This document shows positions 1-64,000 of a DNA stretch of 64,000 nucleotides, in pieces (position 1 is the first letter of the stretch; each line of letters begins with the position of its first letter). A program made the position numbers and the translations under genes. The notes under the pieces were generated by a model. That model made no database searches, was not told the origin of the DNA, and saw only the letters and a list, made by a program, of their open reading frames with translations. The DNA lies in the sequence record MF158043. One strand, 5' to 3'. This DNA comes from Shigella phage Sf16.

Positions 1-8
1 TAAATTGC

Positions 9-37
9 TTTACATGGGGTTTAAAAGTTAGTATCTT
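9..37 (+). promoter_or_regulatory. Early promoter cassette type A (TTTACA-N17-TATCTT) followed by conserved RBS block CCTAAACTGGAGAATC
   Basis: Near-identical copies at 838-866, 2093-2121 and 2375-2403; each ends 5-8 nt before an ATG. Confidence 0.5.
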
Positions 38-90
38 AAGCCCCAGATAAAGAGATTTACCAACAATCAACCTAAACTGGAGACTAGAAA

Positions 91-498
91 ATGACTACAA
101 TTAATCACAAAGAAGTTGCAATTTTGAAAGCACGTTTGACCATTAACCGCATCAACATTGTAACATCAGCAGCGCCAGACGAAACACTGCATAATATCAT
201 CGGTAAAATTCAGGGCGTAGTAGTAGACACAAAACAGCTTAAAGAATCATTGCAAGATGTAGCAGCAGGGGCTATAATTGACGGTGCTCAATATGAGATG
301 AAGGAAATGCTGTCAAAGTCAAAAGTAATGAATAAAGAACTTGACTTGAAAATGTTTAGATTTGCTGTTAAAGTGTGGCTATGTGTTGATTTTGATGCAA
401 ACTTTGCAATTGCTGATTTCTTTGCAACATGGTTACAGCGTAACTTACCGGTTGAAGTCTTCCGTGAAATCTGCGATGCAATTTATTCAGAGATTTGA
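91..498 (+). CDS. hypothetical early protein
   Basis: ORF track; preceded by cassette with GGAG RBS. Confidence 0.5.
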   Translation: MTTINHKEVAILKARLTINRINIVTSAAPDETLHNIIGKIQGVVVDTKQLKESLQDVAAGAIIDGAQYEMKEMLSKSKVMNKELDLKMFRFAVKVWLCVDFDANFAIADFFATWLQRNLPVEVFREICDAIYSEI

Positions 499-583
499 TT
501 GACATTGCAAAAGCATAGTAGTAGAGTACTCATCAACGGGGCAAGATAGAAGCCCCAACAATCCTAAACTGGAGAATCTGAAA

Positions 584-832
584 ATGTTTAATATGTTGAA
601 TATCCCTGACACTTGCCGACTCTTAACACAATTTGATAACCTTGGCAAGCCGTTTTTATATCATATGCCAGATAACACTGCAAAAACTTACAGTTACATT
701 GTAAACCGTTTTACGGCTTATGGTTCAAAGTATGGCTATAATGTCAAGACTCAAAAAGTGACTTTGTTCACAAGTATTGAAGAGTTACCAACTGTTGCCG
801 TTAAACTAATCTTTACAAAGAAAACTAAATAA
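584..832 (+). CDS. hypothetical early protein
   Basis: ORF track; type B hairpin cassette and RBS upstream. Confidence 0.5.
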   Translation: MFNMLNIPDTCRLLTQFDNLGKPFLYHMPDNTAKTYSYIVNRFTAYGSKYGYNVKTQKVTLFTSIEELPTVAVKLIFTKKTK

Positions 833-916
833 AGTCCTTTACATGGGGTTTAAAAGCTAGTATCTTAAGCCCCAGATAAAGAGCTTTACCAACAATCCTA
901 AACTGGAGAATCTAAA

Positions 917-1474
917 ATGAAATGCTTCCACGGTACTACACAAGAAAACTTTGTAAACCTTATTAATGGCGGTGATAAACCATCAGGAGTCTGGAATTGC
1001 TCTGATATGGATGGATGTTTTTATGTCTACCCTGTTAGCAAGTTCTATGATGTAGAAAATCTGGATGACGAACAAATCATAGATGAAGGTATTAAAAACG
1101 CGCTTGATAGCGCAAGCATTACAGCAGCCTATCAAATGAAGTCACAAAAGCTTGTTATCTTGGAACTGGATATTCCAGAAGATGATTTACAAGATGACTG
1201 GAGCTGTGAGAACATGAGCGACGTAGCAAGCTTTACAGAATATTTCGATAAAGAATGGATTAAAAAGGTTTACACAACTGAATTTAATGCTATGTATGCG
1301 CCTTTCTTTGTCCCTAACCTGAATAATAGGGACTTGGGTTATATACCAGATGAATTACGCAACATTGCGGCAATAGTCCAACGTAGTGATGAGATGAGCA
1401 ATGTATATTGTGATATCTTTGACACAATGCAATTCAACGTAACAGAAACGGCTATAAACGACTTAACAGCATAA
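917..1474 (+). CDS. hypothetical acidic early protein
   Basis: ORF track; cassette upstream; D/E-rich. Confidence 0.5.
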   Translation: MKCFHGTTQENFVNLINGGDKPSGVWNCSDMDGCFYVYPVSKFYDVENLDDEQIIDEGIKNALDSASITAAYQMKSQKLVILELDIPEDDLQDDWSCENMSDVASFTEYFDKEWIKKVYTTEFNAMYAPFFVPNLNNRDLGYIPDELRNIAAIVQRSDEMSNVYCDIFDTMQFNVTETAINDLTA

Positions 1475-1537
1475 ACGATAGAATCATACCAGTTCACTAG
1501 AAAAGCCCCGCATAGGGGCTTACAAGAGGCTTAAAAC

Positions 1538-1768
1538 ATGCTTACTACAATCTATCTTATTCTATCTATCTGCAATGGTTCACAGTGTGACTTTAAAGGT
1601 TTAGAAGAGTTTACAGGTAGCGAAAATAATGCTATTGTTGCTTGTCAGATAGCAAGGCAAGATTACCCTGCATCAGATGATATCCAATGTTACTATAAAT
1701 CAGAAGATGATTATGGCATTTACTTTGACAGTGTGAATGGTGATTATGAAATTCTTATAGAAAAGTAG
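1538..1768 (+). CDS. hypothetical small protein with hydrophobic N-terminus
   Basis: ORF track; N-terminal hydrophobic stretch LILSIC. Confidence 0.45.
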   Translation: MLTTIYLILSICNGSQCDFKGLEEFTGSENNAIVACQIARQDYPASDDIQCYYKSEDDYGIYFDSVNGDYEILIEK

Positions 1769-1857
1769 TTGACACTGAAAACGCAAACAAGTAAAGTATT
1801 CATCAACGGGAAGGAAACTTCCCCACTAAACAAAATTCCTAAACTGGAGAATCAAAA

Positions 1858-2079
1858 ATGTTGCAAGTTCTTAACGTAAAAACCATTGATTTTAAATTCT
1901 CAAATGTTCGTCGTACCTATTTACAGCCATTTAATAACCCTGTTAGAATTCCCAACGATGACGCTAAAAAGTTGATTGATGAAATTCTAGCTAATGGCGG
2001 TTATCTGGCTAGTCATAAGCAGTATAATGATGAGGCTGGAAGCCTGATAAATGAGTTTACATATTATTACTACAAATAA
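1858..2079 (+). CDS. hypothetical early protein
   Basis: ORF track; cassette upstream. Confidence 0.5.
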   Translation: MLQVLNVKTIDFKFSNVRRTYLQPFNNPVRIPNDDAKKLIDEILANGGYLASHKQYNDEAGSLINEFTYYYYK

Positions 2080-2170
2080 CTAATAAAGTCCTTTACATGG
2101 GGTTTATAGTTAGATAAGATAAGCCCCAGATAAAGAGCTTTACCAACAATCCTAAACTGGAGAATCTAAA

Positions 2171-2368
2171 ATGTTATCACTGATGCAAAAACTTTCTACC
2201 TTGTGGTGTTTAAAAGGTGTAGAGTGTAACCTTAACATGGAAGGTTCAAAGATAGACCTAAAAATAGTATACAATGGAGAAATACTATTCTCACAGAATA
2301 GCAGTCATCCACACTTCAAAGATAATGCAATTATGGCCGTGAATAATCTGATGGATAGAATTTATTAA
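2171..2368 (+). CDS. hypothetical early protein
   Basis: ORF track; cassette upstream. Confidence 0.45.
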   Translation: MLSLMQKLSTLWCLKGVECNLNMEGSKIDLKIVYNGEILFSQNSSHPHFKDNAIMAVNNLMDRIY

Positions 2369-2452
2369 AGTGCTTTACATGGGGTTTAAAAGCTAGTATC
2401 TTAAGCCCCAGATAAAGAGCTTTACCAACAATCCTAAACTGGAGAATCTAAA

Positions 2453-2794
2453 ATGGCCTATGTAACAATTATCACCGATAAAGAAAATTCGTCATGGTCT
2501 ACCCAAGTTAACGACAAAATGAAACCTATGCAGTGTCTCAAGTACTTTGAGCAATGGAACAGGGGAGAAGATGTAAGCCCCTTTCAAGTGATGCAGATTG
2601 TACATGTTGACAATGAAGGGAATAAAACTACCCTTAACACTGAATACTATGCTACACGTTTCGAAACTCGCAAATCAGCTATGCAGGAGTTAAGAGAAAA
2701 GGGATATAGTCACATTGCCGCGCTCATTTGGTCTGATTTGCTTAAAAAACAGTCATTAACCTATGTTAAGCCAGAAAAAATCTTTATAAGCTAA
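2453..2794 (+). CDS. hypothetical early protein
   Basis: ORF track; cassette upstream. Confidence 0.5.
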   Translation: MAYVTIITDKENSSWSTQVNDKMKPMQCLKYFEQWNRGEDVSPFQVMQIVHVDNEGNKTTLNTEYYATRFETRKSAMQELREKGYSHIAALIWSDLLKKQSLTYVKPEKIFIS

Positions 2795-2825
2795 TCAACA
2801 ACTTATAAAAATCTTTTGAAAAACT

Positions 2826-2854
2826 ATTGACAATGCCCCTTGACAAGTGTAACT
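2826..2854 (+). promoter_or_regulatory. sigma70-like promoter (tandem TTGACA boxes)
   Basis: TTGACA at 2826 and 2839; TAACTT 17 nt downstream of the first. Confidence 0.35.
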
Positions 2855-2991
2855 TTGTTCGAGGGGGTTTATCTAAAAAGGGATTAACTTAATAGATTCT
2901 TTATAGATAAGCGTAAAAAGTACTTGCAAAGGTCTAATCATATCTATATAGTATCTTCAAAAGGCAACTTCCTAAACTGGAGAATCACTAA

Positions 2992-3132
2992 ATGTTAGAT
3001 ATCATTAAAAACCCTATCCTTTGCGGTATGATTGTTTCTGTTGTGTTGCCATTAGCAATGCTCATCATTGGTGAAATCTCAGATAAACTTTTTGATAAAA
3101 AACTACTTGCAATGCAGAATCAAAACAAGTAA
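2992..3132 (+). CDS. small hydrophobic peptide (46 aa)
   Basis: ATG 7 nt after conserved RBS block; translated by eye; below ORF-track size cutoff. Confidence 0.3.
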   Translation: MLDIIKNPILCGMIVSVVLPLAMLIIGEISDKLFDKKLLAMQNQNK

Positions 3133-3197
3133 AGTATTTATCAACGGGGAGGGAGACTTCCCCACTAAACAAAATTCCTAAACTGGAGAATCTGAAA

Positions 3198-3449
3198 ATG
3201 GCTACTATCCGCGCAACTGTTAACAATTTTGGCTTCCATGTATTAGATGTTAAATTTGATATGGTTGGCACTGGTGATGCTTTTGGCATGGTTGATATGT
3301 GTCTGAAAGCAACTATTCAGGATTACAATCAATCTGAGTGGTTCTGGAAAGAAGTTAAACAAGAAGTCTTAAAGGATGGCGTATCCTCTTACTATTGGGG
3401 TGATTCTCTTATCACGCTTTACTATGAAGTTGACGGCTTCAATAACTAA
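3198..3449 (+). CDS. hypothetical early protein
   Basis: ORF track; type B cassette upstream. Confidence 0.5.
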   Translation: MATIRATVNNFGFHVLDVKFDMVGTGDAFGMVDMCLKATIQDYNQSEWFWKEVKQEVLKDGVSSYYWGDSLITLYYEVDGFNN

Positions 3450-3490
3450 CAAGTCGCCGCAACGGGGCAAATAGCCCCAGACACCTTTAC

Positions 3491-3514
3491 AGCCCCTTAG
3501 ATGGGGCTTTTTTA
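3491..3514 (+). terminator. rho-independent terminator closing the early region
   Basis: AGCCCC-loop-GGGGCT followed by TTTTTT. Confidence 0.75.
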
Positions 3515-3519
3515 CGTCT

Positions 3520-5015
3520 TCCTAGAATCTTACCAGACATTTAGAACAATAACTCTATAGCTTACTCTATATCCTCTTATCAAATCAACTATAAATTCCC
3601 TTAAATATAAGCCCATAACCCGAAAGGGAAGGGCAATCCCTAAAACGCTCTATAACGCTCTATACGGGCTTATCATCTCATCTTAAGCAATCATATTAAC
3701 CTACTCTTAAAAGCCCTTCATAGAGCTTTCTAGAGCCTTAAAAGAATCTTATAAGGGTATAAGCTTTATTATCTCGTTAGTATCTTGTGAATGGTTAAAC
3801 AGGGGCTTGATAATAGCTTTAAAGTATGCTATGGAGTCTAAAAAGAGCCTTAAAAGTAACGTAAAAGTTAGCCCCCTTTACATTCTCTTAACAAAATCTT
3901 AACAAATGCTACATAGTTATGCTTGTTAGCCCCTTGTTAAATCCTTGTTAGAGGTATGTTAAAAGTTTGTTAGACTCTTTGAAGTCCCTGTATAAGCCCC
4001 TACAAAGCCCTATAAAGAGCTATACAGGTAGTTGGGGTGTAGTTACTAGGGAGAAGCTTAGAAGAGGCTATACAGAGCTATACAGGGCTTTTAAGAGGGC
4101 TTTTAGTTGGGCTTGTACCAACCCTAAGAGAATCACTAAGAAGCATAGGGAATGATAAGAGAAGAGATAGTGACCATGTTAATAGCTTGTTAAAAAGGTT
4201 TAGAACTTGTTAATTATCTTAACAAAATAACTCTTAAGATTTAACTATTTAGCAACTTATAAGCAACTTGTTAGACTCTTGTAAGCAATGTTACAGACTT
4301 GTTAAGCTCTTGTTAGTTCTGTTAAGGGATTGTTAAGGACTTTGAAAGAGATGTTAAGAGCTTGGAAGAGTTGTTAAGAGATTGTTAATGATATTTTAAG
4401 ATTTTGCAAAGGGGATGTTACAGGGCTGTTAAGGGCTACCAAGCAGATATACATCCTCTGTAGATATTTTTCAGATTCTCCAAAGACCCCTAAATAAACA
4501 CTACCTAGTCTATTTTATAAAAATTTTATAATTCTGAATAACTATCTATACACTATCTTATATAAAACAGGAATTAACAGGCTTATAAGAGACCTTGTTA
4601 GTACCGTGTTAGACCTTGTAGGATAAGCCTTAGAAGGGAATACCTGTTTAGTGTTATATAACAGTCTATATGGAGGCTTAGTAATACCTAGTGATTCTGC
4701 TATATAGGGTACTATCATTTACCTAGAGATTAAGATGAGTATAGGGGCTTCTAAGGGGCTAGGAAGAGGTTAGGAAGGTGATTGTATAGGGTTGATTAAT
4801 GGGAGGCTTAGAAGGCTTTATAGAGGGCTATATAGAGAGCACTATTTAGGGACTAAGAGGCTATATAGATACTATATAATACTATATAGAGATGATGCTT
4901 AGAGAGGGTGTTTAGAAGGGTATAGATATTTTATCACATATCATGGTGACCCAAGATGAACGGAGTGAATCCCAAATTTTATAAAAATTATAAATTTCGT
5001 AAATTTTACTCAATA
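3520..5015. repeat. non-coding region dense in short direct repeats (TTGTTAR, CTATAyAG, GCTTAGAAG)
   Basis: No credible ORF; about 20 TTGTTAA/G copies between 3900 and 4620; lies between convergent gene blocks. Confidence 0.6.
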
Positions 5016-5037
5016 AAAGCCCCAATTAAGGGGCTGT
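5015..5037 (-). terminator. rho-independent terminator for the minus-strand block
   Basis: On the minus strand: AGCCCC-TTAATT-GGGGCT then T-run. Confidence 0.7.
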
Positions 5038-5043
5038 ATAGTT

Positions 5044-5715
5044 TTACATCACTTCACTAAGCATAGTTTGCAATGAAGTTTTAGAAGTCTGGAAGAAGTG
5101 TGTGAACCCATTATGACGTTCTCTTACCTGAATCATTATCTGGTCACCCTTAATCGGGTGTGAACTAATATGGTATTCATTCATGTTCAGTACAGCACCC
5201 AAACCATCTATAATGTGTCTGAGTATGTCATATTCAACAAATTCTTCTTTACCTGTGACCTTGATACAAACACCTTTGTTGGTTCTCTTAGGGTTTATAT
5301 CTTCCATAACCAGCATTTGTTGTCCACCAAGAGAAATCATAGAGAACTCTTTACGGTTCTGCTGCTTAACATACATCTCAAGTTTCTTCAAAGTATCTTC
5401 AAAGAACGGATAAGATTTCTTGACAAAGATACCTTCAAGTGGTTCTTTACCTGAATCTTCTCGTTCCATCTTAAGTCGATTAACAAGTAAGTCTAAAGAC
5501 CACTTCTCACTTTCATCAAGATGTGTGTTGATATCATCTAGGCTAAGTACCAGATACTTTCTTTCAAGTTCAAACTTTTTCATCTCTATCAAATCCTTAA
5601 AACATTTCTTAGTAATTGCTTCCCATTCTTCGGAGTTCTTTCTCTTCCTCTTCAGATGGGGAACCATATCTGTTAAGTTCTTCCAACTCTTCTTCAGTAG
5701 GTGTCCCATAATCAC
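5044..5715 (-). CDS. hypothetical protein
   Basis: ORF track, 223 aa. Confidence 0.5.
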   Translation of the reverse strand: MIMGHLLKKSWKNLTDMVPHLKRKRKNSEEWEAITKKCFKDLIEMKKFELERKYLVLSLDDINTHLDESEKWSLDLLVNRLKMEREDSGKEPLEGIFVKKSYPFFEDTLKKLEMYVKQQNRKEFSMISLGGQQMLVMEDINPKRTNKGVCIKVTGKEEFVEYDILRHIIDGLGAVLNMNEYHISSHPIKGDQIMIQVRERHNGFTHFFQTSKTSLQTMLSEVM

Positions 5716-6227
5716 ACTTTAATCTGATACTTTGAACGTTGATAATCAACTGTGAGATAACCATCATAACCTACCAACCATCTCCCACCACGTCTGAATA
5801 CCGTGTCTAAATCTGCACTATTGATATCACCTTCAAAACCACAATCAGGAACTTCCCTCTCAATCTTGATAGTTGCTACTACCAAATCTGTATGAGTGTC
5901 TCTAATCATGTACACAGTATTTGTTTTGATACCACTATCGTGCTCTTGTTCACGTAAATCATGTGGTGCTAACAAGTCTTTATCGGCTTGTAAGTGGGAC
6001 TCTGAAAAAGCTGCATGAACCATGTAAGCTTCTGAGCACTCCCAGATAAAGCTATGAAGAAGAACCTTTGCAGCATGTCTTGAGCAACCAAGGTCTTCGA
6101 CGATAGCCTTGTACATATCATCTTTAGTACCATTGTTAAGCATAGCTTTGCGTACTGTCTCTTTAACATTCTTCATCTTTCCAATCCTCATCTCTCTCAA
6201 TCTGAAACTCATCAGGTAACTCTGCAA
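5712..6227 (-). CDS. hypothetical protein
   Basis: ORF track, 171 aa; 4-nt overlap with neighbour. Confidence 0.5.
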   Translation of the reverse strand: MQSYLMSFRLREMRIGKMKNVKETVRKAMLNNGTKDDMYKAIVEDLGCSRHAAKVLLHSFIWECSEAYMVHAAFSESHLQADKDLLAPHDLREQEHDSGIKTNTVYMIRDTHTDLVVATIKIEREVPDCGFEGDINSADLDTVFRRGGRWLVGYDGYLTVDYQRSKYQIKV

Positions 6228-6459
6228 TAGCTTTCAAGTAATAAGCTTCTTGAATATTGCAAAGTTCTTCATAACCACCATTCATAAGCCAGTTGTAACC
6301 AGCAGGTACACCGTTATCATCACAGAACCCTGTGTAGAACATCGCTTTATGAATCATGTTAAGTGGCTTGTAAGCAACTTCAACGATATAGAAAGTGTTA
6401 TCTTTCCAACCACCCTTTGGAGGATGGATACCTTTAACGCCTCTAGTTTGTGGAGTCAT
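6163..6459 (-). CDS. hypothetical protein
   Basis: ORF track; true start may be internal. Confidence 0.45.
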   Translation of the reverse strand: MTPQTRGVKGIHPPKGGWKDNTFYIVEVAYKPLNMIHKAMFYTGFCDDNGVPAGYNWLMNGGYEELCNIQEAYYLKAIAELPDEFQIERDEDWKDEEC

Positions 6460-6461
6460 AA

Positions 6462-6905
6462 TCAGCCTTTAGATAGTTTGACATTAACTATGTTTAAAAA
6501 AGTTTGAGTAGATAACTTACCAGATTTTAAATATGGAAGCAACGGTTCTAGCGCATTATCAATCTCAATAGACATTTTTACGATTTCTTTTTCAAAGTCT
6601 TCTTGCAGAATATTGTATGTACATGACTTACCTAACTCTTTGTCACTGACCTTGGCAATTTGGATATCAAAGCTTTTATGGTCAGTGTGAGTTATACCTC
6701 TGTACAAGAAGTTTTTATCAAACGTGATAATCTCCCCGCACTTAAATGTCATTCCTTTATCACCTTCACCAATGATGAAATCATTAGTGAGTTCTACTGA
6801 GAATGGATAACGGCCTTGTTCAATGTTTCTGACTGTACCAAATGCTACACGCTCTCTCGTTGCATAGTTTACAAGCTCTACTACTTCATACTTCTTAAGT
6901 TCCAT
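6462..6905 (-). CDS. hypothetical protein
   Basis: ORF track, 147 aa. Confidence 0.5.
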   Translation of the reverse strand: MELKKYEVVELVNYATRERVAFGTVRNIEQGRYPFSVELTNDFIIGEGDKGMTFKCGEIITFDKNFLYRGITHTDHKSFDIQIAKVSDKELGKSCTYNILQEDFEKEIVKMSIEIDNALEPLLPYLKSGKLSTQTFLNIVNVKLSKG

Positions 6906-6947
6906 TTTCGCTACCTCTAAACAGGGGCTTTTACACCCCTTGACAGA

Positions 6948-7157
6948 TTACTCTTCAACAGATTCTTTATCTTTCTTTGAAGAAGCCTTTTTCTCTTTCT
7001 TCTTAGGCTCAGTTGCTGCAATAGCAATGTCAACAAGTTGTGCTAAGTCAGACTTAATCACTGTGACTGGCTGTTCGTTGTAGAAACCTTTCTCAAGGTA
7101 CTCTTTGAACTCTTCCAGAGTGTTAAAGCCAAAAGGCTTGACAGGTGTTCTAATCAT
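6948..7157 (-). CDS. hypothetical protein with lysine-rich C-terminus
   Basis: ORF track. Confidence 0.45.
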   Translation of the reverse strand: MIRTPVKPFGFNTLEEFKEYLEKGFYNEQPVTVIKSDLAQLVDIAIAATEPKKKEKKASSKKDKESVEE

Positions 7158-7227
7158 TTACCCTCCGAGATATCTTTTAAGATTTTCTGGTTAATCATTT
7201 CCGCAATAGCATAGCGGATACAAATTA

Positions 7228-7734
7228 CTAAAATTTTAGGTTGCATTCTTTACTTACCTCTTCAAACTTACTCTCAAACTCTACAATCTTCTTCTTGTAA
7301 TTCGTCATTCTCAAACATGATAGGATTATACCAACTATTGGAATCACATACAAGAACCAAATCTCAGAAATTTTCTTCTCAGCTTGATTAAACGTTAAAT
7401 CCTGCATGTACATGCCACCGAAGGAGATTACACAAATCATAGCAAGGAATACAGATAACATGATTGCTATTCCTGCCCATCCTCTGGTATTATGTTCAGC
7501 ATTTCTACGCTTATTTTCAAGATTGATAAGTTCGTTGTAGTCTGCTGAGAAGTCTCTGTAGAAAGCTTTCAAGTACTCTCTGCTGTAACCTTCAAAGCAT
7601 CCTGTACCAAACCAATTTTCACCTCCGAAGTGTGAAATAGTTCCTTCTTCACCGTTTGCTTTCACAATCTTAAAAGATACATGGTGCTTAGATTGCTCAT
7701 AAGAAATCTGGTCTCTTGAATCTTCATAAATCAT
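7228..7734 (-). CDS. membrane protein
   Basis: Two hydrophobic helices (AGIAIMLSVFLAMICVISFGG, FLYVIPIVGIILSCL). Confidence 0.5.
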   Translation of the reverse strand: MIYEDSRDQISYEQSKHHVSFKIVKANGEEGTISHFGGENWFGTGCFEGYSREYLKAFYRDFSADYNELINLENKRRNAEHNTRGWAGIAIMLSVFLAMICVISFGGMYMQDLTFNQAEKKISEIWFLYVIPIVGIILSCLRMTNYKKKIVEFESKFEEVSKECNLKF

Positions 7735-7949
7735 TGTTCAATCCTCTTTAATCGTGCATTCCACTCTCTGTCAATCATTCTCTGGAATGTCTTACCTCTG
7801 GGAGTAACGTTCTTAAGTGATTCTTCAGTACATACTAAGATATCACCTCTGGCAAACTTGCCATAACACTGTTTAGTCTTCTTAGCTCGTCTGTACTGCT
7901 CAGAAACAGAGAGCTTCCAGTATTCACCTAGAGTTATAAACTTTTTCAT
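7731..7949 (-). CDS. hypothetical protein
   Basis: ORF track; overlapping stop/start. Confidence 0.45.
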   Translation of the reverse strand: MKKFITLGEYWKLSVSEQYRRAKKTKQCYGKFARGDILVCTEESLKNVTPRGKTFQRMIDREWNARLKRIEQ

Positions 7950-8695
7950 TCTTTCACCATTGCGTTGTAGAATTGCCTTTGAATCTCTTCAGCAATCTGA
8001 TAAGGTGTGAAACCAGCTTTTAACATCATCCTGACTGTGTACTCAATGTCATTCTTATTAACCACATGGTCTGTGACACTGATTGCTTCTTTTAACTCTT
8101 CCACATTCTTTTTAGCATCTTCACAAGTGCTGGTCAACACAGAGTCAAATTTCTTTTGTGGTGTAGTCCAAGCATGACTATGTGGATTCGCATCACAGAA
8201 ATACTTGAAGTAATCTCTGACGTTATCTACAACCAGAGTTTGATGACCGTCCTCTTTAGTTGTGTATCGAGACTCTTGCTCAGGTAAGTCTGCAAGTCTG
8301 TGTGTAGGAGCCTCAATAGTAACATCAATCGCTCTAACCTTTGGAGTTACCTCTTTCTTCATAGTCGGAGTTGCCTCAAAAGTTGCCTTTTCAGTTTCTT
8401 CATAATCTTCATCTCTAATAATTCCAGTATCTGCCAAAGCAATACCAAGGAGGTCTTTAAAGCTTCCTGTGAATACCAGATTTTCTATATCAGCAGTTGA
8501 ATAAACTTTACCAGCCCACAAATGTCCTTCTACAAGGTTTGGAGAATCTGGGTATAGCTTGAAGTGTATATTTTTCAAAGGTCTGAAGTACACCACACCA
8601 CTATCAGAGACATATGTGACAGTAGCTGCAACTCTACGCAATGGATTTTCCTTGACATATATAAATATTGTATCTGATTCATTAACTTTGTTCAT
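7946..8695 (-). CDS. hypothetical protein
   Basis: ORF track, 249 aa. Confidence 0.5.
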   Translation of the reverse strand: MNKVNESDTIFIYVKENPLRRVAATVTYVSDSGVVYFRPLKNIHFKLYPDSPNLVEGHLWAGKVYSTADIENLVFTGSFKDLLGIALADTGIIRDEDYEETEKATFEATPTMKKEVTPKVRAIDVTIEAPTHRLADLPEQESRYTTKEDGHQTLVVDNVRDYFKYFCDANPHSHAWTTPQKKFDSVLTSTCEDAKKNVEELKEAISVTDHVVNKNDIEYTVRMMLKAGFTPYQIAEEIQRQFYNAMVKE

Positions 8696-8765
8696 TTTAT
8701 CTCTCCAATAAAAAAGGGAACCACCTTTCGATAGCTCCCATCATACAAAATTCTAGATATTACTG

Positions 8766-9359
8766 TCAAGTATATTTTCTAGGCAGTAACTTACTTTTTC
8801 TGCTTCGAACATCTTCAAGGATAGCTATGAAGTCATCAGAAGCACCCTTCCAAGGGCTGAAGTTTGGGATATGTTGACGAATAGCTTCAATAATCGTCTT
8901 CATACCTGTGTTCTTCATCCACCAATCTGAGCTTGAGGCAGTCATAACAAAGAACTGCTCATCATCGGTTAAGATGACCTCTTTAGTGAATGGGGAGGTG
9001 TACGTGGTGATAACTGAACCACCATTCATGTAATATGTACGCTTGTGGACTTTATCAAGCATATCATGTAGGTCACCAAACAGCTTCACAACCTCTTGGT
9101 GGTTAATGTCTTTCTCAAGGTCTAAACGGTACTTCAGAAGTGCTTCATCAACTTCTTTAGATGAGAACTTAAAGTACTGCACATCTTCAATGATACATGC
9201 AGAGATGTTGTTCACATCCATAGTCAATTTGACAACTTTTGCTGGTGAGTTAATGTTTGGCTGGAACGCAGCAAGCACACCCTGAACATTACCGTAGTGT
9301 TGGACTAATGCAACTTGTGGAGAATCAACTCCACCATTTTCTTTAATGTTTACACCCAT
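8766..9359 (-). CDS. hypothetical protein (possible phosphoesterase, GDLHD motif)
   Basis: ORF track; motif only weakly suggestive. Confidence 0.4.
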   Translation of the reverse strand: MGVNIKENGGVDSPQVALVQHYGNVQGVLAAFQPNINSPAKVVKLTMDVNNISACIIEDVQYFKFSSKEVDEALLKYRLDLEKDINHQEVVKLFGDLHDMLDKVHKRTYYMNGGSVITTYTSPFTKEVILTDDEQFFVMTASSSDWWMKNTGMKTIIEAIRQHIPNFSPWKGASDDFIAILEDVRSRKSKLLPRKYT

Positions 9360-9360
9360 A

Positions 9361-9798
9361 CTATAACTTCCTCACTAAATACTTTTTAAGTGGTGTCTTC
9401 GGTTTTTCAAAGACCTCAATAGAATCTATTTTGATGCCCTCACCACGCATACCTGTGGATTGGTAGATGTAGAACTCAAGCATCCCTATATTTTTAGCTG
9501 GCATATCATGCTTAACAAAGATGGTCACTGACTCTTCACTTTTAAAGATTACTGTACCGTCTTTATACACAAGCTTATCAGGTTGTTTATAGTCAAGCAT
9601 ATCAAACATCAGAAATAGTCTTTGCTGACATTTGTCCAGCCTTGATGACAGGGCTTCTTGTATATCTGCGAAATTCTTATAAACAACGATGTGGAGCTTA
9701 AGCATCTGCATATTCTCTGACGAAGAAGTAGTTGATTTTGTTATCGGACACCAGAAGGTCATAGCAAGTAATCTCGAACTTATTCTTTTCAGCATCAT
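9361..9798 (-). CDS. hypothetical protein
   Basis: ORF track. Confidence 0.45.
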   Translation of the reverse strand: MMLKRISSRLLAMTFWCPITKSTTSSSENMQMLKLHIVVYKNFADIQEALSSRLDKCQQRLFLMFDMLDYKQPDKLVYKDGTVIFKSEESVTIFVKHDMPAKNIGMLEFYIYQSTGMRGEGIKIDSIEVFEKPKTPLKKYLVRKL

Positions 9799-9991
9799 AG
9801 CTGGTGTATGGCTCAGAAACTTGCTTTGTTGACACTTTTGGGTTATTAGGGTTTAAAAGGCCACCATAAAGTTTCTTAATGGCCTTTGTTGCCACACTCC
9901 AGATAACATCATCAGTGAGTTCTTCGTACAGGTCAAACTCGGCTTCATAGCTGAAGTCATTAATTGGAAAGATAACCTGTACTTTACTCAT
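9698..9991 (-). CDS. hypothetical protein
   Basis: ORF track; overlaps 9361-9798, start probably internal. Confidence 0.4.
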   Translation of the reverse strand: MSKVQVIFPINDFSYEAEFDLYEELTDDVIWSVATKAIKKLYGGLLNPNNPKVSTKQVSEPYTSYDAEKNKFEITCYDLLVSDNKINYFFVREYADA

Positions 9992-9992
9992 A

Positions 9993-25487: not shown

Positions 25488-26837
25488 ATGAGTTCGAATA
25501 TCTTCAGACTTGCTGACAGATTATTCAACCAACCTTTACTAGCTACAGAATCATTAGCCCACTCAGCAGCGACTTATGTTAATAACCGCTTGTTAGGTGA
25601 GGTACAAGCAGCAGTAAACTTCGATAAGCCAAAAGGTGAAGCAAGAAGTCTTTTAAAAGTTAAAGAAGACATTGCTATCATCCCTATTATGGGTGGCCTA
25701 ACACATCGTATGACCTTCATGGATGCAATGTGTACTGGTGGACTAAGTTCTTATGAAGGTTTACGCAGAGGCTTTGACGAAGCCCTAGCAGATGAGTCTA
25801 TTAAGACTATCGTGCTGCACGTTGATTCAGGTGGTGGTGAAGCGTCAGGTTGTTTTGAGTTGGCACGTCACATCATGGCTTCAAGAGGCCAAAAGAAAAT
25901 TATTGCTTATGTAGATGAGTTTGCTTGCTCTGCTGCATACGCTCTTGCATCTTCCGCTGAAGAAATTATTGCATCACCAGATGCAGATGTTGGTTCAATT
26001 GGTGTGATTATGGTTCACCAAGAATTAACTAAAGCATTTGAAAAGAATGGCGTAACTATTAACGTTATTAAAGCTGGTGAATTTAAAGGTATGGGTTCCC
26101 CATTCCAAGCATTATCAGAAGAAAGCAAGAATAGACTTCAAAAGAGAATTGATGACACCTACAAGACTTTTACTAGTTTTGTTGCAGACTCACGTAATAT
26201 CTCTGAAGAAGCTGTAAAGAATACTGAGGCGAATGTTTATTCTGCTCAGGAAGCTCTTGAACTTGGTTTAATTAACTCTATCATGTCTCAAGATGATTTC
26301 TTAAATTACTTACAAGGTTCTGAAGAAGCTCCTGTAAGTTTAAACACAAACAATTCAGGTGAAGAAATGACTGAACAAGAAAAGCAAGAACTAGAAGCTC
26401 TGCGTCTTCAGGTTGCTCAAATGAAAGCTAAGGAACAGGAAGCAGTTCTTACAGATTTAACTGGTAAGATTTCTGCATCTGCTGAAGCTTTTGGGTTTGA
26501 TGCAAAAGAAGCTGCAACAACTATTTTAGGTGCTGGTCTTGACAACCCTCTGAGTGTTCTGTTTATGAATGCTATGGAAGGTGCTAACCAGAAACTTAAT
26601 GAAACTATCGCGTCCCATGCTTCTGCCATGTCTGAGAAGGATTCTGAAATCACTAAGCTGAAAGAAGCTGCTGGTGCTGTTCTGGAACACTCAAACGCTA
26701 TGGAAGAACTTGGCAATGACGGCGAAGCAGAAGTGGATGATGGTAAAGATACCACTCCAGAAGCAAATGTTAATGCTAACGCTGACCAACGCAAACTGGC
26801 TCTCCAGAATGCTTTGAATACTCTTATCAAGAAATAA
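25488..26837 (+). CDS. prohead protease (S49-like) fused to scaffold-like C-terminus
   Basis: IPIMGGL...DSGGGEASG...SIGVIMVH peptidase-like motifs; coiled-coil E/K/A-rich tail. Confidence 0.7.
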   Translation: MSSNIFRLADRLFNQPLLATESLAHSAATYVNNRLLGEVQAAVNFDKPKGEARSLLKVKEDIAIIPIMGGLTHRMTFMDAMCTGGLSSYEGLRRGFDEALADESIKTIVLHVDSGGGEASGCFELARHIMASRGQKKIIAYVDEFACSAAYALASSAEEIIASPDADVGSIGVIMVHQELTKAFEKNGVTINVIKAGEFKGMGSPFQALSEESKNRLQKRIDDTYKTFTSFVADSRNISEEAVKNTEANVYSAQEALELGLINSIMSQDDFLNYLQGSEEAPVSLNTNNSGEEMTEQEKQELEALRLQVAQMKAKEQEAVLTDLTGKISASAEAFGFDAKEAATTILGAGLDNPLSVLFMNAMEGANQKLNETIASHASAMSEKDSEITKLKEAAGAVLEHSNAMEELGNDGEAEVDDGKDTTPEANVNANADQRKLALQNALNTLIKK

Positions 26838-26849
26838 GGAACACAAATA

Positions 26850-27227
26850 ATGGCATATCAAGGTTTTACTAAATTAGGTGAAAGAGAACCTCTTAACGAT
26901 ATTATCCTTTGGGAAGAAATTACCCCAACTGGTCACTCTCGTAAAGAGTACGCTCCAGTAGCAAGCACAGAATACCGTGTTGGTGAAGTTCTGAAGGCTG
27001 ACGGCTCTAAAGTAGCTGCTGGTCAAGAAGCTCAGGCAGATTCTGTATGTATCGTTAACTTCTATGCAGACCTGCAACTGTCTTATCATGGTCAGTTAAA
27101 AGTCGTTGGTATCTACCGTGACGCTGAACTGAAAGACTTGCTGAAGCTAGAGAGTGGCGTTGATGCTGCTGCTGTCAAGTCTGCTCTTAAGGCGAAAGGT
27201 ATTGATTTCGTCCCAACTGGCCTGTAA
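26850..27227 (+). CDS. head decoration or accessory protein (hypothetical)
   Basis: Position between protease and capsid genes. Confidence 0.4.
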   Translation: MAYQGFTKLGEREPLNDIILWEEITPTGHSRKEYAPVASTEYRVGEVLKADGSKVAAGQEAQADSVCIVNFYADLQLSYHGQLKVVGIYRDAELKDLLKLESGVDAAAVKSALKAKGIDFVPTGL

Positions 27228-27258
27228 TTAATAATAAGACATTCTGGAGAATTTTACA

Positions 27259-28362
27259 ATGTTGACTAATTCTGAAAAAAGCAGATTTTTCCTTGCTGAC
27301 TTAACTGGTGAAGTCCAGTCTATTCCAAATACTTACGGATATATCTCTGGTCTGGGACTGTTCCGTTCTGCTCCACAAACACAGACTACTTTCCTGATGG
27401 ACTTGACTGATTGGGATATCAGCTTACTGGATGCGGTAGACCGTACCAGCCGTAAAGCTGAGACTAGCGCTCCTGAGCGTGTTCGTCAGATTAGCTTCCC
27501 GATGATGTACTTCAAGGAAGTTGAAAGCATCACTCCTGATGAGATTCAGGGTGTTCGTCAGCCAGGCACTGCAAATGAACTGACTACTGAAGCAGTTGTA
27601 CGTGCTAAGAAGCTGATGAAGATTCGTACCAAGTTTGACATTACTCGTGAGTTCTTGTTTATGCAAGCTCTGAAGGGTAAAGTTATCGACGCTAACGGTG
27701 TTCTGTACGCAGACCTGTACAAGCAGTTCGATGTAACTAAGAAGACTATCTACTTCGACTTGGACAACCCGAACTCTGATATCGATGCGCACATTGAAGA
27801 CCTGCGTATGCACATGGAAGATGAAGCTAAGACAGGTACTGTAATCAACGGTGAAGAAATTCACATCGTTGTTGACAGAACTTTCTTCAGCAAGCTTATC
27901 AAGCATCCTAAGATTCGTGACGCATACCTTGCACAGCAGACTCCGCTGGCTTGGCAACAGATTACTGGTTCTCTGAGAACTGGTGGTACTGACGGTGTTC
28001 AGGCTCACATGAACCGTTTCTACTACGGTGGTGTTGTATTCGTACAGTACAACGGTAAGTTCAAAGACAAGCGTGGTAAGACTCATACTCTGGTTAGCAT
28101 TGACGGTGTATCTGATACTAATGTTGGTGTAGGTCACGCATTCCCTAACGTAGCAATGTTAGGTGAAGCTAACAACATCTTCGAAGTTGCTTACGCTCCA
28201 TGTCCTAAGATGGGTTATGCAAACACTCTGGGTCAGGAACTGTATGTGTTCGAATATGAGAAAGACCGTGACGAAGGTATTGACTTCGAAGCCCACTCTT
28301 ACATGCTGCCATACTGCACACGTCCTCAACTGCTTGTTGACGTTCGTTCAGACGCTGAGTAA
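27259..28362 (+). CDS. major capsid protein
   Basis: 367 aa after protease/scaffold; position and size only. Confidence 0.6.
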   Translation: MLTNSEKSRFFLADLTGEVQSIPNTYGYISGLGLFRSAPQTQTTFLMDLTDWDISLLDAVDRTSRKAETSAPERVRQISFPMMYFKEVESITPDEIQGVRQPGTANELTTEAVVRAKKLMKIRTKFDITREFLFMQALKGKVIDANGVLYADLYKQFDVTKKTIYFDLDNPNSDIDAHIEDLRMHMEDEAKTGTVINGEEIHIVVDRTFFSKLIKHPKIRDAYLAQQTPLAWQQITGSLRTGGTDGVQAHMNRFYYGGVVFVQYNGKFKDKRGKTHTLVSIDGVSDTNVGVGHAFPNVAMLGEANNIFEVAYAPCPKMGYANTLGQELYVFEYEKDRDEGIDFEAHSYMLPYCTRPQLLVDVRSDAE

Positions 28363-28384
28363 TAACTTGAAAGGAGGGTTATAA

Positions 28385-28834
28385 ATGTGTTATACAGGCG
28401 ACCCCGCTAATAACCCTCTTGATAGAGTTCGAATCCTCTGCACCGACACTGACAACAATGAAATCCTCATTGACCAATCGGTGCTAGAGTGGTTCTACCA
28501 AGAATCTGGAAAGGATGAAAAGAAAGCAGCCATCAAAGCTCTTAAATATTTACTCTTTCAAGTAGCCAAGATGGGAGATGAGAAAGTTGGTGGTGTTTAT
28601 TTACGAAACTCTTCCAGATTCAAATCTCTGAAAGCTGTCTATGACGACCTAGTTAAAAGCTCTGTTAGTGGCCTCCCTTATGCGGGGGGTATTAACCAGT
28701 GTGATATTGATATGCGTCGTCAAAATCCTTGCTCTGTCAAGAAATATACTGAATATGGCGATGCTGTTAGATACTACGGTAGAGATTACTGTGAACGTGT
28801 CAATGGTGTATTTATTATCGAGCGAGATGAATAA
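28385..28834 (+). CDS. head-tail connector / head completion protein (hypothetical)
   Basis: Position. Confidence 0.4.
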   Translation: MCYTGDPANNPLDRVRILCTDTDNNEILIDQSVLEWFYQESGKDEKKAAIKALKYLLFQVAKMGDEKVGGVYLRNSSRFKSLKAVYDDLVKSSVSGLPYAGGINQCDIDMRRQNPCSVKKYTEYGDAVRYYGRDYCERVNGVFIIERDE

Positions 28835-29316
28835 TGGTTAAAAGGGTTATTCACCCCGCTAGAGCTAAATTAGTCGGGGCTATGAAGAACTTGCATACGG
28901 CTAATGCTCAAGTTGGGTATTTTCAGGAACAAGGTCAACATAGCTCTGGTTTTTCTTACTCTGCTTTAATGTACTTGCATGAAGTTATTGGTGTACCAGC
29001 AGCTTCAGGTAAAGTATATCGTAGGTTGTTTGAAATTACTATGATGTTACACAGACAGACCTTGTTAGAGCAGACTAAGAAGAATCTCTATAAGCAATTA
29101 AACAGTCTTAATACTGACCCCTCAGATACTTTAGAAGCATTTGCAAAGAGTGCTCAGAAAGCAATTAAAAGAGGTTTTGGTAATACGGCTATATTGCCTC
29201 CTAACGCTCCATCTACAGTTAAAAAGAAAGGCTTCAATGCCCCTCTTGTGGAAACTGGAGATTTACGAGATAGCCTTGCTTATAAAATCTCTACTAAGAA
29301 AGGTATTAAAAAATGA
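28834..29316 (+). CDS. neck/head-tail joining protein (hypothetical)
   Basis: Position. Confidence 0.4.
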   Translation: MVKRVIHPARAKLVGAMKNLHTANAQVGYFQEQGQHSSGFSYSALMYLHEVIGVPAASGKVYRRLFEITMMLHRQTLLEQTKKNLYKQLNSLNTDPSDTLEAFAKSAQKAIKRGFGNTAILPPNAPSTVKKKGFNAPLVETGDLRDSLAYKISTKKGIKK

Positions 29317-29714
29317 GACTCTTAAATAGACACAGCTTTGTAGTTAAAAGAAAGGTATCTGAAGATGGTCATTACAATGAAGATGGTGATTGGGTAGCTT
29401 CACAGGATGTTGTATCAATTAACTGCAAAGGTAATATTCAACCTTATATTAAGGGTTCTGTAAAGAATGGTACACAGATTGTTTTACCTGAAGGTATCAG
29501 ACTAACAGATACAAGAATCCTTTTCACTGTAGCTGAGTTAAGAACGTCTGATGATGTTGATTGGACTGAAGCTGATATTGTCATGATTAAGGGACACGAA
29601 TACGAAGTCTTTATGACAATGGATTGGTCTGAACAATTAGCTCACACATCCCATTATGAGTATATCATTATTAGAAGGGATAAGATGAATGCAGTTAGAA
29701 ACAGCAGAACTTGA
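29313..29714 (+). CDS. neck/tail completion protein (hypothetical)
   Basis: Position. Confidence 0.4.
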   Translation: MRLLNRHSFVVKRKVSEDGHYNEDGDWVASQDVVSINCKGNIQPYIKGSVKNGTQIVLPEGIRLTDTRILFTVAELRTSDDVDWTEADIVMIKGHEYEVFMTMDWSEQLAHTSHYEYIIIRRDKMNAVRNSRT

Positions 29715-30288
29715 GAAAGGTATTGTCCGAGTTTTGGTTGATGTTATTGGTCACCGTCTAGCGAGAGACAAGAATAACAGACCAAATGTTATCAGGGCTT
29801 ACCCTTCAGATAATTCCAATGATAAAGGTCTGAAACCAGACCAACCTTTTATTACAGTATACTGTCAAGATGCTACCACACCTTATGGTTGGGTTCTTGA
29901 TAAGTTCGTGGAAGATGATGCAGTTTGTTACAGAATTGCTTTCCAGATTCCTGTACTGATTACTGTAAATGGTAAAGGTGCTCACAGTATTATGCTTGAG
30001 CTAAAACAAAGATTAGAGATGAGTACTACAAGAGATTATCTAGCTGACATGACAGGTGCTTCAGTACTTGATACAGGGGCTATCCCGAATGATTATACTT
30101 ATCTCAACACAGATTTTGAAAATTCTGCACCTCTTGTTGTAACCCTTGTAAAAAATTCAGTATTAAAAGATGAACGTGGAAGTATTATTGAACGTGTCAT
30201 TGTGGATGGTGAATTGGTTTACGAGGAAGGACAGGAGCCACCAGAATATACTATCCATCTAGATGTAGACTCCAAAGGGGTAAAATAA
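29689..30288 (+). CDS. tail completion protein (hypothetical)
   Basis: Position. Confidence 0.4.
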   Translation: MQLETAELEKGIVRVLVDVIGHRLARDKNNRPNVIRAYPSDNSNDKGLKPDQPFITVYCQDATTPYGWVLDKFVEDDAVCYRIAFQIPVLITVNGKGAHSIMLELKQRLEMSTTRDYLADMTGASVLDTGAIPNDYTYLNTDFENSAPLVVTLVKNSVLKDERGSIIERVIVDGELVYEEGQEPPEYTIHLDVDSKGVK

Positions 30289-31641
30289 ATGTGGAATCCA
30301 ATTGTTAATGTAGATATTACATTGAACACAGCAGGAACTACAAGAGAAGGTTTTGGTTTACCATTATTCCTTGCTTCAACAGATAACTTTGAAGAAAGAA
30401 TCCGTGGTTACACTTCATTAACAGAAGTAGCCGAAGACTTTGATGAAAGTACTGCTGCGTATAAAGCTGCAAAACAGCTATGGAGCCAAACTCCAAAAGT
30501 AACTCAACTGTATATTGGTAGAAGAACTATGCAATATACTGTTTCTATTCCTGATACAGTGGCTGAAGGAAGTGAATATTCATTGACAGTTGCTATCGGT
30601 GGTGGTGTTTCTCAGCCATTCCAATACACTGCAAAAGAAAATGACACAGCACTTATTGTCTTGAATGAGTTTAAATCACAGATTGAAGCAAGCCCAACAA
30701 TTAAAGATGGTGTTAATGCTAGTGTAACAGGTACTGGTGCTTCTGCGACGATGATTATTACTAAAGCTGGTGATAATGACTTCGTAAAAGTAACGTCCAT
30801 TACACCTACAACGTCTATTGCAGCAACAACTGCTGACACGGCTTCCGCTGCTCTGGCATCCATTGAAACATATTCAACAGATTGGTACTTCATCTCAGCA
30901 GAAGACAGAACTCAACAGTTTGTCTTGGCAATGGCTTCAGAGATTCAGGCGCGTAAGAAGATTTTCTTCACAGCTAATGCTGACGTTAAGGCTCTGCAAG
31001 GCACTGATTTGACCTCTGCAACAGATGTTCCGGCACAGTTAGCTAAGAGCAAGTACACTCGTACAGTTTGCTTGTGGCATCACACAGCCGAGTTTGACTA
31101 CCCAGAAATGGCTTACATCGCATATGGTGCCCCATATGATGCAGGCTCAATTGCTTGGGGTAACGCCCAATTAACTGGTGTTGCAGCATCTCTACAACCT
31201 GCTAACCAGAGACCACTGATAAGCATTCAGAAGTCAGCTTTAGACACTCGTAGCTGTAACTTCATTGACCTCGATGGTGGGGTTCCTGTAGTGCGCAGAG
31301 GTATCACTTCTGGTGGTGAATGGATTGATATTGTACGTGGTGTTGATTGGCTTGAATCTGATTTGAAAACATCTCTGAGAGACTTGCTAATTAATCAGAA
31401 GGGTGGTAAGATTACTTATGATGATACTGGTATTACCCGTATTCGTCAGGTCATTGAAACATCTCTTCAGCGAGCAGTTAACAGAAAATTTTTGTCAACT
31501 TACACCGTTACTGTTCCTAAAGCCTCACAAGTTGCATTGGCAGATAAGAAAGCACGTATCCTGAAAGACATTACCTTCCACGGTATTCTTGCAGGGGCTA
31601 TCTTGGATGTTGACTTGAAAGGCACAGTGGCTTACGAATAA
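30289..31641 (+). CDS. tail sheath protein (putative)
   Basis: 450 aa directly upstream of a ~148-aa tube-like gene; arrangement only. Confidence 0.5.
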   Translation: MWNPIVNVDITLNTAGTTREGFGLPLFLASTDNFEERIRGYTSLTEVAEDFDESTAAYKAAKQLWSQTPKVTQLYIGRRTMQYTVSIPDTVAEGSEYSLTVAIGGGVSQPFQYTAKENDTALIVLNEFKSQIEASPTIKDGVNASVTGTGASATMIITKAGDNDFVKVTSITPTTSIAATTADTASAALASIETYSTDWYFISAEDRTQQFVLAMASEIQARKKIFFTANADVKALQGTDLTSATDVPAQLAKSKYTRTVCLWHHTAEFDYPEMAYIAYGAPYDAGSIAWGNAQLTGVAASLQPANQRPLISIQKSALDTRSCNFIDLDGGVPVVRRGITSGGEWIDIVRGVDWLESDLKTSLRDLLINQKGGKITYDDTGITRIRQVIETSLQRAVNRKFLSTYTVTVPKASQVALADKKARILKDITFHGILAGAILDVDLKGTVAYE

Positions 31642-31655
31642 AGGAGTAATTAGGA

Positions 31656-32102
31656 ATGGCTATGTATCAGCAATATTCCCCTAAAGATGTAGTTTGTAGC
31701 TGGAATGGCATTGCCATTGAAGGTTTTGCACCAGACTCATTCTTGCGTCTTCAGAGAACTTCTCCACTTGTTACGCCAGTTGTAGGTGCAGGTGGTCAAG
31801 TAGCTCTGACAAGAAATGCAGACAAGACAGGTACGATTGAGATTGAGCTAATGCAGACTTCTCTATCAAACCAGATGCTTTCTGCAATTCAAGCTAAACA
31901 AGATGACATGGAACTTGAAGAAGATATCTCATCTAACTTTGTAATTTACGACCCATCTGGTTCAGTTCTGGCAACAGGTATTAATGCTTGGTTGCAAGAG
32001 CTTCCACAGATTGAATTAGGTCGTGACCAGAACTCGAAAACTTGGATTTTCGGTTGTGAGAAGTTAGACTACACTTCAACAATCCCTGCGTCAAGCGTTT
32101 AA
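31656..32102 (+). CDS. tail tube protein (putative)
   Basis: 148 aa between sheath-like gene and chaperone/tape-measure; strong terminator follows. Confidence 0.5.
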   Translation: MAMYQQYSPKDVVCSWNGIAIEGFAPDSFLRLQRTSPLVTPVVGAGGQVALTRNADKTGTIEIELMQTSLSNQMLSAIQAKQDDMELEEDISSNFVIYDPSGSVLATGINAWLQELPQIELGRDQNSKTWIFGCEKLDYTSTIPASSV

Positions 32103-32115
32103 CAAATCCTAATAA

Positions 32116-32153
32116 GGGGGAGACTGTAAAAGGTCTTCCCCTTTTGTGTTTTT
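32116..32153 (+). terminator. rho-independent terminator after tail tube gene
   Basis: GGGGGAGAC-loop-GTCTTCCCC followed by TTTTGTGTTTTT. Confidence 0.7.
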
Positions 32154-32178
32154 ATAGCATAACTTTTAAGGAATCACA

Positions 32179-32580
32179 ATGAAGACTGAAACTAAAATGA
32201 TTAACGGCAAGAAGGTAACTATTATTCTTCTTGGAGCAAGAGATGGTATCCGTATCTCTATGAAACTTGGTAAAGCAGTTGTACCAGCATTTGCACAGAT
32301 GTTCTCTGGTTTAACCTCTAAAGATGGGGAAGCTAAAATCCCATTTAAAGAACTCGTTGAAGCTTGCTTTGAAAAGGTTGACGAACTAGATATTGATGCA
32401 ATGGCAGAGACACTATTTCAGGGGGCAACAGTTAACGACTTCCCACTGAAAATTGATAGTTACTTCCAAGCGAACTACGGTGAATTTATTGACTTCTTAG
32501 CTTTTGCTTTGGAGGCAAACTTCGGAAGTTTTTTCGAGGCAAGCATTTTCAAAAGCCTAACTTCTCAGCAGGAAGCTTAA
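32179..32580 (+). CDS. tail assembly chaperone (putative)
   Basis: Position just upstream of tape measure. Confidence 0.45.
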   Translation: MKTETKMINGKKVTIILLGARDGIRISMKLGKAVVPAFAQMFSGLTSKDGEAKIPFKELVEACFEKVDELDIDAMAETLFQGATVNDFPLKIDSYFQANYGEFIDFLAFALEANFGSFFEASIFKSLTSQQEA

Positions 32581-32588
32581 GTTATTCT

Positions 32589-32816
32589 ATGCAGACCCCG
32601 CTGACTGACGGGGCTGTAAAGGCAACTTATGATGAAGCAGATGAGATGAAATTTGTGCTTGCTATTTATGGTATGGATGGGTGTAAAGAAACACTCAACC
32701 AACTTTTTGATATGACCTTCGTTGATTTATTATCTCTACGTCAGTATTTAGAAATCCAGAAGTCATATAAAGAAGAAATGGCTTACAACGAACTCAGAAA
32801 AGCAGGTAAAATTTAA
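32589..32816 (+). CDS. tail assembly chaperone partner (putative)
   Basis: Small ORF abutting tape measure start. Confidence 0.4.
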   Translation: MQTPLTDGAVKATYDEADEMKFVLAIYGMDGCKETLNQLFDMTFVDLLSLRQYLEIQKSYKEEMAYNELRKAGKI

Positions 32817-35052
32817 TGGCACAATATACAGTTGATAGTTTTATTGTTGAACTTGGATTCAGTGAAAAGGTTATTAAGGGTTTGCAAAGAGTTGAGAAAA
32901 TGGCTATGCAGTCTGCTCAACGTATCGAACGCAATATCAATAAAGCCTTTGATGTGAAGCCTAATAGAAGTTCACAAGACGCTCTAAACAGACTTGTAAA
33001 AAACGCTCAGACTGCTTCAGGCAGAATCAATAAATCCCTAAACAATGCTATGAATTTAGATTCACAAGGTGTAAAATCACTTCGTAGATTAGAAACACAG
33101 GGTAAGAAAACAGCCAAAGAAATTAATAAGGCTCTAAGACAAGCTATGAATGTTGAAGGTAAAGTCAATGTTCGTGGTGGAGTTGGTAGAGGCCGTGGTA
33201 ATACTATCCCTCCGGTTGGAGGTGGTGGTTCACCTAGAGTCAGACCTGATATTGCTCAAAGACAGATGGAAAGAATGTTTAACAACAACTTCTATTCTGG
33301 TTTGACTCGTCGTCTTGAAACAATTGGTGGACAAGGCAACCAAATGGCTACTTCCTTCAGAGGAAGCTTACAAGGAATCTATAATAAGTACAAAGGTAGT
33401 GGTAAAGTTGGTGAGTATGAGATGGAAGTTAAGAAACTCATTGACACTACCAAACGTTGGGTTATTGCAGAAAATGCTAGACTTAAGGCAGTCAGAGAGT
33501 CAGCTTGGTTACAAGACAGAGCAAACTCTTCACTAAGACAGCTTGTAGGTGGTTTTGTTTCAGCGTATGCTATGCTGGAATTAGCTCAGAAGACTATTGA
33601 TGCAGGTGTAAAGAGACAGTCTGCACAGTTAGCCTCAACAGCTATCTTTGGAGGGGATACACAGCAAGCGAGAATGTTCGCTGCTACGTTCTCTCACCAG
33701 ATTGGTCAGAACTACACAGACACTATGAAGCAGTACTCAAACTTCGCTGCTGGTGCTCAACCAGAGTTAGGTTTCCAAGGGACTCAAGAGTTCTATAAGA
33801 ATGCTGCTATGTTCTCACGTATTCGTGGTGCTTCTGATGAAGACTTGAAAGGTATCATGGTTGCTTTCCAGCAAATGGCATCTAAAGGTAAGATTCAGGC
33901 TGAAGAACTTCGTGGACAGTTAGGTGACCGTTTGGCAGGTGCTGTTCAGTTATTCTCTGATGCTATTGGTAAAACTCCACAAGAACTTGACAAGATGATG
34001 AAAGATGGTCAGCTTCTTGCAAAAGACGTTCTACCAAAAGTCTCAGAAAAAATGAGAGAGCTTGTTGAAGCAGCAGGTGGTATGAATGCAGTTTCTAAGC
34101 AGACAGCTACCTCTATGGGTCAAGCAAAGGCAATGTGGGATAACACCCTTGTAGCTTTGTTTAACAACTCTAGCGAAGGTATCTCACAACTCTCTAACTC
34201 AGTTGCAATGTTCTTGCAAGGTTCCCTTGGTACATCTGAAGCACTTGGTACAGGTATTGGTTACCTTTTAAAAGGTGCTAGTAACCTTCTAGACTTCGTG
34301 ACAGATATCATGTACCGCATTTCTTCATTATACTATACCTCAATGGGCTATTTCAAGGAATTAGATGCTAGTCAACAGAAACTAATCAAGGATTCTGCTG
34401 AGTTAGTTGCTACGTTCACCGCTATTGGTGTCTCAATTGCAGCTATTACAAAAGTCGCTAAAATCTTTGGTGGTACTGTAGCATTTGTCAAGAGTATCTT
34501 TGAAGAAGGTATCTTAGCTAAGATTGCACAGAAGTTTGGATTAACTACAGCAGCAGAAACAGCAGCTACAACGGCTGGTGTATCAGCAACCAGAATGGCT
34601 CTTGGTGTAGGTGGTTCTGCATTAATGTTATCTGGTTCAGTTGACAAGAATGCTGGAAAGAGATTTAACGAGGTTAACACACCTAATCCTTTCAATGAAG
34701 CTATCTCAGGAATCACTAATCCAAAACGTCCAATGTTCTTTGACCAGAATGGACAACTTCAGTTTGCACAATATACCACAGACACTTCTGGAAATATTCA
34801 GAGAGTTGATAATGGTTTGTCAAATTGGGATATTATCATGAACAACCTGTCTGAGTCTCTAAATAACTTTGCAAACAAGTTTAACCAGACACCTATGATG
34901 ATGACTCCTTCTGGACTACCATTGCAAACTAAGCAGACGCTTAACGTTTCCTTTAATCTGGATGGTAAGCAGATTGCTACTAAGATGGTGGATATCACTG
35001 ATAAGAGTCAGGAAGATATTCTGTTAAACTCTAGCTACCCAGAGGATGAATA

Positions 35053-35053
<1 letters not shown>
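32816..35053 (+). CDS. tail tape measure protein
   Basis: 745 aa; coiled-coil N-half, Gly-rich segment, hydrophobic central stretch. Confidence 0.75.
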
Positions 35054-37814
<2,761 letters not shown>

Positions 37815-37815
<1 letters not shown>

Positions 37816-38231
37816 TGAAAACAGATTTTGCAATCAATCTTGGTGGTGACTACGTAGCTAAATTAGGAAATGATTCTGTATACGTTGCTCACGGAGATTT
37901 AAAAATTACGGGTAATCAGATTAGAATTATCCCAGAAGACGATAAAGCTACTCAGGTAGCTCAAAGATTACATATTAGGTGTCTTCTAAGGGCTGGAGAA
38001 GTATTCTTTAATACATCTGCTGGATTCCCTTATTTACAGCTTGCTAAGTTCAAGCAGAAGACCTCTATTTTTGATAATTATATGAAAGGTTACCTTGTTG
38101 AAACGAGAGATGTAACAAACATCTACAACTACTCTTCAACAATGGATAATGCAATGAGAAAAGTGTCAGTCAGATTTAATGCAACGACAACTGCTGACGA
38201 TGTTGAAATTAATACAGAGGTAAACATTTAA
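37815..38231 (+). CDS. gp25/W-like baseplate wedge protein (putative)
   Basis: 138 aa directly before J-like gene. Confidence 0.4.
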
Positions 38232-39700
38232 TGGCTGGATTAACAACTACAGGTTTACAAACAAAAAGATATCAAGAAATCTTGGATGATGTTAAAGCAA
38301 GTCTGTATAGAGATATCTCACCAAACCTTGATGTTTCTGAAGATAGCGAACTTGGGTTATTCTTAGCTTCTGTTTGCCGAGGTCTTGCAGACGTTCATGA
38401 AATCTTGTCAGAAATCTATGATGGTGGTACTATTGACAAAGCTGAAGGATTCAGTTTAGATGATGTAACAGCTTTGAATGCTGTATACAGATATGTGGCA
38501 CAAGCTACAAGAGGTCAAGCTGAGTTCACTGGTAACTCTGGTGCTCCTGTACCAGCAACTACAAGATTAAGAAGCACAGCAGGTAACATCTTTTACCCTG
38601 TGTCAACTTTCACGCTGACTCCATCTTACTGTGTAGAGGCAAACTTAGAAGTTAACTCTTTACGAACAGATGCAAACTATGTTATTATCATTGATAACAT
38701 TGAGTATTCATATCAGCCGACTAGCTCTGATACCATTACAACATTGCTACAGAAACTTGCAGATGCTATTAATGGTGGTATTATTGCAAAGGCTGAAGTT
38801 ACTAATGATGGCTCAGTTCTAAGAATCTATAAAGACACTGGAGATATCATTGCCAGAACTAACCCTATGGTTGTTACTGCAACGACATTCTTAACATTTA
38901 CAAAGATTACTTCAATCAGTGACGTTGTAGCAGATGAAACTGGAGCTATCCAGACTCTGGCAGGAACCTTGATTGAGATTGAAACAACTGTAGATGGTCT
39001 TGATAGTGTCTTCAACAGATATGATTTGACAACAGGTCGTGATGAGGAAACTGACACAGAACTGAGACAACGTTACTTAGAATCTCTGGCTGTTACCGGT
39101 GTAGGTACTCTGGATGCTATTGTAGCTGCTGTAAAGAGAGTTCAAGGTGTGTCTGACGCTTCTGGTGTAGAAAATGATACTGAGACAACAAACTCTGATG
39201 GTCTTCCTCCGAAGTCTTTTAAGATTGTTGTAGTTGGTGGTCAGAATGATAATATTGCACAGGCAATCTGGGACACGAAACCTGCTGGTATTCGCCCATA
39301 TGGTGCAATCTTTGGGACTGCATATGACTTAGGCTCTCTCCCTCACGATGTTTACTTTAGTAGACCAATGCCTAAATACGTTTTTGTCAAGGTCACTTAC
39401 TCTCTTTACGATGAAGAAACTCTTAACATCCCTGAACAGGATATTCATGACAGAATTGTTCAAGGTATCAATACCTATGGTAGAACGTTGAAAGTTGGTA
39501 ACGATGTAATCCCTAACAGAATTTATGGGCATATCTATGATGTGATTCAAGGTATTGAGATTAATGAGATTAAGGTTGCACTTTCAAACAACCAAGCAAT
39601 TCCACCTGCTGATGAGCAGTACACCACTTCAAGAATTACTATTGATGGTGACCAGTACACTGTTTGGGAAAGCTCACAGTATACAATTACCAAGGAGTAA
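38231..39700 (+). CDS. baseplate J-like protein (putative)
   Basis: 489 aa in canonical position. Confidence 0.5.
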
Positions 39701-40560
39701 CAATGTTTAAAAAGATTGAAAACTTTTATGAGAAAACATTGGACGAAAGAACTGTAACTCAATTCAAAGATAAGTTTATTTACACAAGTCTATTGAAATC
39801 TATCACAGATGAGTTACAATTATTAGAGGATATTAGTAATCAGTTATATACTGAAAGAAATATTCGTGTAGGTGTTGGCACACAACTTGATAACATCGGG
39901 GCTTTGATTAAAGTCCCTAGACCTATTGGTGCTGATGATGACATTTACAGAGCTACCCTCTACATTCAAATTTTCTTAAGACGTTCTGACACCACACCAA
40001 GCTTCTTACAAAAAGCTGTTATGACCCTTTACAACGCATCATTCAGTCAGATTTTTGAGCACATTACGCCAATGACTGGTGGAATTGTTATCCGTGTAAA
40101 CACTCGTAATGACGTGTTAGATACAGCATACACACTTTCTAAGATTGCTGCAACAACTATTGGTTCAGCAGTTATCCTTAGAGATGTTACCTTAAATGGC
40201 ACTGCTTGGACTCCTGTAGAGGTTGCTGATTCATCTCTGGCAATCACTGATGAGAACAATAACTGGTTTGTAACAAACACTAACAAGGGTCTTATTACGA
40301 ACAACACAGGTGGCTCTCTAGAAGCAAATAAATTAGGTAGTTTTGCAGATGCAGGTGTAAGAGATGGTTATGTAAGAGTGGATAAAACTGGTGGAAGTAC
40401 CAGTAAAGATTATTTAAAAGTCAGCAAAACAAACAATAGCAACGACTATTTCATTGCTGGTAAAGAAACAGTAGCAGGTGGTGATTATGGGATTATGGCA
40501 GAAGTCGCCCAAATCGTCAAAGGCAGAAAAGATAAATCTCAACAAGAAGGAAGTTCATAA
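39664..40560 (+). CDS. baseplate/tail-fiber attachment protein (putative)
   Basis: Position; true start may be downstream of the overlap. Confidence 0.45.
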
Positions 40561-40859
40561 TGTCTCTTTCATGGTCTACAGACACAGTTGATGCTGACGG
40601 TAACCAGCTTAAAGTTTTACCACCTCCAGAAATTCAAGCCACTGGCCTATTAAGGGGTGAACCTATGGGTCGTCAGTGGTTTAACTATATTATCAACTAT
40701 TTGCTTAACAAAGTAAATGGTACGGTTGGAGAGGTTCGTTCATTTGCTACGGAGCAACCTGATTTAGTTTCCAATGGTTGGGAATTAATTGACACAGTAA
40801 CAGGAACTGCACCCACTAGCACGACTAACCTTTACACATACGAATATAAAGGGAGCTAA
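40560..40859 (+). CDS. hypothetical tail protein
   Basis: ORF track. Confidence 0.4.
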
Positions 40860-40861
40860 TA

Positions 40862-42037
40862 ATGCCAGTCGGTGAAATTCAAATTAGTGCATTGCCTCAA
40901 GCCTCATTGCCTATTGATTTAAGTGATATCTTTCACCTTAAGCAAGGTATCGAGGATAAACGATGCACACTTGAGCAATTACTTGCTCCACACGCATCTT
41001 TAAGAAATAACCCACACGGTGTTACAAAGGTTCACGTAGAACTCGGTAATGTTGTTAACGCACTCCAATTAGTGGCTGCTAATAACTTGTCAGACGTGGT
41101 TAGTGTTGAAGAGGCTAGGCAGAACCTTAATATTCTATCAAGTGATGAAGTTAATGCCCTTATTCAGAATCACATTAATGACAAGAATAACCCTCACAAC
41201 ACTAACAAGATTCAAGTAGGTTTGTCTAATATTCAAAACTGGACATATTCAAACTCTTACTCTGAGGATGCTGATAAGTATGCTACTGCAAAAGCTGTGA
41301 ATGCTTTATACAGGGCTATCCAGAATAGCTATCCAATCGGTACTATTCATTTGTCAGTTAACCCTGCAAACCCATCTACATATTTACTTTGTGGTGGTAC
41401 TTGGGAGTTAGTTTCTAAAGGAAGGTCTCTTGTCGGTTATGACACAGATACAAGACCTGTAGAATCAGTATTTGGTTCTGCTACTGTAACACTTACACAA
41501 AATAACATTCCAAGTCACACACACTCTGTGTTGTTAACTGGTGGTGGACACTCCCACAATGCAACAGTAGTAATTTCTAGCTTTGACTATGGGACTAAGA
41601 GCACATCAAGTTTTGATTATGGCTCTAAGGCCACAAACGACTCTGGAAGCCACGCTCATAATGTTAATGGTTCTGTGAGTAGTGCTGGTAGTCACAGCCA
41701 CAGGATTCCATTGAGGGGTTCTGACAGGGGTGGTGTGAACGCTATTACGGCAACGGCTGATGCAGGTGTTGGTAATGCGTCATATACAGACTTTGATGGG
41801 GTTCACACACATACCTTCAACGTTAACTCTTCAGTTGGTGGTAACCACTCTCACAGTGTGTATATCGGAGCACATGGACACAGTGTTGCAATTGGTTCAC
41901 ATGGACACTCAGGTACTGTGACAGTTCAATCTTCTGAGCACACTCACTCAGGTACAACTGGTGCATTTGGTGCTGGACAAGCATTTAATATTGAGCAACC
42001 TTCTTATGTTGTATATGTTTGGAAGAGAACTGCGTAA
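40862..42037 (+). CDS. tail fiber protein with NPH repeats and C-terminal His-box motifs
   Basis: Repeated NNPHxxTK...LGNV; HSHNATV, GSHAHNV, GSHSHRI, GNHSHSV, HGHSV. Confidence 0.65.
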   Translation: MPVGEIQISALPQASLPIDLSDIFHLKQGIEDKRCTLEQLLAPHASLRNNPHGVTKVHVELGNVVNALQLVAANNLSDVVSVEEARQNLNILSSDEVNALIQNHINDKNNPHNTNKIQVGLSNIQNWTYSNSYSEDADKYATAKAVNALYRAIQNSYPIGTIHLSVNPANPSTYLLCGGTWELVSKGRSLVGYDTDTRPVESVFGSATVTLTQNNIPSHTHSVLLTGGGHSHNATVVISSFDYGTKSTSSFDYGSKATNDSGSHAHNVNGSVSSAGSHSHRIPLRGSDRGGVNAITATADAGVGNASYTDFDGVHTHTFNVNSSVGGNHSHSVYIGAHGHSVAIGSHGHSGTVTVQSSEHTHSGTTGAFGAGQAFNIEQPSYVVYVWKRTA

Positions 42038-42082
42038 TTATTTTATAAGGGGCTACACAGCCCCTAGAAAGAGGATTTATAA

Positions 42083-44461
42083 ATGGCTGAATATAAGCTA
42101 AGTGAGCTAAACAGTATTGATACAGTTCGCTCAGAAGATTTACTTCACCTAAGAATTATCAAAAGGTCTGATATGCTAGGTGATGAAGACCGTAAAATGA
42201 CCTATGCAAATTTCCTTGCCTCTTTCAAACTAGAAAGATTCTTACAACTAACTGGTGGGGATATGACAGGGAATCTTGGCATCGTCAAATTAAGATACGG
42301 TGGAAAAGACTTATTAGACCCAACAGGTTCTTCTGAGGTTATTCTCGGTGACACTGCCAAGACCTTTAGAATTAATGCAAGTGCTTTAAGATTAACTGTA
42401 AATGATGCCACAAGGTCTGCAACAGTTTATCACACACTTAATAAACCATCTCCTAATGAATTAGGTATGAGAACTAATACTGAAAATGATGCAAGATACG
42501 CTATGAAGGAAACTGAAAATACCTTCTTGGCAAGACAAATCATTAATATCAACGGTGTTGGTTTGACACTTAAAAGTATCTTACCAGATGGTGGAGCATA
42601 TATTGAAGCAAGAGACTCAAATAATGCTTTGAGATTCACAGTTGGTAACTTGACTTCTGGGACTGATGTTACATTAGTTAACAGCAAAGGTGCTACGTTG
42701 ACTCTTGGTACAAACTCTGTTAGTGTTGACAAGAACTTTGAAATCAATGGTCAGGTTCAGCCTAATAACTGGAACAACCTTGATGCAAGATTCTTTACAC
42801 AGACTGCTGCTGACCAGAGATTTGCAAGACTTAATGCAAGTAATAACTTTGTTGGGGTTAACAACTTCAACGGGAAGACTTATGTTATTGCAGATAGTAA
42901 TGCACTTAACTTAAGAGCGGCTTCAGAGAATGCTGCATTATTTATGCGTGGTTACAACAGTGCTGGGACAGGTGCTTGGTATGTGGGTCAACCAGATGGT
43001 ACGCAGTCTGAGATTGTTTTAGCAAACCAGATGACAAATGTTAACTTGAAAATTGCTACAGAGTTTTCATTTAACAAAGCTATTAATGTAACTGGTCAGG
43101 TAAAACCAAGTGACTTCGCAAACTTTGATACAAGATATGTTCCAAGCTCTTTAACAAACGTGCTTGCAAGAACTAATGCTGCAAACGTTTTTACTAACCC
43201 ACAAACTATTGTTACTACAGATGCGGCTTTCACATTGCAAAGTGGGACAGCTAATTCATCACTATATATTGTTGGTGCTAATGCAGATGGAAACAGACGT
43301 TGGTATGTTGGTAACGGTGAAGGTAGTAGACCAAACTCTCTGTTCCTGTACAACTACTCAAGCGGTGGTGTACAGTTAGAAATTGCTGATACTTTCATGT
43401 TTAATAGAAGCGTATCAGTATCTGGTCAGGTTCAGCCTACAGATTGGACAAACTTTGACTCAAGATACTACACACAATCTGCTGCAAACTCAAGATATAT
43501 GTTGTCTGGTGTATCTGGAACGGGAACCGAAGTCGGTGATGCAACAGGTATTGCTTGGAATGCAAAAACAGGTTTGTACAATGTTACCAACTCAACTGGT
43601 GGTTCGACTCACTTAGTTTACCAAATGTACCTTGGAATTGGCGCATCCACACCTTCTGCACAGCTTAAATTTAACTATAAGAATGGTGGAATCCACTATA
43701 GAACAGCAAGGGATGCTTTTGGTTTTGAAGAGGCTTGGGCTAAAATCTACACAGACCAAGACAAACCTACACCTTCCGAGATTGGTACTTACACCAAGGC
43801 TGAAGTAGACCAACGTATTGCTTCTGCTGTAACTGATTCTACAGACCTTAAAAAAGTGTATCCAGTTGGTATTGTGACGTTCTTTGCTTCTAATGTCAAC
43901 CCAAATACAGCTTTCCCAGGCACTACTTGGACTTACTTGACAGAAGGTGCAAACAGAACTATTAGAATCGGCTCTGCGAATGGCTCTGATGTGAAAGGTC
44001 TTGGGGGTGCTGATACGGTTGCATTAAGTGTTGGTCACATCCCTGCGCACACTCACGGATTCTCTGGAACGACTTCTTGGTTTGACTATGGTACTAAGTA
44101 CACAGATGCTCAGGGTGCTCACGACCATGACAGAGGTAACATGGAAATCTCTGGGGTGTTCGGGTGGTTCAGAAGTGATAATGCTGCATTCTATACTGCA
44201 AGTGGTGCTTTTGCAATGGGTGGTAGTCAGGCTTCTCATGGTTTCACTGGTTCTAACTTCACATATGGTGCTCCAGTTGATTTCTATGCTTCCAGAACTT
44301 GGACGGGTAGAACAAGCTGGGTAGGTGCTCATGCTCACGGTGTAGGTATTGGTGGACACAACCACACATTTAGTGGTGATACTGGTGCAACTGGTTCTGG
44401 TGCAGCATTCAGTGTTCTTAACACTTACATTAAATTAATGGCTTGGGTAAGAACTGCATAA
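42083..44461 (+). CDS. long tail fiber protein
   Basis: 792 aa; three internal ~110-aa repeats (…NNFNGKT…/…QVQP.DW.NFD.RY…); C-terminal HxH motifs similar to the preceding fiber. Confidence 0.7.
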   Translation: MAEYKLSELNSIDTVRSEDLLHLRIIKRSDMLGDEDRKMTYANFLASFKLERFLQLTGGDMTGNLGIVKLRYGGKDLLDPTGSSEVILGDTAKTFRINASALRLTVNDATRSATVYHTLNKPSPNELGMRTNTENDARYAMKETENTFLARQIININGVGLTLKSILPDGGAYIEARDSNNALRFTVGNLTSGTDVTLVNSKGATLTLGTNSVSVDKNFEINGQVQPNNWNNLDARFFTQTAADQRFARLNASNNFVGVNNFNGKTYVIADSNALNLRAASENAALFMRGYNSAGTGAWYVGQPDGTQSEIVLANQMTNVNLKIATEFSFNKAINVTGQVKPSDFANFDTRYVPSSLTNVLARTNAANVFTNPQTIVTTDAAFTLQSGTANSSLYIVGANADGNRRWYVGNGEGSRPNSLFLYNYSSGGVQLEIADTFMFNRSVSVSGQVQPTDWTNFDSRYYTQSAANSRYMLSGVSGTGTEVGDATGIAWNAKTGLYNVTNSTGGSTHLVYQMYLGIGASTPSAQLKFNYKNGGIHYRTARDAFGFEEAWAKIYTDQDKPTPSEIGTYTKAEVDQRIASAVTDSTDLKKVYPVGIVTFFASNVNPNTAFPGTTWTYLTEGANRTIRIGSANGSDVKGLGGADTVALSVGHIPAHTHGFSGTTSWFDYGTKYTDAQGAHDHDRGNMEISGVFGWFRSDNAAFYTASGAFAMGGSQASHGFTGSNFTYGAPVDFYASRTWTGRTSWVGAHAHGVGIGGHNHTFSGDTGATGSGAAFSVLNTYIKLMAWVRTA

Positions 44462-44547
44462 TTACCTTGTTGACTAACTGTCAAGATGGTGTTAATATTT
44501 CTTAGTAGGTATTCTCACCATCTTGGCTCAAGAAGTAAGGTGATTAA

Positions 44548-44742
44548 ATGCCAACCATTCTAGCAATCCTCATGAAAAACCTTGGGGCATTCTTTTGGAA
44601 GCTTCTTTTTTCTCTTCTCAGTGAATACATGATTGAAAAAGTGTTCTTTAAGCTTGCAAGATACCTTGCGAGTAAAACAGATACACCTATTGATGATGAA
44701 TTTGTAGATACCTTGGAAAAGGCTTTTAAAGGTGAGAAATAA
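44548..44742 (+). CDS. small membrane protein (holin-like candidate)
   Basis: Hydrophobic N-half; position. Confidence 0.3.
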   Translation: MPTILAILMKNLGAFFWKLLFSLLSEYMIEKVFFKLARYLASKTDTPIDDEFVDTLEKAFKGEK

Positions 44743-45116
44743 TGAAGTGGCTTGAAGATGCTTTTAAGAATAATATTGGTGCAATCGTTGTAGGTATTTT
44801 CAGTGTAATTGGTATGTACACTACAATGCAGGTCTCTGATGGTAAACAGGAAGTGTCTATCACAAATAAGTTACAGCAGTTGGATGGTTACTCAAAAGGT
44901 AACTATTCAGCTATTCGTGACTTACAATCTGATATGAAGCTCCTACAATTAGGGATGGAGAACCAGAAAGTTCAGCTAGAGAATGTTAAGGGAGAAAACG
45001 CTAAGTTGACTAAGACCCTTGATAAGTTCTCTGACAGTGTTAACAACTTAGCACAATCTGTATCAGCTTTGCAAGCAATTACAGAACAAAATACCCAAAG
45101 CACTAAAAAGAAATAA
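44742..45116 (+). CDS. membrane-anchored coiled-coil protein (i-spanin-like candidate)
   Basis: One N-terminal TM helix then coiled coil. Confidence 0.35.
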   Translation: MKWLEDAFKNNIGAIVVGIFSVIGMYTTMQVSDGKQEVSITNKLQQLDGYSKGNYSAIRDLQSDMKLLQLGMENQKVQLENVKGENAKLTKTLDKFSDSVNNLAQSVSALQAITEQNTQSTKKK

Positions 45117-45122
45117 TTCTAA

Positions 45123-45150
45123 GGCTCCTTTTTACGGGAGCCTTTTTGTT
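45123..45150. terminator. bidirectional rho-independent terminator
   Basis: GGCTCC-TTTTTAC-GGGAGCC with T-runs readable on both strands. Confidence 0.75.
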
Positions 45151-45151
45151 T

Positions 45152-46051
45152 CTACTTACCTACTGATAAAGGTGCTTCAATCTTACCAGCATGTTTATAC
45201 CCTTTCAATCCACCTAGGAAGTCATCTGCTGTCATATGTCTCAAATCTTCAAGGGACTTCAAATCTTGATGAATTTCAAACTTAGGTGCTGGAAACTCTT
45301 CATTGCCAAGAAGCTGAAAAACCTGCGACATATGGTTCTGATAGATTTGAGTATCACCATAAGTCCCTACCAGATATCGCGGTGTATATCCCGTCAGTTT
45401 ACACAATACTTCCAAGATAAAGGCATAGGAAGCAATGTTAAACGGTAACCCTAAGAACGTATCACAAGAGCGCTGATACCATTTCAAATCCACCTCATTA
45501 GTGTTCGAGATATAAATCTGAAAAAGTACATGGCAAGGTGCTAATGCCATAGAGTTACTTGAGATATCTGCTGCATTCCATGCGTTAACGAGCATGTAAC
45601 GGTCTGTAGGAGACTTTCTCATCTTCTCTACAAGATTACTCAACTGGTCTACAACAACGCCACCATGACCTTCGTAGGCTCTCCATTGGACCCCATAGAT
45701 TCTTCCTCCAGCGTCCTCCAGCCAATCATTCTCTGTAGCATAGGTTGTTTTCAACCAACGTTTAAAATCATCTGTCCAGATAGTCCAACGCTCTCCGTCG
45801 TTCTCTCCCCAAGTTCTGTAACGCAAATGACCTAGTTGGTTTTCACCGTTCATAAACCATAATGCTTCACCGAGGACTTGACGCATAAATGTTTGTTTTG
45901 AGGTGATTAATGGAAATCCACTACGCATATCAAAACGGAACTCAGGTGGAGCAAAGGTCGAAATCACTGAGCCAGTTCGGGTTTTACGCAACTCACCAAC
46001 TGATAAAACATGGTTTAAAATAGCTTTGTAGCTTACATCTGCTTGTGACAT
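45152..46051 (-). CDS. thyA: thymidylate synthase
   Basis: Active-site ALAPCHVLFQIY; ~300 aa. Confidence 0.9.
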   Translation of the reverse strand: MSQADVSYKAILNHVLSVGELRKTRTGSVISTFAPPEFRFDMRSGFPLITSKQTFMRQVLGEALWFMNGENQLGHLRYRTWGENDGERWTIWTDDFKRWLKTTYATENDWLEDAGGRIYGVQWRAYEGHGGVVVDQLSNLVEKMRKSPTDRYMLVNAWNAADISSNSMALAPCHVLFQIYISNTNEVDLKWYQRSCDTFLGLPFNIASYAFILEVLCKLTGYTPRYLVGTYGDTQIYQNHMSQVFQLLGNEEFPAPKFEIHQDLKSLEDLRHMTADDFLGGLKGYKHAGKIEAPLSVGK

Positions 46052-46052
46052 A

Positions 46053-46598
46053 TTAGAAAAGTCCTCTTACTTGTGGAACATAGGTATCAAACACTACAGA
46101 CTTGTCTTCTGAAGGTTTGGACTGTACTTTAGCAAATAAATCTGTGTCATACAAGTACTGGAAGAAACCCTCATAAGGTAGCTTGACAGTAGCCTCTTCA
46201 GTAACTTCTTTAATAACACTGTGGAAAACTACGTCAGCATACGGCAAAGCTGAGATTAAGATATTGGCTCCACCAATTACTAAAACATCTTCCTCAATAG
46301 AACTATCAATATACTTCAGGAAAGCCCCAAAAGCTTCAGGCTTAACTTTTGCTTTACAATGAGAGTCATCTTTAAAATCCAGACCATAAAAGTCAAGAGA
46401 GTTTGTCAAGACAAGGTTCTCACGGTTTGGCAAAGGTTTGCTACCAAGAGTCTTCCAAGTTTCGCTACCCATCAAGACTAACTGGTTAACAGTCTGCTTC
46501 TTAAACTCTGCCATATCTTGTTTATTACGAGGCCAAGGCATTCCAGTAGCTGTGCCAAACTCCCCGTTAATACCACTTGCAAAAATTAACTTAATCAT
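46053..46598 (-). CDS. dihydrofolate reductase
   Basis: N-terminal MIKLIFASGINGEFGTATGMPWP; adjacent to thyA. Confidence 0.8.
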   Translation of the reverse strand: MIKLIFASGINGEFGTATGMPWPRNKQDMAEFKKQTVNQLVLMGSETWKTLGSKPLPNRENLVLTNSLDFYGLDFKDDSHCKAKVKPEAFGAFLKYIDSSIEEDVLVIGGANILISALPYADVVFHSVIKEVTEEATVKLPYEGFFQYLYDTDLFAKVQSKPSEDKSVVFDTYVPQVRGLF

Positions 46599-46867
46599 TT
46601 TGTAAATCCTTTGATAATGAACCAGTTCAGAACACGCTTCACAATCCTGTTCGGATGGTAAACAAGGTGAGGTTGTGGTTCATAACTTCCATAAGCCCAA
46701 AAAGATAAAATCTTTCCACATCCACAGCAACGGGTGTACTCTTCAGCGATGTTACCAGAGACAATCTCTGAAACTTCACCTTGGAAGTTCTCACCTCCAC
46801 AATGGCAGCATTTAACTGGCTCACCATTATTCATGTAACACTGTGATACTCCGCTTAAGATTTTCAT
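46595..46867 (-). CDS. zinc-ribbon protein
   Basis: CCHCGG...CCGCGK cysteine clusters. Confidence 0.5.
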   Translation of the reverse strand: MKILSGVSQCYMNNGEPVKCCHCGGENFQGEVSEIVSGNIAEEYTRCCGCGKILSFWAYGSYEPQPHLVYHPNRIVKRVLNWFIIKGFTK

Positions 46868-47379
46868 TTTTTGTTTACCTTAAAAGTGCGTTCAAATTTT
46901 AGTATGAAATCAAGGTCATCAACTTCACTTGACAGGAAATCTTCAAAGTGTTTTGGAACAAAGTCTAAGAAACTCATAGAACCAAAGTCACCTGTCAGTT
47001 TGATAGTGCCTTGTTCACACTCAGCAGTTACTACATGACCACCTTCAGTCTGCTTAACAATCTCTACAATATCAGCTATAAAGATGTTTAGCAATGCTTT
47101 AAAGCTTCTTGGATACTGTGTATCTGAGTAGAGTTCAATACTTGGCTCCAGATTAACTTCAATAGAACGACTGTCACGTAGCTCTGGAGTAAATAAGTGA
47201 GCAGGAAGAACACACAAGGAATCAGCAGTGTCTTCATCAATGAACTCAATAGTTCCTGCATCATAGTTAGTATCAATCAAGAATGTCTTCTCAGTATGAT
47301 TTGTAGACTTCATATGCTCAGACAACATTGATTTCAAGAACTCTGCTTCAGGCTGGCAAAGGGTAATTCCAATTTTCAT
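46864..47379 (-). CDS. hypothetical protein
   Basis: ORF track. Confidence 0.5.
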   Translation of the reverse strand: MKIGITLCQPEAEFLKSMLSEHMKSTNHTEKTFLIDTNYDAGTIEFIDEDTADSLCVLPAHLFTPELRDSRSIEVNLEPSIELYSDTQYPRSFKALLNIFIADIVEIVKQTEGGHVVTAECEQGTIKLTGDFGSMSFLDFVPKHFEDFLSSEVDDLDFILKFERTFKVNKK

Positions 47380-47380
47380 G

Positions 47381-47884
47381 TTAAACCTCTACAAAAGTAT
47401 CTTTGTCATTATCATACTTGAAGAATTTTATACACTTTTGTGTATTCCAGTCAACCTTTTCATCATAAGCAATACCTTTTGCTACACGCTTTCCAATAGT
47501 CTGTGTAATGATTTCACGGAGCTTTACATACTCTTTCCAATCTCTTGAGCCAATAGTTATATTATATTTGTTATAACTATCAATTGCTTGTTCGTTATAG
47601 CGTATCTCCATAGGACTTGCAGGTTTGTACAGATGGGGTAGTAAATTCCAACCCATATGCCCCTCTTCTTTGGCTAGTTCTAGTTGGTGAAGATATTCAT
47701 TTAACCGTCCATCTTCCTCAAGCCACCTGTGAAGTGTCTGCAAGCCTAAGATGTTGTTGTTAAAGTGTGATGCACGTTTCACAGAGCCTAAATCACAACG
47801 ATAATCTGACTTTGGTAGTGACAGTATGCTGCCTTGCAATACACTGTACCCAAAGTATAAATCGAGTTTTAAGGGAAGAGACAT
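47381..47884 (-). CDS. hypothetical protein
   Basis: ORF track. Confidence 0.5.
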   Translation of the reverse strand: MSLPLKLDLYFGYSVLQGSILSLPKSDYRCDLGSVKRASHFNNNILGLQTLHRWLEEDGRLNEYLHQLELAKEEGHMGWNLLPHLYKPASPMEIRYNEQAIDSYNKYNITIGSRDWKEYVKLREIITQTIGKRVAKGIAYDEKVDWNTQKCIKFFKYDNDKDTFVEV

Positions 47885-48228
47885 TTGATATCCTCATTTT
47901 TAAACACAAAAGTTGTGTAGTTGTGACCGTCAACATCTAACCAGACAGCCTTGACTTCAACACCATCTAGGTTCTCTGACAACTCTTTGATGAAGTGGTC
48001 TCGTACCTTTTTGGCACTGGTGGTTTCAAGTTTGATGTTAGAGATTGCAGAGCCAATTGCCATATAACCTCTTACACGGTTTGCTTCAGTATGCTTCATA
48101 CCACCAGTTGTGTAAACCTCTTTCAAGGTCTCCAGAATTGCATTACCATAAAGCTTCTCTGCTGGAGTTGGTTTACTATAGAAGCCAATTGCAAAGTTAT
48201 CGTTAAAGATTGCATTTTCACGTTTCAT
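47869..48228 (-). CDS. hypothetical protein
   Basis: ORF track. Confidence 0.45.
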   Translation of the reverse strand: MKRENAIFNDNFAIGFYSKPTPAEKLYGNAILETLKEVYTTGGMKHTEANRVRGYMAIGSAISNIKLETTSAKKVRDHFIKELSENLDGVEVKAVWLDVDGHNYTTFVFKNEDIKCLFP

Positions 48229-48229
48229 A

Positions 48230-48529
48230 TTAATCTGCCAGCCTTAAGTTAAAATTTACACCAAGTTTTGTACAAGCATTAAGCATGTACTCTAAAGAAA
48301 TCTTTTGAGGGTCGTTAATGATATTTGATACACGACTCTGTGAGATTTCACAAACAGTTGCTACTTGAGCCTGAGAAAGTTTTAGCTTCTCAATCTCTTT
48401 AGAGAATCTGAAAGATACAAAGTCTTTCATCTCTTCTATATCCATTGGACAGACATAACTCTCCATTTCAGCCTCTCTATCAGCCTCCCAAGAATCTTGA
48501 GGTGCATATGGGTCAAAGACTTCATTCAT
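48230..48529 (-). CDS. helix-turn-helix (XRE-like) DNA-binding protein
   Basis: QVATVCEISQSRVSNII HTH-like segment. Confidence 0.5.
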   Translation of the reverse strand: MNEVFDPYAPQDSWEADREAEMESYVCPMDIEEMKDFVSFRFSKEIEKLKLSQAQVATVCEISQSRVSNIINDPQKISLEYMLNACTKLGVNFNLRLAD

Positions 48530-48725
48530 CTTTCTTTCTCCGTTTTCGAGAAGTGTCTATTAACGAATCAAGATTAGTTGCTCTGACGTTTTCACGAGTC
48601 CCATTAATGTAGTTATCTAAAGACTCTACAACGGTTGCAAAATCATTAGCCCAAACTCTGTAAATAACTACTCCGTCATCATCGACCACTTCACCATAGT
48701 CTGTTCTACAGATGTTCTTCCTCAT
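48522..48725 (-). CDS. hypothetical protein
   Basis: ORF track. Confidence 0.4.
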   Translation of the reverse strand: MRKNICRTDYGEVVDDDGVVIYRVWANDFATVVESLDNYINGTRENVRATNLDSLIDTSRKRRKKDE

Positions 48726-48727
48726 GA

Positions 48728-49108
48728 TTATAAACCCATGCAGTGACGATTTTCAATAAAGTATTGAACACCTTTGAAAGACTCACGCATAAAGTTGTCT
48801 TTCACATCTTCTACAGTCTCAATACCTTTGCTATCAAGAAGGTCAACGTTCTGAGTGACCATCTCATCTGCTAATCTGTCATAGTAATCTCCCATAAAAT
48901 GGTAGTTGTAGTCAACCATCTTATCAGTCATTTCTTGAACAGTCTGAGCAGACAACGGTTTAGTCAACTCTCCAGCATTTGAAGCGATTTTCTGTACAAT
49001 CTTACAAGATTCTAAAGCAACACCATTAAAGTTTGCTTCAGGCATCTTCATAGCTGCTGCACTAAAACTCATACCAAGAGCAACAATACCAACAAGTAAC
49101 TTTTTCAT
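48728..49108 (-). CDS. secreted protein with signal peptide
   Basis: N-terminal MKKLLVGIVALGMSFSAAA. Confidence 0.5.
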   Translation of the reverse strand: MKKLLVGIVALGMSFSAAAMKMPEANFNGVALESCKIVQKIASNAGELTKPLSAQTVQEMTDKMVDYNYHFMGDYYDRLADEMVTQNVDLLDSKGIETVEDVKDNFMRESFKGVQYFIENRHCMGL

Positions 49109-49349
49109 AACTACCTCCGAGGTTTCTGACGGGTTCCTATATAATTTTCTATATAGGTAGTATACCCGTCAGGTTACTCATGTCAACAACTTTATACTAA
49201 ATACATTCTAACTGCTGCATTCACTGCAAATGATAACAGAGTAAGGGCTAAGGCTGCTTTGTATGTTATACTTAACAGTTTACTTATGAAGTAAGATAAT
49301 GATAAAACAACAAAAACAAACAGGATAATTGTACTAAACATACTAACCT

Positions 49350-50450
49350 CTATTCATAGTCTCGAATTACTAGCCCAACAGGGAACTGTAAAGAACCCTT
49401 ACGAGTCATCTTCTGGAACTGAACCGTTAAAGGTTTCCCGATAAATTCTTCAGGATGTTCAGCAAGATACTGTTTCTTCTCGTGTGTAGTTTTCCATGAA
49501 ACATCTACAAAGACGTTAGGAAGAGTCTCTACAACGAACTTACCATGACCACGTTTATCAGTCTTTACACCAGTTACTTTAAATTCCTGTGTGTGCATCT
49601 TCTTGTGCTTAATCAGGAAGTAAGAGCGATGACCACACTCATAGAACGAATCTGGTGAGATTGACCGATACATTGCCCCTTCAAACTTGAGTTTAACCCA
49701 ATTGTCATGAGCATTATCAAATTCTTCCCAAGAGTTAACACGGATTGTCTGAACAGGTACAACCCTGCAAGCATCACCGAGTTCAACGATTGGTGAATTA
49801 TCAATAACTTCACGACGCTCAGGCCAAGATTTAGTCTTGTCACAGATATCATACCAGTAGAATTTAAGAAGGTGACGGTCTGGATTGTCAGCATTCTTAA
49901 TCATAGACACAATATCTTCCAAGTCCCAACCATGAGCATAAATCTCACCGTCGAAATCTTCAACATCTTTGTGCAGTTTCAGCATAAGAAGAACATCAGG
50001 AATCAACTCTACAGGAATGTTGTATACCGTGTTCTCACGAGAGTATGCTGTAAAACTTTCTGAGTCAGCATCTCTTGAAATCCTGCAACGAACCCCGTCA
50101 AGTTTAGGTTGAGCATCGGCAGGGAATACCAGATACTTCTTGTGACTTATCTTGGAAGCATCCTGAGCAAGCTGTACACCAACCTTCTCAACATTCTCTG
50201 CTTCAGACTTTGTGTAAGCATACCCTTTACGGTCAACCTGCTTCTTGTACTTAGCAGCAACTTCAAAGAGAGCTTGCTGTTCAGCATTACGCTCATTCTT
50301 CTTACCGATGTTCTTAGGTTCTGCTGTGTACTCTTCAAACATCATCTTGCCATTTTCTTTACCATAAGTTGTGACGACTTTATCACCTACAGCAACACAT
50401 GACCAGACGTTGAAAGAACCATCTTTATTTTGTTTGTACAGAATTGTCAT
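49350..50450 (-). CDS. ATP-dependent DNA ligase
   Basis: KLDG adenylation motif; ~366 aa. Confidence 0.8.
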   Translation of the reverse strand: MTILYKQNKDGSFNVWSCVAVGDKVVTTYGKENGKMMFEEYTAEPKNIGKKNERNAEQQALFEVAAKYKKQVDRKGYAYTKSEAENVEKVGVQLAQDASKISHKKYLVFPADAQPKLDGVRCRISRDADSESFTAYSRENTVYNIPVELIPDVLLMLKLHKDVEDFDGEIYAHGWDLEDIVSMIKNADNPDRHLLKFYWYDICDKTKSWPERREVIDNSPIVELGDACRVVPVQTIRVNSWEEFDNAHDNWVKLKFEGAMYRSISPDSFYECGHRSYFLIKHKKMHTQEFKVTGVKTDKRGHGKFVVETLPNVFVDVSWKTTHEKKQYLAEHPEEFIGKPLTVQFQKMTRKGSLQFPVGLVIRDYE

Positions 50451-50541
50451 TTATTACGTGCCTCACAAGCTAGACAACCTTTTGTGAAAAATGAGTGCCA
50501 AGAGCACCCTCCAAAATCTTCAGAGATGATACGTAAGACTC

Positions 50542-50799
50542 TCATTGCCACTTACCTTTTAAATACACATTTACAACTTGGTGGTCATAGCCATCTTTAA
50601 GTTTATGCTTGACCTCTTCAACTCTGTAGTTCCAATCATTAATCTCAACAGTCTCCCCTTCTCGTGGAATAACTGGATTGCGTTGAGCTACAGTCATAGT
50701 GCTGAAGATGTTTTCATACTTATAGATAAAGTTTACTAGAACCTGCATATCAATATCCTTCATCAAAAACTGTGGTGTGTGACTGACTATTCTTCCCAT
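50542..50799 (-). CDS. hypothetical protein
   Basis: ORF track; overlaps lipoprotein ORF. Confidence 0.4.
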   Translation of the reverse strand: MGRIVSHTPQFLMKDIDMQVLVNFIYKYENIFSTMTVAQRNPVIPREGETVEINDWNYRVEEVKHKLKDGYDHQVVNVYLKGKWQ

Positions 50800-50995
50800 A
50801 CTTGTAAGAAGTTGTCGTCTGAGAATTTGGGCAGCGAACTACAATAACATCTCTGCTAGTGGCATCACCATTAAGCTTGTAAATCTTACAGTCTTGCATT
50901 TCTGGAGGAAGTCTGTAAGAAGCATCCTTGTTCTCATAAGAAGGGTTGCACCCCACCAGTAGGACCGCTAAAGCTGGTATCAATAATTTTAACAT
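50750..50995 (-). CDS. lipoprotein (lipobox LVGC)
   Basis: MLKLLIPALAVLLVGC signal peptide with lipobox. Confidence 0.5.
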   Translation of the reverse strand: MLKLLIPALAVLLVGCNPSYENKDASYRLPPEMQDCKIYKLNGDATSRDVIVVRCPNSQTTTSYKYGKNSQSHTTVFDEGY

Positions 50996-51005
50996 TTTAA
51001 ACCTC

Positions 51006-51272
51006 TCAATAAAATAAATCTGAAGCTTTTGAATTTACAGGATTCAAAGAACCTTCGTAATGTTCTTCATAACCCTCTTGGCAGATATTATACAGTTCTT
51101 TGAATCGGGTTTCATCAACTGGTTTAACATCTTTCTTAGCGCATAAGAAGAGATACCAATCATACCCCAAATCTCTGCACCAAGCCTCTGAGACAAAAGC
51201 TATTGATTTGTCTTCGCTCTTGAAGATTACTAAAGCTTCTTGCTCTTTATTGCTCATTTTTGGTGTCTCCAA
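51006..51272 (-). CDS. hypothetical protein
   Basis: ORF track. Confidence 0.45.
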   Translation of the reverse strand: METPKMSNKEQEALVIFKSEDKSIAFVSEAWCRDLGYDWYLFLCAKKDVKPVDETRFKELYNICQEGYEEHYEGSLNPVNSKASDLFY

Positions 51273-51463
51273 AATTCAATATCAATAAGTTCCTGTGCAA
51301 TACTCTTCAGATTCCCTTTCAAGAAAACCTTTTCAGAGTTAGGTAGGCTTGCATTATCAATGAGTCTATTCATTCTGTCAAAAAGAGTTTTCTTCCGATT
51401 CTTGATAGTCTCTTTTGAAGCCCCTTGCATCATGGCAAGATGAGTTCTTCCACGATGGCTCAT
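51254..51463 (-). CDS. hypothetical protein
   Basis: ORF track. Confidence 0.4.
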   Translation of the reverse strand: MSHRGRTHLAMMQGASKETIKNRKKTLFDRMNRLIDNASLPNSEKVFLKGNLKSIAQELIDIEFWRHQK

Positions 51464-51660
51464 AGACGTTCACCTTTAAGGTAGCCTGTCTTATCCTTGA
51501 TAATCTTGCCCCCAGCGATAAAAATATCAACCTTGAAAAGATTTTCATTAGAAAGCTTGAGGTGCTTATGGCTACTGCAAATGATGATGCACATAGATTC
51601 AATCTCACTTTGAGAGTATCCAGCACATTGCAGTTGAACTTCAATTTCTGAAATAGTCAT
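51460..51660 (-). CDS. hypothetical protein
   Basis: ORF track. Confidence 0.4.
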   Translation of the reverse strand: MTISEIEVQLQCAGYSQSEIESMCIIICSSHKHLKLSNENLFKVDIFIAGGKIIKDKTGYLKGERL

Positions 51661-51721
51661 ACAAGTCTCCTATACAATATAGAGTATAAGGTACTCTTCC
51701 ATGAGCACCTTGTCAACACTA

Positions 51722-54421
51722 TTAGTGGACTTCAAGCCACGATTTACCAACTTTCCCTGCACCTGTGACCAATGTCTCTTTTCTTAGCCCAAGGTTCTTA
51801 GATGCTTGACCATAATACCAGTCAGTTACTGCTTTCACATCTGCTGTCATGCTCTCTGGACATTCCCAGCTTGTTTCATCGTGGTAAGCACAGAGTAAGC
51901 GAGCACCAATAGCTGGTTTACGACCATTCAACTTCATCAAACCTTCGTCAATCATACGACGACATGCAAGGTTGATTGCTTCATTCTGAACTTGTGCTTC
52001 TGAACCCATCAGCAAATAGTTCAAGAGTTTGTGTGGAGACTTACACCACAGCCAAGCCCCAGCAACCTTCACAAAACCACCTTTAGAGATTGCAGCAGTC
52101 TTACCAAACACCTCTTCAAGTGCTTTCTTAGTTGCTTTGAAATCAGCTTCCAAGTTGTCTAACAGTTTCTTAATCTTCGGTAAACGCACAAAGTAAGTCT
52201 GCTTAGTCAATGCACCTTCCTGAGTAGTTGCTGCTTTAATTGTTTTAGCAAACTTCTCATCACCTGCACCGAACAACAGGGCATAGATACCATTCTTAGC
52301 TTTCTTACGTCCCTTGCTAATCTCATGAAGAAGATTCTCATCCTGAGTAGCACGACAAGTCAAGATATCTTGCTCATCATTAAGGCTGAAGTAGATACTG
52401 TTCAGAGTGTGAGCATCAGTCCCTGAGTAAACTACGTACAAATCGTTTTCAGAGTCATAACGCAGATACTTGTCAATCTCTGGATTCAGATACTGGTCAA
52501 AGTGTTTGCAGTAGTATCTTCCATCCTCTTGACGAACAAACTCAATCTCTTCTTTACCCTCTGTTACCGCTTTGGTGAAGTCTTTATCACCCATGAAGTT
52601 ACAGAGTAGTACAAGCTGTGCAGAGTTCATATCAACAGATACTACGTTGGTTCCCTCTTCACAAATCCACACTGCCCTCATTGGCTCACCGTAAACAGCA
52701 GCACCAGAAGGTACGTTTACAATACCATACTGAGTCATACGTCCAGTAGAAGTACCAAACACCATTGCACCTGCACTCAAACGACCATCTGGACGAATCT
52801 GGTTCAGCCAACCTTTCTCATCATCCTTTGAGTTCTCAATAGTCCTGCGTCGGTGCATCAAAGTATAGTACTTCGCAATCTTCTGTCCAAGCTCACCTTC
52901 GATTGTATCATAAGAAGACTCTGTAAGCTTTGGTGAAGTCCTAATCAAGCAAGGTTCAAGCACATCTGTGTACTTCTTAACAGACCAGTTATGCTCGATG
53001 TAATAGACACCTTCATGCTCAATATAGTTCAACCCACAACGCTCAACCATCTCATCCCACTTAGGATGTTTGTGAATCATCTTTTTGTTGTCTTTGAATC
53101 TGCAAACCTTGATAGGACGACCATCAGAATCTTTTTTATAGTTCCAATCATCAGGAATCCAGCCAACGGATTTTAAGTAATCCTTCACCACAGCTACCTG
53201 AGTCATTCGTGAAACTTCAAACTCAATTGGTGTGAATGGTGCATCAATCAAACCAGTGTAGCGACTAGACTCTAACTCAAAGTGATTAACAACGTGAACG
53301 TTGTAGTACTTCACAGTTTTCACAGTCTTAACTGGCTTCCAATCTTTACACTTCTTGCCAATCTTCTCATTCAGTTCATTACAAACTGCACGAGCATCTT
53401 TCATTGCTACAAAACCTTCAGGGTACTCTTCTTTTGTGACCGTGTTAGTTGGAGTGTAGCAGTTGCGTTTCTCAACATTAAAAATCTTTGTAGTTGGCTT
53501 ACCATATGGCTTAATAGGGTACTGCTTCAACTCACCTTCACGCATCTGTTCACGATACTTTGTCTTAGGGTACTTGGTAATCCTTTTCAAACCATCGACG
53601 TGACCAAATGTATCTACATACTCGTTCCAAGACTTGGCAAATTCTTCACCTGTGACTTTACCTTTTGTCTTAATAGTTGGTGGAAGGTGTGGTTCAACCT
53701 CAGCAGCCAACTCATTAGTTAACTTGTCAAGCTCTTTAACGTGGAACTGCATAAGCTCTACATCAGCTTTCCAACCGTTGATAGCTTGCTGACTCATCCA
53801 GAAAGATGTTTCTTTAGCTCGCATGTAGGTTTCATAAGTATCCACGCCACACTTCTTAAGCTTGAGATACTCATTGTCAAGAGCACGTTTAGTTTTGGCG
53901 TTAATCTTAATATCTTCTACAACACGAGTAAGAATCTCTGCATTCCAGACACCCCACTCTTCAATCTCTGGTTTACGGACACCTACACGAGCACCCCATG
54001 CAGCCAAACCATGAGCACCTTTGTAACCTTTTGGCGTAGGTCTATCCATCCACTGTACGCGAGATTGGATAAGTGAATCCTGAAAGAAGTCACTCCAAGG
54101 CTTACACTTAGGATTCTCAAAGTTCCACAGGTCAGGTGCAATGTGATTAAACACCCACCAGTCATAACCAAGACCATTGTGGATACAAAGACGTTTAGCT
54201 TTCAGTGCAAACTCAACACCTTCACGCAGACCACCTTTGATGTATTTTGTATACTTGTGACCAAGAATAGGCTCATCAGTGAAAACCCACACAGCAGGTT
54301 CATCACTGTCATCTTTATAGTCTGCGAAAGCCATTACGTGTGCTTTTGTAAACTCAAGGAGCAACCCATCAGTTTCTGTATCACCAACCAAATGTAATTT
54401 TTCGAAATCTACATTGTCCAT
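51722..54421 (-). CDS. DNA polymerase, family A with 3'-5' exonuclease domain
   Basis: Exo I DTETDGL; motif B RKKAKNGIYALLFGAG; motif C YHDE. Confidence 0.9.
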   Translation of the reverse strand: MDNVDFEKLHLVGDTETDGLLLEFTKAHVMAFADYKDDSDEPAVWVFTDEPILGHKYTKYIKGGLREGVEFALKAKRLCIHNGLGYDWWVFNHIAPDLWNFENPKCKPWSDFFQDSLIQSRVQWMDRPTPKGYKGAHGLAAWGARVGVRKPEIEEWGVWNAEILTRVVEDIKINAKTKRALDNEYLKLKKCGVDTYETYMRAKETSFWMSQQAINGWKADVELMQFHVKELDKLTNELAAEVEPHLPPTIKTKGKVTGEEFAKSWNEYVDTFGHVDGLKRITKYPKTKYREQMREGELKQYPIKPYGKPTTKIFNVEKRNCYTPTNTVTKEEYPEGFVAMKDARAVCNELNEKIGKKCKDWKPVKTVKTVKYYNVHVVNHFELESSRYTGLIDAPFTPIEFEVSRMTQVAVVKDYLKSVGWIPDDWNYKKDSDGRPIKVCRFKDNKKMIHKHPKWDEMVERCGLNYIEHEGVYYIEHNWSVKKYTDVLEPCLIRTSPKLTESSYDTIEGELGQKIAKYYTLMHRRRTIENSKDDEKGWLNQIRPDGRLSAGAMVFGTSTGRMTQYGIVNVPSGAAVYGEPMRAVWICEEGTNVVSVDMNSAQLVLLCNFMGDKDFTKAVTEGKEEIEFVRQEDGRYYCKHFDQYLNPEIDKYLRYDSENDLYVVYSGTDAHTLNSIYFSLNDEQDILTCRATQDENLLHEISKGRKKAKNGIYALLFGAGDEKFAKTIKAATTQEGALTKQTYFVRLPKIKKLLDNLEADFKATKKALEEVFGKTAAISKGGFVKVAGAWLWCKSPHKLLNYLLMGSEAQVQNEAINLACRRMIDEGLMKLNGRKPAIGARLLCAYHDETSWECPESMTADVKAVTDWYYGQASKNLGLRKETLVTGAGKVGKSWLEVH

Positions 54422-54680
54422 TTTTACTCCCTCTCAAATCATTCTGGATAATACCCTACAGCAATTTTCTGCAAAAAGCAAGTTGACAAACTGCTTGACA
54501 AGGTGTTAGTCTTTTCGAAGTGGGTTTTATCTTAATAGACTCCCTTTATAGATTAACTATACAGTTTCTTTAAAAGTCTTAAAAGATTTTTAATAGCTTT
54601 TAAAAAGCTTTAAAGTTATATGTATAACATACATAAAGATAAGAGATTAAAATCTTTATAGATACTTAACAGAGGCAATC

Positions 54681-55121
54681 ATGCAGAGGATGTACGTTCA
54701 CCCAGATATCAATAACCTTGTCCAAGCTTTAGAAAGAGTTGAAGCACTTTACATTGAGGCTCAGAAGGAGTATGCTTATCAACATCGTCGAATGGTTGAT
54801 GTTCAGCATGAGATAGAACTATCAAGTGGATACGACGAAGGTTTAAAGTGTTCTGTATTTGAGCACATGAAAGAGATATCTTCAGAAAGACGTAAAGCGA
54901 AAGACACAATCTTTTTGATAGATACCTTAAAAAATAAGTTGCAAAATGGAACGGACTTAGATAGTCTATCCCAACTGCTTCAGGATGCAGAGAATACGTG
55001 GGACAGAAATTACTTCCCACGGTCTGAAAAAGGACTTGACTTCTCTTCACAAGAAAGCTTAAGATTATCACGACTTACTATTAACAAAATGAGAGAGATT
55101 AAAGATGAAAACTGTAAATGA
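54681..55121 (+). CDS. hypothetical protein
   Basis: ORF track. Confidence 0.5.
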   Translation: MQRMYVHPDINNLVQALERVEALYIEAQKEYAYQHRRMVDVQHEIELSSGYDEGLKCSVFEHMKEISSERRKAKDTIFLIDTLKNKLQNGTDLDSLSQLLQDAENTWDRNYFPRSEKGLDFSSQESLRLSRLTINKMREIKDENCK

Positions 55122-55899
55122 GATTCTGGAAGAAAAAGGTATTGACGAAGCATTCATGCTGAACACTGTTGAGACTCTTGCTATCATTATGCGTAGCAAC
55201 TCACTGTCAGGAAAATTTATCCCTGAATCTCTGCGTGTTGTAAAAAACGCTGTAGAGAATGACGAAGATTTCCGTAAAGAGGTTGAATACCTGCTGGCTA
55301 ATAAGACTGATGCTCTGAAAACCATCCTCATCGGTGTTGATGCTTTTGCAACATACATCTTTGATGAAATGTATTCAGGTGGATACATCCAGATTACTGA
55401 GCAGGGTATTAAAGAGCTCGATAACATGAGTGATGAAGACCTTCTGAAAGCTATTTGTACGCCAGTTGCTGCTGTAATGGCATCGCTAGAGAAGCGTATG
55501 AATGATAAGTCACCACGTTATGCAAAACTGGATTGGGGTTTTGATGAAGTCTCTGACAAGGCAATTCAGTATGCTGATGAGACAATGAATAAGCTGTCAG
55601 AGATTACTAATGGTCTCTCTCTAGACCCTATTCAGGTTAAAGTAACTTCAATGTTAAATGCCATCTTTAGTATCATGGGTATCCATGCTTTACTTGAAGT
55701 GTCAAAAATGTTAGAGTCTGACCCAAGCTTTGTAGAGAGCATGTCACAAGGTGCTCATACAGCAGCACTCGGAGAAGTATTTAGTCAAACTGGTGCAGCA
55801 GTTCTTAGCACCAAGATTGCAATCAACTTTGGTGAAGAGTTTGTTCAGCAGCTAGAAGCAATGTCTGAGCGTGAACTATCTGGTTCTAAACTACAATAA
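55105..55899 (+). CDS. hypothetical protein
   Basis: ORF track. Confidence 0.5.
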   Translation: MKTVNEILEEKGIDEAFMLNTVETLAIIMRSNSLSGKFIPESLRVVKNAVENDEDFRKEVEYLLANKTDALKTILIGVDAFATYIFDEMYSGGYIQITEQGIKELDNMSDEDLLKAICTPVAAVMASLEKRMNDKSPRYAKLDWGFDEVSDKAIQYADETMNKLSEITNGLSLDPIQVKVTSMLNAIFSIMGIHALLEVSKMLESDPSFVESMSQGAHTAALGEVFSQTGAAVLSTKIAINFGEEFVQQLEAMSERELSGSKLQ

Positions 55900-55912
55900 T
55901 TGTGGCATACCC

Positions 55913-55940
55913 TTAAGCCTCCTTAATTGGGGGCTTTTTA
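55913..55940 (+). terminator. terminator-like hairpin
   Basis: AGCCTCC-TTAATT-GGGGGCT followed by TTTTATT. Confidence 0.5.
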
Positions 55941-55956
55941 TTATGGAGTGACTGAT

Positions 55957-56697
55957 ATGAAAAGTGTTATTGCATTTACTGGAAAGGCTCGTTCTGGAAA
56001 GGATACATCTTGCAGCATTGTAAAAAATCTATTGAATGAGGCTGGATACACTGTTAAAGTGTTTGCGTTTGCCGATAACTTAAAAGCAACTGCTGGGTTT
56101 ATCTTTGACTTGAACTGGCAAGACCTATATGGTGATACGAAAGAAACACCTAAAAAGTTTAGCTTAGATTTTGACAATCTTAACTCCCGTGTGGCATGGG
56201 CTTTCCAGTTAAACATGAAAAGTAAGGGCATCCATGAAGATGCAAAACTTTGTGGTGAAATCACAGACAGGCTTATCAAAGAGCTAAAGAAAGTTGGTAA
56301 ACCTACATTGCTTACAAAGCTTGGTTTGAAAAATGAATATATGATTTCCTCAAGACAAATACAGCAAGTCTGGGGTAGTGAGGTTATCCGTAAAATTCTT
56401 GGAGAGCGTTTCTGGATTACAGATTTGGCAGAACGTATTGAAAAATTCTATGGTGATTGCGTTAAGAAAAGTCACATAGGTATTGCACTGGTATGTGATT
56501 TAAGGTTTGATATTGAAGCTGAGTTCCTTCAAAGCTATGATAGCCAGATAATTGAGATTACAAGAAAAGATGCTATTCAGGTGGCTTCCCATAGCTCTGA
56601 ACGTGGTATTTCCACTAACTTCTCTCGTGATATTATCCAGAATAATGGAACGATGGAAGAATTAGAGAGTAAACTTAAAACCATTATCAATCTGTAA
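55957..56697 (+). CDS. deoxynucleoside monophosphate kinase (T4 gp1-like)
   Basis: MKSVIAFTGKARSGKDT resembles the T4 dNMP kinase N-terminus; start moved to internal Met with GGAG RBS. Confidence 0.6.
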   Translation: MKSVIAFTGKARSGKDTSCSIVKNLLNEAGYTVKVFAFADNLKATAGFIFDLNWQDLYGDTKETPKKFSLDFDNLNSRVAWAFQLNMKSKGIHEDAKLCGEITDRLIKELKKVGKPTLLTKLGLKNEYMISSRQIQQVWGSEVIRKILGERFWITDLAERIEKFYGDCVKKSHIGIALVCDLRFDIEAEFLQSYDSQIIEITRKDAIQVASHSSERGISTNFSRDIIQNNGTMEELESKLKTIINL

Positions 56698-56700
56698 AAG

Positions 56701-56901
56701 GTGTTGAAGATGAGAGAGAATAATTTTAAAGTAATTGACCACCGTACAGTGGAACTCTCATCTCTTTCCAAAGAAGTTATGATGGAGCGACTTGAAAGGG
56801 TCGCTTCAAGAAGGAAAGAGATTGCAGAAGAAATCCATGAGCTTGATAAGATTGAAAACGGTCTTAAGGCAGAACTACAACGAAGAGGTGTGAATGGCTA
56901 A
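56701..56901 (+). CDS. hypothetical protein
   Basis: ORF track. Confidence 0.4.
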   Translation: MLKMRENNFKVIDHRTVELSSLSKEVMMERLERVASRRKEIAEEIHELDKIENGLKAELQRRGVNG

Positions 56902-58885
56902 ACAGAGAAAACTGAAAGATGCTGGAACATTTGTAGGTCACTGTGCATGTCCACGCCCTCAATGTTTATCTTCAGATGCAGGTTCTATATATCGTCATGA
57001 TGACGGTTCGTATTCAATGACATGTTTCAGTTGTGGAAAAGGTTTTCCAGAGTGGGATTTTGATAAAGGGCAGATTGTGAGCACTCATACTTCAGGTTCA
57101 GAGAATAAAAACCGTACATTTCGTGGTATGGATTTGGATGATGTGAAAGAAAACCTAGAAGCAATGGATTTAAAAGACAGGAAGATTCCTGCAAAAGTCC
57201 TTGAGCGTCTTGGTATTAAAGTTGATATTGATGACAATGGTGATATTGATGCACATTTCTATCCAACATACAAAAAGGATGAAGATGGTAAGTTGCAACA
57301 TGTAGGTTATCGTGTTCGTCACAAATATCCAGATGACTATCACAAAGAGCACTTACGTGGGAAGTTGAAAGACTTTTCTGGTGGTGTTGGAGATATTAAA
57401 GGTGAACTGGCTATGTTCGGTTCATGGATTGCTCCAGAAGGTGGTAACCGTCTTTTCATCTGGGAAGGTGAGATGGAATGTGCTACAGCAATCTACATGA
57501 CTTCTTTAGCAATTAAAGATAAGTCTAGACGTAAGAATTACTGCCACGTTTCTGTACCATCTGGTGCTAATGTTAAGTCTATCAAGGAGAACTATCAGTA
57601 TATTACTTCCTTTGATGAGATTTACCTATGCTTTGATAATGATGAAGCAGGTGCTAAAGCAACTAAGGAAGCTGCTGGTATCTTACCTATTGAGAAAGTA
57701 AGACTGTTCCAGTATCCTGAAGGTATTAAAGACCTTAGTGAGTGGTGGACTAAGTTCTTCAAAGATAAAGATACAGTCTTAGAAGGATTTAAACAACGAA
57801 TCTACAATGCACCTCGTTACTGCCCTGCTGGTATCAAGAACTTTGCAGACGGTTTCGACGCTATGAAGAATCGTGGTCAGATTCCTTTAATTCCTTTCCC
57901 AGATTCTTTCGGGGATTTGAATAAGCTGACTTATGGCGGGTATGGTTTAGGTGAGATTACAACCCTTGCTGCACCTTCATCTGTAGGTAAATCTGCATAT
58001 ACTCGTGAAATGATTTACAAGGCATGGAAAGATACTGAGTACAACATCGGTGTAATTCCTGTAGAAGATACTTACGAAGAACTTATGGAAATGCTCTGTG
58101 CAATCCATCTTAGTAAGCAGATTTCAGAGATTCCTTATGATGAACGTAATTGGGATGAGATTAAGGTTGCACATGCTGAGTTGTCAAAGGGTCGTCGTAT
58201 TCACATCGTAGACCACCAAGGGGCAATTGACCAAGATAACCTGCTGGAGTTTGTTGACTATCTGGTTAACAGTCTCGATTGTAAGATTATCATCCTTGAC
58301 CCTATTACATTGGCACTGTCACGCTCTGATACAGATGAAGAAGAAGTTCTGTCTGAGTTACTTCGTCGCTGTAAGCGTTATCAGTATGCTCAGGTAAACG
58401 TATGTCACGTTCGTAAGAGTGCAGGTGGTCAAAAGGCCAACTCTGAAGGTGGTGATATTTCTGAAGAAGATATCAAGGGTTCTGGTGCATACTTCCAGAT
58501 TTCCATGAACAACATTTTGCTTATGCGTAACAAGGTTGACCCAGACCCTGTTAAAAAGAACTTGACAAAAATCAAGCTAACAAAATGTCGCCGTCATGGT
58601 AAGTCAACTGGTATTGCTGGTCACACTTGGTATAATCCAGATACAGGTCGTCTTGTAAAGGCTGCTGGATGTGGTGTTGATATTGATGGTGCAGCAGAGA
58701 ATATTCGTCAGCAGTTTGGTATTGGTGAGGCTGAAGACCATTATGATGACTCTATGCCACACTATGAAGATGTTGATTTTGACCGTGAATCTGGAGAGAT
58801 TTACACACAAGAACAACGTGAAAGTTCCACCATTCCACCTGTGATTAACGAGGATAATGATGACTGTCCGTTCGAAACTGATTGA
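56894..58885 (+). CDS. DNA primase-helicase (T7 gp4-like)
   Basis: N-terminal Cys4 zinc ribbon; Walker A APSSVGKSAYT in C-terminal half. Confidence 0.85.
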   Translation: MAKQRKLKDAGTFVGHCACPRPQCLSSDAGSIYRHDDGSYSMTCFSCGKGFPEWDFDKGQIVSTHTSGSENKNRTFRGMDLDDVKENLEAMDLKDRKIPAKVLERLGIKVDIDDNGDIDAHFYPTYKKDEDGKLQHVGYRVRHKYPDDYHKEHLRGKLKDFSGGVGDIKGELAMFGSWIAPEGGNRLFIWEGEMECATAIYMTSLAIKDKSRRKNYCHVSVPSGANVKSIKENYQYITSFDEIYLCFDNDEAGAKATKEAAGILPIEKVRLFQYPEGIKDLSEWWTKFFKDKDTVLEGFKQRIYNAPRYCPAGIKNFADGFDAMKNRGQIPLIPFPDSFGDLNKLTYGGYGLGEITTLAAPSSVGKSAYTREMIYKAWKDTEYNIGVIPVEDTYEELMEMLCAIHLSKQISEIPYDERNWDEIKVAHAELSKGRRIHIVDHQGAIDQDNLLEFVDYLVNSLDCKIIILDPITLALSRSDTDEEEVLSELLRRCKRYQYAQVNVCHVRKSAGGQKANSEGGDISEEDIKGSGAYFQISMNNILLMRNKVDPDPVKKNLTKIKLTKCRRHGKSTGIAGHTWYNPDTGRLVKAAGCGVDIDGAAENIRQQFGIGEAEDHYDDSMPHYEDVDFDRESGEIYTQEQRESSTIPPVINEDNDDCPFETD

Positions 58886-59138
58886 TAGTTATCTGAAGGA
58901 GGGTTTTGAACCCTTCTATTCAGAAAAAAGCAGAGAAAAATTTGTAAAAGAGTGCTTGACTAAGATAGAGCAGTTCGGTAAAGTACTCATCAACAAGGGA
59001 CATGAAGTAAAGTTTGAACACTTATCAAAAGATAATGTTGAGCAATTTGCATTAGCGATTGATGGGTTATCTACAGTTTACATCTTTACCTTGACTAATA
59101 AACATTTTGAATATGAAATATATCGGAGAGATTCATGA
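58857..59138 (+). CDS. hypothetical protein
   Basis: ORF track. Confidence 0.4.
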   Translation: MMTVRSKLIDSYLKEGFEPFYSEKSREKFVKECLTKIEQFGKVLINKGHEVKFEHLSKDNVEQFALAIDGLSTVYIFTLTNKHFEYEIYRRDS

Positions 59139-59272
59139 AACATTCTAAAGCATTCGAGAAAGTATTTGGCGATTCCATGAAAGCAACTGCTGGTAAATCT
59201 GCTGAACACTATGTACAGAAGCGAGTTCGTACAGGTAAGACGGCTCGTAAAGCAGCTAAGAAATCTGCTTAA
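59137..59272 (+). CDS. small basic protein (about 45 aa)
   Basis: Translated by eye (MKHSKAFEK...KKSA); below ORF-track cutoff. Confidence 0.3.
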
Positions 59273-59277
59273 AGTAT

Positions 59278-59314
59278 TTGACAAGGGAGTACGAAGTCTG
59301 TAAGATTGTACTCC
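59278..59314 (+). promoter_or_regulatory. sigma70-like promoter overlapped by 7-bp inverted repeat
   Basis: TTGACA-N17-TAAGAT; GGAGTAC (59286-59292) and GTACTCC (59308-59314) bracket the -10. Confidence 0.45.
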
Positions 59315-59357
59315 TTGATAGTTGAGTTGAAAGTTAATTTGAGAAAGAGGTATTAAA

Positions 59358-60218
59358 ATGTCTAAAGTTGTTAAAATGAAAGCTCCGGTAGAGAAGTACA
59401 ATGGTCAAGAACGTGAGACTCTTCGTTACCTGCTGAAAGATGTTTGGTTCTATTACCTGAACACTATTCCACGTCCTCAAAAGGGTAAATCTGTGGATAA
59501 GCATTTTCCGGGCAAAGATTGTAACTACAGCGTTTCAATTCTGGCAAAAGATGGTAACAAGCTCTTTAAAGAGTTCACCAAATCCAAGCGCAACACTGAA
59601 GGTTGGGATAAAGTTACTACAGAGGCTGTTGATGCAGATGACTTCGAAGAGAAGTTTGGTTGTGAGCCTCCGTTTGAAGCTGAAACTTATCACATCCTGA
59701 AGGTTAGCCGTTCAGCAGCATATAAAGACGGTGCTGTGTGGTCAGCAAAACAGAGTTTCCCTGTAATGCTGGTTGAAGAAATCAATGGTAAGCGTGTTGC
59801 AGTTAAGCAGCCTATGAAGAAAATCAAGGCAGCAAAATCTGATAAGCACGATGATGATAAGACTTACGATGTAATTCATCCAGATATTGCAGTTGGTAAC
59901 GGTTCATTTGGTAGTGTGATTCTGGCGACTCACTTCTACACATTTGAAGGTAACGTTCTGACTAAGCCAATTCAGGAACAATTTATCATTGATACTCTGG
60001 TTCCTTACACTGGTGGTACTGGTGGTGCTACTGAGACTGAACTGGATGAAGATGAACTGGCAATGCTTGGCCTTGCAGGTGTTGAAGACAACGGTGAAAT
60101 CACTGAAGAAGATGCAAAAGATTCTGGTGATGAAGGTAAAGGTGGTGATGACGATGACGACGACCTGCCAAACCCAGATGATGACGACGAAGATGATTTC
60201 GAAACTGACGACGAGTAA
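59358..60218 (+). CDS. single-stranded DNA-binding protein (T7 gp2.5-like, putative)
   Basis: Strongly acidic C-terminal tail DDDDDDLPNPDDDDEDDFETDDE; position in replication module. Confidence 0.55.
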   Translation: MSKVVKMKAPVEKYNGQERETLRYLLKDVWFYYLNTIPRPQKGKSVDKHFPGKDCNYSVSILAKDGNKLFKEFTKSKRNTEGWDKVTTEAVDADDFEEKFGCEPPFEAETYHILKVSRSAAYKDGAVWSAKQSFPVMLVEEINGKRVAVKQPMKKIKAAKSDKHDDDKTYDVIHPDIAVGNGSFGSVILATHFYTFEGNVLTKPIQEQFIIDTLVPYTGGTGGATETELDEDELAMLGLAGVEDNGEITEEDAKDSGDEGKGGDDDDDDLPNPDDDDEDDFETDDE

Positions 60219-60236
60219 TAGTCAGTAACTACTACA

Positions 60237-60268
60237 AAGCCCTGTACAGACGTATGGGGCTTTTTCGT
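60237..60268 (+). terminator. terminator-like hairpin
   Basis: AGCCC...GGGGC then TTTTT; loop rather large. Confidence 0.45.
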
Positions 60269-60280
60269 ATGGAGAGTACA

Positions 60281-61327
60281 ATGGAACAATACACCTTAAC
60301 AAAGCTCCCAGAGAGCGTTACACACGTCTTTATTGACTCTGATAGCATTGCTTACAAAGGTGCTTGTGTAGTTGAAAAAGCAAAGTACAAGTATGTGAAT
60401 AAAATCACTGCTGAAGAATCCGATGCTTTTGATAGTGCAAAACTGGCAGCACAATGGTTGTCTGACCAAAGAGTTTTAACTGAAGAGTTAGGACTTGACT
60501 TTGATGAAGATGAATGGGAAAGACAGACTTGGAAGGAAGCTAAAAGTGAAGCTGAAGCAATTATGGCTACACAGCAAGTTCTTCAGGAGTGGTTGAAAGT
60601 CGTTGGTAAAGAACGCAAATGGATGGGTTACCTTACTGAGAAAGGTGTTCACAAACACAAGGATATCAAAGGTCTTGAACACCAATATCAAGGTAACAGA
60701 AAAGAAGCTGTCACACCTACACACCTAGTTGCTTGTCGTGAGTATCTTCTGTCACGACCAGAGTTTAAGCTCCTAAAAGGGGGCTTCGAAGCAGACTCTA
60801 TCGTTATTGCAAAAGCTGAGAAGATGGGTAAAAAAGCTGCTCTGATGAGTATTGATAAAGACCTTCGTCAAGCTGAAGGAACTTACTGTATTGATATGAC
60901 TTATGAGAAAGCTCCATTAATTTTCATTGCAGATAATAACGTTGGTGAGATTTGGGATTGCCCTATCAAATCTAAACCGAAAGCTAAGAAGACAGTCGGA
61001 GTGGGTTTTAAATTCCTCTGCTATCAAGCTGTAGCAGGTGATAATGCAGACAACTACTTCGGTTTAAAAGGTGCTGGTAAGGTTGCGGTGATGAATGCAC
61101 TGGAAGGTAAGACTACCTATAAAGAGTGCTTAGATGCAATCTATGAACTTTATGCTAAGAAAGACTCTTACACTTATGAATCGTGGGATGGTCAGATTGT
61201 GACAAGAACTCCACTAGAACTAATGGAGCAGCACTTCTGGATTGCATACCAAGAAAGAAATCCTAAAGATGATTTCACTTTTGATAAGTACGGGTGGACA
61301 CCAAATGCTAACTCAACAAACTCTTAA
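60281..61327 (+). CDS. 5'-3' exonuclease (T7 gp6-like)
   Basis: SIDKDL and GDNADNYFGLKGAG resemble T7 gp6 segments; start set at MEQYT after GGAGAG RBS. Confidence 0.6.
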   Translation: MEQYTLTKLPESVTHVFIDSDSIAYKGACVVEKAKYKYVNKITAEESDAFDSAKLAAQWLSDQRVLTEELGLDFDEDEWERQTWKEAKSEAEAIMATQQVLQEWLKVVGKERKWMGYLTEKGVHKHKDIKGLEHQYQGNRKEAVTPTHLVACREYLLSRPEFKLLKGGFEADSIVIAKAEKMGKKAALMSIDKDLRQAEGTYCIDMTYEKAPLIFIADNNVGEIWDCPIKSKPKAKKTVGVGFKFLCYQAVAGDNADNYFGLKGAGKVAVMNALEGKTTYKECLDAIYELYAKKDSYTYESWDGQIVTRTPLELMEQHFWIAYQERNPKDDFTFDKYGWTPNANSTNS

Positions 61328-61796
61328 AGAATACCTACACTATGACCCCGAAACAGGGGTCTTTACTTGGCTTAAAAAGTCAGCTAAACGTACAAAGATT
61401 GGCTCTATAGCGGGTACGAATTTAAAAGGCTATATTAGAATCTACTTGTTTGGTAAAGGTTACTATGCACATTCACTAGCTGTACTTTATATGGAAGGTT
61501 ATCTTCCTGAATGTGTTGACCACAAAAATCATGTAACATTGGATAACCGTTGGACTAACCTAAGAGCTTGTACTCTTTCTGAAAACCAATGTAATAGGTT
61601 ACTTAACAAGAATAATAAATCTGGTGTCAAAGGGGTGTACTTCCATAAAAAGTATCAAAAATGGTCTACACAAATCACTTTCAAAAAGAAAGTTTATTTC
61701 TTTGGCAATTATGACACTATTGAGGAAGCAGCAGAAGTTGTAAACAGAGAAAGGTTACGTTTACATAAAGAGTTTGCTAATAAAGGTGATAAATGA
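61305..61796 (+). CDS. HNH homing endonuclease with AP2-like DNA-binding domain
   Basis: CVDHKNH...NRWTNLR HNH motif; GVKGVYFHKKYQKWSTQITF AP2-like segment; start approximate. Confidence 0.6.
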   Translation: MLTQQTLKEYLHYDPETGVFTWLKKSAKRTKIGSIAGTNLKGYIRIYLFGKGYYAHSLAVLYMEGYLPECVDHKNHVTLDNRWTNLRACTLSENQCNRLLNKNNKSGVKGVYFHKKYQKWSTQITFKKKVYFFGNYDTIEEAAEVVNRERLRLHKEFANKGDK

Positions 61797-62296
61797 TAAA
61801 AATTAAAGGTTTTGGCAATTGCCCTACTTATGGTCACTGGATTTCACTGTGTGGTGAAGTTGACCCATCAAAATACTTTGGTTTTGTATATCTAGTCTAC
61901 TGCAAAAAGACTGGTCAATACTATTTGGGAAAGAAACAATTTAATAACGTCACTAAGAAAAAGGTTGCTGGAAAGACCAGACGTAAAGTCGTGACAAAAG
62001 AAAGTGATTGGATGACTTACCAAACATCTTCTGAGTACATTAAGAAGGATATTGAATCTTTTGGTGAAAAAGAGTTTGACTTCTACATCATCCAGACTTA
62101 CTATACGCGAGGTGGCTTAGTTTATGGCGAAGCTAACCTACAACATAAGTTTGACGTCATGACAAAAAGGATTGACTCTAAGCTTCGACTCTTCTACAAT
62201 GCGAACATTGCAGCAATCAAGTTTCTTACAAAAGAGACCTATGATGAAGCTGAGAAGAGAATCACTAAAATCATGAAACTTAATGAGAGAGTTTAA
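61793..62296 (+). CDS. GIY-YIG-like endonuclease (putative)
   Basis: GFVYLVYCKKTGQYYLGK resembles a GIY-(10)-YIG motif. Confidence 0.4.
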   Translation: MIKIKGFGNCPTYGHWISLCGEVDPSKYFGFVYLVYCKKTGQYYLGKKQFNNVTKKKVAGKTRRKVVTKESDWMTYQTSSEYIKKDIESFGEKEFDFYIIQTYYTRGGLVYGEANLQHKFDVMTKRIDSKLRLFYNANIAAIKFLTKETYDEAEKRITKIMKLNERV

Positions 62297-62513
62297 AATG
62301 TTTAATAAAATCAAAAATGACCATGTTTCTAAAATCCAGAGTGGCGTAGCAGCACTGAAGGAAACTATCAGTAAAGCTAAGTCAGCTACAGAAGCCGAGA
62401 TGGATGCTCTGGAATCACAAATTCAACATCTGTTAAGCAAACGTGTTGAACTCAAAGAACGAATGGACTATATTGAGTCTCAACAAAAGTTGTTTGAAGA
62501 TAAGGAGGCTTAA
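62283..62513 (+). CDS. hypothetical coiled-coil protein
   Basis: ORF track. Confidence 0.4.
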   Translation: MREFKMFNKIKNDHVSKIQSGVAALKETISKAKSATEAEMDALESQIQHLLSKRVELKERMDYIESQQKLFEDKEA

Positions 62514-63277
62514 TGTTTAATTCCAGAGAATCCGTAAGAAATTGGAATCTACGTTGTGGCAATAATCCAAAAGAACCATACAGCACAGAGTATTGGGAAT
62601 CACTGAAAAGCCAATCTCTGTGTATGCTTGAAGAAGCTAGAGAGTTAGTCGCAGCAGTAGAAGCCAAAGACCCTGTTGAGACCCTTGATGCTCAAGCTGA
62701 TTTGCAGTATGTACTTGATGGTTTAATTTTCCTGACACAGCATGACCATGATGGTGCTATCAAGGCTGTTTGTGAAAACAACAACCTCAAATACACAGAT
62801 GACTATCAAGAAGCTGTACAGAGAATGTTTGATATTGAGAAACGTACTGGTGATGAATGTTACCTGCGCCAATCAATTATTGAAGGCAAAGAGTGGTTTG
62901 CGATTATTCGCAAGTCTGATGGTAAGATTATGAAACAGTCTAATCTTCCAAAAGTTCAACTTGAAAGTTTTATTGCAGAAGTTGACGCAAAAGAATTATT
63001 TGTGGTAACATCTGACACATGCGTTATCTGCCAAGGACTGATTGGAAGTCTTGGAAGTCTTGGTAATCTTGGCATTAAAAACTTTTCTAAAGTTGAACCA
63101 ATCTCTTCAAAAGCAGATAAAGACTTCTGCCGTGAGAATGGATTATGGCTTGCGGATATTGTGTACTATGATGGTGAGAAGTTCCATGTAACCTCATATC
63201 CGAAATTGAATTATGATGCAATCAACCTCAAGCAGTGGTTGAAAGGAGTCGGTTATAATGGATTCACAGAACATTAA
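62513..63277 (+). CDS. hypothetical protein (possible MazG-like NTP pyrophosphohydrolase)
   Basis: EEARELVAAVEAKD...LDAQADLQYVLDG E/D-rich segment; weak. Confidence 0.35.
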   Translation: MFNSRESVRNWNLRCGNNPKEPYSTEYWESLKSQSLCMLEEARELVAAVEAKDPVETLDAQADLQYVLDGLIFLTQHDHDGAIKAVCENNNLKYTDDYQEAVQRMFDIEKRTGDECYLRQSIIEGKEWFAIIRKSDGKIMKQSNLPKVQLESFIAEVDAKELFVVTSDTCVICQGLIGSLGSLGNLGIKNFSKVEPISSKADKDFCRENGLWLADIVYYDGEKFHVTSYPKLNYDAINLKQWLKGVGYNGFTEH

Positions 63278-63584
63278 TAAAGGTGAAGAAGTGGTGGCAA
63301 AAAGCCACTTCTCCAACTACAACCTCTCTATGACAGTGTTTATGAATGATTCACTGTTAGACAAGTACGGAGAGAAGCCAGAAACGATTCTGGATAATGA
63401 ACAAGTATTAGCAGCAGTGTTGTATAAGTATGGCTTAAATATTGATAAACCGTACTCTTACGAGATTTGCCAGCACAGAAATACTTTTGGTAAAGTTGTT
63501 GTAGCCCCCCTGTTCATGGGTGTAGAGCGCACAGATGACCAGTGGATTTACTTGAAACGAAACTTGGATAGATATCATGTCTAA
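63258..63584 (+). CDS. hypothetical protein
   Basis: ORF track. Confidence 0.4.
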   Translation: MDSQNINKGEEVVAKSHFSNYNLSMTVFMNDSLLDKYGEKPETILDNEQVLAAVLYKYGLNIDKPYSYEICQHRNTFGKVVVAPLFMGVERTDDQWIYLKRNLDRYHV

Positions 63585-63912
63585 AATTAAAAAGTTAACT
63601 AAAGAAGAAATCAAAGCTGGTGAAGAACTAGGTAATGATAAGTTTGGTGAGACATTACATCATGGTGACTTTGTAATGTACACTGAAGATTGCAAAGGTC
63701 GCAGTGATATCAAATTTGGACGAGTTGTCTGCAAAGTACGTGGTAACTTTTCAATTGCACGACTTGAAGAAGATATTAGTGAGAAGCTTGACATGGCATT
63801 TGATGAAGGTAAACGTTACTGGTACATGAATACAATGTCTAAAGGTTCACTGACAAAAGTATCACAGAAGTTCGTTGAACTCTGGGAAAGTAAAAAGATT
63901 TTCAGCATTTAA
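63577..63912 (+). CDS. hypothetical protein
   Basis: ORF track. Confidence 0.4.
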   Translation: MSKIKKLTKEEIKAGEELGNDKFGETLHHGDFVMYTEDCKGRSDIKFGRVVCKVRGNFSIARLEEDISEKLDMAFDEGKRYWYMNTMSKGSLTKVSQKFVELWESKKIFSI

Positions 63913-64000
63913 TCTCTAAGGGGTCTCTTCGGAGACCCTTTTTCACCTGTAGGATTTAATATAATGATTACTACTATTCGCAAATCAGACGGTACAATCG

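Follow-up and report, generated by a model that had tools for sequence, protein, structure and literature searches.

The window analysed here, 64,000 nt of the Shigella phage Sf16 record MF158043, belongs to a Mooglevirus (a Felix-O1-like phage of the Ounavirinae), and its first base falls in the middle of an array of about 7 kb that holds 16 to 18 cassettes in each full genome. Within the window, cassettes are confined to positions 1 to 3200, and one precedes eight of the nine genes in positions 1 to 3449, in line with the original prediction of repeated promoter and ribosome-binding (RBS) cassettes ahead of small genes; seven of the eight were listed there and are real, whereas the one with its RBS block at 2971 was overlooked. 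All nine genes match only PHROGs of unknown function, and none has a Pfam family above the curated cut-off. Type A cassette matches extend to 1,458 places in 287 records, and nine genomes contain 112 cassettes (53 of type A, 50 of type B, and 9 others). The features of the region, all on the + strand, are as follows.

1-93 (+): type A cassette 1, before a 135-aa gene; -35 TTTACA 9-14, -10 TATCTT 32-37, RBS block 71-83, ATG 91; hairpin 1-59 (dG -20.5, z -4.56).
499-586 (+): type B cassette 2, before an 82-aa gene; -35 TTGACA 499-504, abutting the upstream stop codon TGA 496-498; -10 TAGAGT 522-527, hairpin 538-556, RBS block 563-575, ATG 584; 10/12 promoter consensus matches.
830-919 (+): type A cassette 3, before a 185-aa gene; -35 838-843, -10 TATCTT 861-866, RBS block 897-909, ATG 917; hairpin 830-888 (dG -22.6, z -5.35), whose first pairs are formed by the upstream stop codon TAA 830-832.
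1503-1521 (+): intercistronic hairpin, AGCCCCG-CAUAG-GGGGCU, separating the 185-aa gene from the 76-aa gene, the sole gene junction of the array with no cassette (neither promoter nor RBS block).
1769-1860 (+): type B cassette 4, before a 73-aa gene; -35 TTGACA 1769-1774, abutting the stop codon TAG 1766-1768; -10 TAAAGT 1792-1797, GAAA-loop hairpin 1808-1823, RBS block 1838-1850, ATG 1858.
2084-2173 (+): type A cassette 5, before a 65-aa gene; -35 2092-2097, -10 TAAGAT 2115-2120, RBS block 2151-2163, ATG 2171; hairpin 2084-2142 (dG -22.8, z -5.93).
2366-2455 (+): type A cassette 6, before a 113-aa gene; -35 2374-2379, -10 TATCTT 2397-2402, RBS block 2433-2445, ATG 2453; hairpin 2366-2424 (dG -22.9, z -4.59), with the stop codon TAA 2366-2368 within its base.
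2826-2874 (+): weak promoter-like site (TTGACA 2826-2831, 17 bp, TAACTT 2849-2854) in the 196-nt gap 3' of the 113-aa gene, overlapping a 12-bp hairpin (2836-2866) that is followed by GUUUAUCU; possibly an internal terminator or a degraded cassette.
2924-2994 (+): cassette 7, hairpin-less, before a 46-aa membrane-like gene; TTGCAA 2924-2929, 17 bp, TATAGT 2947-2952, RBS block 2971-2983, ATG 2992.
3107-3200 (+): type B cassette 8, before an 83-aa gene; TTGCAA 3107-3112, -10 TAAAGT 3130-3135 (its TAA, 3130-3132, also terminates the 46-aa gene), GAGA-loop hairpin 3146-3163, RBS block 3177-3189, ATG 3198.
3463-3514 (+): array end, a cassette-like remnant (GGGGCAAATAGCCCC, then CTTTACA) followed by a terminator (stem-loop 3491-3508 plus a T-run, 3491-3514), the only canonical intrinsic terminator of the region; the annotation of relatives also places a terminator at this position.

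The most uniform part of the cassettes is the RBS block. CCTAAACTGGAGA is present in eight exact copies between 71 and 3189 (starts at 71, 563, 897, 1838, 2151, 2433, 2971, and 3177), all on the + strand, each followed by an ATG and none found elsewhere in the 64 kb; at up to two mismatches there are nine matches, against a shuffle mean of 1.9, with 0 of 100 shuffles reaching nine. In all eight window cassettes the arrangement is CCTAAACTGGAG, 8 to 9 nt, and ATG. Type B cassettes thus do keep the RBS block of type A, as had been claimed (CCTAAACTGGAGA is exact at 563, 1838, and 3177); the conserved end block proposed for type A, CCTAAACTGGAGAATCNAAAATG, is found in three of the four copies, the first reading CCTAAACTGGAGACTAGAAAATG instead. 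Every genome or sub-array is uniform in a variant of its own: CCTAAACTGGAG here, CCTTAAACTAGGAG in type B of Felix O1, and CCTTA(T/A)A(A/C)AGGAAT in phiEa21-4.

Such uniformity could indicate that the invariant parts (the RBS block CCTAAACTGGAG and the CCCCAGATAAAGA stretch being the candidates) are operators for a putative phage trans-acting factor that silences or times the gene set as a whole, acting either on transcription, as a repressor, or in the manner of RegA/RegB, as a translational repressor or nuclease. The block is specific to the array, with CTGGAG upstream of just 1 of the 65 other long ORFs of the window, and concerted evolution toward one variant per genome or sub-array would be expected of an operator. 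However, gene conversion between cassettes predicts concerted evolution equally well, no candidate factor was found, and the Shine-Dalgarno core differs between genera (GGAG versus AGGA), which counts against a nuclease specific for GGAG as the explanation throughout; we consider operators unlikely.

Type A and type B had been distinguished as a promoter type and a hairpin type, but both carry a promoter and a hairpin, and only the position of the hairpin differs: it overlaps the spacer and the -10 in type A and begins 10 nt past the -10 in type B (46 of 50 copies). One Silverhawkium cassette has its stem-loop entirely within the spacer. The four type A copies of the window are 82 to 96% identical over 68 to 97 nt (1-68, 830-897, 2084-2151, and 2366-2433), and the predicted motif TTTACA-N17-TATCTT/TAAGAT is present in all of them, at 9-37, 838-866, 2092-2120, and 2374-2402, although the last two had been placed one base too high. 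What had been overlooked is that every type A cassette forms a 59-nt hairpin (dG -20.5 to -22.9, z -4.6 to -5.9; 0 of 200 shuffles equally stable) of 21 bp in three coaxial helices (6 + 5 + 10 bp) with 1x1 and 2x2 internal loops, giving approximately 24 stacked positions, or two helical turns. The minimum-free-energy and centroid structures coincide, RNAalifold returns the identical structure, and 97% of alignment cells are paired, versus at most 60% when partners are slid. Conservation covers all three helices and not the GC-rich top alone, with compensatory changes that preserve pairing across four genera. These affect 4 of 18 pairs (including GGGG/CCCC to GGUG/CACC in the Erwinia phage phiEa21-4), with three further covarying pairs at the top of the stem, counts that exceed the number of independent events because cassette copies within and between genomes are linked by descent and conversion. 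The hairpin retains two conserved G.U pairs, and in 32 of 33 copies the + strand gives a more stable fold than the - strand.

As for the promoter elements, type A has an invariant TTTACA, a 17-bp spacer, and TAnnnT in 52 of 53 copies (the -10 variants being TAAGAT, TATCTT, TAGTAT, TAAAGT, TAATAT, and TAGGAT). In type B, the hairpin was thought to replace the promoter, yet TTGACA or TTGCAA, 17 bp, and TAGAGT or TAAAGT occur at 499-527, 1769-1797, and 3107-3135; the better promoter is in fact found in type B, with 8 to 10 of 12 consensus matches and a location wholly outside any hairpin. TTGnnn, 17 bp, and TAnnnT are found in 59 of 59 type B and other cassettes, such that the 17-bp spacing with a TAnnnT -10 holds for 111 of 112 cassettes in the nine genomes.

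Viewed in a single sequence, these promoters are less conspicuous: the type A hexamers score only 9/12, a promoter scan recovers 25 sites versus 17.5 expected (barely above chance in AT-rich DNA), and TTTAC itself belongs to the middle helix of the type A hairpin. All of this would suit a read-through operon, in which one or a few head promoters (for example, the UP-element-rich one before the first gene) produce long transcripts, the cassettes act only as RNA, and the hexamers are by-products of the hairpin sequence. In addition, covariation in the lower helix of type A acts only in read-through RNA, and read-through must therefore occur. Against such an operon, the bases that are unpaired in the hairpin but invariant are exactly -35 positions 5 and 6 and -10 positions 1 and 2, while other loop bases vary; neither the exact spacing nor the type B promoters, lying outside hairpins, would be expected. 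Moreover, equivalent elements in RB49/phi1, part of the promoter-early stem-loop (PeSL) cassettes of the T4-like phages RB49/phi1, T4/PST, and KVP40/nt-1 (Arbiol et al. 2010, PMC2839356; Comeau et al. 2014, PMC4122927), are active promoters in reporters (PMC2839356). An operon driven solely from its head is therefore quite improbable, and comparative conservation (spacing, TAnnnT, and the invariant unpaired -35 and -10 bases) favours the cassettes holding real sigma-70 promoters.

We also considered type A as a T4 middle (MotA-dependent) promoter. The MotA box, (a/t)(a/t)(a/t)TGCTT(t/c)A, lies about 12 bp upstream of the -10; some type A copies do have TGCTTTA, but at 19 bp from the -10 and with a G position at which all four bases occur, and they do not fit this assignment. 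That the promoters are early is suggested by two things, their type and a coarse RT-PCR in Felix O1 in which ORF16, 20, 21, and 22 peak at 5 min (PMC3185647).

The type B hairpins (538-556, 1808-1823, and 3146-3163) are real, as predicted, with folded leaders at dG -12.6 to -16.3 and stems of 4 to 8 bp. The absence of a U-tract noted for type B also stands and applies to both types: the 8 nt following the type A and type B hairpins, including the full long hairpin, contain 0 to 3 T (mostly 1) and no U-tract, so that the cassette hairpins do not qualify as canonical intrinsic (Rho-independent) terminators. A stem-loop within a few nucleotides of the 5' end protects a transcript from 5'-end-dependent decay. 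With start sites predicted from the -10, the type B hairpin would begin approximately 2 to 3 nt from the 5' end, a location from which these hairpins may act as 5'-terminal stabilisers.

For type A, processing is a tentative possibility: the hairpin might be an RNase III site resembling the R sites of T7, yielding single-gene messages, with the upstream one protected by the hairpin left at its 3' end. RNase III sites need mostly paired RNA spanning some two helical turns (at least about 20 bp), a size that the 21 bp of type A reach and the 4 to 8 bp of type B do not. The RNase III idea, therefore, appears to suit the type A hairpin better than type B, and it cannot be the general role of cassette hairpins because type B stems are too short. 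The intercistronic position, the 6 + 5 + 10 bp architecture with its two internal loops, the conservation of all three helices, and, given the missing U-tract, the lack of canonical terminator character all agree with processing of type A; against it, Rfam 15 covariance models give zero matches at E-values up to 1 in positions 1 to 5200 on both strands. Such a role is compatible with a PeSL-like explanation, within which it would be the function of the hairpin.

Gene maps of the nine genomes display one tandem duplication and no fewer than 12 gains or losses of whole genes, all bounded by cassettes, and one and the same gene can have different cassette types in different phages. Internal BLAST breakpoints against eight relatives fall nearly all inside cassettes (two lie 3 to 8 nt outside), although location alone does not separate recombination at cassettes from selection, because viable indels must be intergenic and intergenic DNA is nearly all cassette. 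Homology overlap at the junctions is the better argument for recombination. Between the window and 3HA14, differences are three times denser within cassettes, and the window cassette at 3095-3200 is a mosaic junction that was left by the loss of two genes, both present in 3HA14 and Sf13.

Gene-plus-cassette units acting as mobile modules recall integrons, and hairpins could accordingly be DNA-level sites, folded as single strands in the manner of attC, for a dedicated recombination enzyme of a virulent-phage cassette system; the authors of the PeSL work drew the identical analogy and speculated on a GGGG...CCCC-binding protein (PMC2839356). We regard such a system as very improbable: the crossover at the cassette 8 junction of the window maps to the shared RBS block and not to the hairpin, indel junctions carry plain shared homology, the six annotated relatives list no recombinase in the array or its flanks, and the conserved G.U pairs and strand asymmetry of type A suit a sense-strand RNA.

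The reading we prefer, at a probability of about 0.75, is that these elements are composite regulatory cassettes of the PeSL kind, combining promoter, hairpin, and RBS in units that recombine. Each unit would begin where one ORFan gene stops, at its stop codon, and reach to the ATG of the following gene, and would contain a host sigma-70-type promoter, a sense-strand G-run/C-run hairpin, and a standard ribosome-binding block. In type A, TTTACA, 17 bp, and TAnnnT are enclosed by the 21-bp three-helix hairpin, and this promoter would give transcripts with a 5' end near AGAUAAAG, immediately past the upper stem on its 3' side; the hairpin in full would therefore form only in upstream read-through RNA, where, directly after the upstream stop codon, it may limit, process, or 3'-stabilise the RNA. 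In type B, the promoter (TTGACA/TTGCAA, 17 bp, TAAAGT) would come first, followed by the hairpin near the 5' end, where a stabilising stem-loop would be located. Because units share 12 to 60 nt of near-identical sequence, homologous recombination between them could delete, duplicate, insert, and re-pair gene-plus-cassette units, creating a hyperplastic region. A more elaborate scheme seems doubtful: here, type A would have two states, promoter in DNA and 59-nt processing or stability hairpin in read-through RNA, and together with the uniform RBS block would serve as regulon operators for a putative phage factor timing or silencing the ORFan array, the same uniformity providing the recombination substrate for accessory-gene swaps.

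If the PeSL-like reading holds, the PeSL idea reaches beyond T4-like phages into a second, unrelated group of virulent phages, whose accessory genes would owe both their expression and their reshuffling to regulatory cassettes. Transcription in Felix-O1-like phages has been described as unexplained (PMC3185647), and the array yields about 17 candidate early promoters with matching RBS units per genome in a group widely used for typing and biocontrol of Salmonella, E. coli, and Erwinia. It also flags the gene set likeliest to hold host-takeover or anti-defence functions and predicts sites where engineered insertions would be tolerated and expressed. Finally, uniform cassettes with a covarying, promoter-bearing hairpin offer a clean test system for whether such elements insulate, process, or stabilise transcripts.

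Cassettes in Felix-O1-like phages appear not to have been described beyond a 2010 note: the Felix O1 genome paper lists 'direct repeats' (Whichard et al. 2010, PMC3185647), leaving them uninterpreted and absent from its list of putative promoters. Its 57-bp repeat CTTTACATGGGGCTTAAAAGTCTGTAAAGTAAGCCCCAGATAAAGAGCTTTACCACT (genes 15/16 and 19/20) equals the type A core, and its 39-bp repeat TTGACACTGG...CATCAAC (genes 18/19 and 20/21) equals the type B promoter (PMC3185647). Like the type A hairpin, the R sites of T7 are irregular hairpins of about two turns with internal loops between co-directional early cistrons, and both would give single-gene messages with a 3' hairpin; T7 early RNA, however, comes from three clustered promoters, whereas one promoter per gene is predicted here, the type A hairpin contains its promoter, type B is too short, and there is no Rfam match. 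The 5'-terminal stem-loops of E. coli mRNAs of the ompA type resemble type B, whose hairpin is predicted 2 to 3 nt from the 5' end, differing in that the type B start site is placed solely by the -10 position.

The closest counterparts are the PeSL cassettes, for which definition and experimental basis are given in PMC2839356 and PMC4122927. Those here belong to another subfamily, the Ounavirinae (no sequence similarity is implied), are far more uniform, down to a 12-nt RBS block that is invariant inside any one genome, and in type A extend to a three-helix hairpin of 59 nt, which starts from the stop codon, encloses the promoter, and has a covarying outer helix. Promoter activity, stem-loop attenuation, terminator activity, and mini-circles formed when cassettes recombine with one another belong to PeSL, and the present cassettes are known from sequence; their hairpins have no U-tract, and a PeSL-style terminator role is therefore unsupported by the canonical rule. 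The two correspond in the following: both are intergenic units that run from the upstream stop codon (TAA 830-832 and 2366-2368 open type A units; the TGA and TAG before cassettes 2 and 4 abut the type B -35) through an AT-rich stretch, sigma-70-like -35 and -10 hexamers 17 bp apart (type A comes close to TTTACW-N17-TAYWAT, the T4/PST consensus), and a G-run/C-run stem-loop with G.T pairs, which overlies the -10, sits between the two hexamers, or directly follows the -10, to a Shine-Dalgarno sequence and ATG at the 3' end; and both cluster among ORFan genes in a hyperplastic region, at the indel and replacement junctions of close relatives.

The promoter/ribosome-binding-site (RBS) cassettes at the left end of the window are indeed repeated elements, as the original prediction held in its central idea, and their recurrence is well beyond chance. 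The RBS block, a fixed sequence (CCTAAACTGGAGA) that precedes the next ATG by 8 to 9 nt in every exact copy, occurs in eight exact copies, all on the + strand and all within 71–3189; the rest of the 64 kb has none. Allowing two mismatches or fewer gives nine matches, against a shuffle mean of 1.9, and none of 100 shuffles reached nine. The four near-identical type A cassettes (promoter within a 59-nt hairpin, then the RBS block) are confirmed, although the last two promoters had been placed one base too high; the seven cassettes originally listed stand, and an eighth, at 2924–2994, had been overlooked. The repeated features are as follows:

1–68, 830–897, 2084–2151 and 2366–2433, + strand: type A copies, 82 to 96% identical over 68 to 97 nt
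9–37, 838–866, 2092–2120 and 2374–2402, + strand: type A promoters, TTTACA-N17-TATCTT/TAAGAT
499–527, 1769–1797 and 3107–3135, + strand: type B promoters, TTGACA/TTGCAA, a spacer of exactly 17 bp, TAGAGT/TAAAGT
538–556, 1808–1823 and 3146–3163, + strand: type B hairpins, by folding

Folding bore out the hairpins proposed for the three type B cassettes, and they lack a U-tract, as had been stated. The hairpin does not, however, replace the promoter: each type B cassette keeps a −35 and a −10 at 17 bp, matching 8 to 10 of 12 consensus positions (ranked better than the 9 of 12 in type A), with the −35 beginning right after the stop codon of the preceding gene. A split into a promoter class and a hairpin class is likewise wrong, since type A also has a hairpin, and a large one.

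The only gene junction of the array that lacks a cassette, at 1503–1521, has a reverse-polarity hairpin (CCCC...GGGG), no promoter, and a Shine-Dalgarno sequence that differs from that of the cassettes (GAGG); the two genes that flank it, of 185 and 76 aa, are adjacent in all eight genomes having both. An unusually long gap of 196 nt (2795–2990), 3′ of a 113-aa gene and 5′ of the hairpin-less cassette 7, contains a 12-bp hairpin (2836–2866) followed by GUUUAUCU, with a weak TTGACA-N17-TAACTT overlapping the hairpin; this may represent either an internal terminator or a cassette that has degraded.

Window positions 1–3600 match 232 records in total and are 97% identical to Escherichia phage vB_EcoM_3HA14 and 96% identical to Shigella phage Sf13, both members of Mooglevirus (Ounavirinae, the Felix-O1-like subfamily). 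Complete genomes show these positions to be part of a run of ~7 kb with 16 to 19 small codirectional genes. Its start follows a divergent intergenic region, itself located downstream of rIIB, pnk, the spanins, and a macro-domain gene, and it ends at a terminator followed by a noncoding gap of ~1.5 kb; the window starts midway along the run. Searches of nine array genes against Pfam and PHROGs found no function. A scan of viral contigs with the 14-mer GCCCCAGATAAAGA gave chiefly lone chance matches, and multicopy matches were confined to contigs of ~84 to 90 kb, the size of Felix-O1-like genomes. The type A cassette was also seen at 87% identity in six places (e.g., 130434–130525) of GU169904.1, a 147-kb record named Staphylococcus phage SA1; as it is unexpected in a Staphylococcus phage, this suggests a chimeric or misassigned record.

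The noncoding gap occupies 3510–5040 in the window, between the convergent + strand array and − strand operon, and every relative examined has it, Felix O1 (ORF23–ORF24) included. A possible replication origin or protein-binding array, it shows a local sign change of GC skew and is dense in short iterons with ~11-bp phasing:

3921–3974, 4174–4400 and 4593–4613: iteron CTTGTTA(A/G)
3877–3906: inverted iteron TTAACAA
within 3510–5040: units resembling GCTATACAG/CTATAAAG

Our comparison covered 112 cassettes (type A, 53; type B, 50; other, 9), drawn from the window and from eight relatives (3HA14, Citrobacter phage Michonne, Sf13, CHB7, Shigella phage Silverhawkium, Moogle, phiSUSP1, and Felix O1), with Erwinia phage phiEa21-4 added afterwards. 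In 52 of 53 type A cassettes, a TAnnnT hexamer lies exactly 17 bp from an invariant TTTACA, and positions 3 to 5 of the hexamer vary (TAAGAT, TATCTT, TAGTAT, TAAAGT, TAATAT, and TAGGAT); from this layout, transcripts are predicted to start at about AGAUAAAG. TTGnnn, 17 bp, and TAnnnT are present in every one of the 59 cassettes of type B or other type; among the 50 of type B, 46 have a hairpin starting exactly 10 nt downstream of the −10. Type B stems vary in sequence but pair a G-rich 5′ arm with a C-rich 3′ arm (GGGGC/GCCCC, GGGGAGG/CUUCCCC, and GGGA/UCCC), and their loops are often GNRA. The TGCTTTA of type A was considered as a T4 MotA box and rejected, its spacing being wrong and its G variable. 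In one Silverhawkium cassette (11642–11755), a near-consensus promoter holds a hairpin entirely within its spacer (TTGACA-AGGGGTGTAAAAGCCCC-TACTAT), and the window has a similar hairpin (GGGGTGTAAAAGCCCC) at ~6925–6945 on its − strand, 3′ of a stop codon.

Type A cassettes fold into a 59-nt hairpin of three coaxial helices (UAAAGU/GCUUUA, CUUUA/UAAAG, and UGGGGUUUAA/UUAAGCCCCA), with 21 bp, one 1×1 and one 2×2 internal loop, and an 11-nt loop, spanning from the stop codon of the preceding gene to ~8 to 12 nt short of the RBS block. Free energies are −20.5 to −22.9 kcal/mol (z, −4.6 to −5.9; none of 200 shuffles per copy was equally stable), the minimum-free-energy and centroid structures coincide, and RNAalifold independently yields the identical structure. 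Among 27 distinct type A sequences, standard pairs fill 97.3% of cells, versus at most 60% when partners are slid by 1 to 3 columns; none of 500 shuffles reached the observed covariation score, and 4 of 18 pairs change on both sides (among them G-C, U-A, and A-U in the outer helix, and the compensatory change of GGGG/CCCC to GGUG/CACC in phiEa21-4), counts that exceed the number of independent events because the sequences are linked by descent and conversion. At the top of the upper stem, three further pairs covary (UA/AU, AU/UA, and UA/CG/AU, by anchoring rather than alignment). Local TAAAG-NG-CTTTA palindromes, considered as protein-binding sites, were rejected in favor of long-range pairing, as substitutions destroy each palindrome yet retain the pairing of one copy with the other (AAAG...CTTT, AAAT...ATTT, and AAAA...TTTT). 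Two G·U pairs are conserved, and 32 of 33 copies are more stable when the + strand is folded (mean ΔG, −22.5 versus −18.0), which points to a hairpin that would act as sense-strand RNA rather than as a symmetric DNA site. An Rfam scan of 1–5200 at E values up to 1 gave no match.

This fold embraces the promoter: the −35 falls in the middle helix and internal loop, and the −10 in the loop and 3′ arm. The invariant bases left unpaired are the final two of the −35 and the first two of the −10, an invariance for which an RNA fold alone is insufficient as a cause. A reading of the cassettes as RNA elements devoid of promoters is quite improbable.

No U-tract was found after any cassette hairpin, and intrinsic termination was rejected for this reason; the sole canonical terminator (3491–3514) is at the array end. 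Because the predicted start of type A lies 3′ of its upper stem, the complete hairpin would form only in RNA reading through from upstream, and selection on the outer helix implies that such RNA matters. By the general size requirement of RNase III, the type A hairpin, at 21 bp, is big enough for that enzyme, and that of type B is too short; RNase III processing is a possible, if tentative, role for type A, which could equally serve as a protective 3′ end or a noncanonical pause or attenuator. In type B, a start 7 to 8 nt after the −10 would leave 2 to 3 unpaired 5′ nucleotides before the hairpin, which appears well placed as a 5′ stabilizer.

In BLAST comparisons of 1–3600 with the eight relatives, nearly all breaks (586/889, 1837/1860, 2171/2363/2425, ~2985, and 3129–3193) fall in cassettes, two being 3 to 8 nt outside, and homologies overlap at the junctions. 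Gene order is collinear in the gene-family maps, which differ by a tandem duplication in Michonne and by at least 12 presence/absence events, each of an entire gene-plus-cassette unit. Upon deletion, the cassette of the lost gene would lend its promoter half to the following gene: in front of the 185-aa gene, Moogle has a cassette of type B and the window one of type A; in front of the 73-aa gene, the window has type B and Michonne type A. The window lacks two genes (175 and 87 aa) found between the 46-aa and 83-aa genes in 3HA14 and Sf13; its cassette at 3095–3200 is a hybrid whose promoter side matches one parental cassette and whose ATG side matches the other, the switch falling in a shared CCTAAACTGGAGAATCT. 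A role of the hairpins as dedicated recombinase sites is very unlikely. The Michonne duplication (6559–7427; 430 bp, one 85-aa gene plus its cassettes) has a junction (...CCTAAACTGGAGAATCTAAAATGCTTTACATGGGG...) joining an RBS block straight to a type A cassette with no intervening gene, and appears to have arisen recently by unequal exchange between cassettes.

Relative to 3HA14, the window shows a threefold higher density of differences in cassettes (6.0% versus 2.0%), clustering in three cassettes, each with a different hairpin variant swapped in. The RBS-block variant is uniform per genome or per subarray, which is concerted evolution. An operator for a trans-acting factor, with RBS-block RNA and CCCCAGATAAAGA DNA as candidate targets, is an unlikely alternative, and RegB-type GGAG cleavage behind the fixed block is weakened by the Erwinia phage cassettes, which carry AGGA.

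The type A core (57 bp) and the type B promoter (39 bp) figure in the Felix O1 genome paper only as "direct repeats"; the paper omitted both from its list of putative promoters and stated that transcription control was not understood; its RT-PCR table has ORF16, ORF20, ORF21, and ORF22 peaking at 5 min (PMC3185647). Our literature search, of incomplete coverage and thus leaving absence unproven, found neither transcriptomic or promoter studies specific to Felix-O1-like phages nor a paper interpreting these repeats. The annotated ORF19 start of Felix O1 (ATGACC at 5484, record 9983) lies within a type B hairpin loop (GGGGAGGGAATGACCTTCCCC) and is probably miscalled, the true start being downstream of the cassette.

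Overall, we consider it about 75% probable that the cassettes are elements of the type described in T4-like phages as promoter-early stem-loops (PeSLs). These open in AT-rich sequence with an upstream stop codon and a sigma-70-like promoter, carry a GGGG...CCCC stem-loop with G·T pairs between or over the promoter boxes or just after the −10, and end in a Shine-Dalgarno sequence and ATG; they cluster among ORFans in hyperplastic regions and are associated with indels, and those of RB49 and phi1 are active promoters that reduce downstream reporter expression and form mini-circles (PMC2839356, PMC4122927). The hairpin-in-spacer cassette of Silverhawkium has the layout described as commonest for RB49/phi1 PeSLs, and the window cassettes, known here from sequence, share all sequence-level features of PeSLs.

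Follow-up and report, generated by a model that had tools for sequence, protein, structure and literature searches.

Genomic setting and non-coding character of the gap

The DNA analysed here (the window, 64,000 nucleotides) belongs to a phage of the genus Mooglevirus, Felix O1-like myoviruses within the Ounavirinae, and displays the Felix O1 gene order with a 25-tRNA cluster, the gene of the large terminase subunit (TerL) and the portal gene. Near its left end a 1.6-kb intergenic gap (3450-5043) separates a plus-strand ORF, whose stop lies at 3449, from a minus-strand ORF with its stop at 5044. An earlier note on this DNA, made from the sequence alone, had described a repeat-rich region bounded by the terminators of two convergent gene blocks. 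Both terminator hairpins could be located (Table 1) and are annotated at the equivalent places in related records, namely those of Michonne and Moogle for the plus-strand block and those of Michonne, Moogle and KhF2 for the minus-strand block. The gap and its flanks matched Ounavirinae myoviruses, the best matches being the Mooglevirus phages 3HA14, Sf14, Sf13-19, Michonne, Mordin and Moogle (86-94% identity), and more than 200 Felixounavirus records matched at about 75-79%. A domain check of the ORFs neighbouring the gap revealed no known domain or function. When these flanking proteins were used to look for distant relatives, none was found beyond enterobacterial genera, and a sensitive DNA search reached Kolesnikvirus.

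The gap itself is not credibly coding, as the earlier note had held. It contains only two short ORFs, of 62 aa (with a TTG start) and 58 aa, and no ORF of at least 40 aa was positionally conserved in the gap across 10 related phages; the corresponding gap of Felix O1 has no ORF of at least 40 aa, and 3-nt (codon) periodicity was absent from the gap of the window. Nucleotide conservation (70-78%) was equal to or slightly higher than that of the flanking ORFs (66-71%), and the proteins flanking the gap are just 40-62% identical among relatives. A structured non-coding RNA was considered and discarded, an Rfam search over 3000-5600 returning no match at E ≤ 1. Promoters were discarded as well: sigma-70-like matches in the gap numbered 6 against 5.7 expected from shuffled sequence, and an AT-rich 14-mer envisaged as a recurring promoter motif occurred only twice in the window, with both copies in the gap. 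Spurious ORFs have been entered across the gap in several database records of related phages, and one such ORF runs over the cut site described below.

Short repeats are concentrated in the gap

The earlier note had counted about 20 copies of (C)TTGTTA(A/G) in this region. This is a fair figure, the core TGTTA being present 22 times on the plus strand of the gap and 5 times on the minus strand, where 2.7 per strand are expected (about 8-fold enrichment). The longer form TTGTTAR has 57 exact matches in the 64-kb window, of which 16 fall within 3888-4601. The note had also listed several CTATAyAG elements, and indeed 7 of the 13 CTATAYAG sites of the window lie in the gap and one more in the right terminator. 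Its AT-rich tracts are equally present and include an identical 14-mer, ATTTTATAAAAATT, which occurs at 4512 and 4976 and has no other copy in the window. Only its GCTTAGAAG-like repeats have to be toned down: two exact and seven one-mismatch copies in the gap amount to a local enrichment, yet the motif is common elsewhere in the window too. Equal frequency of the motifs throughout the genome, which the note had named as evidence against its own view, was not what we observed, the motifs being strongly concentrated in the gap.

The gap is homologous to the mapped genome ends of related phages

The ends of several Ounavirinae genomes have been determined, and in every case a short terminal repeat falls within the gap. 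In UAB_Phi87, Bal31 digestion and run-off sequencing of virion DNA gave a direct terminal repeat (DTR) of 608 bp (PMC4837284, Fig. S1). This published repeat corresponds to positions 987-1594 of L016 and to about 3879-4442 of the window, the run-off ends lying 8 nt inside the motif- and read-based boundary on the left and 2 nt beyond it on the right. In the record of Citrobacter phage HP1, an exact repeat of 570 bp is annotated at both ends; it aligned to 3871-4440 with indels of +11, -21 and +11 bp only. The end repeat of Escherichia phage D4, exact and 581 bp long, is delimited in the same way, by TA^GCCCCCTTAACATT and GTTAAGGGCTACC^AAGCAGATATACA (the caret marks the cut), and the D4 announcement reports direct terminal repeats found by PhageTerm. 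DTRs of 613 bp (Ro111lw, by PhageTerm) and 581 bp (Pr103Blw) have likewise been published. The records of HP1, D4, SeKF_63 and Ro111lw all start at the base equivalent to 3871, and that of pEP20 is linearised exactly at the right boundary. The record of Erwinia phage vEam_PM_6 shows the homologous left-end base joined to the tail of an Illumina adapter, which is the trace expected if adapters had been ligated to natural ends of the DNA. A fourth genus, Kolesnikvirus, shares the feature, in that the Hafnia phage SPARTY has an exact 439-bp end repeat beginning with GCCACTTTTACATTTCGTTAACAA and followed by the same AAGCAGATATACA.

Two boundary motifs, GCCCCCTTTACA at 3871 and GGGCTACC^AAGCAG at 4433-4446, occur once each in the window, 570 bp apart. 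Both were also found once each in 33 distinct relatives with a spacing of 558-658 bp, and in Felix O1 they lie within the 1.6-kb gap between ORF23 and ORF24. The box surrounding the right boundary (4427-4453) was invariant in all 10 aligned phages. An inverted motif, TAGCCC(CC)TTAACA, is present at both cut sites in the enterobacterial genera; we did not take it as the cut-site determinant because it is missing at the right boundary of SPARTY.

On the strength of homology to these mapped relatives, we take the boundaries 3871 and 4440 to be the ends of the genome and the segment that they enclose to be terminally duplicated. The window carries one copy of this segment, and the end duplications are exact in HP1, D4 and SPARTY. 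The predicted repeat is homologous to those of the other Ounavirinae, with the same boundaries, the same convergent gene blocks and the same length range, and we see no essential difference between them. Among the functions that the earlier note had proposed for the region, a packaging or terminal-repeat role is thereby supported by the run-off DTR of UAB_Phi87 and the end repeats of HP1, D4 and SPARTY.

Table 1. Features of the gap and the terminase gene, in window coordinates (the caret marks a boundary; assignments of termini are by homology)
Feature	Position	Strand	Description
Intrinsic terminator	3491..3514 (hairpin 3491-3508)	+	Closes plus-strand gene block; AGCCCCTTAGATGGGGCT then T run
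Left unique flank	3512..3870		Conserved, non-coding (~360 bp); predicted to precede the right-end DTR copy in virion DNA
CTCTATA-type 10-bp repeats	3553-3571, 3648-3664		In left flank
Conserved box	3853-3866		AAAGTaACGTAAA; ends left flank
Left DTR boundary	3870..3871		Predicted left genome terminus, ...GTTA^GCCCCCTTTACATT
DTR	3871..4440		Predicted single copy of 570-bp direct terminal repeat, in concatemer-junction form
Reverse TGTTA units	3886..3906	-	Two units, TCTTAACAAAATCTTAACAAA, pointing to the left end
Left array	3922..3974	+	Five TGTTA units at exact 11-bp spacing
DTR middle	3975..4170		10-bp units of CTATAAAG / CTATACAG / GCTTAGAAG type
Least conserved DTR part	4090-4170		Includes 21-bp indel
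Right array	4174..4433	+	14 forward and one reverse TGTTA unit, phase ~10.5 bp
Right DTR boundary	4440..4441		Predicted right genome terminus, ...AAGGGCTACC^AAGCAGATATACA
Right unique flank	4441..5014		Conserved, non-coding (~575 bp); predicted to follow the left-end DTR copy in virion DNA
Twin AT-rich 14-mers	4512-4525, 4976-4989		In right flank
CTATATAG / GCTTAGAAG repeats	4545-4920		In right flank
Imperfect palindrome	4934-4949		TCACATatcATGGTGA; conserved, in right flank
Intrinsic terminator	5015..5041 (hairpin 5018-5035)	-	Closes minus-strand gene block
TerL gene	21549..23165	+	Large terminase subunit, enzyme expected to cut both boundaries

The TGTTA units form a phased and conserved lattice

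The 22 TGTTA cores of the DTR (19 forward and 3 reverse) span it almost from cut to cut, starting 18 nt inside the left one and stopping 9 nt inside the right one, which is adjoined by the final unit of the right array, TGTTAAGGGCTACC. The consensus of the unit is roughly cTTGTTAAGa. Two of the reverse units lie 18-34 nt from the left end, and motif orientation switches at about 3911-3921. Among the plus-strand cores of the DTR, 15 of 18 spacings were multiples of about 10.5-11 bp (spacings of 11, 20-22 and 33 were seen), a degree of phasing matched by none of 20,000 random placements. Autocorrelation at lag 10/11 in the gap was accordingly high, 4-8 sd above that of other 570-bp windows. Intrinsic curvature was ordinary when calculated with a crude wedge model (26 degrees per 63 bp in the DTR against a window mean of 25); a static bend therefore does not explain the periodicity, which is a further pointer to protein binding.

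When ten phages of three genera were aligned, the positions of the TGTTA core were 94-100% conserved, compared with 67-81% for the spacers. The number of cores kept by every relative is 18-23 in forward and 2-6 in reverse orientation. Phages of Salmonella, Escherichia, Shigella, Citrobacter and Hafnia/Erwinia all have the core in unchanged form, and core and phasing persist together in Kolesnikvirus, the TerL of which is 69% identical. Invariant blocks were found in the flanks too, including the box at each cut, the twin 14-mers and the palindrome at 4934-4949. The DTRs of relatives differ by indels of entire 11-bp units, and their lengths group into classes with steps of about 11 bp (558, 567-570, 579-582, 591-593, 601-603, 612-614 bp and so on). 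These classes do not prove selection on phase because slippage alone can yield whole-unit indels. A scan of IMG/VR for four TGTTA units 11 bp apart was of little use as a detector of homologues: it retrieved more than 120 contigs, mostly with unrelated perfect tandem repeats, and just 9 that were homologous.

A putative recognition array for genome packaging

Phages with short DTRs follow a T7-type mechanism in which the second copy of the repeat is made during packaging (PMC10438801). The gap of the window is probably such a genome-end region, in the shape that it has in a circularised or concatemer-type assembly, holding one copy of a DTR of about 570 bp that would be cut in the T7 manner, with the TGTTA lattice as its putative recognition array; we hold this reading, drawn from comparative sequence data, with reasonable confidence. 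Replicated DNA would form concatemers with one repeat per junction, as in other short-DTR phages of the T7 type. TerL would cut at TTA^GCCCCCTTTACA and GGGCTACC^AAGCAGATATACA, and strand-displacement synthesis would duplicate the repeat, leaving a DTR at both ends of every packaged genome. Since their cores are conserved while the spacers drift, and since they are helically phased, directional and clustered next to the cuts, the 22 TGTTA(R) units are regarded as putative binding sites of a protein that could sit head-to-tail on one face of the helix, in two clusters each adjoining a cut site and with a spacing of 11 or about 21 bp. The earlier note had mentioned a regulator binding array among its options, and "binding array" is fair wording for the lattice in view of the contrast between conserved cores and variable spacers, the binder itself being putative. 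Given the position of the array, this binder would most likely be the recognition partner of TerL and act as a small terminase subunit does, by marking the repeat and setting where the cuts are made. The same nucleoprotein complex may also involve the CTATA-type arrays of the flanks. We infer a role of the lattice in packaging, as opposed to replication, end protection, recombination or the binding of a host factor, from its adjacency to the cut sites alone.

The TerL of the window is about 95% identical to that of Felixounavirus (69-95% across the phages sharing the core) and falls in the DTR-type Felix O1 clade; TerL proteins of the Felix O1 type have been grouped with those of DTR packagers (PMC4837284). 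A small terminase subunit (TerS) was not recognisable upstream of TerL or adjoining it in the window, and none is reported for UAB_Phi87 (PMC4837284) or in the Felix O1 paper. As regards the hallmarks of a pac site, phased short repeats adjoining the cut are thus present and an identifiable TerS gene is absent. Two ORFs upstream of TerL were examined as TerS candidates and rejected, one of 68 aa being acidic and without a DNA-binding signature and the other, of 238 aa, corresponding to DUF7217. The XRE-type helix-turn-helix ORF at 48230-48529 was rejected as the lattice binder, palindromes and not direct repeats being the expected target of such a protein.

Alternative explanations of the repeats

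Other functions would also place short repeats in a non-coding gap. The earlier note had included a replication origin among its suggestions, and the gap could be, or also contain, an origin with the repeats as iterons and the AT-rich 19-mer at 4510-4528 as the unwinding element. The arrays do resemble iterons, the AT-rich block is invariant with its 14-mer recurring at 4976, and GC skew, at first negative, becomes positive within the gap at about 3900. However, the skew changes where the motifs change orientation and is explained by this, and the location of the arrays is already accounted for because they coincide precisely with the mapped terminal repeat, the conserved 19-mer lying outside them. 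The gap contains neither a DnaA box (TTATNCACA) nor an IHF consensus (WATCAANNNNTTR), and no initiator, helicase or primase gene was recognisable among the neighbouring ORFs; a search of the gap for Chi sites was also negative. We consider an origin unlikely, and of the overall interpretation offered by the note we retain the terminal-repeat and packaging options, whereas for this one we found no specific support. A plasmid-type partition centromere with 11-bp iterons, resembling parC of R1, was dismissed: the neighbouring ORFs, where a pair of adaptor and motor genes such as ParR/ParM would be expected, have no partition-related domains, and the phage is lytic. It is very improbable, in our view, that the repeats are a minisatellite generated by slippage in a gene-free terminus, without sequence-specific function and with the cut sites alone mattering. 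Slippage does predict the whole 11-bp indels and the length classes that were seen, and the DTR middle at 4090-4170 is poorly conserved, but slippage leaves unexplained why the cores stay nearly invariant while the spacers drift. The steady number of forward cores in every relative, the retention of core and phasing as far as Kolesnikvirus and a conservation of the gap equal to that of the flanking genes all argue against it too.

A different proposal concerns the identity of the binder. The TGTTA units could be docking sites for a host response regulator of the OmpR/PhoB family, for which PhoP gave the best match; phosphorylated PhoP dimers would then coat the terminal repeats, so that packaging, circularisation or the protection of the ends could become dependent on Mg2+ or envelope signalling in the host, or PhoP could be titrated off its usual targets. 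The grammar of the units invites this comparison, a hexamer TGTTAR plus 5 nt with a period of 11 in head-to-tail arrangement being that of the PhoP box, (T/G)GTTTA-N5-(T/G)GTTTA, and TTTGTTAAG and GGTTAAT are among the half-sites known from footprinted PhoP boxes (PMC3335776). When 23 footprinted PhoP boxes of Salmonella were used to make a scoring matrix, which is AT-rich and of low information, 6 of the 18 window matches reaching at least the median of real boxes fell inside the DTR (0.9% of the window), as did 13 of the 126 reaching at least the lower quartile. The top score was 15.5 bits, compared with a median of 10.9 for real boxes, and scores in the DTR (7-15.5 bits) were within the range of footprinted boxes, in a weak profile and with cores one base off the consensus. 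A core that stays constant across phages of several hosts would also fit a conserved host factor. A conserved phage protein accounts for this constancy equally well, however, given that TerL itself is 69-95% identical among these phages. The likeness to PhoP boxes is furthermore one of resemblance: TGTTAA is one position off the TGTTTA consensus and no nearer to it than to TGTCA, the core of PhoB sites. We judge it unlikely that PhoP docks at these units, and a DTR of about 22 PhoP-box-like half-sites coated by PhoP or another winged-helix protein of the OmpR/PhoB type is a doubtful reading of the sequence. Were it true, a lytic phage from a family without a recognisable TerS would have its genome ends marked, protected or processed with the help of a two-component regulator of the host or of a phage protein mimicking such a regulator.

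Relation to known genome ends

That Felix O1-like phages have a DTR is established from experimental measurement, PhageTerm analyses and the annotation of some records. Its internal 11-bp TGTTA lattice appears to be undescribed: the published accounts consulted give lengths or the raw sequence of these DTRs and describe no lattice, length classes, or invariant boundary and flank boxes common to the four genera, and a literature search retrieved no transcriptome or packaging study for the Felix O1-like group. Homology allows the physical ends of the window genome to be placed without new experiments, which helps to correct annotation and should be useful for engineering and rebooting Felix O1-like phages, a group employed in therapy and diagnostics. 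The lattice together with the invariant boundary boxes constitutes a candidate packaging signal, amenable to mutation, for a large group of phages without a known TerS, and the lattice could serve directly as bait for the missing recognition protein.

Several known systems resemble the gap in part. T7 has an exact, non-permuted repeat of a few hundred bp with one copy per concatemer junction, as proposed for the window, and short-repeat arrays adjoin its terminal repetition. Unlike T7, the window phage is a myovirus; its gene order is unrelated to that of T7, a TerS is not recognisable, and its arrays fill the repeat itself as well as the flanks. Both of its terminal gene blocks are moreover transcribed towards the ends, whereas the early genes of T7 run inwards from the left end. 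In SPP1 (pacL and pacR boxes), P1 (pac hexamers) and lambda (R sites of cosB), phased repeats bind the small terminase subunit, and the window shares with these pac and cos systems the presence of short repeats in helical phase by the terminase cut. SPP1, P1 and lambda have headful or cohesive ends and a known TerS, in contrast to the window with its two predicted cuts about 570 bp apart and about 22 units. The boxes of OmpR/PhoB regulators share the hexamer plus 5 nt, the 11-bp period and the direct orientation, and adjacent pairs of window units score like PhoP boxes; regulator boxes, however, stand singly or in pairs at promoters, whereas the window has about 22 half-sites in a promoter-less terminal repeat.

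A further parallel comes from outside the phages. The "a" sequence of herpesviruses is a terminal direct repeat with arrays of the 12-bp DR2 element between pac1 and pac2, and it is processed by a homologous terminase-portal machine. Like the predicted DTR of the window, it measures a few hundred bp, consists largely of about 20 copies of an 11-12-bp unit and has signals for cleavage and packaging at its edges (putative ones in the window). The two have no sequence relationship and differ in host domain and replication mode, and the resemblance is probably convergent.

Elements and annotated ORFs of the end region

Two identical 14-mers enclose the flank to the right of the direct terminal repeat (DTR), and no further copy of this motif occurs elsewhere in the window. 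Although the end region is non-coding, one to six "hypothetical proteins" have been annotated there in several database records, including those of phages Michonne, ESh20/ESh22, pEC-M719-6WT.1 and UAB_Phi87, and the Michonne ORF crosses the right DTR boundary. Since none of these hypothetical proteins is conserved between relatives, we consider that the annotated ORFs are probably over-calls.

The deposited record of Erwinia phage vEam_PM_6 (PP079182.1, L156:1-9) opens with an Illumina adapter tail, TTCCGATCT, directly after which the genome starts with its natural left end, GCCACTTTTACA. This tail is a contaminant of the record and incidentally shows the position of the physical terminus.

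TGTTA-unit arrays of 38 nt were also observed at each end of a 14.1-kb contig from an unrelated virus (IMGVR_UViG_3300021400_002676, termed L091), where they may form an inverted terminal repeat made of similar 11-bp units.

Features outside the end region and avoidance of methylation and restriction sites

Among the genome parts examined, the only obvious small predicted DNA-binding protein was encoded by a 99-aa ORF, annotated as a "transcriptional regulator" in phage D4.

Dam and restriction sites are strongly avoided in the Sf16 window (1-64000). GATC is completely absent where shuffled sequences predict about 200 occurrences, and CTGCAG, ATGCAT, CAGCTG, GGTACC and CCATGG are likewise absent as compared to 8-24 expected for each. 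There is a single GAATTC site, and CCGG shows a depletion of about 2.6-fold.

Coordinates of the features in the Sf16 window and in the compared records
Feature	Coordinates	Strand	Remark
AT-rich 14-mers, ATTTTATAAAAATT	4512-4525 and 4976-4989		flank the right flank on both sides
Imperfect palindrome, TCACATatcATGGTGA	4934-4949		conserved; between the 14-mers
tRNA cluster, 25 genes	16042-21116		directly upstream of the large terminase gene (TerL)
HNH endonuclease ORF	17896-18243		inside tRNA cluster
DUF7217 ORF	20224-20940		inside tRNA cluster
99-aa ORF	48230-48529	-	XRE/Cro-type helix-turn-helix
Michonne ORF CPT_Michonne111	L001:4972-5172		Michonne record
L091 arrays	14-51 and 14055-14092		same 38 nt, mutually inverted
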